Source: Planctomycetia bacterium (GTDB lineage: Bacteria; Planctomycetota; Planctomycetia; Pirellulales; JACPPG01). From it: a stretch of DNA of 64,000 nucleotides. This document shows, piece after piece, positions 1 through 64,000 of this stretch. The position numbers were made by a program, and so were the translations under genes. Under the pieces are notes generated by a model. It saw only the letters and a program-made list of their open reading frames with translations. It had not been told where the DNA came from and searched no databases. How positions within the stretch are numbered: position 1 is the stretch's first letter; each line of letters starts with the position of its first letter. Location of the stretch: positions 2,681 to 66,680 of the forward strand of contig JACPPG010000035.1 of the NCBI GenBank assembly GCA_016191115.1. Reading direction: 5' to 3'.

Positions 1-130
1 ATCGTGTAACGTAATAAGTTGAGGCGATAGGGTCGCTCTGGGCCCATTCGGAGCCCGGCATGCGACCCGCATTGTCTCGCACCTCCGCGCCTGCATTCGC
101 GCGCCGGACAAACTACGGAGCGGACGGAAC

Positions 131-1822
131 ATGGCCGACCCACGAGCGGCCAACGAGGGCCCTGGCGTCGCGACGCATCAGGCTGCGCCCCCGCCGTCGG
201 CTACCGCCGCCAATGGCTCCGTGGCCACGGCCGCGCCTGAGCCGGCCAAGGGCGCCGCTCGTTCGCCGTCCGCATCCGCCCAAACAGCCACGGCCGCTTC
301 CGCAAAGGCACCATCGCCGGAACGGCCTGAGGGGGAGGATCTGGCCCCCTTCGCCGCGCTCAACTGGCTCAAGCTGGTGCCAAGCTGGCTGGGCAGCCTG
401 CTCATCCACATGTCGCTCTTGCTCATGCTGGCCCTGGTGGTCCAGCGGCCTGCGATCCGCGAGAAGTTCACCGATCTGATCGCCACCGGCGCCGACAGCT
501 TGAGCGCCAACGCGGACCTCGACGAGATGACGCCCGAGCTGGGCGACGGCGGCGCCGAGTTCGATCAGCCGGAAGGCATGGTCGAGGCGTTGAGCCTTTC
601 GGATGAGGCGAACGGCCGCGAGATCACTTCTCTCAACGACATGCCCGCCCCGGCAGGCACGGCGGTCGACGTCGGCAGTGCGATCGGACTCGAGGGCGTG
701 CCCGTCAGCGATCTATTGAAGCACGTCGACGGCGGCGGCGGCGTCATCGGCGGCGCCGGCTTCGACGGGCGCGGGGACGCCGCGAAAAAATTGCTGGTGC
801 AGGCCCGCGGCGGCTCGGAGGGGAGCGAGAATGCCGTTGGCCTGGCGCTCGCATGGATCGCGGCGCATCAGCGTTCCGACGGTGGCTGGAGCTTCGACCA
901 TCGCGCCGGCGCCTGCCAGGGGCGGTGCGGCAATCCGGGACGCATGGAACACGCTGAAATCGCCGCCACGGCCATGGCCCTGTTGCCATTCCTGGGCGCC
1001 GGCCAGACCCACCTCGACGGCAAATACAAGCGAAACGTGCAGGCCGGACTGTACTTCCTCATCAATCGCATGAAGGTCGGACCCAACGGCGGAGACATGT
1101 CGTACGAGTCGGGCACGATGTACGGCCACGGGCTGGCCTCGATCGCGCTGTGCGAGGCGTACGGCATGACGCGCGATCAGGCCCTGGCGGTGCCGGCCCA
1201 GCAGGCGGTCGATTTCATCGTCTATGCGCAAGACCCCATCGGCGGCGGCTGGCGGTACGCGCCGCGGCAGCCGGGCGACACCTCGGTCGTCGGCTGGCAG
1301 TTGATGGCCTTGAAGAGTGCCCACATGGCCTATCTGCGCGTTCCGCCGCAGACGATCAAGGGGATCTCGAACTTTCTGAACACGGTGCAAATGGACAGCG
1401 GCGCGGCCTACGGCTACACCGATCCGGGCCGGGGCGCCGCGACAACCGCCATCGGGCTTTTGTGCCGCATGCACCTGGGCTGGAAGCACGACGAGCCGGC
1501 GCTCGAGCGGGGCGTGCAGTTCTTGAGCGCGGCCGGCCCCTCGACGACCAACATGTACTACAACTACTACGCCACGCAGGTCCTGCATCATTTCGAAGGG
1601 GAGCAATGGACCAAGTGGAACAACAAGATGCGCGACTTCCTGGTGAACGCTCAGTCGCGCAAAGGGCACGAAAAGGGGAGCTGGTACTTGGGGGGCGACC
1701 ATGCGTCGGAGCAGGGAGGCCGGCTCTATACCACGTCGATGGCCACCATGACCCTCGAAGTGTATTACCGGCACCTGCCCATCTACCGCAAGGAAAGCAC
1801 CGTGCAGGAGTTCGACGAGTAG
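131..1822 (+). CDS. Prenyltransferase/squalene oxidase repeat (terpene cyclase-like alpha-barrel) membrane protein
   Basis: Single TM (SLLIHMSLLLMLALV); repeated QW-like motifs (HQRSDGGWSF, AQDPIGGGWRY, GDTSVVGWQLMALKS); C-terminal GGRLYTT..LEVYYRHLPIY typical of planctomycete homologs. Confidence 0.85.
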   Translation: MADPRAANEGPGVATHQAAPPPSATAANGSVATAAPEPAKGAARSPSASAQTATAASAKAPSPERPEGEDLAPFAALNWLKLVPSWLGSLLIHMSLLLMLALVVQRPAIREKFTDLIATGADSLSANADLDEMTPELGDGGAEFDQPEGMVEALSLSDEANGREITSLNDMPAPAGTAVDVGSAIGLEGVPVSDLLKHVDGGGGVIGGAGFDGRGDAAKKLLVQARGGSEGSENAVGLALAWIAAHQRSDGGWSFDHRAGACQGRCGNPGRMEHAEIAATAMALLPFLGAGQTHLDGKYKRNVQAGLYFLINRMKVGPNGGDMSYESGTMYGHGLASIALCEAYGMTRDQALAVPAQQAVDFIVYAQDPIGGGWRYAPRQPGDTSVVGWQLMALKSAHMAYLRVPPQTIKGISNFLNTVQMDSGAAYGYTDPGRGAATTAIGLLCRMHLGWKHDEPALERGVQFLSAAGPSTTNMYYNYYATQVLHHFEGEQWTKWNNKMRDFLVNAQSRKGHEKGSWYLGGDHASEQGGRLYTTSMATMTLEVYYRHLPIYRKESTVQEFDE

Positions 1823-1857
1823 GCGCGGTGGTGCTCGGACGTGTCGCGGGGTGAGCA

Positions 1858-3447
1858 ATGATGCGGATCGGACTACCGCTAAGCGCAGGCGTTCTGGTCG
1901 TTCTCGGGCTGTGCCTACAGCGGCCGCAGCCGGGGCGCGCGCAATCGCCGAATCCCGCGGGCGCGGGAGCGACCCGCGACGCCGTGCGCATGGCCGAGCG
2001 GATCGACGAGTGCTTGGCCGCGTCCTGGGCTGCTGAAGGAGTCGAGCCTGCTCCGGCCGCCGACGATGCGGAATTCATGCGCCGCGTGTATCTCGATCTG
2101 GTGGGCGTGATCCCGACGGTGGCCGAGGCCCGTTCGTTTCTTGACGATGCCGACACGACGAAACGACGAAAGCTGATCGATCGCTTGCTCGGCTCGCACC
2201 TGCGCGTCGAGCACCTGGCCACCACCTGGCGCAACATGCTGGTGCCCCGCGGCAGCGCGGTGGACGGCGTCGACGGCATGGCCGGTTTGCAGAACTGGCT
2301 GCGGGCGCAGTTCGCCAAGAACGCGCGGTACGACCAGATGGTCGCCGACTTGATGGTCGCGACCGGCGCGGCGCAGGACGGGCCGGGGCTGTTCTACACG
2401 GCCTTCGATCTCAAGCCCGAAGAGCTGGCCGCCAACACGGCGCGGGTGTTCCTCGGCATCCAGATCGAGTGTGCCCAGTGCCACGACCATCCGTTCGACC
2501 GCTGGACGCAGCGCGACTTTTGGGGTTACGCGGCGTTTTTCGCGCGGCTGGCCCGGCCCAACGCCAACGAGCCGGGGCGCACGATGCGGCTGGTGGATCG
2601 CCCGACCGGCGAAGTGATGCTCCCCAACACGCAGAACGTGGTGCTTCCGAAATACCCGCGCGGCGACGAATCCGACACGCGGGAGACGGGCACGCGGCGG
2701 ATGCAGCTTGGCATCTGGATGGTCTCGCGCGATAACCCGTTCGTGCACCGGGCGGCGGTGAACCGCGTGTGGGCGCTATTGTTCGGCCGCGGGCTGGTTG
2801 AGCCAGTCGACGACTTGGGCGACCACAACCGGCCCAGCCATCCGCAACTGTTCGATGAGCTGGCCGCTTACTTTGCCGACACGGACTACGACCTGCGCCA
2901 TCTGCTGCGGACACTGACATTGACCAAGGCATACCAGCTCACCAGCCAAGTGACCGATGACGATAGCCCTAGGCCGGAGCTATTTGCGCGGATGCCGGTC
3001 AAGGCACTTTCGGCCGAGCAGCTTTATGACTGCCTGGTGCGCGCGGGACTGCTGGGATCGGCGAAGAGCGAAGATCGACGGTCCGGTTCGTTCGACGTCG
3101 GCCGACAAGCGTTCGTCGCCAAGATGCAGTCGCAGGCGCGCTCACGACTGGACTACGACGCAGGCGTCGCCCAGGTCCTGTTGCTGGTGAACGGGCCGGA
3201 GGTCGCGGCCTCGACGGGCGCTGCGGCCAGCGGCTTGCTGGCCGCGCTTGAGGCGCCCGTCTTCTCTCCCCCGGAGCGGATCGAGATCGTTTTTCTGGCC
3301 ACCGTGTCACGGCGGCCCAGCGCGGAAGAGATGGCCCGCTGTGTTGCGCATCTGGCGCAGGGCGAGTCGGCCGATGCAGCACGGGAGGCGCTGGCCGACA
3401 TCCTGTGGGCGCTCGTGAATAGCGCGGAGTTCTCGCTGAACCACTGA
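1858..3447 (+). CDS. DUF1549/DUF1553 domain protein
   Basis: DDAEFMRRVYLDLVGVIPT, CAQCHDHPFD, VNRVWALLFGRGLVEPVDD and WALVNSAEF motifs; signal peptide. Confidence 0.9.
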   Translation: MMRIGLPLSAGVLVVLGLCLQRPQPGRAQSPNPAGAGATRDAVRMAERIDECLAASWAAEGVEPAPAADDAEFMRRVYLDLVGVIPTVAEARSFLDDADTTKRRKLIDRLLGSHLRVEHLATTWRNMLVPRGSAVDGVDGMAGLQNWLRAQFAKNARYDQMVADLMVATGAAQDGPGLFYTAFDLKPEELAANTARVFLGIQIECAQCHDHPFDRWTQRDFWGYAAFFARLARPNANEPGRTMRLVDRPTGEVMLPNTQNVVLPKYPRGDESDTRETGTRRMQLGIWMVSRDNPFVHRAAVNRVWALLFGRGLVEPVDDLGDHNRPSHPQLFDELAAYFADTDYDLRHLLRTLTLTKAYQLTSQVTDDDSPRPELFARMPVKALSAEQLYDCLVRAGLLGSAKSEDRRSGSFDVGRQAFVAKMQSQARSRLDYDAGVAQVLLLVNGPEVAASTGAAASGLLAALEAPVFSPPERIEIVFLATVSRRPSAEEMARCVAHLAQGESADAAREALADILWALVNSAEFSLNH

Positions 3448-3490
3448 CGGCTTTGTCAAACGGACCGCAGGAACCGTTGAGGGAGAGCGG

Positions 3491-3727
3491 ATGAATAGCT
3501 TCGCGTCGTTCGATCGCGTGAGGATCGCCTATCACGACGAGGGGACTGGCCCGCCCGTCATCCTTTTGCACGGCTTTGGGCTGGACGGCCGGACGAAGTT
3601 CGGGCATTTCGACGAATCGCGCCCCGTGCTGGAAAAGACGCTGGCACTGTTTCGCGAGGAGATGGGATTCGCGCCGCCCCGCGTCTTTCGAGCCTTCCGT
3701 GCAAGCGGGGCACTGATTGCTTATTGA
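3491..3727 (+). pseudogene. N-terminal fragment of an alpha/beta hydrolase
   Basis: RIAYHDEGTGPPVILLHGFG is a typical hydrolase N-terminus, but the ORF is only 78 aa and lacks the GxSxG nucleophile motif. Confidence 0.7.
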
Positions 3728-3758
3728 ATAGCGCAGCGATTTTGGACGAGGAACGTCG

Positions 3759-5126
3759 ATGTCACCAATGTTGTTGAACATGTTGCGCGAGCCCTTGCAC
3801 CGTCGCCGGTTTTTCCGTTCGGCCGCCGCGGCTGTCGCCGGCTATAGCGCCTGCGGCTGGCTGCCGTCGCTCGCCCGGGCGCTAGCCACGGATAGCAAGC
3901 GCCGCCGGCAGTGCATCCTTTTGTGGATGAACGGCGGGCCGAGCCAATTGGACACCTTTGATTTGAAGCCGGGGCACGCCAACGGTGGCGAATTCCACGA
4001 GATCGAGACGAGCGCACCCGGCCTGCGGATCAGCGAGCACCTCCCCAAGCTCGCCGCGCACGGCGACCGGCTGGCGATCCTTCGGGGCCTCAGCACCAAG
4101 GAAGGCGACCACGGCCGTGGCACGTACCTGGTCCGCACCGGCCATCAGCCGGGCGGGCCCGTGAGCTATCCCGCCATCGGCGCGGCGCTCGCCAAGGAGT
4201 TGGGCAACGAGGAAGCCGAGCTTCCCAACTACATCAGCATCGCCCCTTACCAGGCCTTTAACCAGATGGCCTACGGGCCGGGCTTCCTCGGGCCAAAATT
4301 CGCCGCCGCGGCGGTCGATGCCAAGCGCGACTACGGCACCACCGGGGGCGACGGATCGGCATCGGCAGGCGAGTACGCCGATTTGCGGATCGACAATCTG
4401 CTGCCGGCCGGCGACGCCACGCAGCGGGTTGCCTCGCGCGTGGGGCTGTGGGAAGGCTTTGAGGGGGATTTCCTCCGCTCGCATCGGACCGGGACCCCCA
4501 TCGCCCACCAGACGGTTTACAACCGGGCGCTGCGGATGATGCGCAGCCCGGCCGCCGCGGCCTTCGACCTGTCGTCCGAGCCGGCCACGGTCCGCGACGC
4601 ATACGGCCGCGGCGTGTTCGGCCAGGGTTGCCTGATGGCGCGGCGGTTAATCGAGCACGGCGTGCCTTTTGTGGAGGTCAGCCTGGGCGACTTCACCCGG
4701 CCGACCGGCAACTGGGACACGCATCAAAGCAATTTCGCCACCGTCAAAGCGCTTTCGGCGGAGCTGGACGCGGGCTGGGGGACGCTCATCGAGGAACTCA
4801 AGGAGCGCGGACTCCTGGATACCACGACCATCATCTGGATGGGCGAGTTCGGACGCACACCGGTCATCAACGCGATGGGTGGGCGCGACCACTTTCCGGG
4901 CGCCTGGACGACCGTGCTGGCCGGTGGCGGGGTCCGCGGCGGCCAGGCGCACGGCCGCACGAGTGAGGACGGCACGACGGTCGAGGATGGCAAGGTCGCG
5001 ATCGGCGACGTGCTGGCCACGCTCTCGCGCGCGCTGGGCGTCGATCCCGACCAGAAGAACGTCTCCGAACAGGGTCGCCCGATCCGCGTCGCCGAGGGAG
5101 TGCCGATCCGTGAAGTCCTGGCGTAG
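3759..5126 (+). CDS. DUF1501 domain protein (Tat-type signal)
   Basis: RRRFF signal; LWMNGGPSQLDTFDLKP, GCLMARRLIEHGVPFVEV, WDTH and GEFGRTP..GRDHF motifs. Confidence 0.92.
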   Translation: MSPMLLNMLREPLHRRRFFRSAAAAVAGYSACGWLPSLARALATDSKRRRQCILLWMNGGPSQLDTFDLKPGHANGGEFHEIETSAPGLRISEHLPKLAAHGDRLAILRGLSTKEGDHGRGTYLVRTGHQPGGPVSYPAIGAALAKELGNEEAELPNYISIAPYQAFNQMAYGPGFLGPKFAAAAVDAKRDYGTTGGDGSASAGEYADLRIDNLLPAGDATQRVASRVGLWEGFEGDFLRSHRTGTPIAHQTVYNRALRMMRSPAAAAFDLSSEPATVRDAYGRGVFGQGCLMARRLIEHGVPFVEVSLGDFTRPTGNWDTHQSNFATVKALSAELDAGWGTLIEELKERGLLDTTTIIWMGEFGRTPVINAMGGRDHFPGAWTTVLAGGGVRGGQAHGRTSEDGTTVEDGKVAIGDVLATLSRALGVDPDQKNVSEQGRPIRVAEGVPIREVLA

Positions 5127-7020
5127 TCTGTCGAGCGGGTCGGGGCGCGGCAGCGCGCATCCCCACGCGGGCGTGGGCATGGCACCCGACGCGCTGTTGC
5201 CCCTGGCCCTGATGTGCGCGTTGACATTCGCGTCGGGATGCGGGAGATCGGCTGACCAGCGAGGCGCGGCACCGGGTGAGTCCGCTCATGCCGCCGCGCC
5301 ATCGACCGCGGCCGTGGATGCGCAGGGTGGTGCAAATTCACCCGGTCCAGATAGCGCTACCGATAGCGCAAGTTCCGAGACCTCCGGGATAAACCCGGAG
5401 GCTCGCGACACGGCGTCAAAGCCCGAGGAAGAGGAGGCGGCGCCGCCGGAGCCTGCGCCGCGCGAGCGCTTCGTGGTCTTTACGCCACGCGGCCCGCTTG
5501 TTTGCGAGGCGACGCTTTCGATCGACGGCCGGCCGCACACGCGCGCTCTGGAACGGTTGGTCGACAAGGCCATGCAGGCGGCACAGCCCGACGGCGAGGG
5601 CACGGCCGCGTGGCGCAAGGTAGTCGCCAGCCCGCGGTTTCGCTATGGGCAGTTCGGCAACGTCACGATCAAGACGGACGAGGACCGGCGTCGGGCGGTG
5701 CTGCGCTACGACCGCAACCGCGACGATCGCGTGGACCGCGACGAGATGCGGCGTTTTCTCGCGCGCGATTCCGGGGGCGGCGGTGCGCTTGTCATCCATG
5801 CCGACGATCCCTATCGGGATGCCAACATTGCCAATGCGGCGACGTGGCAACTGCTCGACGAGAATCACGACCAGCGTCTGTCGGCCGAGGAGCTTGCAGC
5901 GGCCGCCGACCGGCTGCGAAGTCGCGACGCGCTGGATGACGACGTGATCGTGGCTGGTGAATTGGACGTGATTTCCACGGCCCCGCCCGAGCAGGAGCGG
6001 CGCCGAACGCTGCACGTGGCCGTGGCGCACGCGCTTGCGCGCGACACGGCGTGGAACGCCCTGGAGTCGATCGTCAAGGAGCTTTACCCTGGAGACGTCC
6101 GGCAACCGGCCGATGGACGGCCGTGGTTGACCAACCTGCTCGCCGGGCTTGACGCTAACGACAATGGTTCGCTTTCGGCGAAGGAACTAATGGCGCTAGC
6201 GGACTGCGAGGCGAATGTGACGCTGCAGGCGTCGTTGGGCCGCGATGCGAGTGGCTCGCCAGGCTCGCCCGCGCTTTCGGTTCCTTCGGAGGGTCTGCGG
6301 GGGATTGGCCCGCCCGCCGCGCTACGGACCGGGAATGACCTGGTGTGCCTGGACGTGCCGGGTCTGATCGTGGAGTTCTCTGTAGCGGACCGGGCCGCGA
6401 CGATGGAAGATGCAACCGCGATGGCGGCCAACCAATTCAAGCAGTTCGACAAGGACGCCAACGGCTATCTTGACCGGGACGAGTTTCGACTCACGGGCCA
6501 GGCCGGCGGCGTACTCGACGGACTGGATACCGACGGCGACGGGAAGCTCTATCCCAACGAACTGGCCGACTTTCTCGAAAACGAGCGGGCCGCGGCGCTC
6601 GCTTTGATTCACGTCGACGTGGGCCGGCTCGCGGACGCCCTGTTTGCGGCGCTCGACGCGAACGGCGATGGGCGCCTGGGCTCGCGGGAAATCGCCGGCG
6701 CCGCCGCGCGCCTCGAATCGTTCGACGCCGACGGCGATGGCCAGGTCAGCCCCGAGGAAATACCCGACTGCATGACGGTGCAACTGGTGCGGGAGCGGCG
6801 GAGCGCCGATCAACCGAACATGCCACGGGCGGCCCGGCAGACACGCACGCTCCCGCGCAGCGGTCCGATCTGGTTCCAGCGAATGGACACTAACGGGGAC
6901 GGCGATGTCGGGCCCGGTGAGTTTTTGGGCACTACCGAGCAATTTCGCAAGCTCGACGCCGATGGCGACGGCTTTATCGCGGCCGACGAAGCCGAGCGGG
7001 CCGCGGGCGCGGCGCACTAG
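5110..7020 (+). CDS. EF-hand repeat lipoprotein (start uncertain: GTG 5110 or ATG 5179)
   Basis: Lipobox FASGC; many DxN/DxDG EF-hand loops (DANDNGSLS, DKDANGYLD, DTDGDGKLY, DANGDGRLG, WFQRMDTNGDGDV). The ORF-track 5' extension overlaps the DUF1501 gene. Confidence 0.8.
   Translation: MKSWRSLSSGSGRGSAHPHAGVGMAPDALLPLALMCALTFASGCGRSADQRGAAPGESAHAAAPSTAAVDAQGGANSPGPDSATDSASSETSGINPEARDTASKPEEEEAAPPEPAPRERFVVFTPRGPLVCEATLSIDGRPHTRALERLVDKAMQAAQPDGEGTAAWRKVVASPRFRYGQFGNVTIKTDEDRRRAVLRYDRNRDDRVDRDEMRRFLARDSGGGGALVIHADDPYRDANIANAATWQLLDENHDQRLSAEELAAAADRLRSRDALDDDVIVAGELDVISTAPPEQERRRTLHVAVAHALARDTAWNALESIVKELYPGDVRQPADGRPWLTNLLAGLDANDNGSLSAKELMALADCEANVTLQASLGRDASGSPGSPALSVPSEGLRGIGPPAALRTGNDLVCLDVPGLIVEFSVADRAATMEDATAMAANQFKQFDKDANGYLDRDEFRLTGQAGGVLDGLDTDGDGKLYPNELADFLENERAAALALIHVDVGRLADALFAALDANGDGRLGSREIAGAAARLESFDADGDGQVSPEEIPDCMTVQLVRERRSADQPNMPRAARQTRTLPRSGPIWFQRMDTNGDGDVGPGEFLGTTEQFRKLDADGDGFIAADEAERAAGAAH
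5157..5186. repeat. Short REP-like palindrome (gcatccccacgcgggcgtgggcatggcacc)
   Basis: cccacgc/gcgtggg hairpin followed by a GGCAC tail, resembling planctomycete REP sequences. Confidence 0.5.
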
Positions 7021-7122
7021 GACTAGGCCCCCGGTGAGCCGCCGCGGCCGCGCGGCGCGCGCCGCGCCGCGGACCGCGACGACTTCATTCCAGCACCATC
7101 TTCGATCGAATCGTTAGCTTCG

Positions 7123-9267
7123 TTACGCGCTGCGGAAAAAATTCTCCAGCGCCGCCAGGTTGAGGTTCATGCCACGGCCACTGGATGTGGTCGTGTTGTT
7201 TCCAAGTGTCGCGTCGCTGGTGTTATCGGTTCGCATCGCCAGCAGTAGCGCATTGGCAACCGATTGCGAGTCGACCTGATCGGCTGCCGCGGTTGGCGCG
7301 CTGGTCGAAGTCAACTGTGTCGCGTTTGTCCGCACGCTGCGCATAACGCCGATGTTCACGCCGGTGAACAGCAAGCCGCCGCGCGTGATGGCGAACGTGC
7401 GACTAGGCTGCGTGCTGCCGTCGGCCATGACCACGGCCACCTGGTATTGGCCGGTCCGCAGTCCGTCTTGCACGTCGAAACGGTAGTTCCCGTGCGAGTC
7501 GGTCTTGTCCGTGGCAATGACATCGCCCTCGTCGGCGTCGATGAGTTGGACCGTTCGCCCCGCCAGCCCCGGTTCGCCGCGGTCGATCCGTCCGTCCCGA
7601 TCGAGATCGGCGTACACGTTGCCGGTCACGGCGGCCGAGAAGAAGAAGGCGTTCGACTGCAGGTTGGTCAGGTCGGTGTTGCGGCGGATGATGTCCGTAA
7701 GCGTCGTGTGCTCGAGCTTGTCCAGCGTCGTCCCGGAGAAGGTCCTCTCGTACCAGTAGCGGTCGCCGTCGCGCAACCGCTCGAACTGGTCGGAGATAAT
7801 CGCCTTCAACGTCGGACCGACGCTTGCGCCGCGCACGTGATCTTCCGCCAGCGCGCCGACCCACAGATCGATGTTGTTGACGCTGCCGTACAGTTGCTTG
7901 AGCTGTGCTTGCACCTCGGGATCGGAAGTGATCTGGGAAAAATCGGTCACCTTCGCCAACCCGTAGGCCTGTCGTACCGAGTTATAGTCGGCCAATCCAT
8001 GGTCGCGGCCGCGCTGAATGTTCAGGCTGGCCAGGTCCAGGCCGCCGGCGCCCGGAGGTCCAAACAGGAAGTTGCGGACGCTGTTGACGATGGTGTTGTC
8101 GATCTCCGAAGCTGGGTCCGACGCCAGGTATTTGAGCACCGGGTCGATGCCGTTGGCGGTGAGCTCCGGCGGATTGAAGAACGCCTGGCTCAACGGAATC
8201 CCATCGGCGACTTCGTTTCCCTGGTTGTCCAGGAACTCGACGTCGTTTCCCAGCATCGTGTGCCCAACCCGGAACGCCGCCGCGGAGAACTCGTTGGCGA
8301 TGCCCGGATTGACCTTCGCGTTGTAGCCGGCATAACGGTCCAGCGCGCCTTGTCCGAGCAGGGCCGGCAGCCACTGGTTGTAGGTGATCGACTGGATTTC
8401 GGCGATCACGATGGCGCGGGCCTTCTGGTAGACCTGCTCGTCGTTGAGCGTGGGATCGCCGGCGGCGATTTTGCCGGCCCAGTAGTTGTGCTCGCGGACG
8501 AACAGCGTTTGCATGGCCGTGAGCTCGATGTTCTCGTTGGCGCGGACGTCGCCGGCCGCGAACAGTTGGCTGTCCGGCACGATGCGCGAATCGTTAGCCA
8601 TCGGTAGGGCTCCACCGGGCAGATAGTCCGTATTGTTGTACGGCAGCATGTCGCCGGCGCTGGTTTTCAGCTTGCCGCCCTGGAGCGTCCGCAGGGCCTT
8701 CGCCGTGGCGGTGTCCGAGCCGTAGACCATCGAGCCGTCCATCCAGGACGTGATCGTGTTGACCTGCTGGCGGGCATTGGTCGTGCCCGTCGCCGGATCG
8801 AACTTGGAGCGGTTCAGCTTGATCGTCTGCGTGCCGATCCCGTTGGGGTCGAACTGGGGATCGCCGGTGGGCACGGCCACGTTGAAGGGCTGGGCGGGGC
8901 TGGCGCCCGTCGTCAAGTCGAGATCGTGATCGATGAACTGCCCCCAGACGTAGATCATCGCCGACAGGTTCCGGTCGTTGATGATGTCCGCGTCTCCCTG
9001 ATCGGCGATCACGTTGCTGATCTCCCGGGCGCTGGGCCGATTGGCGCCGGCCGGCGCGGAAAGTCCGTCGGCATAAGCGGCCGGCGCGGTGCGCAACAAG
9101 TCGGTGCCGGCACTGCCCCAGGTGGGGTGCAAGAGGTTGTTTCCGCTGCCATCGATGCTCCTGGTGGCAAGCACCGACGTCAGGGCGGCCGTCAGGTCGG
9201 TCGCCAACAATGTTCGACTCTCGAGCTCTTCGATCGATAACTTCACATGCTTTTGCTTCGTTCTCAT
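7123..9267 (-). CDS. Secreted animal-type (peroxidase-cyclooxygenase superfamily) heme peroxidase with C-terminal SdrD B-like domain
   Basis: N-terminal IEELESRTLLA (LEPRxLL-type) motif; RSIDGSGNN, WGQFIDHDL, AGDVRANEN, FRVGH and NIQRGRDHGL motifs; tail GNVYADLDRDG..GEPGLAG..TDSHGNYRF. Confidence 0.9.
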   Translation of the reverse strand: MRTKQKHVKLSIEELESRTLLATDLTAALTSVLATRSIDGSGNNLLHPTWGSAGTDLLRTAPAAYADGLSAPAGANRPSAREISNVIADQGDADIINDRNLSAMIYVWGQFIDHDLDLTTGASPAQPFNVAVPTGDPQFDPNGIGTQTIKLNRSKFDPATGTTNARQQVNTITSWMDGSMVYGSDTATAKALRTLQGGKLKTSAGDMLPYNNTDYLPGGALPMANDSRIVPDSQLFAAGDVRANENIELTAMQTLFVREHNYWAGKIAAGDPTLNDEQVYQKARAIVIAEIQSITYNQWLPALLGQGALDRYAGYNAKVNPGIANEFSAAAFRVGHTMLGNDVEFLDNQGNEVADGIPLSQAFFNPPELTANGIDPVLKYLASDPASEIDNTIVNSVRNFLFGPPGAGGLDLASLNIQRGRDHGLADYNSVRQAYGLAKVTDFSQITSDPEVQAQLKQLYGSVNNIDLWVGALAEDHVRGASVGPTLKAIISDQFERLRDGDRYWYERTFSGTTLDKLEHTTLTDIIRRNTDLTNLQSNAFFFSAAVTGNVYADLDRDGRIDRGEPGLAGRTVQLIDADEGDVIATDKTDSHGNYRFDVQDGLRTGQYQVAVVMADGSTQPSRTFAITRGGLLFTGVNIGVMRSVRTNATQLTSTSAPTAAADQVDSQSVANALLLAMRTDNTSDATLGNNTTTSSGRGMNLNLAALENFFRSA

Positions 9268-10036
9268 CGTGGTTCCCTCAACGTTGCGGAACGTGTACAC
9301 ACCCCCGTAAACACGCGCGGACAAAACTGGCTCATCGAGCGAGTCAGGGCGGCGGCGCCGGCCACGTCGACAAAAGCGGCGGCGGCGCTGCTGTGGGCGC
9401 GCGGCCGGGCGCGGACGGTCGCCGGGACTCGCGCGCAAGCGTCAACGGAGCAGAGGTGGTACGGCCAGGGCGCAGAGATGCACACTCGCGCGCTGACCGG
9501 CGAGAAACGACAATCGTCGCCGTCGAGGCGACGTCTCGAGCGCGGCGCAAAGCGCACGCCCGCCCAAGACGGGAGAGCAACACAGATTGCACGCAGGTAC
9601 CGCTGACCGTGACCCAACGGACCAGCCCAGTCCGCGCCGGGTCGCGCTGCCAAGAGCAGCGATTGATCGGCCGACGTTAAGTATTGATGGTATTCGCGGC
9701 GTTGTAAAGAAAAATGTTTGAAACGAAGAGGGTGTATTTAGGGGCAACTGCAACTAATTCTGTTTCGTTCTATGAGGATGCTGTGTGCTGGGCGTTGCTT
9801 CCACAACATGTGAGTTCCGCGCACCGCAAATCGAGAAGCGCGCGAACTATCCAAGGCTTTGTGTGGGAACGTGCAATGGTGCGCTTTGCAGCGGGGCGAC
9901 TCCGCGGACCTTCAGCTTTCGGGGTTCGCCGTCGCTGCCCCCCGGAAGACACCCAGAGTCGCGAGCAGCACCCCCACCGTTGAGCGGTTTTCCCGTGGTG
10001 CGGGGGGTTCGCGAGAACGGCTATAATGGAGGCCAC

Positions 10037-12001
10037 ATGGAATGGGGCATGCCGCCGTTCCCTCACTCATTTGTGAACACTGTGGTCAATAGCGTGCGAG
10101 TCCGCTTGACGAGCATTGCGATCGCCGTGATAGCCGTATCCTTGGCTGCCGCGGCACGCCTGGTCTTGAACGAGCTCGTGGGAGACGAGGTCCCTTTCCT
10201 GACATTCTTTCCCGCCGTTTTGGTGGCCGCCTTGTATGGCGGGAGACGGGGCGGGGTGTTGGCCACGGCGCTAGCGGCGCTCGTGGCCATGGGCTTGTCT
10301 CGCGACTGGTCGCCAGGCGCACTGCGCACCGGCGACATCGTGCTGGTGGCCAGCTTCGTCGGCGTCAACTTGATTATCGTTTGGCTGGCCGATCGCTTCG
10401 CCCAGACGCGCAAGGAGGCGGATGCCTCATTAGCGGCCCGGGCACGGGCGGATTCACAGGTCGCCCAGGTCCTCGATACGATCACCGACGCCTTCGCCAC
10501 TTTTGATCGTCAATGGCGCTATGTCTACGTGAATGACTCGGCGATGAAGGTCTATGGGCTGCGGCGCGACGAGTTCCTTGGCCGGATTCTGTGGGAGCAG
10601 TTTCCGCATCTCGTCGGAACGGAATTCGAGCGGCGCGCGCGGCGGGCCATGGAGACAGGCCACCCGGATCGCTTCGAGTATTTTGCGCAACGCCTCGGCC
10701 GTTGGTTTGATTATCGGTTGTACCCATCGCCCGGCGGTCTCTCGCTGTACGCGACGGACATTCACGAACGGAAACGAGCGGCTGAGGAGTTGCAGGCCCT
10801 GCTCGCCCGTGAGCGCGCCGCCCGCAGCGATGCCGAGCACGCGGGACGGCTGAAGGACGAATTCCTGGCGACGCTCTCTCATGAGCTGCGCACGCCGCTC
10901 AACGCCATCCTGGGATGGGCCTCCTTCATTCGCATGAGCGAGATGAAGGAAGACGAGCTGGCCGACGCCATGGCAACCATCGAGCGGAATGCGCGCGTCC
11001 AGGCACAACTGATCGACGATCTATTGGACATGAACCAAATCCTTTCCGGTAAATTGCACCTCGACGTGCAGGAAGTCGACCTGCCGTTGGTCGTCCAGGC
11101 GGCGCTCGAGACGTTGCGGCCGGCGGCCGATGCGAAGCAGATCCGCATCCAGAAGGTGATCGACACACAGACGGGCCCCGTCCTGGGCGACCCCGCCCGC
11201 CTTCAACAGATCGTCTGGAATCTTCTCTCCAACGCCGTCAAGTTCACGCCCAAGGACGGCCGCGTGCGGATCGCCCTCAAGCGTGACGGCTCGGCGGTCG
11301 AAATCGTCGTCGCCGACACGGGCGAGGGAATAAAGCCGGAGTTTTTGCCGTACGTATTTGACCGATTTCGCCAATCCGACGCTTCGACCACCCGCAGGCA
11401 CGGCGGTTTGGGTCTCGGGTTATCGATCGTGCGGCACCTGGTAGAGCTGCAGGGAGGCACGGTCTCAGCCACGAGTGCCGGGGAGGGACAAGGGGCCACG
11501 TTTACCGTCCGATTCCCCCTCCTTGCCGTGCACTGGCATCGCATGGACCACAAGCACCATGCGACCGCGGTCGCGCCTTCGGCGCTCGACGGATTGCCGC
11601 TGGCGCCGCGGCTTGATGGCGTCAAAGTCCTCGTGGTCGACGACGAGCCCGACGCCTCGCAGCTTGTGAAGCGGGTCCTCGAGGAGCGCCATGCCACGGT
11701 CGAGACCGCGGGCTCGGCCGCCGAGGCGCTCGAGCGGATCGCGATCTTGCAGCCGGACGTCCTCATCAGCGACATCGGCATGCCCGATGCGGACGGCTAC
11801 GAGCTGATCCGGCGACTTCGGGCCCTGCCCGAAAGCGCACTCGCCGATGTTCCCGCGGTGGCATTGACGGCCTTTGCCAGGGCCGTGGACCGGGAGCGCT
11901 CGACGCAGGCAGGCTACCAGGTCCATCTCGCGAAGCCGGTCGAATCGACGGAACTGGTGGCGGTCGTTGCTAATCTCGCGGGCCGGACGGAATCGGCCTG
12001 A
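10037..12001 (+). CDS. Hybrid sensor histidine kinase/response regulator (DUF4118-like TM, PAS, HisKA, HATPase, REC)
   Basis: LSHELRTPL, NLLSNAVKFT, GGLGLGL and VLVVDD..DIGMP..HLAKP; GGAGG SD before ATG 10037. Confidence 0.92.
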   Translation: MEWGMPPFPHSFVNTVVNSVRVRLTSIAIAVIAVSLAAAARLVLNELVGDEVPFLTFFPAVLVAALYGGRRGGVLATALAALVAMGLSRDWSPGALRTGDIVLVASFVGVNLIIVWLADRFAQTRKEADASLAARARADSQVAQVLDTITDAFATFDRQWRYVYVNDSAMKVYGLRRDEFLGRILWEQFPHLVGTEFERRARRAMETGHPDRFEYFAQRLGRWFDYRLYPSPGGLSLYATDIHERKRAAEELQALLARERAARSDAEHAGRLKDEFLATLSHELRTPLNAILGWASFIRMSEMKEDELADAMATIERNARVQAQLIDDLLDMNQILSGKLHLDVQEVDLPLVVQAALETLRPAADAKQIRIQKVIDTQTGPVLGDPARLQQIVWNLLSNAVKFTPKDGRVRIALKRDGSAVEIVVADTGEGIKPEFLPYVFDRFRQSDASTTRRHGGLGLGLSIVRHLVELQGGTVSATSAGEGQGATFTVRFPLLAVHWHRMDHKHHATAVAPSALDGLPLAPRLDGVKVLVVDDEPDASQLVKRVLEERHATVETAGSAAEALERIAILQPDVLISDIGMPDADGYELIRRLRALPESALADVPAVALTAFARAVDRERSTQAGYQVHLAKPVESTELVAVVANLAGRTESA

Positions 12002-12013
12002 GGCATTAGAGAA

Positions 12014-12049
12014 TGAGCCGCCGAGACGCGCCTGACTCTCGGCGGCTCA
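12014..12049. terminator. Hairpin between convergent genes
   Basis: 13-bp inverted repeat tgagccgccgaga / tctcggcggctca. Confidence 0.5.
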
Positions 12050-12136
12050 ACCGCCGCCTCACGATTTGATCGTCGTGATGCGACCGATACCCACCGGCCA
12101 CGTCGGCCGTGTGCGGCGCGGATCGGCCGGCACGCC

Positions 12137-12652
12137 TCAATCGCGCGCGATACATGAGCGGGCATATTTGCCCCAGGCACTAGCCGCGTCGAGCCGCGCA
12201 TACTGGCGCCACCAGGGCTGGGCCTCGTCCGACAAACCTTGGTCCTGAAGGCAATCGGCCAGGTTGTAAATGGCATCCGCGAACCATGGCGCCAGACTGT
12301 TGGCTCGCTTGAATGCCCAGCTTGCGTCGTCAAGCTGGCCAAGATCGGCGAGCACGACGCCCAGGTTGTTCCACGCCTCATGGAAAGACGGCTCGCTGCG
12401 CACTGCCTCGCGCAACAGGTCAATGGCCTCGGCCTTGCGCCGCAGCCGATAGAGCACGTTCGCCAGGTTGAAGCAGACGCTCGCCGTGGTCCGCCCATTG
12501 ACCAGTGCGCGGCGGTAGGCCGCCTGCGCCTCGTGCAGACGCCCGGCGTCCTCGTGCTCGCACCCGCGCTCGAACCAGGCCTCCGCGGCCAGAGGATCGC
12601 CCGGGCGCGGCCGGCGAGTCCTGCCGATCAAGATCCGTCCCATCCGTCCCAT
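12137..12652 (-). CDS. Tetratricopeptide repeat protein
   Basis: TPR motifs FNLANVLY, AWNNLGVVLAD and AIYNLADCL; directly downstream of ku. Confidence 0.8.
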   Translation of the reverse strand: MGRMGRILIGRTRRPRPGDPLAAEAWFERGCEHEDAGRLHEAQAAYRRALVNGRTTASVCFNLANVLYRLRRKAEAIDLLREAVRSEPSFHEAWNNLGVVLADLGQLDDASWAFKRANSLAPWFADAIYNLADCLQDQGLSDEAQPWWRQYARLDAASAWGKYARSCIARD

Positions 12653-12671
12653 CCTTGTTGTCGCTAAGTGC

Positions 12672-13535
12672 TTATGACGACTTCCGGGTTTTGGCCGCCG
12701 TCTTGGGCCGTTGGCTGGCCGCCAGTTTCTTGGGCGGCTTGGCGGCACGCGCGGGCTCGCCGCTGGCGCGGGCCACGCTCTTCTTCAAGGCGTCCATCAG
12801 ATTGACGATGGCCGGCTGCTCCTCGGCCGGCGGGGCGACGAGCTCGTGCCCGGCGACCTTGGCCTCGATCAGCGCCCGCAGCTTGTGCGTGTAGGTGTCC
12901 TCGTACTTGGAAAAATCGAACTTCTTGGCGGTCGAAGCCTTGATGAGCGTCTCGGCCAACTTCAATTCCTCGGCCGTGACCTTGGCGTCGCCAACTTCGA
13001 GCTGCTCGGGTTGCCGCATTTCGTCGGCGTAGCTCAGCATGCACATCGCCAAGAACTCGCCATGCGGCCGGATCAGAACGAGCTGCTCGCGGCTGAACAT
13101 GACGCCTTGGCCTATCGCATATTTGTTCTGCCGTTTCATCGCCTCGTTCAGCACGCCGTACGGCTTGATGCCGGCGATGCCGTCCGGGACCAGGTAGTAG
13201 CTGCGACCGTCCAGATACAAATCGTCGATCGCTTCGGGCGAGACGAAAGTGTCGAGGTTGACGGCTTTTTCGGCCTCGGTCCGCATGGCGTCCAGCTCGC
13301 CCGGCTCGATGACGACGTACTGGTCCTTGGCGTACTCGTAGCCGGAGACGATTTCCTCGTTGCTCACCTCGCCGTGCACGGGGCAGACCTTGACGTAACG
13401 AATGCGGCTGTGATCCTTGTCGTGCAACTGGTTCAGCGTGATCTTACCACGGCCACTCTCGCGGACGTTGAAGGCCTGGACAGGAACGGTGACCAGACTG
13501 AGCCTGAGGACGCCCTTCCAGCTATAACGTGCCAT
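12672..13535 (-). CDS. ku: Non-homologous end-joining protein Ku
   Basis: SWKGVLRLSLVTVPV, RIRYVKVCP..EIVSGYEY, YEDTY and VNLMDALKKS; basic C-terminal tail. Confidence 0.93.
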   Translation of the reverse strand: MARYSWKGVLRLSLVTVPVQAFNVRESGRGKITLNQLHDKDHSRIRYVKVCPVHGEVSNEEIVSGYEYAKDQYVVIEPGELDAMRTEAEKAVNLDTFVSPEAIDDLYLDGRSYYLVPDGIAGIKPYGVLNEAMKRQNKYAIGQGVMFSREQLVLIRPHGEFLAMCMLSYADEMRQPEQLEVGDAKVTAEELKLAETLIKASTAKKFDFSKYEDTYTHKLRALIEAKVAGHELVAPPAEEQPAIVNLMDALKKSVARASGEPARAAKPPKKLAASQRPKTAAKTRKSS

Positions 13536-13747
13536 CGATCGCAACCCGTATGCAGTTAAAGGAGACTTTCGCGCGGCTCCTTCCCACGGATTCGGTCCCT
13601 CGTGCCCTCAGCTAGCATAGCATTGCTAGCATGATTTGCAGCGGGGGAAAATTGGCCACCCGGACCTTAAGAGGCCACGCCGTTTCGCGGGCGCGATTGC
13701 GGGCCGATCGAAGCCCCGTGCGATTCTTTCGGCCCCCAAAGACTTCT

Positions 13748-14545
13748 TCAAGCCGCACCGTCGATCGGCTTGCGGCACACGATGTACAGGCGGCCAGAAT
13801 GCGGCAACCGGGCGAACGCATCGAAGGATTCGGCGAGTCGGCCTTCGCAGACCTGCGCCTCCGACCCGATGGCCGCCAGCTCGAACCCGGCGTTGGTAAA
13901 CAGCTCCACCGCTTCCGGTTCGCGGAACCAGTAGACGTACGGTCCGCGGTCCCAAAGCGCGCTCCAGTTCGGAGCGTTTTGCAGCCGCAACCACGGCTGA
14001 TACTGAAGACTCAGCCGTCGGAACGTCAGCTTCCGCAACAAGTACTGGTAAGCGAGCAACGCCTTGAACGCGAGAGACCGCGTTCGGCCGCGCAAGCCTA
14101 AGAGCGTGACAATCAAGACTCCGCCTGGGCGAAGAACCCGGTACGCCTCGCGAGCGGCCCGCTGTCGGTCTGCCTCTTCGGGGAGAAAGCACAACACCTG
14201 CTGCAAGTACATGAGTTGATCGAAGCTGTCGTCCCCGTAGTCCAACGACCGGGCGTCCTGGACGCGAAATGAAATCCGGCCTGCGGTGTCGCGCCGCGAT
14301 GCCGCCTCGACGAACTGGGGGAGATAGTCAAAACCGTGCAGATCGGTGTAGCCGCGCGCCTGCATGGCCAACAGCAGCCGGCCGCCGCCGCAGCCGGCTT
14401 CGAGCGTCTTGAGGTCCGGCCTCAGGTAGTTCTCGATAAGGAACTGCTCGCCGGGCTCAAATCCTTCCCGATCGGACCATAGTCCAAACTCGGACTTGAG
14501 AAACACGTCTTTGTTGTCATGCAGAGTTTCGGCAGGGGGGTGCAT
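13748..14545 (-). CDS. Class I SAM-dependent methyltransferase
   Basis: LEAGCGGGR motif I, QDARSLDYGDDSFD, RVLRPGG. The ORF-track 5' extension runs through a MITE. Confidence 0.85.
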   Translation of the reverse strand: MHPPAETLHDNKDVFLKSEFGLWSDREGFEPGEQFLIENYLRPDLKTLEAGCGGGRLLLAMQARGYTDLHGFDYLPQFVEAASRRDTAGRISFRVQDARSLDYGDDSFDQLMYLQQVLCFLPEEADRQRAAREAYRVLRPGGVLIVTLLGLRGRTRSLAFKALLAYQYLLRKLTFRRLSLQYQPWLRLQNAPNWSALWDRGPYVYWFREPEAVELFTNAGFELAAIGSEAQVCEGRLAESFDAFARLPHSGRLYIVCRKPIDGAA

Positions 14546-14599
14546 CGTCGTCTTTTCAGTCAAGGTCCTTCCTCGCAGGTTGGCACGCCAAGAAACCCT

Positions 14600-14723
14600 C
14601 AGGAGAACTGCGAAGTCCTTGGAGAGGGGGTCAGGCACATTTTTCGGCCGAAGGTCCTTCGGAAGAATTGAAAACCGCGTGCGCCGAAAAATGAGCCACA
14701 CCCCGGACTTTGCAGTTCTCCTG
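14600..14723. mobile_element. MITE family B, copy 1 (124 bp)
   Basis: TIR CAGGAGAACTGC / GCAGTTCTCCTG; 10-bp direct repeat aagaaaccct at 14590-14599 and 14724-14733; homologous to 17881-18002. Confidence 0.9.
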
Positions 14724-14815
14724 AAGAAACCCTTGAGAGCGTCGTACCCCACCCGAATTGTAACTACAATCGATGTGCCTTTGGAACGGCTCTACGCCAT
14801 TCGAGGTGATCTGGT

Positions 14816-16243
14816 ATGAAATCCCGGCAACGAGCGACGGCGGCCATCATCAGGTGCCTGCTGCTGGCCATCTCAATACTTGTGCCGGACGTGCCGCAAG
14901 CGCAGGCGGCCGCCGCGCCCAGACCCAACGTCGTCTTCCTGTTGGCCGACGACCTGGGCTCGCACGACGTCGGCTGGCGGGGGAGCGACATCAAGACGCC
15001 CAACCTCGACCGCCTTGCCCTGGCCGGCGCCCGGCTCGACCAGTTCTACGTGCAGCCGGTCTGCTCGCCGACGCGGGCCGCGCTTATGACGGGACGCTAT
15101 CCGTTCCGGCACGGTCTGCAAGTGAGCGTCGTCCGGCCATGGGCTCAATACGGTCTACCGCTCGAAGAGCGGACTCTGCCGCAGGCATTGGCCGAGGCGG
15201 GCTACGAGACGGCGATCGTCGGCAAGTGGCACCTGGGCCATTTCCGCCCGGAATATCTGCCGACGCGGCGCGGCTTCGCCCACCAGTACGGCCACTACAA
15301 CGGCGCGCTCGACTACTTCACCCACATTCGCGACGGCGGATTCGACTGGCACCGGGACGACCACGAATGTCGCGACGAGGGGTACGCGACGCATCTCTTG
15401 GCGAAGGAGGCCATGCGGGTGATTCGCGAGCGCGACAAGGCCCGCCCGCTCTTCCTGTACGTGCCGTTCAATGCCGTCCACTCCCCGCTTCAAGTGCCCC
15501 CGAGCTACGAGGAAGCGTACAAAGCCATCGCGCAAGAACGGCGGACCTACGCCGGCATGGTGGCGGCCATGGATGAGGCGGTCGGGCAGATCAAGGCGGC
15601 CATCGATGAAGCCGGCATGAGCGACCAAACGTTGTTTGTCTTTTCGAGCGACAACGGCGGTCCCTCGCCCGGCACCCGAACGAGCAACGGTCCCTTGCGG
15701 GCCGGCAAGGGAACGCTGTACGAAGGGGGAGTCCGTGTCTGCGCCTTCGCGACATGGGAGGGTCGGATCAAGCCGGGCGCGGTGACCGCGCCCTTGCACA
15801 TGGTGGACTGGTACCCCACGCTCTTGGGTCTGGCCGGCGCGTCGCCAGAGCAAAAACTGCCGATCGACGGTCGCGATTTGTGGCCCGTCCTTACCGGCAG
15901 TGGCGGACCGCCTCACGATGAAATCCTGCTCAACAGCACGCCCCGACAGGGCGCCATCCGCGTGGCGGATTGGAAGCTGGTCATCAACGGCCATGTTCCG
16001 AACGCCGATGGAGACGAAGGGGGCGCCGACTCGCGGAAGGACGCCGGCAGCGAGCGGGTCGCGCTATTCGACCTTGCCGCGGACCCCGGCGAGAAGCAGG
16101 ATCGCGCCGCCGAAAAACCGCGGCTGGCAGCACAACTGCGGGCCCGCTACGACTTCTACGCCGCGCAGGCCGTTCCCCCAAAGTCCCACGCCAAGCCACG
16201 CGGCTTTAAGAGCCCCAAAGTGTGGGGCGAGGCGGACGAGTAA
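14816..16243 (+). CDS. Arylsulfatase (formylglycine-dependent, Cys-type)
   Basis: PNVVFLLADDLG, CSPTRAALMTGRY, GKWHLG, SDNG and GKGTLYEGGVRV; signal peptide. Confidence 0.95.
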   Translation: MKSRQRATAAIIRCLLLAISILVPDVPQAQAAAAPRPNVVFLLADDLGSHDVGWRGSDIKTPNLDRLALAGARLDQFYVQPVCSPTRAALMTGRYPFRHGLQVSVVRPWAQYGLPLEERTLPQALAEAGYETAIVGKWHLGHFRPEYLPTRRGFAHQYGHYNGALDYFTHIRDGGFDWHRDDHECRDEGYATHLLAKEAMRVIRERDKARPLFLYVPFNAVHSPLQVPPSYEEAYKAIAQERRTYAGMVAAMDEAVGQIKAAIDEAGMSDQTLFVFSSDNGGPSPGTRTSNGPLRAGKGTLYEGGVRVCAFATWEGRIKPGAVTAPLHMVDWYPTLLGLAGASPEQKLPIDGRDLWPVLTGSGGPPHDEILLNSTPRQGAIRVADWKLVINGHVPNADGDEGGADSRKDAGSERVALFDLAADPGEKQDRAAEKPRLAAQLRARYDFYAAQAVPPKSHAKPRGFKSPKVWGEADE

Positions 16244-16265
16244 GCATCAGCGCGCCTTAACGTTC

Positions 16266-18038
16266 TCAGCGCCGCCTGCCGCCTCGCGGCACCATCCACG
16301 CCAGGCTAGCCGCTAGCGCGAGGATCCCTGCCGGCGGCTCGGGCACCGGGATTGCGGCGCCGCTGCCCGCGCCACCTCCGGCCGTCCAGTTGGCGGCGAT
16401 TGTCTGGACGTCAGAAATATCCACCACACCGTCGCCGTTGGCGTCGGCCACCGCGTCGGTCGAGAGCCAGTGGGCCGCGACCATCTGCACGTCGGAGATA
16501 TCCACGTCGGCGTCCAGGTTCAAATCGCCCGGCAGGGCCGCGACAGTCAGATCCACTCTCAGCGATGTAGTGACGCCGCCGAAGGTGTCGTCCACGCGGA
16601 CCGCCACGCGATAGGTGCTCGTGACGCCGATCCCCAGGTTGTGCAGTTGCGTCCAGGAAACGAGCGGTTGCACGCCGGTGGCGTCGCCGAAGACGCCGTC
16701 GCCGTTGATGTCCCAGGAATACTGCAACAAGGGCTGGTCGCCCACGTTTGGGTCCGTCGATGCCGATCCATTGAGCACTACCGCGTTGTGCGCCGTAATC
16801 GCGTAAGCCGCCCCGGCATTGGCAATCGGCGCCTGCTGCGGGTCCAAGCCGGTGAGCGTGACCATTTGCTTCGACGTATACGGCGTCACGCCCGTCTCGC
16901 CATATCCGGTGCGGATGGCGTCGATGAACCGATCGGCCAATAGCGCCGCGCCGATCGGCGCCGGATGAACGCCGTCGGGAAGCGTCAGGTCGTTCCAGCC
17001 CGTCAGGTTGACCGACTTGTCGGGGTTGATGGCGCTGGTGGGGGCGGCGTGGGCCTGGATCGGAATGCCGTGGACGATGGTGTTGCCGGCCGCCGCCTGT
17101 TCCCACCAATCGAACAAGCTCACCACCGGCATCGGCGTCGGAAAGAGCGTCTGGGCGAGCGCGTCGACCCGGGCGTTCCAGGCGATGACGTTGTCGCGAA
17201 TGTTGGCCCGCTGGGTCGGCGTGAACGAGGCGCCGGCCGAGGCCAAGGCCGCGCCCACGTCGAACAAGTCGCCGAGCACCATCTTCACCGGCGCGGCGCC
17301 GTTGTTGGTGGCGGTCAAAAGGCCCGTTCGCAAGTTGTCGCGCATGGCGTCCAGCCGGGCGGCGTTGCCGGGATCGGTCGAAGGCGCGTCGCGGAAGTAG
17401 GTGAAAACATTGATGCCGGCCAGAAGATCGTTCCCGCCCAGGATGAGCGCGCCGTATTGCACGGTGCCGGCCTGGGCCATCGTGCGGAAGTTCGTCGGCG
17501 CGCCGGGCGGCACGGGCGGGTTCTGCGTGTAGCTGCTGGAGAAGAACGTGTTGAAGGCGCCCAAGCCGTTGGCCTCGGTCGAGGCCCCGCCGCGGGCAAA
17601 GTTCCAACTGAAGCTGCTGCGATCGACGCCGGCGCGGCGGACCTCGGCGGTGCCGCTGACCAGCGTGAAGGCGGTGTACGTGCCGAAATCGAGCTTGCCG
17701 GTTCCCTCGGCAAACTCGACCCAGTTGCGGATGCCGGTCGTGGAATAGCCGAACGTCCCGCCGGTGGGATCGAGATTGCTCCACTCGTCTGTGATGCTGT
17801 CGCCCATCGCGCCGACTTTGACCTGCGCGTGGGCAAGACCGACCGCCACGACGACGAGCACCAGCGCGGCCGTACACCGGCAGGACAACTGCCAAGTCCT
17901 GGGAGAGGGGGTCAGGCACATTTTTCGGGGAACGTCTTGGGAAGAATTGAAAACCGTTTGCGCCGAAAAATGAGCCAGACCCCGGAGTTTGCAGTTCTCC
18001 TGCGTACACCGGGGAGCGGAAACCAGTGAGGCTCTCAC
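16266..18038 (-). CDS. SGNH/GDSL hydrolase with PKD-like module, dockerin-like repeats and PEP-CTERM anchor; contains an in-frame MITE
   Basis: MGDSIT, NFARGGA, GGND and DGVHP blocks; PIANAG..YSWDINGDG; GDLNLDADVDISD; VPEP + TM + RRR. GTG start overlaps the upstream TGA. Confidence 0.88.
   Translation of the reverse strand: MRASLVSAPRCTQENCKLRGLAHFSAQTVFNSSQDVPRKMCLTPSPRTWQLSCRCTAALVLVVVAVGLAHAQVKVGAMGDSITDEWSNLDPTGGTFGYSTTGIRNWVEFAEGTGKLDFGTYTAFTLVSGTAEVRRAGVDRSSFSWNFARGGASTEANGLGAFNTFFSSSYTQNPPVPPGAPTNFRTMAQAGTVQYGALILGGNDLLAGINVFTYFRDAPSTDPGNAARLDAMRDNLRTGLLTATNNGAAPVKMVLGDLFDVGAALASAGASFTPTQRANIRDNVIAWNARVDALAQTLFPTPMPVVSLFDWWEQAAAGNTIVHGIPIQAHAAPTSAINPDKSVNLTGWNDLTLPDGVHPAPIGAALLADRFIDAIRTGYGETGVTPYTSKQMVTLTGLDPQQAPIANAGAAYAITAHNAVVLNGSASTDPNVGDQPLLQYSWDINGDGVFGDATGVQPLVSWTQLHNLGIGVTSTYRVAVRVDDTFGGVTTSLRVDLTVAALPGDLNLDADVDISDVQMVAAHWLSTDAVADANGDGVVDISDVQTIAANWTAGGGAGSGAAIPVPEPPAGILALAASLAWMVPRGGRRR
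17881..18002. mobile_element. MITE family B, copy 2 (122 bp), inside a CDS
   Basis: TIR caggacaactgc / gcagttctcctg; 10-bp direct repeat cgtacaccgg at 17871-17880 and 18003-18012. Confidence 0.92.
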
Positions 18039-18703
18039 AGGGTGGCGGGCTCCTCGGCGTCGAAATGCACTTTCAGGTGGGGTAGCGCATGCCGGAGCGC
18101 GTCGGCGCCCGCCTGCGTGACGCCCGTGCCATTGACGATCAGGTCGCGAAGGCCGGCCAGCTTTTCCAGGTGCGCAAGCCCTGCGTCGGTCACAGCGGTG
18201 TGCGCGAGCGCGAGCTTTTCGAGCTGCGCTAGGCCGGCGAGATGGGCCAGTCCGGCGTCGGTGATGCGGTTGCGCCCGATGTCCAGGACGCGCAGCTCGC
18301 CGAGGCCCGCCAGGGCTGCCAGTCCCTCATCCTCGACTTGTGTGGTGTTGAGGTTCAGTTCCTTAAGATGGGAGAGTTTTGCGACGGCCTCCATACCGGC
18401 GTCTGTGGCGCGAGAGTTGTTAAGTTGCAACGCCGCGAGGCGGGGCAGCGCGGCCAGCGAGGCGACGCCTGTTCCGGTTACGCGGGTAAAGCCCAACTCC
18501 AACCGCTCGAGATTGGCAAGCCCCTTCAAGGCGGCGAGATCGGCGTCGGTAACCCGCGTCCGCTCCAGGTGTACGACCGTGATTTCGTAGCCGCCGTACA
18601 GATCGCGGATCTTGGCCAGAGCGGGGTCGTCGCTTTTCGAACGATAGCAACTGACGGCCAGGCCCAGCGCCAGAATGAGCACGACTAGCGGGATGTTTCT
18701 CAT
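18035..18703 (-). CDS. Leucine-rich repeat lipoprotein
   Basis: 24-aa LRRs (TDAGLAHLAGLAQLEKLAL); lipobox LAVSC. Confidence 0.88.
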   Translation of the reverse strand: MRNIPLVVLILALGLAVSCYRSKSDDPALAKIRDLYGGYEITVVHLERTRVTDADLAALKGLANLERLELGFTRVTGTGVASLAALPRLAALQLNNSRATDAGMEAVAKLSHLKELNLNTTQVEDEGLAALAGLGELRVLDIGRNRITDAGLAHLAGLAQLEKLALAHTAVTDAGLAHLEKLAGLRDLIVNGTGVTQAGADALRHALPHLKVHFDAEEPATL

Positions 18704-18770
18704 CGTTTTTTTTCCGGTGGGCGGCAAACCCTGCTTCGTTCCTCGGCGCGAAATCCCACGCGAACTGGGC

Positions 18771-19922
18771 TCAGAACGGGTTGGCAGTGGGCAGGCCATC
18801 CTTGCGATTGCCGAGGGACTTAAAGACGTCTTTGTCAATCTGATAGCTGATCGACGGAACTGAGCCATCGCACATGGCGACGTTCAGGCCGCTGCCATGC
18901 GCACTCCCAAACCAACGGTCCGTATGCTCGACGTTCGTCGGATTGGGGTCAACGACGACGTAATCCTGCTTCGGCACGGCGTCCGTCGCGCGGTATGCAT
19001 CCGATTGAAAACCGGAGTACGTGTTCTGGTCTTCACCGACCGCCGCGCCCAATTCGTAAGAATTGCTGCGGAGGAATTTTTCGCCGAGCATTATGGTGTT
19101 CGTCGTGCCATCGGGGATGTCCGCGAAGCGAATCTCGCTGCGTACGAAGCAGATCCCCGTAGAGTTCAGCACCGGGCCGGGCCACTTTTGCCCCCAGTTC
19201 ATGCCGTCTCCCTGCCCAAGGGTGATTGGACCATTGACGCCAAAAAGGTTGTTGTCGAGGTCGCCCGCGTTGGCCGCATAGTCGATCTTGGCGGATTGCG
19301 GTGGCCAGCACAGCTTGGTTAGTGGATCGTCTCCGTCCGCGCATTTGGAGATGAATTCGTTGTTGTACACCGAGTAGTGGGGATAAAGTCGCGCCTCGCG
19401 CCGCGTGGGACAATGAAACATCGGGATCGGTGTCATCACAAGTTCAATGATCGCTCTTTTCTTGTCGTCGCCGCTCGCACTCTGTCCACGCTGGAATAGC
19501 GCCGACTGCTCGACGAAGGGCAAGACGTTGAAGGCCCAGCTCCCCGGCTGTCCCTTGCCAAGCCCGCGCGTCGGGTCGGCGGTCCACGCGATTCCCCAGC
19601 CGCCGGACGGAAAGAAGCCGAACGTGCTCTCGGCGTTTAGGAACCCCAGGGCCATCTGTTTCATGTTGTTCTTGCACTGGCTCCGCCGCGCCGCCTCGCG
19701 CGCCGCCTGCACCGCCGGCAACAAGAGGCCGATCAGAATGCCGATAATGGCGATCACCACCAACAGCTCCACCAGCGTGAAACCGCGGCGGCCGGCAGGA
19801 AGCCGCCGCAGGGCTATCCTGCCGGCGCCGCGACAACGGGAGCGTCGGAAGAAGGGGGGTAGGGGTTGGGCATTGGGGGTTAGGATCGTAATCGCACTGG
19901 CAAGCTGCACGATATCAGGCAT
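18771..19922 (-). CDS. DUF1559 prepilin-like protein (H-X9-DG C-terminus)
   Basis: GFTLVELLVVIAIIGILIGLLLPAVQAAREAARRSQC, DGTTNTIMLGEK and SAHGSGLNVAMCDGSV; start approximate. Confidence 0.93.
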   Translation of the reverse strand: MPDIVQLASAITILTPNAQPLPPFFRRSRCRGAGRIALRRLPAGRRGFTLVELLVVIAIIGILIGLLLPAVQAAREAARRSQCKNNMKQMALGFLNAESTFGFFPSGGWGIAWTADPTRGLGKGQPGSWAFNVLPFVEQSALFQRGQSASGDDKKRAIIELVMTPIPMFHCPTRREARLYPHYSVYNNEFISKCADGDDPLTKLCWPPQSAKIDYAANAGDLDNNLFGVNGPITLGQGDGMNWGQKWPGPVLNSTGICFVRSEIRFADIPDGTTNTIMLGEKFLRSNSYELGAAVGEDQNTYSGFQSDAYRATDAVPKQDYVVVDPNPTNVEHTDRWFGSAHGSGLNVAMCDGSVPSISYQIDKDVFKSLGNRKDGLPTANPF

Positions 19923-20136
19923 GACTTCTCCGCCTCTGGCCATTAAATCCTTGTTGTCCTGCCGTCTCGTCGAAGACCGCCGGGGTAAACCCGGCGGCTC
20001 GCCGGCCGGCACGCGCCTCGCGGGCTGACTCGCCCGCACGCAGCCAGCCTCTCGGTGAGTATTCGCGTTCCCACCGAGAGGCTTCGGCTGGTGGTGCTGG
20101 TCCGTCGATCTCGGGTACTCCTTACCGAACTGTTTG

Positions 20137-21462
20137 TCACATCGCACGGCGGCGGCGCAGTAGACCCAAAGCCATGGCGCTCGCGATCCCCATGACCAAA
20201 ATGCCGACGCTTGCCGGCTCGGGCACGGCCACGCCCGATCCGGCGCCGGGCCCGCTTTGCAGGTAGTGGGCGGCGATCGCCTGGATGTCCGAAACGTCGA
20301 CGATGCCGTCGGCGTTGGCGTCGCCCAGCGGCGTGTTGGTTGCGAGGTAATGGGCCGCGACCTGCTGGATGTCCGACACGTCGACGATGTGGTCGAAGTT
20401 CGTGTCCCCTTCGATCCAGTTCCGCGGCGCGCCGGGGCTGATCAGGCCTGGGTTGAGGAAGATTTTGTAGTCCTGCAGGTTCACGACGCCGTCGGAGTTG
20501 TAGTCGCCGTGCGTCCAGATGGCGGCCCCCAGCCAGTCCGCGGGAACGGTGTACGCGTCGACGAACGAGCCGTTGATCTGGTAGGTGCCGGCCGGCTTCA
20601 GGTAGTTGGCGACCAGGGCGTTGATGTCCGAGGCGGTCACGGTGCCGTTGCCGTCGGTGTCGCCGAAGGCGATGCGGCGCAGCGTGTCGAGCCCGGCCGT
20701 GTGGCCGTCTCCTCCCGCGCCCCAACCGGAAGAGCCGGTCTGCAGCGGCAGGTCGGCCGTGGCGATCGACGGCGGCACAGTCGAGTTCGAGCCGTCGGTC
20801 GCACTGCCCGGCAGCGTGAAGGCCTTCGAGCCGTCGGCCGAGCCGCCGCTGAAAGCGTCGATGAAGGTCAGGTCGAGTTGGCGGACGAACGGCCCGTTCT
20901 TCGGATCGAGATTGACCCGGCTGCGGAACGTGATGCTGTCCCAATAATCCGATGTCTGGTCGTACGGTGGGGGCAGAAACTGCGGATCGCCAAACGGCTG
21001 AAAGGCGTTGTTGACCACCGTCATGCGGGTCGGCTCGTTGGTGCCCTGCGGCAACGAGGCCTGGATGCGAAACTCCTTGCCGTTGCTCTTCACGTAGCTA
21101 TAGCCGTTGATACCTTGCGGGATCGGCACCGGCGTCTGGGCGTTGTCGGAATTGGGGCTGGGGAAGAAGTAGTCGCGTTCGGCCGGCACGAACGACGGCG
21201 TCACGGCCGTGCCGGTGACGTCGACGGCCTGCCCGGCGTCGTAGATGAACACGCCCTCGACGGGCGTGCCCAGGGCGGCGTTCCAGATTTGGTCTTTGGT
21301 TCTTCCCAGCGCGTCGCCGGCCACCGGCGCGGTGCTCACCTGGCCCCACGTGGCATGAAAGTAAAACGCGTACGGCACGGCCGACGCGGAATTGATCGGC
21401 AACAGAACGGCCGCGATCACTGGCAGTGCGAGAAAACGGCTGATGCGTGACTCAATGATCAC
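20137..21462 (-). CDS. Secreted dockerin-like / PEP-CTERM protein
   Basis: Signal peptide; GDxNxDGxV repeats; AVPEPAS + TM + RRRR. Confidence 0.85.
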   Translation of the reverse strand: MIIESRISRFLALPVIAAVLLPINSASAVPYAFYFHATWGQVSTAPVAGDALGRTKDQIWNAALGTPVEGVFIYDAGQAVDVTGTAVTPSFVPAERDYFFPSPNSDNAQTPVPIPQGINGYSYVKSNGKEFRIQASLPQGTNEPTRMTVVNNAFQPFGDPQFLPPPYDQTSDYWDSITFRSRVNLDPKNGPFVRQLDLTFIDAFSGGSADGSKAFTLPGSATDGSNSTVPPSIATADLPLQTGSSGWGAGGDGHTAGLDTLRRIAFGDTDGNGTVTASDINALVANYLKPAGTYQINGSFVDAYTVPADWLGAAIWTHGDYNSDGVVNLQDYKIFLNPGLISPGAPRNWIEGDTNFDHIVDVSDIQQVAAHYLATNTPLGDANADGIVDVSDIQAIAAHYLQSGPGAGSGVAVPEPASVGILVMGIASAMALGLLRRRRAM

Positions 21463-21672
21463 AAAGAGACTCCTTTAGTTGCGCCCCTCACGACGATTCC
21501 CAACGCCCCCCAAGAATTGCTTCGGAACGTTGCCCCGGCCCGCGCCGTGTCCCCCTGCGCGCCGCGTCCGGACCGCCGAGCCAAGGCGGCGAGACCGGAG
21601 GGTCGCTCCGGCCCCGCCCCTTGCGATCGACGAGGGATACGCGCTGTCAGGCCCCCCCTTGTTGACGAACTC

Positions 21673-22584
21673 TTAACCACGCACGCGGCGGCGGTACGCC
21701 ACCAGGCCTACGAGCCCCAATCCGGCCAGCACCAGCGTGCCAGGCTCGGGCACGCACGCAGTAGCCGCGGCATAGTTCACGGCCGCATCAAACAACGAGA
21801 GCCCATTGGCGTTCAAATTGCCGAAGTTGGTGTCCTCCAGCAAAAAGCCGACGCGACGGCACGGCGAGATCACGGCGTAATCCGGATCGACGGCCGCATT
21901 GCCCAGCGTGTCGCCTTGCTCCAGGGCGATGATGCCGACGTTCGAGGCATCGGTGGGCAGGCCGAAGGTCGCGGTGGCCGTCATCATGGCGATGATGTCG
22001 GCGTCGGGCGTGATCCGGTTGCCGAAGGTCCCGAAGCTCGTGCTGCCGAACGTCGTCTCCGCGCTGCCGTTGACCGTGTAGACCGGCTGGAACCCGCCCG
22101 CCAGGCCGGCGGCCAATGGGTGGGCCGGGGCCACGATGTTGATATCGTTGCCCGCCGCCGGATACGACGATCCGGCATTAACGACCACGCCTTGTCCGCC
22201 TTGGGTGGCGATCACAAAACCGATCTCGTCACTCAGGCCGTTTTCGAAGTCCAGGACCGGGTATGCGAGGTTGCGCAATAGCGCCCCATCACCGCCGGTT
22301 GTCACAGGTCCGGTCGAATTCCACTGGTTCCTGACGGAGCCGGATCCGACGGTACTCGACACCACCAGCAACTGCTTGCCCACCATGTCGGCGGGCACCG
22401 CCACGTTGTCGTCCATCGCTGTCACGGTGTACCCCAGCGTGGTCATTCGATTGACAATGTTTTGATCCGCGGCGGAAAGCGGGAGCGTCCCCGCCAGGAA
22501 CAAGATGTTGCCGGCCCGACTCGTGCCCGCGGCCGTCAGCAGTGCGGCGGCCGTTAGCACGACGATGCGTGAAGTCACTCTCAT
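21673..22584 (-). CDS. PEP-CTERM protein
   Basis: Signal peptide; C-terminal VPEPGTLVLAGLGLVGLVAYRRR; AAGGAG SD. Confidence 0.88.
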   Translation of the reverse strand: MRVTSRIVVLTAAALLTAAGTSRAGNILFLAGTLPLSAADQNIVNRMTTLGYTVTAMDDNVAVPADMVGKQLLVVSSTVGSGSVRNQWNSTGPVTTGGDGALLRNLAYPVLDFENGLSDEIGFVIATQGGQGVVVNAGSSYPAAGNDINIVAPAHPLAAGLAGGFQPVYTVNGSAETTFGSTSFGTFGNRITPDADIIAMMTATATFGLPTDASNVGIIALEQGDTLGNAAVDPDYAVISPCRRVGFLLEDTNFGNLNANGLSLFDAAVNYAAATACVPEPGTLVLAGLGLVGLVAYRRRVRG

Positions 22585-22644
22585 GTAGCGTTCTCCTTGG
22601 GCGTCAGTAGTTACGAAGCAGAGCCGTCCCCTTTAGACCGCGAA

Positions 22645-24411
22645 CTATTTCTCGGCGTCGTCGCCGGTCTCGAGAATCCCTTCCTTGTTCATGCGAACCG
22701 AGCCGTCCGCCTGCTCGATCGACACGTTGTCCAGGTAAGCGATGTTCGTGTTCTTCAGCTTGTTGCGGTTGTGAAACGCGATGAAGTTGGCCGCCGCGCT
22801 CCGCGCCGGAACGGTGTGTACGTGGGCGCTCGCGCCGCTGCCGCTGGCTTCCCAAAGCCGCAATGACATGCCGCCCGGCACGTCGAAAATCTCGAAATTG
22901 AACACGTCGCCCGGATTGATGAGGATGTCGCCGTAGCGCGGTTCCACGTCGGCGCAGTAACCGAGTCCGAAGATGCCAATGTGCGACGTGCCTCGTTCCA
23001 TCCGCGCGGCGAAGTGGACGCCGTTTTGCGTGTCGCCGTACTCGCCCCCCGGCACCGCGTCAGAGCGCAGCACGACCTCGAACATGTCGTCCGGCGTCAA
23101 GAACGTCCATTGCCCGGTAATCCGCAGCCCGCCGAGCGCCGCCGGATCGAACTGGTTGATCGTCACCAGATGGCCACGGTCCACCATCACGATCCGCCCC
23201 TCGACCTCGCGGACCTGGGGATTGCCCTTGGGGATGCCCGCCGTGACCACCCTCCACTTGTCGGGATCGAGGACATTGTCGTCAAAATTGTCGGCCAGCA
23301 GCCGATGCCACTCGGACGATGCCGTCAGCGGGACGACGGGCATCAGGCCCCGGTATTGCTCGGGCGCGAACTCTACTTCCCGCCAGTCGCCTGGCGGCGT
23401 CTGCAGGCGGCGGGCGTGCCCCATCAGCAGCCGCTGACGCGGGCCCGCCAAGACGTCGGGCGAGCGGTCGGAAGCCAACAGCCGCGTCCGCGGTTCCGCC
23501 GGCTCAGGCGCGGCGCCAATTTCGATCTCTCCGTCCAGCACCTGAACTTCGGTGTCGCCCGACGGACCGACGTCGACGCCGAACTCGGTGCCCAAATCGA
23601 CGATCTCGGCCTTTTGCGTCTCGATCGTGAAGCCGATGGCCCGCTCGGGCACGTGGGCCACGAGCTTGCCGCTTTGCAGGTGCGTGCGGCTGGGACCGTG
23701 CAAATAGAACACAGCGGGGCCCTGCAGATAGAGCCGTGCGCCGTTGTCGAACGTGATCTGCGCCTTGCCGCTATCCAACCGCAACAGGCCGGTCGCCAGC
23801 CGCGAGCCGGTTTGCGTGGGCAAAGTGCAGGCGCCCCATTTGCAACCGGAGACCTTAACCAGCGTGGCGAAAGACGCCGTTTGCGGAAGCGCCAGTTCCG
23901 CGCTCACCAGGGACAGCTCTTTGGCGGCCGCTACGTCGGCGGGCGCGACAGCCGGCGCCAGGTTTTGTCGATCGTGCTTCGCAACGGCGGGCGCCGCCGG
24001 GTCGACGTCGGGACTATTCTTTAGATAAAGTCCTAGAGCCGCACCCACGCCAAAGACACAAACCGCGAACACAACCCAAGGCATGCTTTGCAGGAAGCCG
24101 CCCCCCGGCGGGAAGGCGAATCCGCCAGTCGACGGCGGCAACGGTCCATCCTGCGGCGGCGCGACCAACGGAGCCGGTGAGACCGGCGCTTGCACCGGCG
24201 CGGCGTCCGGCTCGCCGCCGGAGCCCGCCACGGGCGCGCCGTCGCGCCACGTCAGGCTGGCGTGTAGTTGCACGTACTCCACGTACCGGCGGCGGACCTG
24301 TTGATCCTCGATCAGCAGGGCATCCAATTGCTCGGCCTCGTCGGGCGTAAGCCGACCTTCGAGCAAGGCATCAAACAGGACAAGGGGATCAAACGGCTCT
24401 CTCTGACTCAT
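22645..24411 (-). CDS. FecR-domain anti-sigma/sensor protein
   Basis: N-terminal helical anti-sigma region (RRRYVEYVQLHASL); TM; FecR motif GFTIETQKAEIVDLGTEFGVDV; ATGA coupling with the sigma gene. Confidence 0.88.
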   Translation of the reverse strand: MSQREPFDPLVLFDALLEGRLTPDEAEQLDALLIEDQQVRRRYVEYVQLHASLTWRDGAPVAGSGGEPDAAPVQAPVSPAPLVAPPQDGPLPPSTGGFAFPPGGGFLQSMPWVVFAVCVFGVGAALGLYLKNSPDVDPAAPAVAKHDRQNLAPAVAPADVAAAKELSLVSAELALPQTASFATLVKVSGCKWGACTLPTQTGSRLATGLLRLDSGKAQITFDNGARLYLQGPAVFYLHGPSRTHLQSGKLVAHVPERAIGFTIETQKAEIVDLGTEFGVDVGPSGDTEVQVLDGEIEIGAAPEPAEPRTRLLASDRSPDVLAGPRQRLLMGHARRLQTPPGDWREVEFAPEQYRGLMPVVPLTASSEWHRLLADNFDDNVLDPDKWRVVTAGIPKGNPQVREVEGRIVMVDRGHLVTINQFDPAALGGLRITGQWTFLTPDDMFEVVLRSDAVPGGEYGDTQNGVHFAARMERGTSHIGIFGLGYCADVEPRYGDILINPGDVFNFEIFDVPGGMSLRLWEASGSGASAHVHTVPARSAAANFIAFHNRNKLKNTNIAYLDNVSIEQADGSVRMNKEGILETGDDAEK

Positions 24412-24956
24412 GACCGACTCCCGGACGCCAACGTCCGATCAATGCACTGAAGCAGGCTGCGCCGAATACGGCTGAGGATCTGGTACACCGCGTCGCGCGT
24501 CCGACCCAGCCGTTCGGCAAGCGATTCGATGCTCACCCCCGCCCGATAGCGGTCGTCCACGATCCGCCGCTGGCGATCCGTAAGCTTGTTCAGACACTCA
24601 GCCAGGGCGGCGTGGCGGAGCTCCAAAAGATCGCCGGTGGCCTGCACTTCGGCCGCCACGGCGTCGATCGCCTCGAGGCTCAACAGCCGCCGGTGGCGCG
24701 CCTGCCGCTCGCGGTGCTTCAGCACTTCCAAGCGGGCGACCGCATAGGCCCAGGCCAGGAAGCTGGTGCCAGGCGCGAAGTGCTCGAACTTCTCCCACAG
24801 CACCAGGAGCGTCTCCTGCAGCACCTCGTCGGCCTCGACCCGGTTCGGGACCAGCGCCAGGATGAACGTGTACAAGCGCCGCTCGATGGGGTGACAAATC
24901 GACGTAAACTGCTCCCGGCGGCCAGGTTGCCCTCCTGCTGTGCTGGACGCTGACAC
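24408..24956 (-). CDS. ECF sigma-70 factor (Rhodopirellula/Verrucomicrobium type)
   Basis: ADEVLQET..LWEKF..F..GTSFLAWA and ALAECLNKL..Y..LSRIRRSLLQCI; probable GTG start 24956 after AAGGA. Confidence 0.9.
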   Translation of the reverse strand: MSASSTAGGQPGRREQFTSICHPIERRLYTFILALVPNRVEADEVLQETLLVLWEKFEHFAPGTSFLAWAYAVARLEVLKHRERQARHRRLLSLEAIDAVAAEVQATGDLLELRHAALAECLNKLTDRQRRIVDDRYRAGVSIESLAERLGRTRDAVYQILSRIRRSLLQCIDRTLASGSRS

Positions 24957-25379
24957 CGGCGCATCCTTGTCGTCGGGGAGCCTCGGCAGCGGCTTGGGCG
25001 TCTGGCCGGCGTGCGCGGCCTGCCAATGCCGCGCGTCCCCGCCTGCGCCGGTACGGCCAGGAAATCTCGCCGGTAGCCGCCTATCGTTCACGTGCGAATC
25101 TCGCCAATCACCCTGAGTTAAACCTGGTCGCGGCGCATTGCGATACAGCCGCAGCCTCTAAGTTACCCAGCGGGCAAGGGTGATCTGACACAAAAAAACC
25201 GGTCAGAAATGGTCTTTCTGGTCGTGGGGCCCCCCTCTTCGTTGATTTCGGGGGGCCAAAGGCAGATCGCGTGATCTTGCACGGTTCCTTTTGAGCAACT
25301 CTGTTTGTGTCACCCTGGCCGCGCAGTGGGCGACAGCCGAACCTGAGTTGTTTCACGAACTGAGGGACCGCCGTTTCCA

Positions 25380-25536
25380 CAGGGCCGTTCACAGATTCAA
25401 GCTTGCCGGCGGCGCACCGGCGGGAAAGTGGGACAGGCACCGAGACGCAACGTTGGTCTGAAAGGACTTGCGCTGTTTATGCTCGGAGCCAGTCCCATTT
25501 TCCCGCCTCGCCATTTGGAAAAACAGAATGGCCCTG
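25380..25536 (+). mobile_element. MITE family A, copy 1 (157 bp, no matching target duplication)
   Basis: Ends cagggccgttc / gaatggccctg; near-identical to six other copies in the window. Confidence 0.9.
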
Positions 25537-25830
25537 CACGACCGACGATCTGCTCGACACGCTTAGAAGCATGTCGGGTGGGCAGATTGCCGTGTTGGCC
25601 AAGAAGTCATCCGCCGCGCAGCGGACGCGTTTGTCGACGACCCTCGAGGCCCTTATTCGAGAAACCGAGCAGGCCACGGCCGAGGCGCGGAGGCGTCTCG
25701 ATCACTTGATTCGCCAGCACAATGCCCTCGGCGCTCTCGACGACGCGCGGGCGTTGCACGAGACGCTCGACGACGGCCTGTAGCCCCGCATCTGTCGCCT
25801 GGTGCGAACCCACAAGCCAGGTTCACGTCC

Positions 25831-26607
25831 TTAGACCAAGGGCTGGCTGCGGGCGCGGCGAGCTGTGGCCGCCGCCGCGAATCCCACGGCGCCGAAAGCA
25901 AGCAGCACCAGCGTGCTCGGCTCGGGCGTTGCGACACGGACCGCGTGCGTAGCGCCGGTCGGAAATACCTCGACGAACGTTCCAATCGGCCAGAAGTCGC
26001 TGGCCGCGTCGGCGCCGTCGAGAAAGTGGTTCACGCCGTCGATCACCACGGCGCCCGGCGGCGGAATCCGGTTCCACGCCGTCCCCTGATTGGTGATTCT
26101 GAGCTGGTCGGAAAGGGCAATGGGACCGTTCAACGCACCCAGGCGGATGTCGAAGAAGACGTCGAAGAAGGAATTGAACGTGCCGCCGGCTGCGTCGGCA
26201 AAACTGATCGTCATCCTTCCGGTGCTCACCGGACCGCCACGCACGGATTGCAGCGTCATGTAGTAAAAGCCGACTCCCAGGCCGAAATCGCTCGGCACGC
26301 TGCTCACCAGTTGCAGCGCAACCAGCTCCGTCGAAATGGCGAAGGAGCCCGGCGTGGCTGCGACAACGGCATCGTCGTTTCGCCGCTCGATGGTGTCGGC
26401 GAAGCCAACCGGAAACGTGCCCAGCGCGCCGAACGTAAACGTGCCCAGCGGCACGCCTTGGAACGCGACGCCTCCAAACGCTGTGCCTGTTTCCGTCTGC
26501 AAAAGGTCCCACCCCTGCTTGACGTCGACGGCACCGCAAACCGTGCCGGCGAAAAAGACCAGTGCGAGCGATGCGACGAGCCCCCAGCGAAGCGGTGACG
26601 AAATCAT
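25831..26607 (-). CDS. PEP-CTERM protein
   Basis: AGGAG SD; signal peptide; TPEPSTLVLLAFG..RRAR. Confidence 0.85.
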   Translation of the reverse strand: MISSPLRWGLVASLALVFFAGTVCGAVDVKQGWDLLQTETGTAFGGVAFQGVPLGTFTFGALGTFPVGFADTIERRNDDAVVAATPGSFAISTELVALQLVSSVPSDFGLGVGFYYMTLQSVRGGPVSTGRMTISFADAAGGTFNSFFDVFFDIRLGALNGPIALSDQLRITNQGTAWNRIPPPGAVVIDGVNHFLDGADAASDFWPIGTFVEVFPTGATHAVRVATPEPSTLVLLAFGAVGFAAAATARRARSQPLV

Positions 26608-26997
26608 GGTTTGTTCTCCTGGATGAAACGGGGCAATGCGAGGCGGACGGACCGTGTCCGTGCCTTCAAGCGCGGTGTGGAGCACAGCGAACCGCGACGA
26701 CGCGCAAGCAAAAGCGGCCCAAGCGGACGGTGGATGCCCAGTGCGGCGCGAGATGGATATCGCCAGAGCTTGCCCGACAAGTGGCCTGCTCAGCGATCTA
26801 CCGTCATTAGCCGACCGCGAAGAGAGATGGGGCCGCGCGGGAAACCTGAACGCGACGAGCTTCGGGCAGGATCAGTAACCCGACCGGCTCTGACTCGTCC
26901 GAAGCCACGGCTGCACCAGAGAGTAGCACCGGGCAACGGCGGATGCAACCGTTTTGGTCGCATCGCGCGAGGCAGCACCGTTTAGGGGTCCCAGCAC

Positions 26998-27061
26998 ACT
27001 AGCCCGAAGCGCCAGCGAGGGAACGATTGCCCCAGATCCCTCGCTGGCGCTTCGGGCTAGT
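26998..27061. repeat. REPIN-like inverted repeat
   Basis: actagcccgaagcgccagcgaggga / tccctcgctggcgcttcgggctagt, perfect 25-bp arms. Confidence 0.85.
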
Positions 27062-27102
27062 ATCGAGTTGCTGCAACGTTATGCCGCGGCGCCGGGCGTG
27101 CC

Positions 27103-28653
27103 TCACGCGTTCACGCCCAGCAGCTTGCAGGCGTCTTCGTAGCCGGCGGCGCGGAAGCCGTGCTGATCGTCGCGGTTGTAGCCGTAGGCGCTCGCCGTCA
27201 CGCGGGCCAGCCCTACGACTTGCCGCCAGCGGAATGCCGGGCGGATCGTACGGTACTCCTCGCGGACGGTGTGGAAGTACTTCTCGCCGTGCAAACGGCC
27301 ATCCTCGCTGACCGCGTACTTCAGCATCAATTCCAGCACCGCATCGACCGGGTAGCCGTGCTCGCCGTAGATCGCGATGGCGGCGGCGGACCGGCCCTGG
27401 TCGTTCTGGCGGATGGCGTCTTCGGCCTCCGCCAAGAGCCCCGCCCCGTCCTGCGCCTTGACCAGCGCCCGGTGCTCGTCGGTCGGATAAGCGGGCGTCT
27501 TGAACGGCGCGGATTGGATGCCCGCGTGGTAGGCCGCGACGATCAGCCCCGACACCGCGTACCGTGGCTCGGCGACGCGGGCCATATTGCGCCAGGCGTT
27601 GGTCGCGTCGGACGAGTGGACGCCGGCCGAGTCGCCGTGAGTGCGCCAATTGTCCGTGCCCTGTCGCAGCACGTACGAATTGGACGCCAGCGAGATCGCC
27701 TCGCCGATGACCTCGGGATCGATCCCGTCCGCGAGCGCGGCGGCAACCGCCTCGGCGGCCCGCTCGCGCGGGCCTTCGTAGATCGTGCGGGCCAGCTCGT
27801 CGACGGCAGCGTCTCCTGGATCGCGCTTGCCGAGCGACTTTCCGGCCAGCTTGAATTGATCGAGCAGCTTCGGCAGTATCGCGCGAATTGGCGATTCCGC
27901 CTGCTTGTGCTCGATGCGCATCCGCTCGTGATCGGCGCACAGCCGCACGCACTGGCGCAATAGCGAGTACGAATACTCCTTGCCCAACAGGCCCACCAGC
28001 CCGTACGTGCGATGGGCGAACACGAAGCGATGGACGTTGAGGTCATCCTGGATGGCCGGCTGCAGGGCGTTGAAGGCATCCAGCGGCGAATCGCCGACGG
28101 TGGCCAGCAGTTTCTCGCCGCGGTCAACGTCCACCTTGCGGCAGGCGTCGCGGATCTGGACGCCGAGGTCCCCATCACTGGCGTGATCGGCGGCGTGCAG
28201 CGCCTCCAAAGTGGTCTTCGAGGCGCCCCCGACGTTCTGGATCTGCTGCGCGTTGCGGTACAGGACCTTCAGCACCGGCAGCGGTTGCCGGCCACCAGCC
28301 AGCAAACGGCTCATGTCCAACGCGGGAAGCATGGCCATGGCCGTGTGGAAGCCGACGTAGTCACACCCCCCGAACGTCACGGCGTTGGCCAAGGCGCCCG
28401 CGGCCGTGAGCTTCCGTAGATCGGTCTCCCCCTTCAGCACCATCTTGGCAAGCTGGGGTTGCAGCTTCTCGGCAGGCGTGCTCCGCATCAACTCGACCAG
28501 GGCCGCGTATTCGCCCAGCGGGATCGATCCAGACGCTTCGGCCGCAAAGGCCGTCGAGAACCCCAGGTCATTGGCCAATGAGGCGCCCAGTCCGGCCGCC
28601 AGCATGCCGCGGCCGACATCCGACAGGAACCCGCGACGGTTCGTGGGGGTCAT
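27103..28653 (-). CDS. Tat-exported conserved hypothetical protein
   Basis: TNRRGFL twin-arginine signal; GGAGG SD; helical body with His-containing motifs (YVGFHT, THGDSAGVH, SEDGRLHGEKY). Confidence 0.8.
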   Translation of the reverse strand: MTPTNRRGFLSDVGRGMLAAGLGASLANDLGFSTAFAAEASGSIPLGEYAALVELMRSTPAEKLQPQLAKMVLKGETDLRKLTAAGALANAVTFGGCDYVGFHTAMAMLPALDMSRLLAGGRQPLPVLKVLYRNAQQIQNVGGASKTTLEALHAADHASDGDLGVQIRDACRKVDVDRGEKLLATVGDSPLDAFNALQPAIQDDLNVHRFVFAHRTYGLVGLLGKEYSYSLLRQCVRLCADHERMRIEHKQAESPIRAILPKLLDQFKLAGKSLGKRDPGDAAVDELARTIYEGPRERAAEAVAAALADGIDPEVIGEAISLASNSYVLRQGTDNWRTHGDSAGVHSSDATNAWRNMARVAEPRYAVSGLIVAAYHAGIQSAPFKTPAYPTDEHRALVKAQDGAGLLAEAEDAIRQNDQGRSAAAIAIYGEHGYPVDAVLELMLKYAVSEDGRLHGEKYFHTVREEYRTIRPAFRWRQVVGLARVTASAYGYNRDDQHGFRAAGYEDACKLLGVNA

Positions 28654-28763
28654 GGCAAATCCTCCCAATTCGATAGGGGCAAAGAGGGCGGTGCAGTGCG
28701 TTCGATCAGCCGAGCCGATCAAAAACCGAACTATTTCTAGAACGGGAGGGCGTTACACTCTCG

Positions 28764-28827
28764 TCGGGAGGGCGAGGCTCCCGCCGAGCCGCGGAGCGAT
28801 GGCTCGGCGGGAGCCTCGCCCTCCCGA
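28764..28827. repeat. REPIN-like inverted repeat
   Basis: tcgggagggcgaggctcccgccgagcc / ggctcggcgggagcctcgccctcccga, perfect 27-bp arms, 10-bp spacer. Confidence 0.88.
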
Positions 28828-28910
28828 TTTTGGCGCTTGTTGGGCTGTAACGCAGACCGGTTAATATAGACAAGATAGCGCGCTGGCGGCGGCGCGGCTA
28901 CAGCCCCAAA

Positions 28911-29053
28911 CAGGGCCATTCTGTTTTTCAAAATGGCGAGGCGGGAAAATGGGACTGGCTCCGAGCATAAACAGCGCAAGTCCTTTCAGACCAACGTTGC
29001 GTCTCGGTGCCTGTCCCACTTTCCCGCCGGTGCGCCGCCGGCAAGCTTGAACG
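28911..29053 (-). mobile_element. MITE family A, copy 2 (one end damaged)
   Basis: Starts cagggccattctg; similarity to the other copies ends at gcaagcttgaacg, at the kinase N-terminus. Confidence 0.88.
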
Positions 29054-30977
29054 ATTGTGCCCTGACTCCGAACAACTCCGCGAGTTCGCTCTCGGACGGG
29101 GGGAGCCTGCGCGGTTCGAGGCCGTCGCGCGGCACGTCGAGGGCTGCCCGGGCTGCCAGGAACAACTGGAAAGGCTCGACGGCTCGAAGGACCCGCTCGT
29201 CGACCAACTCTCCCGGCTTCGAGCCGGGACGCCCGTCGAGGAGAACGGCGCGGAAGTGTGGAGTCAAGCGATCGGCGAAATCATCGCGGGGAGAGGTCGC
29301 ACGGGCGGCCGGATCGCCGCCGACGCGGGACGCGATCTGGCAAGCCGTCTGCTTACGGGCGTCGTGCGGCTTGACCGGTTCGAGCTGCGCTCGGAGCTGG
29401 GCGTGGGCTCGTTCGGCTATGTGTTCAAGGCATGGGACCCGCGGCTCGAGCGCTTGGTCGCGCTCAAGGTGCAACGTGCCGGCAGCCTGGCATCTCGAGA
29501 AGAAGCGGAGCGATTCCTGCGGGAAGCCCGCAGCGCCGCCCACCTCAAGCATCCGTCAATCGTCTCCCTGTACGAGACGGGCCAGACGGAAGACAACGTC
29601 TGTTTCCTGGTGTGTGAGTATGTCGAGGGGGTCACGCTGGAAGAACAGTTGAAGCGAGGAGTGCTTCCGCCCGCGCAGGCAGCGACGATCGCCAGCGAAC
29701 TGGCCGGAGCCTTGCAGTACGCGCACGAGCAAGGAGTCGTTCATCGCGACGTGAAGCCGTCGAACATCATTCTTGATCGACACGGGCGGGCTCACCTGAT
29801 GGATTTCGGCCTGGCCAAGCGCGAGGCCGGCGAGCTGACCATGACGTCCGACGGCCGCGTGTTGGGAACGCCCGCCTACATGTCCCCCGAGCAGGCCGCC
29901 GGGACGTCGCACCAGGTTGACGCCCGCAGCGACATCTACAGTCTGGGCGTGGTGCTCTATGAAATGTTGACTGGTGAGCGGCCGTTCCACGGCAACCGGC
30001 GGTTGCTCCTGTTGCAAGTAGTCGAGGACGACCCGCGCCCGCCGCGGGCCGTGAATCCCCAGGTGCCGCGGGACCTGGAAGTGATTTGCTTGAAAGCGAT
30101 GGGCAAGGCGCCGGCGCGACGCTATCAGAACGCGCGCGATCTGGCGGAGGATTTACGACGTTTTCTCGAGCGCCGGCCCATCCTCGCCCGCCCGATGGGC
30201 ACAATCGAGCGGACGTTGCGTTGGTGCCGCCGCTATCCGCTGGCCGTCAGCGTGCTGGCGGCCGTGGTGGTCGGCTCGATCGCCGGGCTGTGGTATCTGT
30301 CGAGTCTCTCGGAGTTCTTCGTCCGGCAAACGGCCCTGGAAAGCGCCCGCCTGGAGACGAACATGCTCGACGAGGTGTGGCGATACTACAGCGACGAGAT
30401 ATCGGACATCGACCCGAAGACCACGAATATCGCCATCACGGAAAACTACAAGCACGTGCATCCCTCGCTGCCGCTGCCGGCCACCTTCGCCATCGACTTG
30501 GGCGAACGGATCAGCCGCCGCAGCCCGGGCATGGAGGTCCGCGTTTACAGCCGCTATCCGTGGCCGACGCGCAAGGACGGCGGGCCGCAGGGCGAGATCG
30601 ACGTGGCGGCGCTCGAATGGCTGGAAGCGGAGGCGAAGCCGGATGACAAGCCGCCCGTTGAGTACGCGCATTTCGCGAACGACGACGGCCGCCGCAAGCT
30701 CCTTTATTACACGGCTCGGCACATGGAGAAAAGCTGCCTCGCCTGCCACAATCATCCCGACAGCGTTAGCCCCAAAAAAGATTGGAAGGAAGGAGACGTG
30801 GTGGGGGTGCTGAAGATCGTGCGGCCCCTCGAGCACGAGATCGCCAACACGCAAGCGGGCTTGCGGAGCGCATTTTTGCTGATGGGGTCAACGGCGGCAC
30901 TGCTGCTGGCGATCAGCGTCACGGCAACGGTGGTCGCCCAGCGACGACGAAAGGCGGCTCTGGATGAGCGGCGATGA
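29007..30977 (+). CDS. Hanks-type Ser/Thr kinase with N-terminal zinc-finger (HxxxCxxC) and C-terminal DUF3365-like CxxCH sensor domain (start uncertain, alternative TTG 29055)
   Basis: HVEGCPGC; LGVGSFG, VALK, HRDVKPSN, DFGLA and GTPAYMSPE; two TMs flanking LPLPATF..CLACH..WKEGDVVG. Confidence 0.92.
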   Translation: MPVPLSRRCAAGKLERLCPDSEQLREFALGRGEPARFEAVARHVEGCPGCQEQLERLDGSKDPLVDQLSRLRAGTPVEENGAEVWSQAIGEIIAGRGRTGGRIAADAGRDLASRLLTGVVRLDRFELRSELGVGSFGYVFKAWDPRLERLVALKVQRAGSLASREEAERFLREARSAAHLKHPSIVSLYETGQTEDNVCFLVCEYVEGVTLEEQLKRGVLPPAQAATIASELAGALQYAHEQGVVHRDVKPSNIILDRHGRAHLMDFGLAKREAGELTMTSDGRVLGTPAYMSPEQAAGTSHQVDARSDIYSLGVVLYEMLTGERPFHGNRRLLLLQVVEDDPRPPRAVNPQVPRDLEVICLKAMGKAPARRYQNARDLAEDLRRFLERRPILARPMGTIERTLRWCRRYPLAVSVLAAVVVGSIAGLWYLSSLSEFFVRQTALESARLETNMLDEVWRYYSDEISDIDPKTTNIAITENYKHVHPSLPLPATFAIDLGERISRRSPGMEVRVYSRYPWPTRKDGGPQGEIDVAALEWLEAEAKPDDKPPVEYAHFANDDGRRKLLYYTARHMEKSCLACHNHPDSVSPKKDWKEGDVVGVLKIVRPLEHEIANTQAGLRSAFLLMGSTAALLLAISVTATVVAQRRRKAALDERR

Positions 30978-31581
30978 GAGCCCCGAGGGCCGAGCAGGCG
31001 CCGGCGGCTCCACGTCGCGCAGCCTGCTGGCCGACGCCCGGCGGGCCGACCCGACCGCCTGGGAACGGATGGTGCGGCTGTATGCGCCCTTGGTGGCGTC
31101 GTGGTGCCGGCGGTGGGGCGTCGCCGAGCAGGACATAGCCGACGTGTTGCAAGATGTCTTCTCGTCGGTGGCGGGCCATCTCGATCGATTCCGCAAGGAG
31201 CGGCCCACCGACACCTTCCGCGGCTGGTTGTCCACGATCGCCCACAACAAGGCGCGGGACTATTTCCGCCGCCGCGCCGGGGAGCCCGCCGCCGCCGGCG
31301 GGACCGAGGCGGCCATGAACTTGCAGCAGATTGCCGATCCCGCCGCGGTCGGCGAGCCCGAGGAGGGGACCGACGATGTCCTCTTGGACGAGCTGCTGCG
31401 GAAGGCGCTATCGACAATCCGCGGCGAGTTCCACGAGCGGACCTGGCAGGCGTTCTGGGGCGTCGTCGTCGACGGACGCACAGCGGGCGACGTGGCCGCC
31501 GACCTCGACATGAGGCCCGGCGCCGTCCGCGTGGCGAAGTCGCGGGTCCTCTTGCGGCTGAGGCGCGAATTGGGGGATTGA
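30964..31581 (+). CDS. ECF sigma factor of the kinase-associated type
   Basis: STSRSLL..AWERMVRLYAPLV, DVLQDVF, TFRGWL and VRVAKSRVLLRLR; overlaps the kinase stop. Confidence 0.9.
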   Translation: MSGDESPEGRAGAGGSTSRSLLADARRADPTAWERMVRLYAPLVASWCRRWGVAEQDIADVLQDVFSSVAGHLDRFRKERPTDTFRGWLSTIAHNKARDYFRRRAGEPAAAGGTEAAMNLQQIADPAAVGEPEEGTDDVLLDELLRKALSTIRGEFHERTWQAFWGVVVDGRTAGDVAADLDMRPGAVRVAKSRVLLRLRRELGD

Positions 31582-31584
31582 ATC

Positions 31585-32188
31585 CTAAGGTTGACCCGTT
31601 CGTCCCTCGTCACACGGAAAGGTTGTGGCGTCTGAGAGACATTGGCGAACAAACAAACGGATCCCGCCCGTGCCCTCGTACGACCGGTACACGACCTCCA
31701 TGCACACGAGCCGATCCGAGCGCGTGAAGTCGAAGTCGAAATCGTGCGGCTTCCCCTCGTGCGCCAGTCCCCGCGTAAGTGCCGCGCTGATATCGTGGCT
31801 GGTGAGCGACCGTTGCACCGTGTCGTATGTGCCCTCCGGGATGCCAAGCGGGGCTCGGGCTCGTTGAGCTTGTGCCGGACCACGGCGTTGTGGCCAAACG
31901 TTTCGCGCAGGAAGCGTGCCGCATCAACGAACAATAGCGTCGCTGCATACGCCACCAGAAAAGCTGCCGGCCGTAGCGGCGCCGGGAGCTCGGTATCGTG
32001 GCGAAACGAAGAGACCAGCTCCGACAGAGCGGCACGGGCCTGCGTATACGACACCAAAAGGTGCCGCAGCCCCGCTGGCCGGCTGGCACGTTCTGCTTGA
32101 GCTCAAGGGCTGCCTGCTTCAGCTCCTGGAAGCAGTCGGCCAGGTGCGCCACGGTCCGCGCGTCAGCGGTGATTTGATCGTGGATCAT
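31585..32188 (-). pseudogene. Frameshifted, internally deleted YiiX/YebB-like permuted NlpC/P60 gene
   Basis: Homologous pieces in three frames: MIHDQ.., LVSY..KLNEPEP and ..HEGKPHDFDFDFTRSDRLVCMEVVYRSY. Confidence 0.72.
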
Positions 32189-32203
32189 GGAATGACGGCG
32201 ATT

Positions 32204-33286
32204 TCAAACCTGGCGGCGCGTGGGCGACTGGCAACTTCGGCGGCGGACACGCATCGCTAGAAGGCCGGAGGCGCCCAGCGCGGCGAGCATAATCGTCGAC
32301 GGCTCTGGCACGTTGGGCACCACTAAGATGCCGGCCGCGTTTGTGAAGGTGGGGCCGTTGCCATGAGTCGCGTTGGACAGAATGGTACGATCACCCGTGA
32401 CGGGATCGACCTGGAGGACGGCACTGCCTTGGTTCCAGAAGATCGCTCCCGCGTTGTCGACCGTAATTCCCCTCGCGCTACGAGAGGGTGCTGGGCCGGC
32501 GCCGACAGCGGCGCTCGACAGAGTGGTCCATTCGCCCGTCATCGGGTCGATACGATTGATTGCCGCTTCGCCGGGGAAAGTGACGGCGCCGGGGGTCGAT
32601 GCAAGCAAGAAGCCCCCACCGCCGACGGTGATGTGCATCGGGGCGACCATCCCAGTTCCGGGCAGGACCGCGCGATCACCCGTGGCCAAATCAATCTTAA
32701 TCACTCCGAGATTGGAAGCGAGGAACGCGCTATCGCCGATGGTGGCGAACCCGCCCGGGGAATTCGGCTGCGGACCCGACCCTACGTTGAACGATGACAC
32801 GTAGGATCGGTTGCCCGTTGCTTCATCGACGTTCAGAATGAAGCCGTCAGGCGCGCCGGACACCAAAATGCGCTCATCCACTTCATGCACTCCCGCGACG
32901 AATTCAAACGAAGGTCCGGTGCCGTGCCCCCCGCCGGACAGGACCGTTCGATTGCCGGTTGCCGGATCGACCCGAAAGAGTTGGCCAAAGATATACTCCG
33001 CAACAAGCAACGCGCCATCGGCGGTGAGCGCAACGCCGCTTACGATCGAGAAGGCATCGCCAGCGCCGTGCGTGTCGTCGGATATGATCGTGCGATCTCC
33101 CGTGAGGGGATCAATGCGAACCACGCCATAATTGTCCTCGCCGAGTTGCGCCGTGATGACAATGTCGCCGGGATTAAGCGTCACGGCCGCGGCGTGCGGT
33201 GGAGGAAATACGACGGCCGCTAGGCAGCACGCGGCCGTAGCGAACGCAAGGAGACTTAGGAGGCGTCGCTGTTCACATTTTTCCAT
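32204..33286 (-). CDS. PEP-CTERM protein with beta-propeller-like repeats
   Basis: About six repeats of (R/N)VDPxTG(D/N)RT(I/V)(L/I)SxxxxGxGPxF; VPEPSTIMLAALG..RRR. Confidence 0.85.
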   Translation of the reverse strand: MEKCEQRRLLSLLAFATAACCLAAVVFPPPHAAAVTLNPGDIVITAQLGEDNYGVVRIDPLTGDRTIISDDTHGAGDAFSIVSGVALTADGALLVAEYIFGQLFRVDPATGNRTVLSGGGHGTGPSFEFVAGVHEVDERILVSGAPDGFILNVDEATGNRSYVSSFNVGSGPQPNSPGGFATIGDSAFLASNLGVIKIDLATGDRAVLPGTGMVAPMHITVGGGGFLLASTPGAVTFPGEAAINRIDPMTGEWTTLSSAAVGAGPAPSRSARGITVDNAGAIFWNQGSAVLQVDPVTGDRTILSNATHGNGPTFTNAAGILVVPNVPEPSTIMLAALGASGLLAMRVRRRSCQSPTRRQV

Positions 33287-33657
33287 AGGCTCACTCGATA
33301 CTTCCCAAACGGATCGGGGTTTGTGCGGTTTGTTTGGAATTGAAGGTATACCCGTGCGCTCGCCACACTGAAGCATCACCCTTTAGAAACACGAGCGAGA
33401 GGGGACCAAGATAGCGCTTTCCGCCGCTTGGCGGAAGCGCGGCGAACCGGCCCCTCGATGACGCTCACTAGCGTGCTTCCCTGAAACCGCACAACGGGCC
33501 TGCGGACGCCCCGTGGCATCAGGGAACAACGGGCCGTATCGAAGCGTGCGGCTTTGGCGTCAGCCTAATCGCGGCGCGGCGGAGAGGCAAGAAAAATCGC
33601 GTTCCCGTATTCGTCTGGCGTGAAAGTCCGCGGGTCAAGACCGCCGGGATAGACCTC

Positions 33658-33814
33658 CAGGGCCATTCTGTTTTTCAAAATGGCGAGGCGGGAAAATGGG
33701 ACTGGCTCCGAGCATAAACAGCGCAAGCCCTTTTAGACGAACGCTGCGTCTCGGTGCCTGTCCCACTTTCCCGCCGGTGCGCCGCCGTCCAGCTTGAATC
33801 TGTGAACGGCCCTG
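33658..33814 (-). mobile_element. MITE family A, copy 3 (157 bp)
   Basis: Both TIRs intact; flanking 11-bp repeat ggatagacctc / ggatggacctc (1 mismatch). Confidence 0.9.
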
Positions 33815-33884
33815 GGATGGACCTCCTCGGCTCGCCGGCAAAAGGGGGCAGCTCGCCCGCTAAGAACGTGCGGCTTGCAAGCCG

Positions 33885-34052
33885 CTATGATCCGGCCCGG
33901 CTGGAGATGGTCAGGAACGTGAAGCTGGACCGCACGCCCACGGCCCACACCGTGTTCCAGCACAAGACGACGATGAGGGCCAGCATCACGGCGTATTCGA
34001 CGGCCGTGGGCCCCTCGTCGTCGCGGAGAAACTGCCGGACTTTCGCGAGCAT
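33885..34052 (-). CDS. flp: Flp/Fap family type IVb pilin (55 aa, not in the ORF track)
   Basis: Manual translation MLAKVRQFLRDDEGPTAVEYAVMLALIVVLCWNTVWAVGVRSSFTFLTISSRAGS*; Flp motif G-x4-EY; GGAGG upstream. Confidence 0.9.
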   Translation of the reverse strand: MLAKVRQFLRDDEGPTAVEYAVMLALIVVLCWNTVWAVGVRSSFTFLTISSRAGS

Positions 34053-34180
34053 AGTGGGGATTGCCTCCGGCCGCTCGGTTCGGCGCGCGGCCTAGAGGAA
34101 GCTTAGCTCGGCGGCATCGCCAGTCAAATCCCCGCGGCCGCGCATCCGCCCAAACCGGCATGATTGCGTCGCACGAGATC

Positions 34181-36088
34181 CTAGTCACGTGCCCCGCGCG
34201 CGCCCGCCAATGATGGGTCGCCACGCTTCAATAGTGCGATCCGCAACGGGCTTGCGCTGGTGTTGCCCGGAGGAAACTCGACAATCGGGTAGCTGTCATT
34301 CAGCCAACCGGCGAGCCGCTCACCGTAGCCGCGGCCGAACCGCGCGAAGCCATAGTCCACCGTCTCTTCATCGGTCCACAAGATAAAGTCGGGCGGGCGC
34401 TCTTGAAACGCGGCCATCATCGCGTCTTCGCCAAACAGCATCACCTCCGGCGGCATCAGCGAAACGTACGGCGTCGGATTCTCACGCCGTGAGAGATAGT
34501 TCAACATGGCTCCCTCAGGCAGTACCACAAGTGTCGCGTCGGCGGGAACGTGACGGGAAATGAGAAAGAGGGCCCGTTTCACCTCCGGGCCACTTTCATC
34601 GCACCACATCGTATCGCCGCCCGAGCCGACGCGATGCGTCCTCCGCGCGTAGACCGCGGCGGTGATGTGCAACTGAGTTTCCGCGAAAAAAAGTAGCACG
34701 GCCGCAGTCACGGCGCGGAGCATGATGCCGCGGCCCCCCAACTGCTCGATGGCCGCGGGCAGCCAGTCCCACACGATCACGATGGCAACCAGCGCGGCCG
34801 GCATGGCCAGCGCGAACCCGTACTGGTACAGCCGCGTGTTGAGCACGATCTTTAATAGCAGCAAGAGCGAGAAAAGAACGAGTGTCCCCGAGAGGACCAG
34901 CCTCGCGCGGTCAGCCGAGCCTTTGCGACGCCACCAGCCGACCGCGATAACGCCAAGAGCGGCCGTCAAAATCGCCGGCAGCGGCAGCGCGATCTCGCCA
35001 TAGGGCATGAAACGGCGGACCCAAAACAGCACAGTCGCCACTGCGGCAAAAATGATCATTGTTACCTTGGCCTCCCAACTCTTCGGCGGTCTCCACAGCA
35101 ATCCCAGCACCACCGGGGGAACGAATACGGCGCCGTAGATCAAGAGCACGATTGCCATCCGCCACAATTGATGGCCAGGATGGTCGATCCCCATCGAATT
35201 GCGATAGAACGGCAGTGAGCTCACGTCCGATCGGAACAAGAAACGCACGGCACCGGCCGCGGCCAACCCAGCATCGCGCACAGGCATCGCCAGCAGGGAC
35301 AAGGCAAACGACAATAACGCGGGCACGATCATCGCGCCGAAATAGACGCCGATCGCTCGGAGCAAGCGCGTCCGCGACGGACGATTTGCCGACAGAGCGA
35401 GCACAAGCCCGGCGGACGAAGCGACGAAAGCAGCCAGAAAGACTTCCGGCTTAGTGAGAAACACGAGGCCCACGCACAACCCGGCCAGCGCCGCGTCGGC
35501 CCGCCGGCATGAATCCGCGAAGCGCCCGACCATGAAGATCGCCGCCAGGGAAAGCACGATGCCATGCGTCAGCTCGTGGGAATAGGGACAAATGAAGTTG
35601 TAGTTCGCCATACTCGTAATCTGGCAGAAGCCGAACGCGAACACGAACGTCATGCAACCCAGGAAGGCCGAAGCGCGGCTGCCGATTCGTGACAACAACG
35701 CGTACAGAAGGATCAGCAGGACACCGGCGACGGCCGCGTTCGCAAGCGCCAGCGTGCGGAGACTCGCCCCGAACAGGCGAAACCAAAGCGAGTTCACGTA
35801 TTGCGACAGCGGACCGTTGAGGTGCGCGATATCGCGGTATAGAACCTTCCCTTCACTCAATTGCCAGGGAACGTACAGCTCGCGCCCGAAGTCGACGATC
35901 GGATCGCACCATTTGCCCCATCCCCACCACAGCATCAGAAGCGCCGCGAGCGCGATCAAGCCGACCGCGATTCTCCCGCGCTGCTGCTCCCAGAAGATGT
36001 CGAGCGGCACGGGCTCAAGCGCGCCGCGGCTGGCGGGTGGCTCGCGCGATTCCGCGGCGGCCGACAGGACAGCATGCGGTCGGTTCAT
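34181..36088 (-). CDS. Polytopic membrane glycosyltransferase (GT-C fold, ArnT/PMT-like)
   Basis: About 13 TM segments; DFGRELY..GKVLYRD..NGPL first-loop motif; GLVFLTKPE. Confidence 0.8.
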   Translation of the reverse strand: MNRPHAVLSAAAESREPPASRGALEPVPLDIFWEQQRGRIAVGLIALAALLMLWWGWGKWCDPIVDFGRELYVPWQLSEGKVLYRDIAHLNGPLSQYVNSLWFRLFGASLRTLALANAAVAGVLLILLYALLSRIGSRASAFLGCMTFVFAFGFCQITSMANYNFICPYSHELTHGIVLSLAAIFMVGRFADSCRRADAALAGLCVGLVFLTKPEVFLAAFVASSAGLVLALSANRPSRTRLLRAIGVYFGAMIVPALLSFALSLLAMPVRDAGLAAAGAVRFLFRSDVSSLPFYRNSMGIDHPGHQLWRMAIVLLIYGAVFVPPVVLGLLWRPPKSWEAKVTMIIFAAVATVLFWVRRFMPYGEIALPLPAILTAALGVIAVGWWRRKGSADRARLVLSGTLVLFSLLLLLKIVLNTRLYQYGFALAMPAALVAIVIVWDWLPAAIEQLGGRGIMLRAVTAAVLLFFAETQLHITAAVYARRTHRVGSGGDTMWCDESGPEVKRALFLISRHVPADATLVVLPEGAMLNYLSRRENPTPYVSLMPPEVMLFGEDAMMAAFQERPPDFILWTDEETVDYGFARFGRGYGERLAGWLNDSYPIVEFPPGNTSASPLRIALLKRGDPSLAGARGARD

Positions 36089-36350
36089 GTCCGACTCGGA
36101 CGAAGTGCAAGTTTGGCGGCCCTTCTCCGCCTCACGGTGAAAGCGGCAAGGTCGGCGGCCATCCTGATCTCCCCTGTCCCGAGACTATTAGTAACACACG
36201 CACAAAGGCGCCGAAAGATGATGAGCGATTTTCGATTTTCGACCCGGTCGGGGGTACAATGGACTGCAAGCTTCACCACCGGCTAGGTCGCCGGCGGAAG
36301 GCCCCAGAATGGCTGGCGATCGCGCAAGGACATAGAAACCACCATCCGCC

Positions 36351-36554
36351 ATGTTGACCGACCGCGCCATCGAAATTGTCGCCGAGGACAAGATCCGTGC
36401 CGCGATCGCCGCCGGCGACTTCGACGCCCTGCCAGGCTTCGGAAAGCCCCATCCGATCTTCGACGAGCCGTACGACGAGCACTGGTGGATTCGCCGCAAG
36501 CTCGCGCGCGAGAAGATGTCGGTCATGTGGCCTGGCGCAAGCGCCATCACCTAG
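36351..36554 (+). CDS. DUF1992 (DnaJ-associated) small protein
   Basis: AEDKIRAAIAAGDFDALPGFGKP..WWIRRKLARE. Confidence 0.85.
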   Translation: MLTDRAIEIVAEDKIRAAIAAGDFDALPGFGKPHPIFDEPYDEHWWIRRKLAREKMSVMWPGASAIT

Positions 36555-36580
36555 TCGTCCTCGTCGATCGTTCGCCGCTC

Positions 36581-37588
36581 ATGACCGACGCCCTCGCTTA
36601 TCAAGCCGTGTTGCAGTCCTATTCGGCCGACTGCCAACCGAGCGAGGTTGAGTTTCTGGGCGCGGCGGGCGGTTTCAGTGGCGCGCGTTTCTGGCGCCTC
36701 GCTTCTCCGCGCGGAAGATTGTGCCTGCGGCGCTGGCCGCGGGATCACCCTTTGCCAGAGCGACTGGAATTCATCCAGGCGGTGCTGTGGCACGTCGACC
36801 AGGAGGGCTTCCACAAGGTCCCGGTGCCGCTGGAGACCTTGCGTCACGCGGGCTACGTGCGTTATGGCGGTCATTTGTGGGAGCTGTCGCCGTGGCTGCC
36901 AGGCGAACCGGACGTCAGCAAATCGCCGCCGATCCCGCGGCTCCGCGCGGCCATGATCGCTTTGGCCGAGTTTCACGAGGCTGCCTCGTCATTTCCACTG
37001 GCGGAGATCGCACGCAGCTCGTCGCCGACGATTGGCGAACGGCTAGCGCAACTTCGAGCGCTGCGGTCCGCGGGGCACGACCGTCTGCGGCACGCGGTGG
37101 AGCACGCGCCGGGGCCGCACGACGCCGCGGCGCAGAGATTGCTCGATCTGTTCCCCATCGCGGCGCCGCGGGTGCAGGTCATGCTCGAGCAAGCCGCGCG
37201 GCTACCGGTGACGCTCGCGCCTTGCCTCCGCGACGTGTGGCGTGGGAATGTGCTTTTTGTCGGCGGGGAAGTGACGGGCCTGATCGACTTCGGCGCACTG
37301 CGGCCGGAAAGCGCGGCCGCCGACGTCGCCCGGTTGCTGGGGAGCATGGCCGAGGATGATCGCGGCCTGTGGAAGGAAGGACTTGCCGCGTACGAACGAG
37401 CGCGGCCGCTCACGGAAGCCACGACCGTGCTCGTCGCTGCCTTCGACGTCAGCGGCGTTCTGCTGGGTGGAATGAATTGGATCGAGTGGATTTACCGAGA
37501 TCAGCGCTCGTTCGATGATGCCGCAGCCGTCCAGGCGCGACTCGACTACTTCGGCCGGCGCCTGGCCCATTTGATTGAGACGGGCTGA
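36581..37588 (+). CDS. APH/choline kinase-fold phosphotransferase (homoserine kinase type II-like)
   Basis: GGFSGA P-loop, WLPG, LAEFH, RDVWRGNVLF and GLIDFG. Confidence 0.85.
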   Translation: MTDALAYQAVLQSYSADCQPSEVEFLGAAGGFSGARFWRLASPRGRLCLRRWPRDHPLPERLEFIQAVLWHVDQEGFHKVPVPLETLRHAGYVRYGGHLWELSPWLPGEPDVSKSPPIPRLRAAMIALAEFHEAASSFPLAEIARSSSPTIGERLAQLRALRSAGHDRLRHAVEHAPGPHDAAAQRLLDLFPIAAPRVQVMLEQAARLPVTLAPCLRDVWRGNVLFVGGEVTGLIDFGALRPESAAADVARLLGSMAEDDRGLWKEGLAAYERARPLTEATTVLVAAFDVSGVLLGGMNWIEWIYRDQRSFDDAAAVQARLDYFGRRLAHLIETG

Positions 37589-37695
37589 AACATCTGCGAG
37601 GAGATCGTGCGGCGCTTCGACGACATCAAGACGTACGAGCCGTCCCAGCCGCATGCCGGCATGCACGGGTGAGTCCGATGGCGCCACAGAGGGGG

Positions 37696-37852
37696 CAGGG
37701 CCGTTCACAGATTCAAGCTTGCCGGCGGCGCACCGGCGGGAAAGTGGGACAGGCACCGAGACGCAACGTTCGTCTAAAGGGACTTGCGCTGTTTATGCTC
37801 GGAGCCAGTCCCATTTTCCCGCCTCGTCATTTTGAAAAACAGAATGGCCCTG
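37696..37852 (+). mobile_element. MITE family A, copy 4 (157 bp)
   Basis: Both TIRs; perfect 10-bp duplication acagaggggg at 37686-37695 and 37853-37862. Confidence 0.93.
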
Positions 37853-37966
37853 ACAGAGGGGGCGGCAAAGTAGCGTCCCAGGCGGCCACGATGTAAACTA
37901 ACGCGCGGCGATGGCACGATTCAGCGATCTGTCGCAAAGTCAGTCACTCACCAGCCTGGGCGCGCG

Positions 37967-38722
37967 ATGAACTGGAAGGCGCTCGAGAAGTTTCGCGCGC
38001 GGCTCGCCCGCGACCAACCGCTCTACGGACTGTGGGTTTCGCTTGAATCGGCCTCGGTCACCGAGATCGCCGTGGCCAGCGGGCTGGACTGGGTCGTCAT
38101 CGACGCCGAGCACGGCCATCTCGATTGGGGAGATATCGTCCAGCATCTGCGGGCGGCGGCACGTAGCGATACGGTCACCCTGGTGCGGATCGCGGAGCTC
38201 AATCTGGCGCTCGTGAAGCGGGCGCTCGACATCGGAGCGGACGGCGTCGTCATCCCGTGGATCGAATCGGCCGATCAGCTCCGGCAGGCCGTGCGATTCG
38301 CGCACTATCCGCCGCAAGGCGTGCGCGGCATTGGCGCCGAACGCGCCACGGTTTGGGGCCAACGGATGGCGGAATACGTGGCCGAGGCCAACGATCGGAT
38401 CCTCGTCATCCCGATCATCGAGACGGTCGCGGCCGCGACGCACATCGATGAGATGCTCGAGGTTCCCGGCGTCGAGGTGTTCCAATTCGGGCCGGCCGAC
38501 TATTCCTCGACGGCCGGCTACCGCGGCATGTGGGAGGGGCCAGGCGTCGCTGAGGCGATCCTCGCGCTCAAGGATAAGATCCGTGCCCGCGGCAAACACT
38601 GCGGCGTGGTGACCAGGAACGCCGAAGACCTCGCGCGGCGCGAAGAGCAAGGCTTCCGCGTGCTAGGCATCGGATTCGATACCGGCTTGCTGTGGCGGGG
38701 TATTCACCAGATGCTGCCATAA
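37967..38722 (+). CDS. HpcH/HpaI family aldolase
   Basis: DWVVIDAEHG, KRALDIGADG, YPPQGVRG, IET and GPAD. Confidence 0.92.
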   Translation: MNWKALEKFRARLARDQPLYGLWVSLESASVTEIAVASGLDWVVIDAEHGHLDWGDIVQHLRAAARSDTVTLVRIAELNLALVKRALDIGADGVVIPWIESADQLRQAVRFAHYPPQGVRGIGAERATVWGQRMAEYVAEANDRILVIPIIETVAAATHIDEMLEVPGVEVFQFGPADYSSTAGYRGMWEGPGVAEAILALKDKIRARGKHCGVVTRNAEDLARREEQGFRVLGIGFDTGLLWRGIHQMLP

Positions 38723-38734
38723 GGCGGCGATAAT

Positions 38735-39802
38735 ATGTCAGAAGCCACGATCAGCACTCTACCAACGCTCCACTGGGTCGGCGACGTCGGCGGCCATTTG
38801 CGGCTGATCGACCAGACGCTGTTGCCGGTCGAGGTCCGCGAGATCGACTGCCGCGACCTCGAGACCGTCTTCGAGGCGATCCGCTCGCTGCGGGTCCGCG
38901 GCGCGCCGGCCATCGGCATCGCCGCGGCGTATGGTCTGGTCATTGGCGCGCAGGCCGCTAACGATCGTGACGAAGCCGGCTTCTTCGCCGCGCTCGATTC
39001 CGCGCGTGCGCGCCTGGCGGAGAGCCGTCCGACGGCGGTGAACCTGTTTTGGGCGCTCGACCGGACGCATGGCGTGGCCCTGGCAGCTCGTGGGGCCACG
39101 TCGCCGCGGGAAATCGTCGCGCGATTGTTGGCCGAAGCCCGGGCCATTCACGAGGAAGACCGCGCGATGTGCCGCGCCATCGGCCGCTATGGTGCGGAGC
39201 TTCTGGCCGACGGCCAGGGCGTGCTCACGCATTGCAACGCCGGCGGACTGGCCACCAGCGACTACGGGACCGCGCTGGCCGTATTCTTCTCCGCCCAGGA
39301 ATCGGGCAAGCGCCTGCGCGTCTACGCCGACGAGACGCGCCCGCTCCTGCAAGGTGCGCGACTCACGGCCTGGGAGCTGCAGCAGCGCGGCATCGACGTG
39401 ACGCTCATCTGCGATTCGATGGCCGCCCAGGTCATGCGGGAAGGGCGCGTGCAGGCGGTCGTGACCGGCGCCGATCGGATCGCCGCCAACGGCGACACGG
39501 CCAACAAGATCGGCACCTACGGCGTTGCCGTCCTGGCCGCGGCCCACGACATCCCGTTCTACGTGGCCGCGCCCACCAGCACGTTCGACCTGTCGCTGGC
39601 GGGCGGCAGCCAGATTCCGATCGAGCAGCGCGACAAGCGCGAGATCACCCACGGCTTCGGCCGGCAGACGGCGCCCGAGGGCGTAAAGGTCTACAACCCG
39701 GCCTTCGACGTGACGCCGGCCCGGCTGATTCGGGCGATCATCTGCGAGCGGGGCGTGATCGCGCCGGTAACGCGCGAACGGATCGCGGCGGCGCTGCGCT
39801 AG
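38735..39802 (+). CDS. mtnA: S-methyl-5-thioribose-1-phosphate isomerase
   Basis: LIDQTLLP, VRGAPAIG, SRPTAVNLFWA, LTHCNAG, DETRPLLQGARLT, GDTANKIGTY and NPAFDVTP. Confidence 0.96.
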   Translation: MSEATISTLPTLHWVGDVGGHLRLIDQTLLPVEVREIDCRDLETVFEAIRSLRVRGAPAIGIAAAYGLVIGAQAANDRDEAGFFAALDSARARLAESRPTAVNLFWALDRTHGVALAARGATSPREIVARLLAEARAIHEEDRAMCRAIGRYGAELLADGQGVLTHCNAGGLATSDYGTALAVFFSAQESGKRLRVYADETRPLLQGARLTAWELQQRGIDVTLICDSMAAQVMREGRVQAVVTGADRIAANGDTANKIGTYGVAVLAAAHDIPFYVAAPTSTFDLSLAGGSQIPIEQRDKREITHGFGRQTAPEGVKVYNPAFDVTPARLIRAIICERGVIAPVTRERIAAALR

Positions 39803-39898
39803 GGGATTTGGGATTAGGGAAGTTTCGGATTTGAGATTTGAGATTGTGGGACTCAGGCCGGATCACAAGACCCTAGTCCCTAACCCCAACCCCTAATC
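39803..39898. repeat. Degenerate heptamer tandem repeats in inverted arrangement
   Basis: gggattt/gggatta/gagattt units followed by ccctagt/ccctaac/ccctaat units. Confidence 0.65.
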
Positions 39899-40056
39899 CA
39901 GGGCCGTTCACAGATGCAAGCTTGCCGGCGGCGCAGCGGCGGGAAAGTGGGACAGGCACCGAGACGCAGCCTTGGTATGAAAGGGCTTGCGCTGTTTGTG
40001 CTCGGAGCCAGTCCCATTTTCCCGCCTCGCCCTTTTTGAAAAACAGAATGGCCCTG
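39899..40056 (+). mobile_element. MITE family A, copy 5
   Basis: Both TIRs; acccctaatc at 39889-39898 recurs at 40062-40071 after 5 extra bases (acctg). Confidence 0.9.
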
Positions 40057-40173
40057 ACCTGACCCCTAATCCCTTACCGGTGCTCCCAGCGGCGCGCCTT
40101 GCTACAATGCGGCCAGGGGCCCTGAGACAGCGCGCGACATAGCTCGGCCACGTCTTCGCGCGGCGAGGCACCG

Positions 40174-40590
40174 ATGAGCGTCACCTCTGATTACCGCATC
40201 TATCCGTGGTGGCCACAGAACGGGAACGCGTGGGTGCATCCCGATGATGTGAAGCTCGCGAGACGGCTGATTCCCAGCAGCCGCATGTTTCGATCCGAAG
40301 GACGCGAAGGGTCGTACCTGGTCCTCGGATACGGCCCGTACCGCATCCGCGTCAGGCCGGCGCTGCGACAGCTTGTCCGCGGCGACGGATTCAACGTCGG
40401 CGACCAGGTCGAGGTCTGCTCGCACCGGGGCCGAAACCGGGCGATGATCGCCACGATCCGCGAGATGCGTTACGACAATCGCAAACGAGCGGTGCGCTAC
40501 TCGCTGCGAGTGCGCGGCAAGCCGGTCGCCCGCACGTACACCGCCGGAGACCTGCGAAAAATCGAGCGGCCGCTTGCGCCGATGCGATAG
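40174..40590 (+). CDS. Conserved hypothetical protein with probable SH3/KOW-like C-terminus
   Basis: YPWWP..WVHPDD and FNVGDQVEV; GAGG SD; TACAAT upstream. Confidence 0.7.
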   Translation: MSVTSDYRIYPWWPQNGNAWVHPDDVKLARRLIPSSRMFRSEGREGSYLVLGYGPYRIRVRPALRQLVRGDGFNVGDQVEVCSHRGRNRAMIATIREMRYDNRKRAVRYSLRVRGKPVARTYTAGDLRKIERPLAPMR

Positions 40591-40600
40591 CCGGTGTCAC

Positions 40601-40708
40601 GCGATGGTCAGTGTGCCACGGCGATGGTCAGTGTGCCACGGCTTCGCAGAAGCCGTGCGCGCCGCCGAGCGACCAACGCACAGCTTGCCTGACAGCAAAC
40701 AGTGGCAC
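40601..40708. repeat. GTGCCAC..GTGGCAC REPIN-like element with a 20-bp tandem duplication at its left edge
   Basis: gcgatggtcagtgtgccacg twice (40601-40640); internal hairpin cacggcttc/gaagccgtg; related to 54658-54732. Confidence 0.7.
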
Positions 40709-40722
40709 GAATGCGCGCCGCC

Positions 40723-41688
40723 CTATCGTGCCACCGCGTTTTTCTCGATGTAGGCCGCCAGCGTCATGTCTGGCCCGATGTAGTGGAACTGCTCGGCGAA
40801 TTCCAGGCCGTGGGGCTTGCCGCGCCGCGCGGCCGCTTCGCGGAACCGCAGGTCGGCGAAGTTCTTGATCGCCGCCGGTGCGTCGGTCTCCAGGGCCGGC
40901 AGCTTCTTTCCTTGCGCCGCAAGCTCGTCCCGAAGCCGGCGGACCATGTTGCCGACCATCGTTTTGTTGGCCTGGATGGCCGCCATCTTCTTGTCGATCG
41001 TCGAGCTGATGTCGACCACGCGGTTCACCTGCTGCGGGCCGCGGGCGTAGTAGTATTTCTCGCTCACGGCGTGCGGCTTGAGTCCGGCCGCGAAGTGCTC
41101 GGGGAAATCGAGATGCCCGGCCGCCATCCAGCACGCCGCCTCGACGCACTGGGCCGTCACGTAGTGATCGGGGTTCTCCTCGTAGTGGCCCCACGGGTCG
41201 TAGCTGACGATCGTGTCGATCTTGAGCAGACGAATCAAGAAAATGAGCCGGGCCCGCAACTCGACGCGCGACACGTCGTCCATGAAATGGTTGCGATAGT
41301 TGAGGTCAAAGACCTGCTTGCAGCCCAGGATGCGGGCCATCTCACGGTTTTCGGTTTCGTTCGCCAGCACGGTCTCGCCGAGCGTCAGGTCGTAGGAGTC
41401 CATCTCGTCGTTGCTGGTGCGGATGAGGTAGCCGGTGTACCCTTCGTCGATCAGTTTGGCGATCGTGCCCCCTGCGGCGATCGAATGATCGTCGGAGTGG
41501 GGCGCGATGCTGGCCAGCACTTTTCCGCGGTGCGGCTTGCCGGCGGCGGCCGGCTCCACCGTGACTCTGACGTCCTCCTCAAAGGCGGGCGATTTCTGTG
41601 TTTGGCCGACGCCACTGGAATTTTGGGAACCAGCGGTCCCCACCAGCCCGCCTGCTAGCGATTGCCCGATGAATTCACGTCGTTTCAT
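40723..41688 (-). CDS. PIG-L/LmbE family deacetylase with Tat signal
   Basis: MKRREFIG; IAPHSDD..GGTIAK and NPDH motifs. Confidence 0.88.
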   Translation of the reverse strand: MKRREFIGQSLAGGLVGTAGSQNSSGVGQTQKSPAFEEDVRVTVEPAAAGKPHRGKVLASIAPHSDDHSIAAGGTIAKLIDEGYTGYLIRTSNDEMDSYDLTLGETVLANETENREMARILGCKQVFDLNYRNHFMDDVSRVELRARLIFLIRLLKIDTIVSYDPWGHYEENPDHYVTAQCVEAACWMAAGHLDFPEHFAAGLKPHAVSEKYYYARGPQQVNRVVDISSTIDKKMAAIQANKTMVGNMVRRLRDELAAQGKKLPALETDAPAAIKNFADLRFREAAARRGKPHGLEFAEQFHYIGPDMTLAAYIEKNAVAR

Positions 41689-41774
41689 GTGGTTGACCTC
41701 GCTCGAATCGAAGGAATCCCAATTACTACGGTGGATCGCAAGCCTCTTCTTCGCTACCCTCGGCGGCTTTCACC

Positions 41775-41922
41775 CAGGGCCGTTCTGTTTTTCAAAATGG
41801 CGAGGCGGGAAAATGGGACTGGCTCCGAGCATAAACAGCGCAAGCCCTTTCAGACCAACGTTTCGTCTCGGTGCCTGTCCCACTTTCCCGCCGGTGCGCC
41901 GCCGGCAAGCTTGAATCTGTGA
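41775..41922 (-). mobile_element. MITE family A, copy 6 (truncated, one TIR lost)
   Basis: Starts cagggccgttctg; ends at gaatctgtga without acggccctg. Confidence 0.88.
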
Positions 41923-41971
41923 GATGCGCATGCGTAGCCAAAGCGGCGTCTGGACAGCGGTTTAGGTGAAA

Positions 41972-42001
41972 TTGACCTCCCACGTCAAGCGGCCCTAAAA
42001 T
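41972..42001 (+). promoter_or_regulatory. Putative sigma70-type promoter of dsbD
   Basis: TTGACC-18 bp-TAAAAT, 38 bp upstream of the ATG. Confidence 0.5.
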
Positions 42002-42039
42002 ACTGCGGTGTCCGCCCCAGGGAGCTTGAGGAACACCGG

Positions 42040-44571
42040 ATGACAAACGCGATGCCCGCGAGCTGGTTACGGCCATTTGTGCTTCTGGCGCTGGTCTGCG
42101 CGGGGGGTTCCACGGTCCACGCGCAGTTTGACTTTCCGGCCCTGGAAAAAACCGGCCAAGGCGGCGCTGTGAAGGCCGAGGCGCCTGTCGCCGTTAAGGC
42201 TGAGCTCGTCAAGGCCAAGGGGGGCGAGCCAGCCCGGCTGCTGATCACGGCCGATGTGGCCGAGGGCTGGCACATCTATTCGCTCACGCAGAAAAAGGGC
42301 GGACCCATCCCGACCAAGATCACCGTTGAAGCGGGCGACGGCTATACGGTGAGCGGCGACCTCAAGCCACTTACGCCGCCCGAGGCCCAGTTGGAGCCGG
42401 CCTTCAACAATCTCCTGGTCGAAACGCATGAGGGACGGGTCACCTGGACGGCCCCGCTCGAGCTGGCCGCCGATACGGATCTCGGGAAGCTGACGATTCC
42501 GGGCAAGATCACCTATCAGGCGTGCGATCAGGGGCGCTGTCTGCCGCCGGCCACCGTGGCCTTTGCCGCGCGGCTGGTCGATGGGGCCGGCGCCGCAAAA
42601 TCTTCGGCCCCGCTGGGCACCTTCAAGAGCAGCACCGCGCATGCCACGATCCGCGGCTACGTCGAGCCGAAGGTCGCCGCGCCGGGCGAAACGCTGCGGC
42701 TGGTCCTCGCGGCCGATCCTGACCCGGGCTGGCACATCTATCCACTGGCCGCCAAGGACCCCAACAAGATATCCAAGCCCACGCTGATCGTCCTTACGCA
42801 AACGTCGGGCTGGCAAGCGTCGGCCCCCAAGACCGACGGCAAAGTCGTCGAAAAAGAATCGCAGCTCACGCCGGGCGAGACAGAAAAATTCTACGACCAA
42901 ACCGTCACGTGGACGATCGAGCTGGCGATCCCTCGCGACGCCAAACCGGGCAAGTACCCACTCGTGGGCCTGATGGGTTATCACACGTGCCAGGACGCGG
43001 GTTGCGACCGGCCACAGGCCGTGCGCTTCCGTGTGGACGTGCCGGTCGAGCGCGACAGCGTCGCCGGGCAGCTTCCGCTCGAATTCACGCCGGCTGCCAG
43101 CTACAAGCAAGCGGCCGACGCGGCAGCCGGCGGTGATCGAGCGCAGAGCGGCGCCGCGGAGTTGGATTTGTCGCGGATCCGGCCGGCCGCGGCTGCCTCC
43201 CGCGATCAATCCCTTGTGGTCATGGCGGCGTTTGGATTCCTGGGCGGCTTGATTCTCAACCTGATGCCGTGTGTGCTGCCCGTTATCGGCCTGAAGATCC
43301 TTTCGTTCGTCGAACAGAGCGGGCACAGCCGCAGGCATATTTTCTCGCTGAATCTTTGGTACTCGCTGGGGATGCTGGCCGTGTTCATGGTGCTCGCCAC
43401 GCTCCCGGTCGCCTATCGGTTGCTGCGCAACGAGCAGTTTGGTTGGGGGCAGCAATTCGCGTACGACTCGTTCAATATCACGCTGGCGGCGATCGTGTTT
43501 GTCATGGCCCTCAGCTTCCTTGGCGTGTGGGAGATACCGATCCCGGGTTTTGTCGGCAGTGGAAAGGCGAACGACCTGGCGGCGAAAGAAGGATTCGCCG
43601 GCGCGTTCGCGAAGGGAGCGATCACCACGGTATTAGCCACGCCGTGCAGTGGACCGTTTCTCGGCACGGCGCTGGCCTTCGCGTTTGGTGAGCCGGCGCC
43701 GGTCGTGTACGCGATGTTCGCCTGCATCGGGCTGGGGATGGCTTCCCCCTATTTGCTGATCGGGGCCTTCCCACGCCTGATCCGCTTCCTGCCCAAACCG
43801 GGTGCCTGGATGGACACCTTCAAGCAGGCGATGGGCTTCGTATTGCTGGGCACAGTGGTGTACCTGATGACCTTTATCCAATGGACGGCCCTGGTGCCGA
43901 CCGTGGCGCTGTTGATGGGGTTGTGGGCCGCCTGCTGGTGGATCGGCCGGGCGCCGTTGTTCGCTGATTTCCAGGTCAAGGCGCGGGCATGGGCCGGTGG
44001 CGCCGCGTTGGCCGCGATTGTCGGACTTTTTGCATTCCAATGGCTCGGACCGATCATGGCGGGGCGTTTCGACATGGCCGTGGACAAGATCATCGAGAAG
44101 CGGGTGCGCGAAAAGAGCTTCGCCGGACGAGACGCGGCGCCGACCATGGCGGGCGCGGACGACAAGGATCACCTGCCGTGGCAGCCCTTCTCGATGGCGC
44201 GCCTGCAGGAACTCACCAAGGCCGAAAAGACGGTGATGCTGGATTTCACGGCCGACTGGTGCGCGACGTGCCAGGCACTTAAGAAGTTCGTCCTGGACAC
44301 AGCCGACGTGAAGGGCGTCGTCGACACCAATGGCGTCGTTCCGCTCTTGGTGGATATGACGCGCTACCCGCCCGCCGAGGCGGCTTTGTTGCAAACGCTC
44401 AGCGGCGGACAATCCGTGCCGGTGCTGGCCATCTTTCCCGCCGGCAGGCCGAACGAGCCGATCGTGCTCAGCAACGGCTACACCAAGGGCATTCTCCTCA
44501 AGAAACTGGGCGAAGCCGGGCCGTCGAAGGACGCCGCGAAGTTACAGATGACCGCACTGCGGCCGCAGTAG
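42040..44571 (+). CDS. dsbD: Thiol:disulfide interchange protein DsbD family (two N-terminal Ig-like domains, TM domain, thioredoxin)
   Basis: GWHIY..YQACD..CLPP module twice; LNLMPCVLPV, ATPCSGPF, LPKPGAWM and DFTADWCATC. Confidence 0.92.
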   Translation: MTNAMPASWLRPFVLLALVCAGGSTVHAQFDFPALEKTGQGGAVKAEAPVAVKAELVKAKGGEPARLLITADVAEGWHIYSLTQKKGGPIPTKITVEAGDGYTVSGDLKPLTPPEAQLEPAFNNLLVETHEGRVTWTAPLELAADTDLGKLTIPGKITYQACDQGRCLPPATVAFAARLVDGAGAAKSSAPLGTFKSSTAHATIRGYVEPKVAAPGETLRLVLAADPDPGWHIYPLAAKDPNKISKPTLIVLTQTSGWQASAPKTDGKVVEKESQLTPGETEKFYDQTVTWTIELAIPRDAKPGKYPLVGLMGYHTCQDAGCDRPQAVRFRVDVPVERDSVAGQLPLEFTPAASYKQAADAAAGGDRAQSGAAELDLSRIRPAAAASRDQSLVVMAAFGFLGGLILNLMPCVLPVIGLKILSFVEQSGHSRRHIFSLNLWYSLGMLAVFMVLATLPVAYRLLRNEQFGWGQQFAYDSFNITLAAIVFVMALSFLGVWEIPIPGFVGSGKANDLAAKEGFAGAFAKGAITTVLATPCSGPFLGTALAFAFGEPAPVVYAMFACIGLGMASPYLLIGAFPRLIRFLPKPGAWMDTFKQAMGFVLLGTVVYLMTFIQWTALVPTVALLMGLWAACWWIGRAPLFADFQVKARAWAGGAALAAIVGLFAFQWLGPIMAGRFDMAVDKIIEKRVREKSFAGRDAAPTMAGADDKDHLPWQPFSMARLQELTKAEKTVMLDFTADWCATCQALKKFVLDTADVKGVVDTNGVVPLLVDMTRYPPAEAALLQTLSGGQSVPVLAIFPAGRPNEPIVLSNGYTKGILLKKLGEAGPSKDAAKLQMTALRPQ

Positions 44572-44769
44572 GGCCCTACACGAGTGGCTCTTAAGGGCAT
44601 CGCGCGCTTGGCCGCGGTCGCCATGTTCGGTTTGCAACCTTTTTCTAGCAATGGCTTTAGGGGGATCGTAGCTCGGGCTTTCTGGCATAACTGCTTGCAC
44701 TTCGCGATTTCTGGTGAACAATAGAATTACCTTGAGCATTAGAATTCCAGAGCCGACTGGAATGCGGTC

Positions 44770-45897
44770 ATGCTAGACGAAAAAGTGAGCGTGGAAAGGG
44801 CGCTCGCCATCTTGCGAGACGTGTTCCCCCGCGCAAAATCGACCACGAGCCCACAAGCCGCCAATCGCAGGCATAGGCCCGACTTGCTTCTCCATGTCGG
44901 CGATCGATGCCTGGCAATCAAAGCCAAGGCGACGCAATCGGTCAGGATCGCCGATCTCGAAGGACGATTGGCTACCGCGTCGCTACAAATTCTGCCGGTG
45001 GCCGACAAAATCGCGGCGATACCGGTAGTCATGATCGAGTTGCCGAAGTTGGGCCCGAAGGCACTAGCCTTTGCGACGGAGTACATGAGCGAACATGCGC
45101 CATCCGTGGGTTGGTGTCTATTTGATTCCTCGGGGTCCTTCCGGCTTGACGTTCCTGGCTTGCATCTCTCGAAAACGCGGAGGCAGCGAATAGCAAACCG
45201 TTCTGCGTTGCCCCCAGCGCGAGGGTCGCTCTTCAGCGATCTCAATCGGTGGATGCTCAAGATACTGCTCATGCAAGGAGTGCCCAGCAACCTCTGGGGT
45301 GGACCAAGGCAGGCCGTGATGACGGCAAAGGACCTGCGCGCGGTTGCGAGCGTTTCGACTGAGAAGGCCTATTCATTCCTAAGGACTTTCAGTAGAGCGG
45401 GATATCTACGGGAAACCGACAGTGGGATAGTCGTAGTGCGGCGTGAAGAATTGATCCGAACATGGTTGAATCATGAGCTTGCGTTCCAAGCCGAAACCAT
45501 TCCCGTCCGGTGGCTTTTCGGTGCCGCGCCGAACTTGACAAGGATCTTGGTCCGACAGAGTTGCCCCACGCAATTTGCGGTGACCGGTTTTGAGGCCTGC
45601 AAGCTTCTCGGAGTCCTTCATGCGCCAGTTCCTCGCAAGGAGATCTACGTCTGCGGCAACCTTGACACGGCCATGCAAGCCTGGGAACTGCATAGATGCG
45701 CGCCGCAGGACGCGGCTTGTTTTCTCCTTAAAATGCCACATCCTAAGTCAATATTGAGAGGGTGCGTCATTTCACACGGGCTGCCGGTCGTTGATATCCT
45801 CGAAGCGACTCTTCGTGTGTCCGGGCAGGTGCCACGCGGTGTGGAGCAGGCGCAATACATGCTTTCCGACGTGCTCCAGTGGCAAGTCACCGTATGA
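44770..45897 (+). CDS. AbiEi-like HTH protein (putative antitoxin/regulator)
   Basis: N-terminal PD..KxK-like segment; HTH TAKDLRAVASVSTEKAYSFLRTF..GYL; C-terminal GLPVVDIL..RGVEQA; lower GC than the flanks. Confidence 0.6.
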   Translation: MLDEKVSVERALAILRDVFPRAKSTTSPQAANRRHRPDLLLHVGDRCLAIKAKATQSVRIADLEGRLATASLQILPVADKIAAIPVVMIELPKLGPKALAFATEYMSEHAPSVGWCLFDSSGSFRLDVPGLHLSKTRRQRIANRSALPPARGSLFSDLNRWMLKILLMQGVPSNLWGGPRQAVMTAKDLRAVASVSTEKAYSFLRTFSRAGYLRETDSGIVVVRREELIRTWLNHELAFQAETIPVRWLFGAAPNLTRILVRQSCPTQFAVTGFEACKLLGVLHAPVPRKEIYVCGNLDTAMQAWELHRCAPQDAACFLLKMPHPKSILRGCVISHGLPVVDILEATLRVSGQVPRGVEQAQYMLSDVLQWQVTV

Positions 45898-46748
45898 GTA
45901 GTGCATTGCCCGAAGAGCTGCAGGCCATCTTCGACGATCTGGCGAAATGCATCGTTGGGTTGGGGCCCTACGCGGAAGAAGCCGTGCTGTGCGGGGGATT
46001 GGTGCCCGTGATCTACCGGCGCATCTGGCAAGGTACGCCAAGGATTCAGCCACTCGCCACGTTCGATCTGGATTGGGCTTTACCGCGGAGGCTAGCTTGC
46101 CGTGGAGAGAGCCTCCACGACCGGATGCAAAAAGCGGGCTTTGAAGTGAGGCTGTCGGGCTCCAGTCAATTGCCCGTCACCCGATACGTACCCGCGCCGC
46201 CGTCGGGCCAAACACGGTCGCCATTTTGCGTTGAGTTCCTTGCGCCGCGCGACGGCGCGAAGCATAGTCGAAAGGGCACGAACCAGGGCGTCGTGGAGGT
46301 GCAGCCAGGCCTGCATGCGCAGACCGATCCGTATCTGGGTGTAGTGCTCACCGAGCCTATGACGGTTGACGCAGTGCAAATCCCCGACCTGCATTTGCCT
46401 GCGGACAGGTACTTCCGCGTACCGAACTCCGCCTGTTTCATCCTTCAAAAGGCGCTCATCCGCGATCATCGCGGACGAAGCAAGCAAGCCAGTGACGCCT
46501 GTCACATTTACGACGTGGCTATGCTCACGCACGACATCTGGCCAGAGATGTGCGGCGCGTTGAGTCGGATGCGTGAGAAAAACGCATTCCCATCCCGATG
46601 GTTCCAAACCGCGACCGCGACTCTGCACGAGTTGTTTGCCTCAGCGAACTCGAATGGCTCGCTGGCGGTTGCCCAAAACTACGCGGGACAAGTATCAGAG
46701 GAAGAGGCATCGCGCGCCATGAATGCTTTTTTGAAGGCATGTTGGTAG
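45894..46748 (+). CDS. Nucleotidyltransferase-fold protein (AbiEii/GSU2403-like)
   Basis: VLCGG..ATFDLD, VEFLAP, VPN..FILQK and K..SD motifs; ATGA overlap with the upstream gene. Confidence 0.72.
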   Translation: MSSALPEELQAIFDDLAKCIVGLGPYAEEAVLCGGLVPVIYRRIWQGTPRIQPLATFDLDWALPRRLACRGESLHDRMQKAGFEVRLSGSSQLPVTRYVPAPPSGQTRSPFCVEFLAPRDGAKHSRKGTNQGVVEVQPGLHAQTDPYLGVVLTEPMTVDAVQIPDLHLPADRYFRVPNSACFILQKALIRDHRGRSKQASDACHIYDVAMLTHDIWPEMCGALSRMREKNAFPSRWFQTATATLHELFASANSNGSLAVAQNYAGQVSEEEASRAMNAFLKACW

Positions 46749-46815
46749 CGAATCGTTTACGTTCGGCAAGAACGCGTCGAGCGATCGCGACTCAACAACT
46801 GCCGCGCTACGCGCA

Positions 46816-47877
46816 TCACGCCCAAACGGCCCCGCGTTCGCCCGCCGTCACGCGGCCGATCACCCAGTTCTCGACTCGCTGGTCGCGCAACTGTTGCGCG
46901 ATGCTGTCGGCGTAGAACGGGCTGACGACCAGCACCAGGCCGATGCCCATATTGAACACGCGGGCCATCTCCTCGTCGTCGATTTCGCCGAGCCGCGCGA
47001 GCCAAGGAAAGACCGGCGGCACCAACCAACTACCGCGATCGATGACCGCCCGCGCGCCTTCGGGCAGAATCCGCGACACGTTCTCCAGCAATCCCCCGCC
47101 GGTAATGTGCGCGATGCCGTGGACAACTCCCTTGACCGTGTAGTGCGCGAGGATTTTGCGCACCGGCTGCACATAGATGCGCGTGGGCGCAAGGAGCGCT
47201 TGTCCGACGGTGGCCGACAGCTCGTCGATGTAGTCGTCGACCGCCAGGCCGGCACGCTCGAACACGACTTTGCGCACGAGGCTGAAGCCGTTGGAGTGCA
47301 GACCGCTCGAGGCGAGGCCAAGCAGGACGTCGCCGTCGCTGATGGCCTGACCGTCGATCAACCGGCGACGCTCGACCACGCCCACGCAGAAGCCGGCCAA
47401 ATCATAGTCGCCCGAGGCGTAAAGATCGGGCATGACGGCCGTCTCGCCCCCCAACAGCGCGCAGTCGCTTTCCTGGCAGCCGGCGGCGATCCCGCCGACG
47501 ATCGCGGTCAGTAGATCGGGGTCGTCACGCGGCATCGCCACATAGTCGAGGAAAAACAGCGGCTCCGCCCCGCAGCACAGGGCGTCGTTGACGCTCATGG
47601 CCACCAGGTCGATGCCGACCGTGTTGTGCACGCCGGCCATGGCCGCCACCTTGAGCTTCGTGCCCACCCCGTCCGTGCAGGAAACCAGCACGGGGTCTTC
47701 ATAGCGGCGGGCGAAGAGCGGGCTTTTGAAGTCCAACTGGAACAGCCCGGCGAACCCGCCCGGCAGTGGAATCACGCGTGGCGAGTAGGTCCGCCCGGCG
47801 ATAGCCGGCAGTCGGGCCATGGCCGTGGCATACAGGTCCAAGTCCAGCCCCGCGTCTTTGTAAGTCGTCTTGGCCAC
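46816..47877 (-). CDS. purM: Phosphoribosylformylglycinamidine cyclo-ligase (AIR synthetase)
   Basis: [34 protein letters not shown] and FNMGIG. Confidence 0.97.
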
Positions 47878-48077
47878 TAAACTTAATCAAGCGTTGGGAC
47901 TAGGAAAACGGTCGATTCTAGGGAGTCACGGAATGGATTGTCAAACTGGGCGCAAGGACGGCGCAAACCCTCGGCCACCCGGATCCAACGCGCAGGTGCG
48001 AGCGATGCTCGCTGGCGTTACACTTGAGCCGCGTGCGATTTTTTCCGACTGCTGCGGGCTGCCTCCAGGAGGATTCC

Positions 48078-48830
48078 TTGAAACGAGTTCCCCGATTGTA
48101 CGCGATGGTGGCGACGATCCTTCCCATGGTTGTAGCGATGGCCTGGGCCGGCGACCCGCCGGCCGCGCCGCCGCTGTCGAAGGTGGCGCCCGCAGCCGAC
48201 CTGATCAAGCAGGTCGACCTGTATGTGGCCGGCTTTCGCGACGGTTTGGTGGATGAGGCGACTTATGCGGACAAGTCGCGGCAGATCGCCAAGGACGCCC
48301 ATACGCTGGCGGTCGTCGGGCTGGTCCTGGCCATGCACGACGAGAACCACCCGATGAAAGAGGCCGCGCTACCCCTTTCGCGTGCTGCCCGGCAGTTGGC
48401 CGATGCCAAGGATTATCCATCGGCGAAGAAGGCGTTCGAGGAGCTCACGAAGGCCGGAGGCGGATCGGCTCAAACGCCCAAGTGGGAGAAAGTCGCTTCG
48501 CTCGGGCAACTGATGAAGCAGGTGACGTTCGTCAACAATCGGCTGCGGCGCAACATGCGGCGCTTCGAGGAGCGTGCCGACGACAACGCGCGCGACGCCG
48601 CGATATTGGCCGTGATCGCGCAGGCCGTCACGTTCGACACGCACGAGGTGAAGGACCCGGCGCAAGTTGACAAATGGTACGAGTTGTGCGGTCAGATGCG
48701 GGACGCGGCCGGAGAACTCAACGCTCAGATTCACGCCAAGGACAAGACGGCGGCCGAAGCGGCGCTTGGCAAGATGGGGAAGAGTTGCGACGCCTGCCAC
48801 GCGACGTTTCGCGTCGTTACGACGCCGTAA
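48078..48830 (+). CDS. Cytochrome c'-like four-helix cytochrome c
   Basis: AGGAGG SD then TTG; signal peptide; C-terminal SCDACHATFR. Confidence 0.82.
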   Translation: MKRVPRLYAMVATILPMVVAMAWAGDPPAAPPLSKVAPAADLIKQVDLYVAGFRDGLVDEATYADKSRQIAKDAHTLAVVGLVLAMHDENHPMKEAALPLSRAARQLADAKDYPSAKKAFEELTKAGGGSAQTPKWEKVASLGQLMKQVTFVNNRLRRNMRRFEERADDNARDAAILAVIAQAVTFDTHEVKDPAQVDKWYELCGQMRDAAGELNAQIHAKDKTAAEAALGKMGKSCDACHATFRVVTTP

Positions 48831-48907
48831 CGCGTGGTATGTTTCAGCAACGTGATCGCGCACCACGAAGTTGGCGTCGACGCCCCTCGCTCCCCTGAGT
48901 CTTCTTC

Positions 48908-50983
48908 ATGCCACTTTCGCACCCGGCCCTGCAATTCTCTCACCCGCTACCGTACGGGGCCATCCCGCTCGACGGTGGCGTCCAGTTCGTCGTCTTCAGC
49001 CGCTCCGCGACGGCCGTGCGGCTGTTGCTCTACGACAACGTCGCGGATGCCGAACCCACCGAAATCGTTCGCTACGATCCGGAGAGCGACCGTTGGGGCG
49101 ACATGTGGAGCGTGTTCGTGCCGGGCATCGGGCCGGGCCAGCTTTATCATTTCCAGGCCGACGGACCGTACGAGCCGCAGCGCGGCCACCGCTTCAACGG
49201 CCGCGCGCGGCTGATCGATCCGTACGCCCGGGCGTTGGTGGGCAATTTCCTCCCCGCGGCCGACGGCGTGGTCCGCCCGCCCAAGTGCGTGGTGGTCGAC
49301 GACACGTTCGACTGGCAGGGGGACCGGCACTTGCGGCGGAACCTCGCCGAGACCGTGATTTACGAGATGCACGTCGGCGGTTTTACCCGCTCCCGCACCA
49401 GCGGCGCCGCGCACCCAGGCACCTACCTGGGCGTGATCGAGAAGATTCCGTACCTCAAGTCGCTGGGCGTCACGGCGGTCGAGCTGATGCCGGTCCATGA
49501 GTTCCCCATCAACAACTGCTTCGGGGGCACCGACGAACGGCCCAACTACTGGGGCTACGACCCCTTGGCCTTCTTCTCCCCGCATCGCGGCTACGCCGTC
49601 GGAACCGAGCCCGGCGCCCAGGTTGCCGAATTCAAGGAGATGGTGCGGGCCCTGCACAGCGCGGGCATCGAAGTGATTCTGGACGTGGTCTTCAACCACA
49701 CCGCCGAGGGCAACGAGTTGGGCCCCACGCTCAGTTTCAAGGGACTGGAGAACCGCGTCTACTACATGCTCGACAACGGCGGCAGCCGTTACCGCAACTA
49801 TTCCGGCTGCGGCAACACCGTCAACGGCAATCACCCCATCGTCCGCGAGCTGATCTTCCTTTGCCTGCGTCACTGGGTGTTGAACTATCACGTCGACGGG
49901 TTCCGCTTCGACCTGGCGTCGATCTTGAGCCGCGACCGCAACGGCGAGCTGTTGCCCAACCCACCGCTGGTGGAAACGATCGCCGAGGACCCGCTGTTGG
50001 CCGACACGAAGATTATCGCCGAGGCCTGGGACGCGGCCGGGGCCTACCAGGTCGGCTCGTTCGCCAACCTGCGGTGGGCCGAGTGGAACGGCCGTTACCG
50101 CGACGACGCGCGGCGCTTTTGGCGCGGCGAACCCGGGACACTCGGTGCGCTGGCCACGCGGCTGGCTGGGTCGAGCGACCTGTACCAGCACAGCGGCCGG
50201 CGGCCCTATCACAGCATCAATTTCATCACCTCGCACGACGGCTTCACGCTCAACGACCTGGTAACGTACGCACACAAGCACAACGAAGCCAACGGCGAGC
50301 AAAACCGCGACGGCGAGAACCTCAACCACGGCGACAACTACGGCGTGGAAGGACCGACCAACCGCCGCGCCGTCACCAAGATTCGCGGCCGGCAAATCCG
50401 CAACTTCCTCTCGACGTTGTTTCTCAGCCAGGGCGTGCCGATGCTGCTGTTTGGCGACGAGTGCCGCCGCACCCAGCAAGGGAACAACAACGCCTATTGT
50501 CAAAACAACGACATCAGTTGGTTCGATTGGGAGCTGGTCGAAAAGCACGTCGACCTCGAGCGGTTCACCAAGGCCCTCATCGCCTTCCGCAAGCGCCACC
50601 CGGCCGTGCGGCGGTCGAGCTTCCTCAAGGGAGAGCCCTTGGCACCGGGCATGTTGCCCGACGTCAGTTGGTTCAGCGCCGACGGGGGCGCGGTCAATTG
50701 GGACAACGGCGACTTGAGCCTGACGTGCCTGTTGGCGGCGCCGCCTTCGCAGAACGCCGAGGACCCGCCGCGGCACATCCTGCTGATGTGCCACGCCGGC
50801 CCGCTGCCGCGCGAGTTCACGGTGCCGGAGCTGGCTCGGCATTTGCGCTGGAGCTTGTTTATCAACACCGCCGCCGACGCGCCGGCCGACATTTTTCCGA
50901 ATCTGGACGGGCCGGAGCTGCGGCCCAACGCCAGGCTGACGCTCCTGGACCGGTCGCTGGTGTGCTTCGTGTCCAGCCGCTAG
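48908..50983 (+). CDS. glgX: Glycogen debranching enzyme (isoamylase)
   Basis: NYWGYDP, DVVFNHTAEG, DGFRFDLA, IAEAWD, HDGFTLND and QQGNNNAYCQ. Confidence 0.96.
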   Translation: MPLSHPALQFSHPLPYGAIPLDGGVQFVVFSRSATAVRLLLYDNVADAEPTEIVRYDPESDRWGDMWSVFVPGIGPGQLYHFQADGPYEPQRGHRFNGRARLIDPYARALVGNFLPAADGVVRPPKCVVVDDTFDWQGDRHLRRNLAETVIYEMHVGGFTRSRTSGAAHPGTYLGVIEKIPYLKSLGVTAVELMPVHEFPINNCFGGTDERPNYWGYDPLAFFSPHRGYAVGTEPGAQVAEFKEMVRALHSAGIEVILDVVFNHTAEGNELGPTLSFKGLENRVYYMLDNGGSRYRNYSGCGNTVNGNHPIVRELIFLCLRHWVLNYHVDGFRFDLASILSRDRNGELLPNPPLVETIAEDPLLADTKIIAEAWDAAGAYQVGSFANLRWAEWNGRYRDDARRFWRGEPGTLGALATRLAGSSDLYQHSGRRPYHSINFITSHDGFTLNDLVTYAHKHNEANGEQNRDGENLNHGDNYGVEGPTNRRAVTKIRGRQIRNFLSTLFLSQGVPMLLFGDECRRTQQGNNNAYCQNNDISWFDWELVEKHVDLERFTKALIAFRKRHPAVRRSSFLKGEPLAPGMLPDVSWFSADGGAVNWDNGDLSLTCLLAAPPSQNAEDPPRHILLMCHAGPLPREFTVPELARHLRWSLFINTAADAPADIFPNLDGPELRPNARLTLLDRSLVCFVSSR

Positions 50984-51031
50984 CGGTCGGCGTTGGTGTC
51001 CGATCGGGATCGAGCCGACGGGGCGAACCGG

Positions 51032-51188
51032 CAGGGTCATTCTGTTTTTCAAAATGGCCAGGCGGGAAAATGGGACTGGCTCCGAGCATAAACAGCGCAA
51101 GTCCTTTCAGACGAACGTTGCGTCTCGGTGTTTGTCCCACTTTCCCGCCGGTGCGCTGCCGTCCAGCTTAAATCTGTGAACGGCCCTG
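51032..51188 (-). mobile_element. MITE family A, copy 7 (157 bp)
   Basis: Both TIRs; perfect 10-bp duplication ggcgaaccgg at 51022-51031 and 51189-51198. Confidence 0.93.
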
Positions 51189-51558
51189 GGCGAACCGGTG
51201 ACCCGGCAGGTACCTCCCCCACGTGGGTATCATACCCGTCAGACTGGTCCCCGCATTGGCGGTCAGCGCGTGCACGCACCGATTCCGCAAAACGCATCCT
51301 GTCGCCACGCGGGGGACGCTGCGTCGGCAAAGAATGTCTTCTCGTTGTGATCGCGTGACCGAAGACCACCCGACGCGCCGTTTATGGGTTCGTAATCTTT
51401 GACAACCGCCGCATTCGACATAGCGTTGGCATAGACGGAAAGTCCGCGTCCCCGTTCTGGGCGACCGGACGGCCGGATGGACCCGCGGCCATCTCTTGTT
51501 TCTTCTCTCCGACGTTCCACGTTCACTAGGGACAATACGCACTTCTGAAAGGCTAACC

Positions 51559-52185
51559 ATGGACCGCCTCATCCGCACACTGCTCGGCTTTGCCGCACTG
51601 GCTTCGCTTTTTGTCGCGATCCCCGCGGCCGCTCAAGACATCACCAAGGTGGAAGAAGATTGGGAGGTGGACATCGACGTGCCGGGCACGTCGCTCAGTT
51701 CGCCGCAACTGACGTTTCTCATGTCCCCGGTGGGCGACACGAGCGCCGGCTACGTCGTTTTCACCCTCAACGAGCGGACGTCTCCGGACCCCGTCGGCGG
51801 CGGCATGCAATTGCAACTATGGAACGGCGGCTCACTGCTGAGCGTCAGCACGGCTTCGAACACGACTTCGCTGAACAACAGCAGTGAAAAAATCCAATGG
51901 ACGCAGCGTTTGACCCTGGGCAATCAGGGCGTGTTGACCGCTGAGATCGACAAAGGGTCGTCGGCCACTTGGGGAAAGTTCCCTGCCAATGGGCAGCTAA
52001 CCGTCTCGGCCCAAAGCAGCCTGACGAACTTGAATTCCTATGACCCCAATGTCAGCACGGCGAATGCGGGCATTGACTTCGGCAATGCCCGGGTCAACAA
52101 GATCATCCTCAGGAAGGTCCGCACGTATACCAACAACCAGAAGTCGGTCGAGCAAGTCGCCGACCGCGTGGTGTACCAGAGATAG
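51559..52185 (+). CDS. Secreted hypothetical protein (beta-rich)
   Basis: Signal peptide ending AAA-Q; VEEDWE, GGMQLQLW and STANAGIDFGNARV; typical codon bias. Confidence 0.8.
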   Translation: MDRLIRTLLGFAALASLFVAIPAAAQDITKVEEDWEVDIDVPGTSLSSPQLTFLMSPVGDTSAGYVVFTLNERTSPDPVGGGMQLQLWNGGSLLSVSTASNTTSLNNSSEKIQWTQRLTLGNQGVLTAEIDKGSSATWGKFPANGQLTVSAQSSLTNLNSYDPNVSTANAGIDFGNARVNKIILRKVRTYTNNQKSVEQVADRVVYQR

Positions 52186-52340
52186 AGACGCTTCACGCGC
52201 ACGCGACTGAGATAGCCGCCCCGCCGAACAGACGCGGGCGGGAGGATATGGATCGCTAGAACAAGTGCAAACATTTCCCGACGGCTGCTAGGGGGGCAGA
52301 GTGTGGCCGGCGTCACGACCTTTAAAAAAGTGAACTTGCC

Positions 52341-53507
52341 ATGACTCTGAAGAAGGCAACGCACAATCGCCGCGGCGCCGTCGTCGTGCTCGCCGCGATA
52401 TTGATGATCGTCCTGTTGGGAATGGTCGCCTTTGCCATGGACCTAGGCTACCTGGTCAACGCCCGGACCGAGCTTCAGCGCTCGGCCGACTCGGCGGCCA
52501 TCGCGGCGACCTGGGAGCTGATCGACGACCAACCAGGCCCCAACATGGATCTGTCGGATGAGATTGCCAAAGCACGGCAATTCGCCGCGCAATACGCTTC
52601 GCTCAACTTCGTTTGCTCGTCTTCCCCGGGCGTCAACCAGAACGCGTCGAATTCCACGAGCGGCGACGTGGTGGTCGGCTATCTGCAGAATCCGTCCGAT
52701 CCCAGCCAGCAAATGACATTCGCCAACCAGAACCAGTACAACTCCGTACAGGTCACCGTCCGTCGGTCCGCGGCGGAAAACGGTGAAGTGCCGATGTTCT
52801 TCGGCCGCGTGCTGGGCGACCAAAGTCAGGGCGTGACGGCCCAGGCCACGGCCGCCATCCTTAACAACTTCGCCGGCTTTCGCGCGCCGGCCGACGGCAC
52901 GAACCTGGGCATGCTGCCGTTCGCCTTGGACAAGCAGACGTGGGACGGCATGATGCAGGGTCAGGGCCAGGGCCAGGACCAATGGGCCGTTGATCCATCG
53001 ACCGGAAACGTTTCGCACGGGTCGGACGGAGCGCCGGAGGTCAATCTCTATCCGCAAGGAACAGGTTCGCCCGGTAACCGTGGCACGGTGGACATCGGCG
53101 GCAGCAACAACAGCACCGCCGATATCGAGCGGCAGATTCGCAACGGCATCAGCGCCGACGACCTGGTCAAATTGGGCAAGCCGCTGGCCCTGGATGCCAA
53201 TGGTGAACTGAAGCTCAACGGCGACACCGGGATCAGCGCCGCGGTAAAGGACGATTTGAGTTCGATCATCGGCAAGCCGCGCGTCCTTCCCATCTTCAGC
53301 GCCGTCGCCGGCAACGGCAACAATTCGCAGTACACGATCGTCCAGTTCGTCGGCGTGCGGATCACGGAGGTCGTCCTCACCGGCAAGATGAGCAGCAAGC
53401 GCGTCATGATCCAGCCGGCGGCGGTCATCTCGGAGGGGGGCATCCCCAATACGAACGGCGGCCAAACCAGCTACGGCGTCTACTCGAAGGTCTGGCTGGT
53501 GAGGTAG
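52341..53507 (+). CDS. TadG-like Flp pilus assembly protein
   Basis: RRGAVVVLAAILMIVLLGMVAFAMDLG..ELQRSADSAA; VPMFFGRVLG..AQATA. Confidence 0.88.
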   Translation: MTLKKATHNRRGAVVVLAAILMIVLLGMVAFAMDLGYLVNARTELQRSADSAAIAATWELIDDQPGPNMDLSDEIAKARQFAAQYASLNFVCSSSPGVNQNASNSTSGDVVVGYLQNPSDPSQQMTFANQNQYNSVQVTVRRSAAENGEVPMFFGRVLGDQSQGVTAQATAAILNNFAGFRAPADGTNLGMLPFALDKQTWDGMMQGQGQGQDQWAVDPSTGNVSHGSDGAPEVNLYPQGTGSPGNRGTVDIGGSNNSTADIERQIRNGISADDLVKLGKPLALDANGELKLNGDTGISAAVKDDLSSIIGKPRVLPIFSAVAGNGNNSQYTIVQFVGVRITEVVLTGKMSSKRVMIQPAAVISEGGIPNTNGGQTSYGVYSKVWLVR

Positions 53508-53520
53508 GAAGAAGTAGGGC

Positions 53521-53664
53521 GTAGGCAGAGGGCCGTAGGCAGTTACGTTAATTCGGATCGTCCACTTTGGTGGACAACGAGTTCCGCGATGCCACCCGCC
53601 GCCGGGGCGTCTGCCACTAGAGCCGACGCTTTCAGCCGTTAACTGCCTACTGCCCTCTGCCTAC
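53521..53664. repeat. 144-bp element bounded by 25-bp inverted repeats
   Basis: gtaggcagagggccgtaggcagtta / taactgcctactgccctctgcctac (24/25 match), between convergent genes. Confidence 0.75.
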
Positions 53665-53670
53665 TTTCTG

Positions 53671-54618
53671 TCAGACCGCGCTGTCGTACCGCATGACGAG
53701 CACGGTCGACACGAGCACGATCGCGCCTCCGATGACCGCTGTTGTGCCCATTCGCTCGCCCAATAGCGCTGCGGCCAAGAGCACGCCAAAGAGCGGCACC
53801 AGGTACAGTGACGCGGACGCCACGGTGACCGGAATATGCTCCAGGACGTAGAAAAACAACAGCATCGACACCGTGTACATGAACACCGCCAGGAAAGCAA
53901 ACGCCACCCAGGCGCGCCAGTCGAAATAGGCGAACGCGCTCAAATCCAGCGGCTCGGCCCAGACCAAAAGAGGCACAGTCGCCGCGGAGGCCGTGACATA
54001 GCTGTAGATCAGGATCTCGACCTCGTGGAAACGGGCCAGGAGGCCCTTACAGTACACGTTGTAGAACGACGAGCCAAAGCAGCCCACCAGGATCAGCAGG
54101 TTGCCGACCAGATAGCTCTGCTCGAAGAGCTGGCTTTGCCGCAGGTCCTTGACCGACATCAGGAGCACTCCTACGAGCCCAATCCCCAGGCAGAGAACGC
54201 GCAATCGCGACAGTCGCTCGCCCAACAAGAGCGACGCCAGGACGGCGCTTATCACCGGGATCATCAGGTTCAAGACGGCGCCGTTCGAGGCCTGCGATTT
54301 GACGATGCCCCACGTCATTCCCAGTTGCGCAAGCACCTGTCCGGCGATGCCGGCGATGGCGAACTGCCGCCACTGACCGAGCGTCGGCCAGCCGGCGGCC
54401 GGATCGCGACGCCGCAATAGCAGTAAAAGCGGCAGGAGGATCGCGGTCGCCACATAGAACGGCAAGAAGGTAATCGCGATCGGGCCCAGGTGCGGCTCAA
54501 GAAACTTCACGGCCGTTCCCTGCGCCGACCACATGAGGCTCGCCAGCGCCAAGAGCAAGAGGAACCAGAACCCCCTGGCACGGCGGTCCACAGGCGGCGT
54601 TGGTCCATCGTCAGCCAT
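53671..54618 (-). CDS. DMT/EamA family transporter
   Basis: About 10 TMs in two EamA repeats; LLGERLS and LLGERMG. Confidence 0.92.
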   Translation of the reverse strand: MADDGPTPPVDRRARGFWFLLLLALASLMWSAQGTAVKFLEPHLGPIAITFLPFYVATAILLPLLLLLRRRDPAAGWPTLGQWRQFAIAGIAGQVLAQLGMTWGIVKSQASNGAVLNLMIPVISAVLASLLLGERLSRLRVLCLGIGLVGVLLMSVKDLRQSQLFEQSYLVGNLLILVGCFGSSFYNVYCKGLLARFHEVEILIYSYVTASAATVPLLVWAEPLDLSAFAYFDWRAWVAFAFLAVFMYTVSMLLFFYVLEHIPVTVASASLYLVPLFGVLLAAALLGERMGTTAVIGGAIVLVSTVLVMRYDSAV

Positions 54619-54657
54619 GGAAAGGTGACTCGCACTACAAATCGCGCATTCACGTGC

Positions 54658-54732
54658 GTGCCACTGCTTCGATCAGAAGCAGTGCGGGGCGGATATCCGA
54701 TTCAACACTGCTTGACGAGCGAGCAGTGGCAC
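54658..54732. repeat. GTGCCAC..GTGGCAC REPIN-like element
   Basis: gtgccactgcttc..gaagcagtg and cactgctt..gagcagtggcac hairpin pair. Confidence 0.8.
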
Positions 54733-54771
54733 GCGACCCCCCATCGTTTGCCGATCCTATACGGACTGAGT

Positions 54772-56175
54772 TCAACAAGGCCGCACTTCAACCACGCCGA
54801 AGCGGTCGGCGCCCGGCGAGCTGCCGCGAAAGACGTACGGCGCCGCGCCGCGCGCCGTCGCGTAGCGCTCGACAATCCGCCCAAACGCCGCCTCGCTCTC
54901 GGCCAACCCCAGGACCGCCACCGTGCCACCGGCGCCCCCGCCGGTCACTTTGGCCCCGAAGATGCCGTGCGCCGGACCTTCGTCGCGGGCCAGTTGGACC
55001 AACAGATCGGTGGCCTCGTTGCCCAGGCCGGTCTCGGTGTACCCGTGATGCGACTGGTACATCAATTCGCCCATGAGCGCCGCGGCCGATGGCAAGTTGG
55101 TCTCGTTTGCGCGGCGCGCCAGCTCGGCAAACAGCCGCACCCGCTGGTTCTCTTCCACCGCATAGCGCGTGCAGGCGCGGACGGCATAGGTCACCTCGGG
55201 CCGGGCCTTGGTGAACGGGTCAACGTGGACGCCCGCGATTCGCAGATACTCCGCGCCGGTCATCCGCTCCGGGAGCCGCGTTTCGTAACGGGCGCGAAAG
55301 AGCGACGGCGAGAGATTGGCCAGGTAGCCGCTGAACCTTTCGTCGGTGAACCGCGGAATCCGCGAGTCTTCATCCGGCCGCACGGCCAGCCCTTCCCAAT
55401 CACAGATCAACTTGTAACCCATGAAGGCGGCGGCGCGGGCTGCCTCGTACTCGATGCCGGTCACGGCGTGCGAGACGCCGGAATCGACGGCCCGGCAGGC
55501 GAGCCCCGCCGGCAATCTGACGAGCGGCTGCGGCTGGCACGGCTGGCACACGAGCGGCAGCACGTGCCCTTCATCGCCCAGCACGACGGCAATCTGGTCC
55601 ATGATGCCGCACGCGCTTTCGGCAATCACGTTTTCCGCCCACTGACAGGCCTCGGCCAGATCGACCCCGGCTATCGGCAAACGATAGGCGCTCGCCGTGG
55701 CCTTCATCGCCGCCACCTCGATCGCGGCCGAGCTACTGACGCCCTTATTCAAAGGCACGTCCGACTCGATGTACACGGTCGCGCCGCGGCGGACATGATC
55801 AGGCGCCCGGCTGCGCAAATAGTAGAAGAGGCCCAGCACGTACGCCGTCCAGCGTATCGCAGGGGAGCGATTCACTAGCGCGCGAACGCCGGCCTCGCTG
55901 GCCAGGTCGTCCAGCGAGCACTCGACGCGCTCTTGCCAGCCGTGCGCGCGCATTTGCGGATTGACGAGCACGATGCGCCCGTCGTCCCGCGTTTGCACGG
56001 CCGCCCAGGTGGCCTCGCGAATCGTGGCCTCGAACACCATCCCGCCGGTGTAGTCGTCGTTGCCGCCCATCAGATCAAGCCGGCCGGGGGCGCGGGCGAC
56101 GCACACCGGCGCGGCGGGCGAGAACAGTTCGGCGCGGGCAACGAGGGCACGGACCGTCGCCAAAAAATCGTTCAT
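54772..56175 (-). CDS. GHMP sugar kinase (galactokinase / L-arabinokinase-like)
   Basis: RAPGRLDLMGG..DY, VPLNKGVSSSAA, CGIMDQ and GAKVTGGGAGG; ATGA coupling. Confidence 0.9.
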   Translation of the reverse strand: MNDFLATVRALVARAELFSPAAPVCVARAPGRLDLMGGNDDYTGGMVFEATIREATWAAVQTRDDGRIVLVNPQMRAHGWQERVECSLDDLASEAGVRALVNRSPAIRWTAYVLGLFYYLRSRAPDHVRRGATVYIESDVPLNKGVSSSAAIEVAAMKATASAYRLPIAGVDLAEACQWAENVIAESACGIMDQIAVVLGDEGHVLPLVCQPCQPQPLVRLPAGLACRAVDSGVSHAVTGIEYEAARAAAFMGYKLICDWEGLAVRPDEDSRIPRFTDERFSGYLANLSPSLFRARYETRLPERMTGAEYLRIAGVHVDPFTKARPEVTYAVRACTRYAVEENQRVRLFAELARRANETNLPSAAALMGELMYQSHHGYTETGLGNEATDLLVQLARDEGPAHGIFGAKVTGGGAGGTVAVLGLAESEAAFGRIVERYATARGAAPYVFRGSSPGADRFGVVEVRPC

Positions 56176-57362
56176 GCCAAGGCCCGGATGCTCGCCGTCA
56201 GATAGTCGATCGCCTCGCGCGACAGCCGCGGATGGATCGGCAGGCTCACGTATTGGTGATAGAGCGCTTCGGCCCGCGGGCATTCCCCTTCGCTGTGGCC
56301 AAGCTGTCGATAGGCCGTCGTCAAGTGGATCGGCATGTAGTGGGACCAGACTTTGATCCGGTAGCTCGTGTACAGCTCCCACATGAAATCATCCTTGGTG
56401 AGCGGGAAATCCGCATCGAGCAGAATGCAATAGATGTGGAACACGTGATGTACGTCGGGCGAGACATACGGCACCGAGAGTCCGCGAATGCCGGAGAGAC
56501 GCTTTGTGTACTCATCGGCAATCGCGCGGCGCCGGTCGTTGAATCGATCGAGCCTGGCCAGTTGCACGAGGCCTACGGCCGCTTGTGCGTCGATCATGCG
56601 GAAGTTGTAGCCCACGTCGGCAAAGTCCAGTAGCCAATAGCGCTTGCCCATTGGCCGCGCGTTTTCGTCGATGGCCAGATACTTGCCCTTCGGGTCGTAC
56701 GACTGGCAGCAGAGCGAGCGGAAGGAGAGAAGCCGTTCGTGGAGCGCCGGGTCGCTCGTGGTGAGCATGCCTCCTTCGCCCAGCGTGACCATGTTCTTCT
56801 GCTGGTGGAAGCTGAAGACGCCGATGTCGCCGAGCGCACCCGCTTTGCGCCCCTTGTACAAGCCGCCGGGCACATGCGCGCAATCTTCGACGATGCGGAT
56901 GCCGCGCGGGCGGGCCAGCCCCACGAGCGCGTCCATATCGCAGCACTGACCGTACAGGTGCACCGGCAGGATGGCCTTGGTCCGCGGCGAGAGTTTCGCC
57001 GCGACCGACGCCGGGTCGATATTCAGCGTCCGCGGATCGACGTCGGCAAAGACGACCTTAGCGCCGCGGGACGCGATGGCGTTGGCCGTCGAGATCCAGC
57101 TTAGGGGCGTGGTGATGACTTCGTCGCCCGGACCCACGCCGACGGCGATCATTGCCAGCTCGAGCCCGGCGGTGGCCGAGCTGACGGCGAGGCCGTAACG
57201 CGTGCCGCAATAAGCGGCGAAGGCCTCCTCGAACCGCTTAACCTTCGCCCCGCAACTCGGGGCGCCGGCGGCCAGCACTTCGGCAAGCGCAGCGGCTTCT
57301 TCCGCGCCGTACTCGCTGCCGTGGTTGTATTCCAGCTCGTGGATGGCCTTAGGCAGTTCCAT
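56172..57362 (-). CDS. DegT/DnrJ/EryC1/StrS sugar aminotransferase
   Basis: FEEAFAAY, PVHLYGQ, EDCAH, SFHQQKNM..GEGG and GYNFRM. Confidence 0.94.
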   Translation of the reverse strand: MELPKAIHELEYNHGSEYGAEEAAALAEVLAAGAPSCGAKVKRFEEAFAAYCGTRYGLAVSSATAGLELAMIAVGVGPGDEVITTPLSWISTANAIASRGAKVVFADVDPRTLNIDPASVAAKLSPRTKAILPVHLYGQCCDMDALVGLARPRGIRIVEDCAHVPGGLYKGRKAGALGDIGVFSFHQQKNMVTLGEGGMLTTSDPALHERLLSFRSLCCQSYDPKGKYLAIDENARPMGKRYWLLDFADVGYNFRMIDAQAAVGLVQLARLDRFNDRRRAIADEYTKRLSGIRGLSVPYVSPDVHHVFHIYCILLDADFPLTKDDFMWELYTSYRIKVWSHYMPIHLTTAYRQLGHSEGECPRAEALYHQYVSLPIHPRLSREAIDYLTASIRALA

Positions 57363-58275
57363 GCACCGCTCGCTCGATCACCTGCGCGCACGTGGGCACC
57401 GCGAACCCGCACAATCGCGGCAGCCGCTCGCAGACTAGAAAATCGTCCGGCCCGCGCGGCGCCCGGCGGTCCGGCGCCGGTTCGTGTTGGGGGAGCACCA
57501 GGTCCGGCGAGACGCCAAGCGCCTTCGCCAGCGCCCGCGCCATTTCGTAGCGAGACATCTTATCCGATGCACCGGCATGAAACACGCCCGACGCCTCCTT
57601 GGACCGCACCACGTCCAGGAGGACCCGGCCCAACGTCGCCGCGTCAATCGGGTTGCGGAATTCGAACGTGGCGCCCTGGACGGTTCGGCCCGCTCGCAGC
57701 GTCTCGGCCAGCTTGTTCAGGTATGAATTCGTGCCGGCGACCGGTGCGAAGCCCAGCACCTGCGAGGGACGCACGACCGCGGCGGAGGCGGGCAGGATTT
57801 CTTGAATCGACGCTTCGGCGCGGGCCTTCGTGCGGCCGTAGTGGTTGATCGGCGTCGGCGGATCGTCCTCGCGGTAGGCATGCTTCGTGCCGTCGAACAC
57901 GGCGTCGCTGGACGTGAACACGAGCCGTGCGCCGCACTCGCGGCACTCGCGCGCGACGTGGACCGGACCCTCGTGGTTGACTTCGTTGGCCAGGTCTGGC
58001 TCGCGTTCGCAGCGATCGATGTCGGCGATCGCCGCCGTCAGGACGACAAACTCCGGCCGCGCTTCGTCGAACGCGGCCCGCACGCTGGCGGACTGCGTGA
58101 TGTCGATGGCAACACGCGCCGGTGAGGCGATCGTTGATTCTGCGGCAGAACCAACGGCCCTCGGCCGCCGCGCGCCCTCGACCACGTCGAACTCATCGCG
58201 TGCCAACCGCGCTACCCACGAGCCGACGAAGCCCCCCGCGCCGATCACCAAGAGTCGCGGTCGTGGGTCAGGCAT
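57349..58275 (-). CDS. RmlD-like extended SDR (NDP-4-keto-sugar reductase family)
   Basis: GAGGFVG, DRCEREP, SSDAVFDG and YGRTK. Confidence 0.88.
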   Translation of the reverse strand: MPDPRPRLLVIGAGGFVGSWVARLARDEFDVVEGARRPRAVGSAAESTIASPARVAIDITQSASVRAAFDEARPEFVVLTAAIADIDRCEREPDLANEVNHEGPVHVARECRECGARLVFTSSDAVFDGTKHAYREDDPPTPINHYGRTKARAEASIQEILPASAAVVRPSQVLGFAPVAGTNSYLNKLAETLRAGRTVQGATFEFRNPIDAATLGRVLLDVVRSKEASGVFHAGASDKMSRYEMARALAKALGVSPDLVLPQHEPAPDRRAPRGPDDFLVCERLPRLCGFAVPTCAQVIERAVHGTA

Positions 58276-58313
58276 GCTTTGATTCCGTGGAGACGTTCGG
58301 CGCCGCCTATCGA

Positions 58314-59867
58314 TCACTCGCCGTGGGATCCAGCCGCGCCGTCGCTGGCTTCAATCGCTCGCCACAGCTTGAGCGGATGGTCGGTCTGAATCAGGTCGAT
58401 GCCCCAGTCAATCGCCTGGCGATAGGCGTCGACGCCGATGCCGCTGGGGGCGTCGGAGAAAACGCGAATCGAGCGGGCGTGACAATGGTCGATGTAATCC
58501 TTGGAGAGGGCCCGCCACGGTGTGTCGACTGCATACGGCGCAAGCCGCTCGGCGAGCGTGTCCACGGCCGCGGTCGAGCCCGCGGGCGGCAAGTGGCGGA
58601 TGCGCGGATTGATGGCTTTCAGCTTTTCGAGATAGGCCGGGCTCTGATAGACGACCGTCCGCTCCACCAGGCCATGCCGCGAAACGGCCTCGGCGAGTGC
58701 TTCGGGCGTGATGTCCTTGGCGTCGAAATAGAGACCCATCGAAGGCGGGAACTTTGACAGGTATTCCGTTAATTCCGGAACATTTGCGTGGGCGAACGGC
58801 TGGCCGAACCAACGCCCGGCGTCAAGCTTGAGAACCGCTTGCGAGGTGGCCTGTCGAATCGCTCCGCGGCCGGTCGTAGTGCGGTCGAGATTGCCGTCGT
58901 GCAAGAGAAAGAAGCCGCCGTCCTTGGTGGTGCGGACATCGATCTCGACGTAGTCGGCGTGCAGTCGGGCCGCCTTTGCCAGGGATTGCAGAGTATTCTC
59001 CGGCGCATAGCGCGAAGCGCCGCGGTGTGCCGCGTATTGCACGTGCGGGCGCTTCACGCGCTTGGCGATCGCGTGAACGACGAACTCCTCCGGCACTTCC
59101 GTGCGCACCATGTCGGCGCCGGCGGCGATCAGGCTGTCCCATCTCTCAGGTCCATCGCGCGGTCCGCACGCGTCGGCAACCACGGCCACGCCCAGGGTGT
59201 GGAAATCGCGACAGACGTCGGCCGTCGCTTGAACGGCGGCCACGTTCACCGCGGCCGGCTTGGCGTCCTCTTTCCAGAACTTGACCGGCGCCTCGGGCGA
59301 CCAGGATTCGAGCGTCGCCAGCCCGCCGGCCGCACGTTGGCGGACGCTCGCGAGCACTTTCGGCTCGCCCGCGACCAACACGCGATCTCCGAGCGACGCT
59401 TCGCCGAGCTCACGAACGAATCTTTGTGGGTCGACGTCCCGGCAAGCCACGATCAGGCCGATCTTGTCCTTGACGGCGGACAGGCATTCGGGCAACGTCA
59501 TGATCCGCTCCCCGGCGAATCTCGGCGCAAAGCCAACCCCCAAGTCGACGGCCTGCAATTCGGCGAGGGTGTAGCTGGTCAGCAGCCGGCCGCCCGGCGA
59601 GGCGCCATCCAGTTGAGCGGCATCAAAGACGATATGGCGGCCATCTTTGGTGCGCCGCACCTCGACTTCGAGCCACTCGAGCCCGTCCTCGATCGCCATC
59701 TGGATCGGTCGGACCGTATTGGAGGGGGCCTGCTGCGTGTAGCCGCCGGGTACAACGACGCGGGCCCGCCCCGGCGGGGCAAAAAGCCCGCCCGCATCCG
59801 GCGCGGCCACGGCGCTCGTCGCCAACAGCGTGAAAACCATGCTGGTCAGGGCGAATATACTGAGCAT
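58314..59867 (-). CDS. Secreted tandem glycerophosphodiester phosphodiesterase (degenerate first domain)
   Basis: Domain 2 has AHRG..PENT..EIDVRTTKDG..HD; domain 1 has VPGG..APSNT..EVEVRRTKDG..FD (catalytic His residues absent). Confidence 0.88.
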   Translation of the reverse strand: MLSIFALTSMVFTLLATSAVAAPDAGGLFAPPGRARVVVPGGYTQQAPSNTVRPIQMAIEDGLEWLEVEVRRTKDGRHIVFDAAQLDGASPGGRLLTSYTLAELQAVDLGVGFAPRFAGERIMTLPECLSAVKDKIGLIVACRDVDPQRFVRELGEASLGDRVLVAGEPKVLASVRQRAAGGLATLESWSPEAPVKFWKEDAKPAAVNVAAVQATADVCRDFHTLGVAVVADACGPRDGPERWDSLIAAGADMVRTEVPEEFVVHAIAKRVKRPHVQYAAHRGASRYAPENTLQSLAKAARLHADYVEIDVRTTKDGGFFLLHDGNLDRTTTGRGAIRQATSQAVLKLDAGRWFGQPFAHANVPELTEYLSKFPPSMGLYFDAKDITPEALAEAVSRHGLVERTVVYQSPAYLEKLKAINPRIRHLPPAGSTAAVDTLAERLAPYAVDTPWRALSKDYIDHCHARSIRVFSDAPSGIGVDAYRQAIDWGIDLIQTDHPLKLWRAIEASDGAAGSHGE

Positions 59868-60037
59868 CGGCCAACTAGCGCGCGGAGGTGGGCAACGAGA
59901 TGCAACCGGGGCAATAGCCCGAACATAAGAGCGACCCGAGCGCGGGTCAACCGGCTCGGCGCATAGAAAGGCCGCCCGATGCGCATCGCATCCCGGGCGG
60001 CCTTGCACCGGTCAATCGTAGGGCCCAGCGTCGTGCG

Positions 60038-60502
60038 TTAGCACTTGCCGCAGCAGCAGGGCATGTTGTTGAAGCACACGCAGCACGAGCAGCCGGCTTC
60101 CATGCACTTCGTCATGCAATCGCAGCAGGCCTGAACCATCTCGCAGCAGGCCTTGTCGCCGCTGGTGCACGTGATCGTGCAGCCGTCCTTGGTCATGTCG
60201 CACTTGCAGGTGCACATGGCCATGTTGCACTGGCACATGACCATGCCGTTCATCATCGCGCAGCAACTGCACATGCCCTCGCACATCATGCGGACCATGT
60301 TCTGCAACATGGCGCACGACATCTCGTCGTCGCACTTGCAGTGGATTTTCATGCCGCCCGAGCACTTTTCCATCTTCATCGTGCAACGCGGCACCATGCA
60401 CGCGCCCATGCTGGGCATGGACATACTGGGGGCGGGCATGGACGAGCCCATCGTCCCCATCGGGTTCATCATGCCGCGATCCATCATCATCATGCTGGAC
60501 AT
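60038..60502 (-). CDS. Extremely Cys/Met-rich small protein of unknown function
   Basis: AAGGAGGA SD before ATG 60502; 154 aa with about 31 Cys and 34 Met by hand count; strong GC3 codon bias (TGC, AAG, GAC). Confidence 0.85.
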   Translation of the reverse strand: MSSMMMMDRGMMNPMGTMGSSMPAPSMSMPSMGACMVPRCTMKMEKCSGGMKIHCKCDDEMSCAMLQNMVRMMCEGMCSCCAMMNGMVMCQCNMAMCTCKCDMTKDGCTITCTSGDKACCEMVQACCDCMTKCMEAGCSCCVCFNNMPCCCGKC

Positions 60503-60681
60503 CGATTCCGTCCTCCTTGTTGCCAAGCTGGCCGCGACTCAAGCACTGCCGTGCAAGCTGGAAAAGTCGCAGCGATCGTCAGCGTCGGCTGTGAGTTATG
60601 GCCTACCTCCAGGAAGTTTCCGGTCGGCAAGCGTCCTTGGATCCCAGGCCTCCCGCACTCGGGTCAGCGAACTATCCACCC

Positions 60682-60709
60682 AATCTAGCGATCGCCTCCA
60701 AAGTTGCAA
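60682..60709 (-). promoter_or_regulatory. Putative sigma70-type promoter for the Cys/Met-rich gene
   Basis: Minus strand TTGCAA-16 bp-TAGATT. Confidence 0.4.
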
Positions 60710-61002
60710 GTCCTTTTGCACCAATCAGTTGTATCATCACAAAGCGCATCGCCTAGCTGACCTATCTGCTAGCGTCACACGGTGGGAATCGAAGCGCCGT
60801 TTAACGCTAATCGCGCATTCAACCTGGCTTAAAGCGCTGCGCCCAACGCAGTTTTCCTATCTGTCCGATTCTGACGGTTGAATTGCTTAATCCGACTTCC
60901 GCGTGCCGTCCGATACGGCTTACAGCCCCCTCCTGCCGCGCGCCACCTCCGCGCCCCGCCCATACGCCTCGATCACCGTTCTCCCCAGAATTTCGCACTC
61001 CC

Positions 61003-62382
61003 ATGGCCGCAAAGCGCACCCAACAACTGTTGAGCCTGATCGGCAACACGCCCCTTCTGAGAATCTCCTCACTCGACACCGGCTGCTGCGAGTTGCTCGT
61101 CAAGCTCGAGTCGCAGAATCCCGGCGGATCGATCAAGGATCGCATCGGGCGATCGATGATTGAAGCCGCCGAACGCGCTGGTCATGTGGGCCCCGGCTCC
61201 ACGCTCGTGGAAGCGACGGCCGGAAACACGGGACTGGGGCTGGCGCTTGTGGCTGCGCAGAAGGGGTACCGCCTCATCCTCGTCATCCCCGACAAGATGA
61301 GCCAGGAGAAGGTGTTCCACCTCAAGGCGCTGGGCGCCACGGTCGTCATGACGCGCAGCGACGTCGGCCGAGGCCACCCGCAGTACTATCAGGACCTGGC
61401 CGAGAAGATCACCCGCGAGACGCCATGCGCCTTCTACCTGAACCAGTTCAGCAACCCGGCCAATCCGCACGCGCACGAGACGACCACCGCGCCCGAGATT
61501 TGGGAGCAAACCGACAACCGCTTGGACGCCGTGGTGTGTGGCGTCGGCTCGGGCGGAACGATCACCGGCATAAGCCGGTACTTTGCCCGCGTCGCGCCGC
61601 ACGTCGAGATCGTGCTGGCCGATCCACAGGGGTCGGTGTTGGCCGAGTACATCCAGACGGGCAAAGTCGGCGAAGCCGGCTCCTGGCTCGTGGAAGGGAT
61701 CGGCGAGGATTTCATTCCGCCGCTTGTCGATCTGTCACGCGTTCGCTGCGCCTACACGATTCCGGATGCCGAGAGCCTGGTCACCGCCCGCGACTTGCTG
61801 CGGCTGGAAGGGGTGCTGGCCGGCTCCTCGTCGGGGACGCTCGTGGCCGCCGCGCTGCGGTATTGTCGCGAGCAGACGACGCCCCAGCGCGTCGTCACGT
61901 TCGTGTGCGACTCGGGCAACAAGTATCTGTCCAAGATGTTCAACGACTATTGGATGGCCGACCAGGGGCTGCGACGCGGCCCGGCCTTCGGCGACCTGCG
62001 CGACGTGATCGTCCGCCGCTTCGCCGACGGCGGCGTGGTGAGCATCGGTCCTGACGAGCCTTTGAACATTGCCTACTCCCGGATGCGACTGTACGACGTG
62101 TCGCAGTTGCCGGTGCTGGAGAACGCCCGCGTCGTGGGCATCCTTGATGAATCGGATTTGCTTTTGGCCGCTGCCGGCGATCCGCGCGCCTTCGGCCGCG
62201 CGGTGCGCAAGGTGATGACTACGCGCCTGGAAACGGTCTCGCGTCACGCGCCGGTCGAAGAGTTGCTGGCGATCTTCGACGCCGGGAAAGTCGTCATCGT
62301 ATTGGACGAAGAGGGATTTCACGGATTGATCACGCGCGTCGACGTGCTCAACCACTTGCGTCGTCAAAACAAAGCCGCGTAG
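61003..62382 (+). CDS. cbs: Cystathionine beta-synthase with C-terminal CBS domains
   Basis: IGNTPL, KLESQNPGGSIKDR, EATAGNTG, GVGSGGT and DSGNKYLSK; tandem CBS domains (SQLPV..GILDESD). Confidence 0.92.
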   Translation: MAAKRTQQLLSLIGNTPLLRISSLDTGCCELLVKLESQNPGGSIKDRIGRSMIEAAERAGHVGPGSTLVEATAGNTGLGLALVAAQKGYRLILVIPDKMSQEKVFHLKALGATVVMTRSDVGRGHPQYYQDLAEKITRETPCAFYLNQFSNPANPHAHETTTAPEIWEQTDNRLDAVVCGVGSGGTITGISRYFARVAPHVEIVLADPQGSVLAEYIQTGKVGEAGSWLVEGIGEDFIPPLVDLSRVRCAYTIPDAESLVTARDLLRLEGVLAGSSSGTLVAAALRYCREQTTPQRVVTFVCDSGNKYLSKMFNDYWMADQGLRRGPAFGDLRDVIVRRFADGGVVSIGPDEPLNIAYSRMRLYDVSQLPVLENARVVGILDESDLLLAAAGDPRAFGRAVRKVMTTRLETVSRHAPVEELLAIFDAGKVVIVLDEEGFHGLITRVDVLNHLRRQNKAA

Positions 62383-62393
62383 GGAGTCGCGAT

Positions 62394-63677
62394 ATGGACA
62401 TGCTTCAGGCGGGGTGCAACGGACTGCGAGATTCGACGCAAACGGGGCTTGTGCTGCACGTGGATCCGCCGAAGCGCCGACATGCCTTTGCGACGCGCGC
62501 GATCCATGCCGGCCAATCGCCCGACCCGACGACCGGCGCGGTCATGACGCCCATCTATGCCACCAGCACGTATGCGCAGCAATCGCCGGGCGTACACAAG
62601 GGATACGACTACGGCCGCTCGCACAATCCGACGCGGTTCGCCTTCGAGCGTTGCGTGGCTGACCTGGAGAACGGCACGGCCGGTTTTGCGTTCGCCTCCG
62701 GCCTGGCGGCCATTGCGACCGTGCTCGATCTGTTGCAGCACGGCTCGCACGTCGTTGTGTGCGATGATTTGTACGGCGGCACGTATCGCTTGTTCGAGCG
62801 CGTCCGCCGGCGCAGCGCTAATCTGGACTTCACGTACGTCGACCCGACGAAGCTTGCGTCGCTCGAAGCGGCCATCCGGCCCAACACCCGCATGGTATGG
62901 ATCGAGACCCCGAGCAATCCGCTGTTGAAGCTGGCGGACCTGGAGGCGATCGCCGCGACCGCGAAGCGGCGCGGGCTGGCGGCCGTGGCCGACAATACGT
63001 TCGCCACCCCCTTTGTGCAGCAGCCGCTGGACTGCGGTTTCGACATCGTCGTCCATTCGGTGACGAAATACATCAACGGCCACTCCGACATGATCGGTGG
63101 GATCGCCGTTGTCGGCGAGAACGCCGAGCTGCGCGATCGGCTGGGCTTTTTGCAAAACGCGCTAGGGGCCATCAGCGGCCCATTCGACAGCTTCCTCGCA
63201 CTGCGGGGCGTGAAGACCCTGGCCTTGCGCATGGAACGACACTGCGAGAACGCGCTCGCCATTGCCGAGTGGCTGGCCGCGCGGGCGGAGGTGTCGCGCG
63301 TCTACTATCCCGGCCTGGCGAGCCACCCGCAGCACGCGTTGGCGCGGCGGCAGATGAAAGCGTTCGGTGGCATGGTCTCCGTAGTGCTGTCGGGCGGAGA
63401 GTCCGCGGCGCGCCGTTTCCTCGAGCGGTGCAGCGTGTTCACGTTGGCCGAAAGCCTCGGTGGCGTGGAAAGCCTGGTGGAGCACCCCGGATTGATGACG
63501 CACGCCTCGATCCCCGCGGCGCAGCGAGCCAAAATCGGCATCGACGACGGGCTCGTGCGATTGAGCGTGGGCGTGGAAGCGATCGAGGATCTGATCGACG
63601 ATCTGGACCAGGCGCTAGTCGTGCGGCGGAAGTCGAACGCCATGTTCAATGGCGCTAGCGGCCGTGCTGCAAGCTAA
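62394..63677 (+). CDS. Cystathionine gamma-lyase/synthase (Cys/Met metabolism PLP family); start may be downstream
   Basis: TRAIHAGQ, YGRSHNPT, DDLYGGT, ETPSNP, DNTFATP, HSVTKYINGHSD and LAESLGGVESL. Confidence 0.92.
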   Translation: MDMLQAGCNGLRDSTQTGLVLHVDPPKRRHAFATRAIHAGQSPDPTTGAVMTPIYATSTYAQQSPGVHKGYDYGRSHNPTRFAFERCVADLENGTAGFAFASGLAAIATVLDLLQHGSHVVVCDDLYGGTYRLFERVRRRSANLDFTYVDPTKLASLEAAIRPNTRMVWIETPSNPLLKLADLEAIAATAKRRGLAAVADNTFATPFVQQPLDCGFDIVVHSVTKYINGHSDMIGGIAVVGENAELRDRLGFLQNALGAISGPFDSFLALRGVKTLALRMERHCENALAIAEWLAARAEVSRVYYPGLASHPQHALARRQMKAFGGMVSVVLSGGESAARRFLERCSVFTLAESLGGVESLVEHPGLMTHASIPAAQRAKIGIDDGLVRLSVGVEAIEDLIDDLDQALVVRRKSNAMFNGASGRAAS

Positions 63678-63729
63678 CGCGGCAGATCGCATCGCCGCGA
63701 CGATCGCGCATCTTTCTTCACGGTCATAG

Positions 63730-64000
63730 CTATTCTCCGCCGCCGATGAAAAGCATGTAGCCTGCCATGGCAATGCCAATGAGCGCGAGAACGACAGCCA
63801 CGATGATAGCCAGCGACCGGCGCGGCGGGCGGTAGGCGGCACCTTCATCCATGCGCCGCAGCAAGAGCGCGTGCTCCCACGCGGCCATCATGCTGACGAC
63901 CACGCCCAGCAGGATCAGCCCCGTCCCGATCCACAGCGAGAAGCCCGACCGCGGCGCCTGCAGCAAATGCTCGGCGACGGCGATCTCGCGCAGGAACAGA
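63730..64000 (-). CDS. DUF202/YidH-like membrane protein (5' end beyond window)
   Basis: Two visible TMs (SLWIGTGLILLGVVV; LAIIVAVVLALIGIAMAGYML); frame open to the window edge. Confidence 0.65.
   Translation of the reverse strand, partial: LFLREIAVAEHLLQAPRSGFSLWIGTGLILLGVVVSMMAAWEHALLLRRMDEGAAYRPPRRSLAIIVAVVLALIGIAMAGYMLFIGGGE

Follow-up and report, generated by a model that had tools for sequence, protein, structure and literature searches.

The gene for a predicted secreted GDSL lipase in an uncultured groundwater planctomycete carries a 122-bp MITE copy near its 5' end, and the open reading frame runs through the element without a stop codon. We consider it rather probable that the MITE transposed into the 5' end of this gene and was tolerated there, in frame, within the n-region of the signal peptide. 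The locus lies in a stretch of 64,000 nucleotides (the window, to which all bare positions refer) from a metagenome-assembled draft genome of 6.03 Mb in 93 contigs, with 65% G+C. The element, its flanks and its neighboring copy are located as follows.

17881 to 18002, no strand assigned: MITE copy of 122 bp, which the minus strand reads as codons 13-53 of the open reading frame 16266..18038
17871 to 17880, no strand assigned: left copy of the 10-bp target-site duplication, cgtacaccgg
18003 to 18012, no strand assigned: right copy of the 10-bp target-site duplication
17881 to 17899, plus strand: left arm of the terminal inverted repeat, about 19 bp, from an alignment of 103 copies; the right arm is its partner in the fold
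17984 to 18002, plus strand: right arm of the terminal inverted repeat, from the alignment of 103 copies; it pairs in the fold
14600 to 14723, no strand assigned: intergenic sister copy of 124 bp, with the duplications AAGAAACCCT at 14590-14599 and 14724-14733, 134 bp in total

The ends of the focal element are inverted repeats, CAGGACAACTGC... and ...GCAGTTCTCCTG, and the direct repeat cgtacaccgg at 17871-17880 recurs on the plus strand at 18003-18012 with all ten positions identical. A 39-base piece of the element had two matches in the window where none was expected by chance. As RNA, the element was predicted to form one long hairpin (-78.9 kcal/mol for 200 nt, z -3.4, equaled by 2 of 200 shuffles). 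Together with one 10-bp repeat it adds 132 bp, or 44 codons, and is stop-free in the lipase frame. The earlier note on this DNA had proposed a MITE with a 10-bp duplication, an in-frame insert of 44 codons lacking a stop, and an intergenic sister copy of 124 bp. The first claim was borne out by the inverted-repeat ends, the cgtacaccgg pair and 151 genomic loci, the second by the open reading frame 16266..18038, which reads through the element, and the third by the copy at 14600-14723, which comes to 134 bp with its duplication. The focal element is thus confirmed as a genuine insertion of a mobile repeat.

The length of the focal copy might have been explained by a 2-bp deletion that restored the reading frame after insertion. 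A copy on another contig (C55:107698-107805) has the identical 122-type centre, and the next closest copy, on C23, has two additional bases there. Because the 122-bp form is common to the focal and C55 copies, it is not a post-insertion repair, and this candidate was rejected.

We regard it as very improbable that the insertion is an assembly artefact, in which the repeat was misplaced or its length mis-assembled in this metagenome-assembled genome. The draft is divided into 93 contigs, and independent contigs break in the repeat, with none spanning 17917-17956 uniquely. Contigs of one sequencing run that carry the locus end inside the repeat, and none of them skips the element. Against an artefact, two contigs of this run (17300-17916 and 17957-18700) enter the element from either side without differences and at a matching depth of 35-39, although the run is probably the source sample and not independent. 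The perfect 10-bp duplication is the trace of a real insertion, and the identical centre in the C55 sibling copy makes the 122-bp length independent of which copy supplied the reads.

A blastn search of the 6.0-Mb draft with the element returned 200 alignments that resolved into 151 loci, made up of 103 full-length copies and 48 partial ones. The family consensus is 124 bp with terminal inverted repeats of about 19 bp and a 10-bp target duplication, and the consensus ends, CAGGAGAACTGCAAAGTCC, are kept across the 103 aligned copies. By a first estimate, 52 copies measure 124 bp, 18 measure 125 bp, 10 measure 123 bp and 6 measure 122 bp; a few copies reach about 132 bp by way of an 8-bp internal duplication. 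The flanking 10-bp repeat has a different sequence at each site, and among the 103 full copies its two arms agree at 10/10 positions in 59, 9/10 in 24, 8/10 in 9, 7/10 in 5 and 6/10 in 6. With terminal inverted repeats, a target duplication of fixed length whose sequence varies between sites, and many dispersed copies too small for a transposase, the family is a MITE family.

We did not find a parent insertion sequence with the family ends: among 249 terminal-repeat matches in this draft assembly, in which a parent could be unassembled, 5 fell outside MITE loci and none bounded a transposase-sized unit. Insertion sequences of the ISAs1 family make 10-bp target duplications and have CAGG ends. 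The MITE family here has a 10-bp duplication and ends that start with CAGG. An N-terminal fragment of an ISAs1-type transposase (PF13808) is present at C55:1-147 (L039), where it runs off the contig end; the terminus about 100 nt upstream of the fragment's start reads CAGGGCG..., not the family's CAGGAGAACTGC.

Other short elements in the genome touch on this family. A 157-bp element (C31:26318-26474) has the family terminal repeats, an unrelated interior and its own flanking duplication, and it may be a second MITE mobilised by the same transposase. The CAGGGCC.../...GGCCCTG end of the genome's other MITE lies within 30 nt of 34 of the 103 full copies, where less than 1% was expected, and is often directly beside the 10-bp duplication (for example at C32:60513 and C83:145359). 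The two MITE families seem to insert at each other's ends.

Among 40 related genomes, one genome of the same genus (72% complete) has a single copy with 82% identity. Another genome of the same order from a different family (G034) gave 28 matches that cover just the 80 central bases and leave out the terminal repeats, the longer ones at 73-78% identity; this may be a related repeat with different ends. Six more distant matches, mostly to part of the element, came from a further genome (G030). On this distribution, the abundance of the family looks like an expansion within this lineage.

The gene that received the focal copy and the parts of it that bear on export are listed here.

16266 to 18038, minus strand: GDSL-lipase open reading frame of 590 aa with a GTG start, intact through the element
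18035 to 18868, minus strand: upstream leucine-rich-repeat (LRR) gene, assigned by Pfam, with coding signal on both sides of the element
18036 to 18038, minus strand: predicted ancestral GTG start, in a GTGA overlap with the upstream TGA at 18037-18035, with GAGGAG 12-17 nt upstream
17826 to 17870, minus strand: hydrophobic core and AHA cleavage motif, codons 57-71, not altered by the insertion

The 590-aa protein matches the Pfam domain Lipase_GDSL at aa 76-371, a weak PKD-like domain at 402-499 and a dockerin-like domain at 503-547, and it ends in a PEP-CTERM-like tail. The GDS and DGVHP motifs are present, and a codon-usage score found strong coding signal along the whole 590-codon frame. 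The LRR gene at 18035..18868 and the lipase gene are probably in one operon. The overlap of the lipase GTG (18038-18036) with the upstream TGA (18037-18035) was found as the earlier note had described it. Sec-type traits (a charged n-region, a hydrophobic core and an AxA motif) were read by eye and are located as in homologs.

Excision of the element and one repeat by script gave a 27-residue N-terminus that contains two arginines and a hydrophobic core and has AHA preceding Q, reproducing the signal peptide that the earlier note had predicted for the uninterrupted gene. The GTG at 18038 is the sole ATG, GTG or TTG upstream of the element in the lipase frame, and also the only one before the hydrophobic core in the empty-site version. 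In 10 homologs with called N-termini, out of 12 proteins fetched, a signal peptide of 20-35 aa directly precedes a conserved (Q)[IV]KVGAMGDS-type motif (KVGAMGDS or KVGAIGDS), which would place the insertion within the ancestral n-region. In this reconstruction the element separates codon 12 from codon 13 of the ancestral signal peptide. The earlier placement of the MITE inside signal-peptide codons is thereby supported by the sole upstream GTG, the scripted excision and the homolog N-termini.

A lipase ortholog or empty-site allele was not found in the 40 related genomes, which gave only C-terminal domain matches beside a paralog in the same genome. A search of 5.8 billion proteins likewise retrieved no ortholog, returning the gene call of this locus and then a next protein with 57% identity. 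The ancestral state is therefore reconstructed and not observed. The paralog (C72:58613-60094) is 53% identical to the lipase. A further MITE copy (C72:60521-60644) lies some 400 nt upstream of it, and the paralog's gene call (P0004) begins at the MGDS motif, so that its signal peptide was probably missed.

To locate the family relative to genes, we used a codon-usage score trained on 1,424 long open reading frames and a simple home-made gene caller applied to empty-site versions of the 103 full copies, with inspection of borderline cases. No full copy among the 103 lies deep within a gene, and the family avoids genes and is almost entirely intergenic. Coding signal on both flanks and on one strand was seen at 2 of the 151 loci, namely the focal copy and C64:23817, the latter directly before an ATG. 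At this second locus (C64:23817-23940) the element sits between co-directional genes and replaces the ribosome-binding region of the downstream gene. Three copies fall on the stop codon of a long gene, within 2-4 nt (C3:24965, C72:41601 and C47:122640), and another (C53:29491-29626) lies 141 nt before a called stop, with a duplication matching at 8/10.

Twenty of the 103 copies fell in the interval from the start that gives the longest frame to the start with the best score. Inspection covered nine of them, the focal copy and the 8 whose best start was no more than 110 nt from the junction, and not the other 11. These 8 were rejected as intragenic, the junction lying upstream of the more plausible start, and were counted as intergenic. 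A plausible start precedes only three of the 103 copies (the focal copy, C76:72908-73032 and C16:24262-24386), all of which sit within the first 9-12 codons. The two others are as follows.

C76:72908-73032 (L019 2409-2533): second in-frame copy, 125 bp, which with its perfect 10-bp duplication adds 135 bp, or 45 codons
C16:24262-24386 (L020 1763-1887): third in-frame copy, 135 bp with its perfect duplication, 45 codons

The C76 copy is found 8 codons after the ATG and before the hydrophobic core of a DUF3179 protein. Homologs of this protein in three other genomes have plain signal peptides before a conserved PDAF.TLVNP.CSHC motif, and the C76 copy is, as judged from these homologs, a second signal-peptide case. 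In the C16 case the host gene codes for an APH-type kinase, and 9 codons separate its ATG from the element. An ortholog in the same genus (67% identity) lacks the insert and begins 9 residues ahead of an LDIEQPG common to both proteins, which fits a predicted start 9 codons upstream of the C16 element.

The length of the focal insert is by itself unremarkable, about a third of copies adding a multiple of three. Where the duplication matched at 8/10 or better (92 copies), 30 inserts had a length divisible by three, 15 left a remainder of 1 and 47 a remainder of 2. Frames through the copies are often open (262 of 534 overall, and 76 of 162 among in-frame copies), and by our estimate a random insertion would be in frame and also free of stops with a probability of about 0.14, which falls to 0.003 for three successive insertions. 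Each of the three copies behind a start keeps the frame and has no stop, as against 27 of the 89 others that are in frame (one-sided Fisher p=0.032), a comparison of three cases that were chosen after inspection and called with a home-made gene caller. The genome-wide check for frame bias that the earlier note had called for was thus favorable, on very small numbers. The result is suggestive of a selection filter that retains, in the first dozen codons, only in-frame, stop-free copies. Because the frame and orientation of reading differ among the three elements, no particular peptide is kept.

Signal-peptide n-regions tolerate changes in length and are removed on export. In the explanation that we favor, a 122-bp member of a species-specific MITE family of about 150 copies would have transposed into the 5' end of the secreted GDSL-lipase gene. 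Its insertion would have parted codons 12 and 13, which belong to the signal-peptide n-region, and duplicated 10 bp of the target. Given these properties of n-regions, and an addition of 132 bases that is divisible by three and free of stops, the reading frame and the enzyme would survive, as would the hydrophobic core and the cleavage site of the signal peptide. We infer that the lipase gene still works.

Three codons could serve as the present start.

18036 to 18038, minus strand: candidate start GTG 18038, with the upstream-stop overlap kept and GAGGAG 12-17 nt upstream, a spacing used in this genome
17886 to 17888, minus strand: candidate start TTG, codon 51, in the terminal repeat, preceded by AGGA at a distance of 9-12 nt; initiation here would yield a signal peptide of 21 residues
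17919 to 17921, minus strand: candidate start ATG, codon 40, in the element, with no Shine-Dalgarno-like word upstream; it would give a 32-residue signal peptide

The insertion may have cut off the old start, with translation now beginning within the element at the TTG (17888) or the ATG (17921) and the frame shared with the GTG being coincidental. We think this possible but lean against it. The gene call at this locus (P0001, 540 aa) starts at TTG 17888 and has an ordinary signal peptide of 21 aa, and the AGGA 9-12 nt before the TTG falls within the peak of Shine-Dalgarno-like words in this genome, which lies at -14 to -9 nt in 279 well-defined starts. Initiation at either the TTG or the ATG would retain the AHA site and the entire hydrophobic core together with a positively charged residue, and an in-frame length has a prior of about one in three. 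Yet in the RNA fold the TTG, the ATG and the AGGA all lie in the stem of the very stable hairpin, whereas the GTG is outside the stem. TTG is a rare start codon, used by 9 of the 279 well-defined genes compared with 228 for ATG and 42 for GTG. The old GTG, its GAGGAG and the overlap with the upstream stop are all intact, and starts within the element do not predict that the three start-proximal copies would all keep the upstream frame.

The frame result and the start-codon and hairpin evidence, taken together, make read-through from the GTG a little more probable than initiation within the element. On balance we lean marginally toward ribosomes that still initiate at the old GTG, in coupling with the upstream gene, and read through the hairpin, which would produce a 71-residue presequence. 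A promoter scan detected no promoter-like site between the LRR and lipase genes. No RNA, expression or proteomic data were found for the locus, and the one listed run that includes it is a groundwater metagenome, probably the source.

It is improbable, in our view, that the insertion instead disabled export or expression, leaving the lipase as a young, undecayed pseudogene whose function the paralog may cover. Read from the GTG, the n-region would have 56 residues, which is unusually long; the paralog at C72:58613-60094 has 53% identity; and the absence of mismatches in the duplication may point to a recent insertion. The intact 590-codon frame, with strong coding signal throughout and both the GDS and DGVHP motifs, does not suit a pseudogene, and the two other N-terminal copies being in frame points to a selection filter and not to neutral decay.

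Insertions of this kind have been described in other bacteria. According to a 2024 review, in-frame fusions of intragenic MITEs to host open reading frames are not unusual, with RPEs, ERIC, BOX, QMITE1 and Anabaena MITEs as instances (PMC10969869). The same review describes RPEs as elements of about 150 bp that are specific to Rickettsia and lie in nearly half of cases inside open reading frames (Ogata et al. 2000, via PMC10969869). The focal element is like an RPE in being a short palindromic mobile repeat in frame within a gene, where it adds a peptide segment to a protein that is apparently intact. It is unlike them in that 3 of 103 full copies are behind a start and none is deep in a gene, whereas nearly half of RPEs are described as inside open reading frames. 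No particular peptide is kept here. The parallel with RPEs drawn in the earlier note holds as an analogy of outcome; it does not extend to location, the family here being almost entirely intergenic.

The family also resembles ERIC, BOX, QMITE1/2 and the Anabaena MITEs in being mostly intergenic, with open frames and an occasional in-frame fusion, usually at a gene end. In one paper, Coxiella QMITE1/2 are described as making in-frame insertions in the middle of a gene or at its 3' end (PMC5896051). The QMITE examples in these papers are C-terminal or mid-ORF, as opposed to the N-terminal signal peptide here (PMC5896051, PMC10969869). The term 'signal peptide' is absent from both PMC10969869 and PMC5896051, and a literature search joining signal peptide and MITE found nothing relevant among the papers listed, which dealt with mites or other matters.

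We read the focal locus as an in-frame MITE insertion that a signal peptide has tolerated, and in-frame intragenic MITEs are already in print (RPE, ERIC, QMITE). Because such fusions are already in print, no general view is changed. The point added is a small one, that in this genome three of the three copies behind a start keep the frame. The locus is also a small annotation warning, as gene callers shift the start codon into the repeat. This one genome shows where selection lets a very active MITE stay, namely between genes, at stop codons, and in frame in the first codons, twice in an export signal. More tentatively, and at a level that we would still call unlikely, the first dozen codons, and above all signal-peptide n-regions, may be the one intragenic place where MITEs can persist in this and other planctomycetes. 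The 44-45 extra codons would then be translated from the old start to give extended presequences, and the hairpin at an operon junction could tune coupling or export. If true, mobile repeats would regularly reshape export signals in this way.

Follow-up and report, generated by a model that had tools for sequence, protein, structure and literature searches.

Dedicated polymers or proteins serve bacteria as stores of carbon, nitrogen, phosphorus and iron. We know of no bacterial protein reserve of assimilated sulfur, nor of any sensor RNA for sulfate-level sulfur status. Among cysteine-rich bacterial proteins, the copper storage proteins Csp1 and Csp3 (the latter cytosolic) are Cys-lined four-helix bundles, and the metallothioneins (SmtA/BmtA, MymT) are roughly 50–60 amino acids long. 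In plant seeds, the sulfur-rich 2S albumins and delta-zeins are regulated reciprocally to sulfur-poor storage proteins. IssA of Pyrococcus is reported as a proposed iron-sulfur (thioferrate) storage protein (PMC5524996), and the YTV proteins are described as Cys-rich, planctomycete-restricted cell-wall proteins (PMC8567305). The sul1 motif is reported as an orphan RNA located before sulfate transporter genes, with ligand unknown (PMC5737381). Literature searches on sulfur storage and sulfur-rich proteins returned no bacterial sulfur-storage protein, and a search on cysteine-rich and methionine-rich proteins in Planctomycetes returned no paper.

The window analyzed is a 64,000-nucleotide stretch of contig JACPPG010000035.1 from a Planctomycetia bacterium. 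It contains a gene for a Cys/Met-rich protein (CMP1) divergent from two genes of sulfur amino-acid metabolism, of the cystathionine beta-synthase (CBS) and cystathionine gamma-synthase/lyase (CGL) types. The features are as follows (positions in the window, strand).

59970..60002 (−): GC-rich hairpin, possible transcript end, 36 nt past the CMP1 stop codon, no T-run confirmed
60038..60502 (−): CMP1 coding sequence, 154 amino acids plus stop (ORF translation, homologues)
60041..60391 (−): predicted folded core, codons 38–154 (AlphaFold2 pLDDT 83–94, alignments, column statistics)
60398..60502 (−): disordered low-complexity Met/Gly/Pro/Ser tail, codons 1–35 (pLDDT <50 at residues 1–13 and 15–35)
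60503..61002 (no strand): divergent CMP1/CBS spacer, 500 bp
60511..60518 (−): Shine-Dalgarno sequence AAGGAGGA, 8 nt ahead of the ATG at 60502
60598..60670 (−): conserved 5′ leader RNA motif, model R1 (45.1 bits, E 7.6e-7; covariation)
60682..60709 (−): putative promoter, TTGCAA-N16-TAGATT, ∼12 nt upstream of R1
60883..62382 (+): CBS-type enzyme (Pfam PALP plus two CBS domains), likely start near 61003
62394..63677 (+): Cys/Met-metabolism PLP enzyme, cystathionine gamma-synthase/lyase type (PF01053, 1.8e-147)

Translation of CMP1 yielded 34 Met and 31 Cys (65 of 154 residues, 42.2%), exactly the hand counts given in the original prediction. C+M content was ranked over 4,073 ORFs of the home genome, taken as a crude proteome, with a median of 3.2% and a 99.9th percentile of 11.5%; the two highest values belong to CMP1 (40% in that set) and to a paralogue, CMP2 (25%). 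Codon-position GC of the CMP1 frame is 0.32/0.52/0.94. Because GC3 (0.94) lies above that of the four adjoining genes (0.77–0.83), positions 60038–60502 of the minus strand were taken as the coding frame, and GC3 together with hundreds of conserved homologues excludes a non-coding or wrong-frame artefact. His-rich ORFs in other frames, at 60012–60542 (−) and 60153–60881 (+), were set aside as by-products of ATG/TGC periodicity.

The Shine-Dalgarno sequence had been called strong, which AAGGAGGA at 8 nt from the start codon bears out; an AAGGAG-like sequence is visible by eye at the equivalent spot in most of 83 homologue leaders. No hydrophobic segment was seen by eye at the N-terminus, and CMP1 therefore probably has no signal peptide, in line with the earlier reading. 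A secreted or lipoprotein form was rejected, as “MGAC” near residue 32–35 is not conserved and an h-region is absent. The promoter-like element matches the consensus at 8 of 12 positions and aligns with TTGACA/TATAAT-like hexamers at other loci; a consensus promoter scan reported no CMP promoter, and a terminator scan did not flag the hairpin downstream of CMP1. Signs of high expression are the strong Shine-Dalgarno sequence, the GC3 value and the many contigs from relatives that three metatranscriptome runs contain (54, 6 and 124). Note that these contigs are coding-region pieces that do not reach the leader and carry no level, strand or ends, with DNA carry-over possible.

On the opposite strand, the CBS-type product scored 407 bits against TIGR01137, under the 510 cut-off. 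Homologues align to it from about residue 31–48, and its start was therefore placed near 61003. This leaves a spacer of 500 bp, as estimated originally for the head-to-head arrangement. The adjoining PLP enzyme scored 526 bits against NF005871 (cystathionine gamma-synthase), over the 513 cut-off, and is classed by its matches as a cystathionine gamma-synthase or lyase. A PALP plus CBS-domain enzyme followed by a Cys_Met_Meta_PP enzyme (Pfam) constitutes a reverse transsulfuration pair. CBS and CGL also generate H2S.

At least 750 homologues of CMP1 were found, 750 of which form 153 clusters at 50% identity; the family comes almost wholly from Planctomycetota. Hundreds of members are from planctomycetes living in soil, peat, groundwater and freshwater, and Singulisphaera acidiphila DSM 18658 is one carrier. 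Across the phylum, the protein is present in 5 of 401 genomes (G000 included). Nothing in Pfam exceeded threshold for CMP1 (best match DUF2218, E 0.094), no NCBIfam family matches it, a sequence-profile search of the PDB gave chance matches only (E 1.8), and the ESM Atlas gave only unnamed planctomycete clusters, with no named one for the core. Judged by these searches, CMP is a large family with neither a name nor a characterized member. Among members of 140–180 amino acids (n = 148), Cys ranges from 2% to 25% and Met from 1% to 33%, with a median C+M of 33%. Extreme variants have 32 Cys and 3 Met (P0121), 10 Cys and 60 Met (P0202) or 5 Cys and 55 Met (P0243), and the Cys/Met composition of the family looks to be under selection.

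AlphaFold2 predicts the core of CMP1 as a duplicated beta-hairpin/helix/beta-hairpin (E-E-H-E-E-E-E-H-E-E), that is, eight strands and two helices, with pLDDT about 90 in a model without metal. Foldseek with this model against the PDB gave no match at E≤0.001, and the best Z in a wide VIA-align search (5.6) falls inside the tool's stated noise range. Cys and Met of the core occupy alternating or amphipathic positions, where Cys-poor relatives have hydrophobic or small residues. In the alignment, distant relatives of ordinary composition retain the scaffold; Cys and Met would therefore fill Leu/Val/Ala sites in a fold that does not depend on them. The tail begins with a conserved motif, M-S-x-MMM-[DE]-R, in which M1, M6 and R9 are nearly invariant, and the rest of its Met-rich sequence varies in length and sequence.

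Free exchange of Cys and Met among homologues had been put forward as the alignment signature of storage, and this was not borne out. Among close relatives, some 20 Cys columns show little or no variation. Column statistics for 33 representatives below 70% identity gave exchange scores of +1.66 bits for C:C and −0.53 bits for C:M. Met columns exchange with Leu, Ile and Phe, Met acting as a generic hydrophobic residue. The fixed Cys columns lean towards a role as ligands and are compatible with storage.

CMP resembles the Csp proteins in having a folded scaffold rather than a metal-templated peptide, with many Cys and some Met at core positions. It differs in that the predicted eight-strand, two-helix fold is no helical bundle and has no family match, in its far richer Met content, and in a gene context of sulfur metabolism, not copper. 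With metallothioneins, CMP1 shares high Cys, CC, CxC and CxxC spacings and an almost complete lack of aromatic residues (one Phe, no Tyr, no Trp). However, at 154 amino acids and 22% Met, with an autonomous predicted fold that is kept in Cys-poor relatives, it is not a short peptide whose fold is dictated by metal, and no Pfam or NCBIfam match places it there. Any likeness to seed storage proteins would be by analogy in proposed function, a sulfur-rich protein tracking sulfur supply beside oppositely responding sulfur-poor proteins; those proteins are eukaryotic and secretory, and unrelated to CMP in sequence and fold. IssA, too, is prokaryotic and has been proposed as a store of sulfur along with iron, but what is stored is inorganic thioferrate and not sulfur in its own residues (PMC5524996). 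The YTV proteins are also Cys-rich and limited to planctomycetes, but are envelope proteins with YTV motifs, whereas CMP1 has no Tyr and, it appears, no signal peptide (PMC8567305).

Genes of sulfur metabolism lie within about 6 kb of the CMP homologue at 32 of 80 loci. In the home genome, by comparison, stretches within 6.2 kb of one make up 4.2%. Counts at the 80 loci were CBS 12, CGL 9, Rrf2 8, CysA 6, CysT 5, CysW 5, DUF2292/OscA-like 4, Sbp 3, CDO 3, rhodanese 2, sulfatase 2 and YeiH 1, in several distinct arrangements. CMP1 adjoins the only CBS of its genome, and CMP2 adjoins a sulfate ABC transporter with components that score above the NCBIfam cut-offs. An Rrf2 regulator is adjacent to CMP in Gemmataceae and Isosphaeraceae. 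Thus the proposed linkage to sulfur genes held in general form, but the CBS-CGL pairing is confined to the closest relatives (9 loci). Neighbors were scanned as 30 recurrent clusters and 112 immediate neighbors, among which no P-type ATPase, CsoR, MerR, ArsR or copper-chaperone gene was found; the sole candidates of metal type are one RND/HlyD pair, one OEP plus Nramp-like pair and a DUF4142 gene in one clade. These contexts support a tie of CMP to sulfur amino-acid metabolism beyond the home locus. The original prediction is partly supported: its link to sulfur metabolism stands, recurrent metal-resistance neighbors were not found, and storage and metal sink are both candidate functions.

The leader motif R1 is about 75 nt long and consists of two near-identical hairpins. 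Hairpin 1 (GCYGACCCG-loop-CGGGAGGC) is followed by a variable linker and hairpin 2 (GCUGACUGG-loop-CCAGAGG), which is closed by an outer stem. Pairing was found in 84.4% of cells versus 38–54% with partners slid, double changes occur in 10 of 17 pairs, and none of 500 shuffles reached the covariation score. On 55 matches the values were 88.4% paired and 14 of 17 pairs, in an alignment fitted to the model. R1 lies upstream of CMP at 41 of 80 loci, in all 41 cases on the sense strand and no more than 260 nt before the start of the protein match. R1 has the features expected of a cis-regulatory leader RNA: a covarying structure, in sense orientation, within the 5′ UTR of the genes that follow it. 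Rfam gave no match at E≤1 overlapping the leader when positions 59900–61200 and nine whole loci were searched, and in these same sequences none of the SAM-I to VI, SAM/SAH, SAH or sul1 families matches. In comparison with sul1, R1 is also an orphan 5′-UTR RNA linked to sulfur-related genes, but has two near-identical hairpins, another gene set and no Rfam match (PMC5737381).

R1 occurs in 2 of 151 genomes across the phylum (G000 included). Within five genomes there are 1–4 copies, ahead of CMP, DUF1559 and Porin_O_P genes, CMP being the gene most often downstream. A scan of metagenome contigs by pattern alone, irrespective of the CMP protein, gave 38 matches, followed by Porin_O_P-like genes (12), CMP (10), lipoprotein/BON/DUF1559 operons (6) and Porin_5-like genes (4); three were unresolved and three too short. 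R1 also precedes outer-membrane anion porins and sulfur-poor DUF1559 operons adjoining sulfate transporters. Certain of the uptake proteins contain almost no Cys or Met: one Met and two Cys in 424 and in 482 amino acids, or no Cys and two Met in 476. Pooled, R1-led proteins have a C+M of 2.25% versus the 3.2% median, a modest difference uncorrected for family composition. A literature search on DUF1559 and sulfur found nothing relevant. The distance from the end of R1 to the start codon is 16–38 nt at seven uptake genes, further at three, and about 95 nt at CMP, and the expression platforms after R1 differ between uptake genes and CMP. By eye, DUF1559 genes have hairpins containing the Shine-Dalgarno sequence directly after R1; folding of the CMP1 leader gave z = −0.76 and no significant alternative structure. 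In Gemmataceae and Isosphaeraceae, CMP has no R1 upstream, and their leaders, compared by k-mer and alignment, share nothing beyond AT-rich TCAACTT-like boxes. R1 is considered an orphan riboswitch candidate with a small, coherent gene set.

We propose, with a probability of about 0.4, that CMP holds Cys and Met in reserve, or buffers them, under regulation by sulfur status. CMP1 would be a soluble, cytoplasmic, autonomously folding protein in which sulfur residues fill the hydrophobic sites and the flexible N-terminal tail, and its gene would be wired into sulfur-status control. When cysteine and methionine are plentiful, it would be made in bulk, keeping free cysteine low, and in sulfur shortage it would be degraded. 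The sulfur signal may act through R1 in Pirellulales-type genomes, a role for which the adjacent Rrf2 may substitute in Gemmataceae and Isosphaeraceae. Several observations weigh against a reserve. The pattern of fixed Cys columns is that expected of ligand residues, thirty free thiols would bind soft metals anyway, and no sulfur gene is near 48 of the 80 loci. No protease or mobilization partner was found for CMP. R1 is also found before genes apparently induced by starvation; were every copy of R1 to act in the same direction, CMP would be made in sulfur scarcity, a poor fit to storage.

The main rival, which we consider unlikely, is a Csp-like store or sink for thiophilic metals or metalloids, with a core lined by Cys thiolates and Met thioethers holding Cu(I) or Zn, Cd, As, Se or Te species. 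The strong conservation of Cys columns, the CC, CxC and CxxC spacings, and Cys and Met that appear to face inward on strands and helices (a reading of the model and alignment) would all suit such a protein. To our knowledge, Met and Cys are interchangeable as ligands only for Cu(I)/Ag(I), and this would accommodate the Met-rich variants and the MxM-type tail. R1-led Porin_O_P relatives also weakly match a selenite/tellurite-operon porin (34.9 bits versus a cut-off of 150). Yet the scanned neighborhoods have no P-type ATPase, CsoR, MerR, ArsR or copper-chaperone gene and are those of sulfur genes, the fold is confidently predicted without metal and retained in Cys-poor relatives, and Pfam, NCBIfam and PDB profile searches found no homology to metallothioneins or Csp.

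Fixed and often adjacent Cys could instead carry or buffer sulfane sulfur, holding persulfide or polysulfide from CBS/CGL or sulfate reduction and preventing loss or toxicity of H2S. CMP1 adjoins two H2S producers, a rhodanese gene is directly upstream at two loci, and cysteine dioxygenase and YeiH-type transporter genes are nearby. This purely inferential reading is distinctly improbable, for it leaves the Met loading and the Met-rich, Cys-poor variants unexplained, and no persulfide dioxygenase, SQR or CstR/BigR-type regulator was found among recurrent neighbors. Very improbable is a sensor or regulator coupled to translation, in which 65 Cys/Met codons would report charging of Cys- and Met-tRNA and the protein, with its two repeats, might bind the two hairpins of R1, repressing uptake genes and itself. 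The co-occurrence of protein and RNA, both rare across the phylum, the varying composition on a kept scaffold, and the position of CMP as the commonest gene after R1 within genomes would fit. Against it, CMP1 is not basic (K+R 12 versus D+E 12) and matches no nucleic-acid-binding family in Pfam or NCBIfam, the strong Shine-Dalgarno sequence, promoter and GC3 suggest an abundant protein rather than a regulator, and Gemmataceae and Isosphaeraceae carry CMP without R1.

The reserve reading can be widened into a planctomycete sulfur-economy module, which we regard as doubtful. A riboswitch class would sense a metabolite of sulfur status (e.g., APS/PAPS, O-acetylserine, cysteine, sulfide or thiosulfate), and differing expression platforms would turn plenty into a hoarding protein and scarcity into sulfur-poor porins and uptake. 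The idea that CMP is a sulfur reserve is directly testable, as no other product of its genome is as rich in sulfur as CMP1, which is tied by position and R1 to sulfur genes. R1, which has no Rfam match, is a structured RNA leader not described before and offers a first clue to the function of some members of the very large DUF1559 family. Were CMP shown instead to store metal in a Cys/Met-lined core, the Csp principle would have been realized a second time in an unrelated protein. If the module is real, R1 would be the first riboswitch responding to the status of inorganic or early-assimilatory sulfur, and CMP the first sulfur-storage protein from a bacterium.

Translation of the reading frame proposed for CMP1, the Cys/Met-rich protein of the window, gave 34 Met and 31 Cys among 154 residues (42.2%), in agreement with the Cys/Met-packed ORF of the original prediction. 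The sequence AAGGAGGA precedes its start by 8 nt. The frames considered are listed below by window position.

60038-60502, minus strand: CMP1 coding sequence, 154 residues
60012-60542, minus strand: long His- or Asp-rich ORF overlapping CMP1 in another frame
60153-60881, plus strand: long His- or Asp-rich ORF overlapping CMP1 in another frame

Third-position GC in the CMP1 frame was 0.94 (0.32 and 0.52 at the remaining two codon positions), compared with 0.77 to 0.83 for the four flanking genes, and all 31 Cys codons were TGC. The His-rich ORFs in alternative frames were considered as genes and rejected, being explained as side products of ATG/TGC periodicity. On these three grounds CMP1 was taken to be a real gene. 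A simple ORF caller chose the antisense frame of CMP, the family to which CMP1 belongs, in 63 loci (cluster 0); annotation of the family by gene callers may thus be wrong. In a crude home-genome proteome of 4,073 ORFs passing a composition filter, Cys plus Met had a median of 3.2% and a 99.9th percentile of 11.5%; the two highest values belonged to the CMP1 ORF (40%) and its paralogue (25%).

Divergent from CMP1 are CBS (PALP plus CBS domains), the only CBS in the home genome, and a Cys_Met_Meta_PP enzyme. The head-to-head spacer had been put at about 500 bp, and 500 bp was obtained with the CBS start placed near 61003, because homologues match CBS from residue 31-48 onward only. The downstream neighbour (window 58314-60008, minus strand) encodes 564 aa with two GDPD (glycerophosphodiester phosphodiesterase) regions and a hydrophobic N-terminal segment; beside the 80 species-genome homologue loci it was not found, its sole match being the home locus.

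The home genome holds a second copy, CMP2, on contig C30 (78276-78743, corresponding to L007 9998-10468, minus strand), which is 54% identical to CMP1 and is Cys-rich and Met-poor (20.5% Cys, 4.5% Met). Searching 5.8 billion proteins at E≤0.01 returned at least 750 CMP matches, nearly all of about 155 aa, labelled “hypothetical” or carrying no label, and none with a Pfam assignment. Among 50%-identity representatives in a scan of every protein, 153 matched at E≤0.001 and 84 at E≤1e-10. A relative was encoded on 215 stretches in a search of one genome per species, and the best 80 of these loci have titles almost all from Planctomycetota (Pirellulales, Planctomycetaceae, Gemmataceae, Isosphaeraceae); carriers include Singulisphaera acidiphila DSM 18658 (L083), Singulisphaera sp. 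GP187 (L077) and Limnoglobus roseus PX52 (L038). An even sample of the phylum contained CMP in 5 of 401 genomes, the home genome counted. The family is spread over several orders, yet patchy. One locus titled as a gammaproteobacterial MAG (L084) shares its CMP neighbour clusters with a Planctomycetota MAG (L079); mis-binning is a more probable source of the label than spread beyond the phylum. No match to CMP was found in Pfam, NCBIfam, PDB sequences or any named ESM-Atlas cluster. CMP is thus a real, conserved protein family of extreme composition.

One DNA run contains nearly all of the stretch and, being perhaps where it came from, gives no independent support. Three metatranscriptome runs contain many contigs of coding-region relatives (54, 6 and 124 compared). 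Identity was mostly 80-95%, and one piece had 2 mismatches over 102 positions. These are weak hints of transcription in rhizosphere and peat samples, since they consist of contigs only and DNA carry-over is possible.

The structure of CMP1 was predicted with AlphaFold2 from a 28-sequence alignment (mean pLDDT 77.8, pTM 0.68). Residues 1-35 were disordered and residues 38-154 confident (block mean pLDDT 83-94), with a predicted topology of two repeats, each a beta-hairpin, a helix and a beta-hairpin (repeat 1: E39-47, E50-57, H60-73, E78-84, E87-93; repeat 2: E98-103, E107-113, H117-135, E139-144, E147-153). The internal duplication is also visible by eye in the alignment consensus. Foldseek returned nothing from the PDB at E≤0.001, and an exhaustive VIA-align search gave a top Z of 5.6, below the typical noise stated for the tool. 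The predicted fold is therefore confident yet unmatched; no known fold can be assigned to the model, which does not prove the fold new. Cys and Met appear to occupy alternating inward strand positions and buried helix faces of the model.

A close alignment contained 52 invariant or nearly invariant columns, 21 of them Cys and 5 Met. Residue-pair log-odds were computed from 33 representatives below 70% identity: for Cys, C:C +1.66, C:M −0.53 and C:V −0.13 bits; for Met, M:L +1.16, M:F +1.27 and M:I +0.71 bits. These values indicate that Cys positions largely stay Cys and that Met positions act as ordinary hydrophobic sites. Of the two outcomes set out in the original prediction, fixed Cys columns are thus largely what was seen, and free Cys/Met interchange is disfavoured. 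Cys and Met fractions were uncorrelated (r about 0) in 148 members of 140-180 aa, and composition ranges from 32 Cys and 3 Met (P0121) to 10 Cys and 60 Met (P0202) or 5 Cys and 55 Met (P0243). The scaffold motifs persist in distant, longer relatives (P0163, P0194, P0200, P0173, P0191) of ordinary composition, which have Leu, Val, Ala or Ser at the Cys/Met positions of CMP1. The first nine residues, M-S-x-x-M-M-M-[DE]-R (window 60476-60502), are conserved in the close alignment, unlike the 30 that follow. They could serve as a tag for degradation or recognition, which would be relevant to a reserve protein.

To survey neighbourhoods, ORFs were called in the 80 CMP loci and clustered, and recurrent clusters were named with Pfam. 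Recurrent neighbours included sulfate ABC transporter genes, Rrf2 regulators, cysteine dioxygenase, rhodanese, a YeiH-type transporter and DUF2292, the last weakly OscA-like. The divergent CBS and CGL arrangement recurred in 9 close relatives. CMP2 is convergent to sbp-cysT-cysW-cysA-DUF2292, followed by DUF1559, and the components of this transporter score above the NCBIfam cut-offs for a sulfate system. By fixed tblastn criteria, sulfur genes were present at 32 of the 80 loci, or 30 when sulfatases were left out as too common; by the same criteria the home-genome background within 6.2 kb of a sulfur gene was 4.2%, or 1.3% without sulfatases. The binomial tails are tiny and overstated, since the loci are related; that sulfur genes occur near CMP in several distinct arrangements and lineages matters more. 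Sulfur genes are enriched near CMP.

Two conserved contexts contain no obvious sulfur gene: AP_endonuc_2 ... CMP ... beta-lactamase-SDR-GFO (about 9 loci) and ECF sigma ... CMP ... DUF4142-EF-hand-CHAT (about 10 loci). In one clade (L044, L055, L056, L058, L062 and related loci) the latter reads ECF sigma, two small ORFs, CMP, DUF4142, EF-hand and CHAT, and the leader RNA described below is present in most. Cysteine dioxygenase-like genes near CMP (L039, L075, L010 and others) have a large FAD/NAD(P)-binding-type protein after them or fused with them (704 aa for the fusion in L010). Rrf2 genes are often close to CMP in Gemmataceae/Isosphaeraceae loci (8 loci), some having a C-x-C-x-C-type Cys triad (L039, L041, L065, L076) and others lacking such Cys (L038, L070, L079, L085). 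This triad is found in Fe-S-binding IscR/NsrR and is absent in CymR; the best NCBIfam matches, CymR and IscR, were both under cut-off.

A k-mer screen of regions 5′ of CMP homologues picked out three strand-specific words that occur in a set order between about −180 and −100 and that aligned as a 75-nt element with promoter-like hexamers directly upstream. Hairpin 1 is GCYGACCCG-loop-CGGGAGGC; a variable U-rich linker joins it to hairpin 2, GCUGACUGG-loop-CCAGAGG, which lies inside a further stem, and both hairpins have a common internal-loop pattern. Paired cells amounted to 84.4% in 32 leaders and 88.4% in 55 hits (an alignment fitted to the model), compared with 38-54% and 38-53%, respectively, in slid-partner controls. 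Double changes were seen in 10 of 17 pairs and 14 of 17 pairs, and none of 500 shuffles matched the covariation score in either set. No Rfam 15 family matched the window region or any of nine loci at E≤1. The element is a previously undescribed leader RNA and a candidate riboswitch. The nearest known thing is sul1, which does not match the leader and which PMC5737381 presents as an orphan motif before sulfate transporters.

R1, the covariance model of this leader, matched upstream of CMP in 41 of the 80 loci. The titles of these 41 are all of Pirellulales, Planctomycetaceae or Planctomycetia type, and no locus titled Gemmataceae or Isosphaeraceae is among them; the cultured carriers S. acidiphila DSM 18658, Singulisphaera sp. 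GP187 and L. roseus PX52 had no R1 before CMP. The home genome has three copies, before CMP1, CMP2 and the DUF1559 gene that follows sbp-cysTWA-DUF2292. Four further genomes have 1-4 copies each, before CMP (in one genome a third R1-preceded CMP copy), DUF1559 genes and one Porin_O_P gene. In the even phylum sample R1 was found in 1 of 150 other genomes, as a weak match; the leader is as patchy as the protein. Metagenome contigs were scanned with the R1 pattern without conditioning on the protein.

Genes following 38 metagenome R1 hits, near-duplicate contigs included
CMP: 10
Porin_O_P-like porin: 12 (10 by tblastn, 2 by eye or Pfam)
Porin_5-like porin: 4 (1 by Pfam, 3 by eye)
Lipoprotein / BON / DUF1559 operon: 6
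Unresolved: 3
Too little sequence: 3

A structured leader RNA is thus common to CMP, anion porins and DUF1559 operons beside sulfate transporters. Some targets are nearly sulfur-free: two DUF1559 proteins (424 and 482 aa) have the initiator as their only Met and 2 Cys each, and a Porin_O_P protein of 476 aa has 0 Cys and 2 Met.

Nearly sulfur-free R1 targets
L097, 1716-2987, plus strand
L103, 225-1652, minus strand
L040, minus strand, second ORF past the motif at 9087-9164

Such near-absence of sulfur is the signature expected of sulfur-starvation proteins, the comparison being uncontrolled for paralogues; pooled Cys plus Met of R1 uptake-type proteins was 2.25% versus 3.2% for the median home-genome ORF, a modest and likewise uncontrolled difference. 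At seven DUF1559, lipoprotein and cytochrome genes the end of the motif and the start codon are 16-38 nt apart (farther at three others), and a small hairpin past the motif there includes the SD (by eye). At CMP genes the motif ends about 95 nt upstream and is followed by more hairpins, some with U-runs. From this spacing and these trailing hairpins, the expression platforms of CMP and uptake-type genes differ.

From the family, its predicted fold, the sulfur-gene enrichment and the shared leader, we infer that the CMP gene is a member of a sulfur-status regulon. The original prediction is thus partly supported, its link to sulfur metabolism being strengthened by the 32 of 80 loci and by the leader. 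We favour CMP as a Cys and Met reserve or buffer, at a probability of roughly 40%. Loading hydrophobic positions and the disordered tail with Cys and Met, the only two sulfur amino acids, is how a soluble fold would carry the most sulfur, and the swing from Cys-rich to Met-rich members suggests that what they have in common is composition rather than a single chemistry. Counting against a reserve are the fixed Cys columns and the leader RNA common to CMP and starvation-type genes, which fits storage only if the expression platforms act oppositely.

Fixed Cys at core positions would suit a Csp-like store for Cu(I) or another thiophilic species; this is unlikely and lacks a metal-gene context, since among 30 cluster representatives and 112 immediate neighbours none was a gene for a P-type ATPase, CsoR, MerR, ArsR or a metallochaperone. 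A persulfide or sulfide buffer, in keeping with CBS, CGL, rhodanese and CDO as neighbours, leaves the Met loading without explanation and is less probable still. It is most doubtful that CMP is a translation-coupled sensor, perhaps one binding the two-hairpin RNA: the co-occurrence of a two-repeat protein with that RNA makes the idea attractive, but CMP is not basic and looks highly expressed. As for known families, CMP was rejected as a metallothionein, Csp or YTV member, lacking the defining features examined; it may still function in the manner of a Csp or of a sulfur-rich storage protein of plants. The literature searched, whose incomplete coverage is not proof of absence, contained no description of a CMP-like protein or bacterial sulfur-storage protein. 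The finding reaches past the stretch covered by the original prediction, adding a candidate riboswitch and a small regulon.
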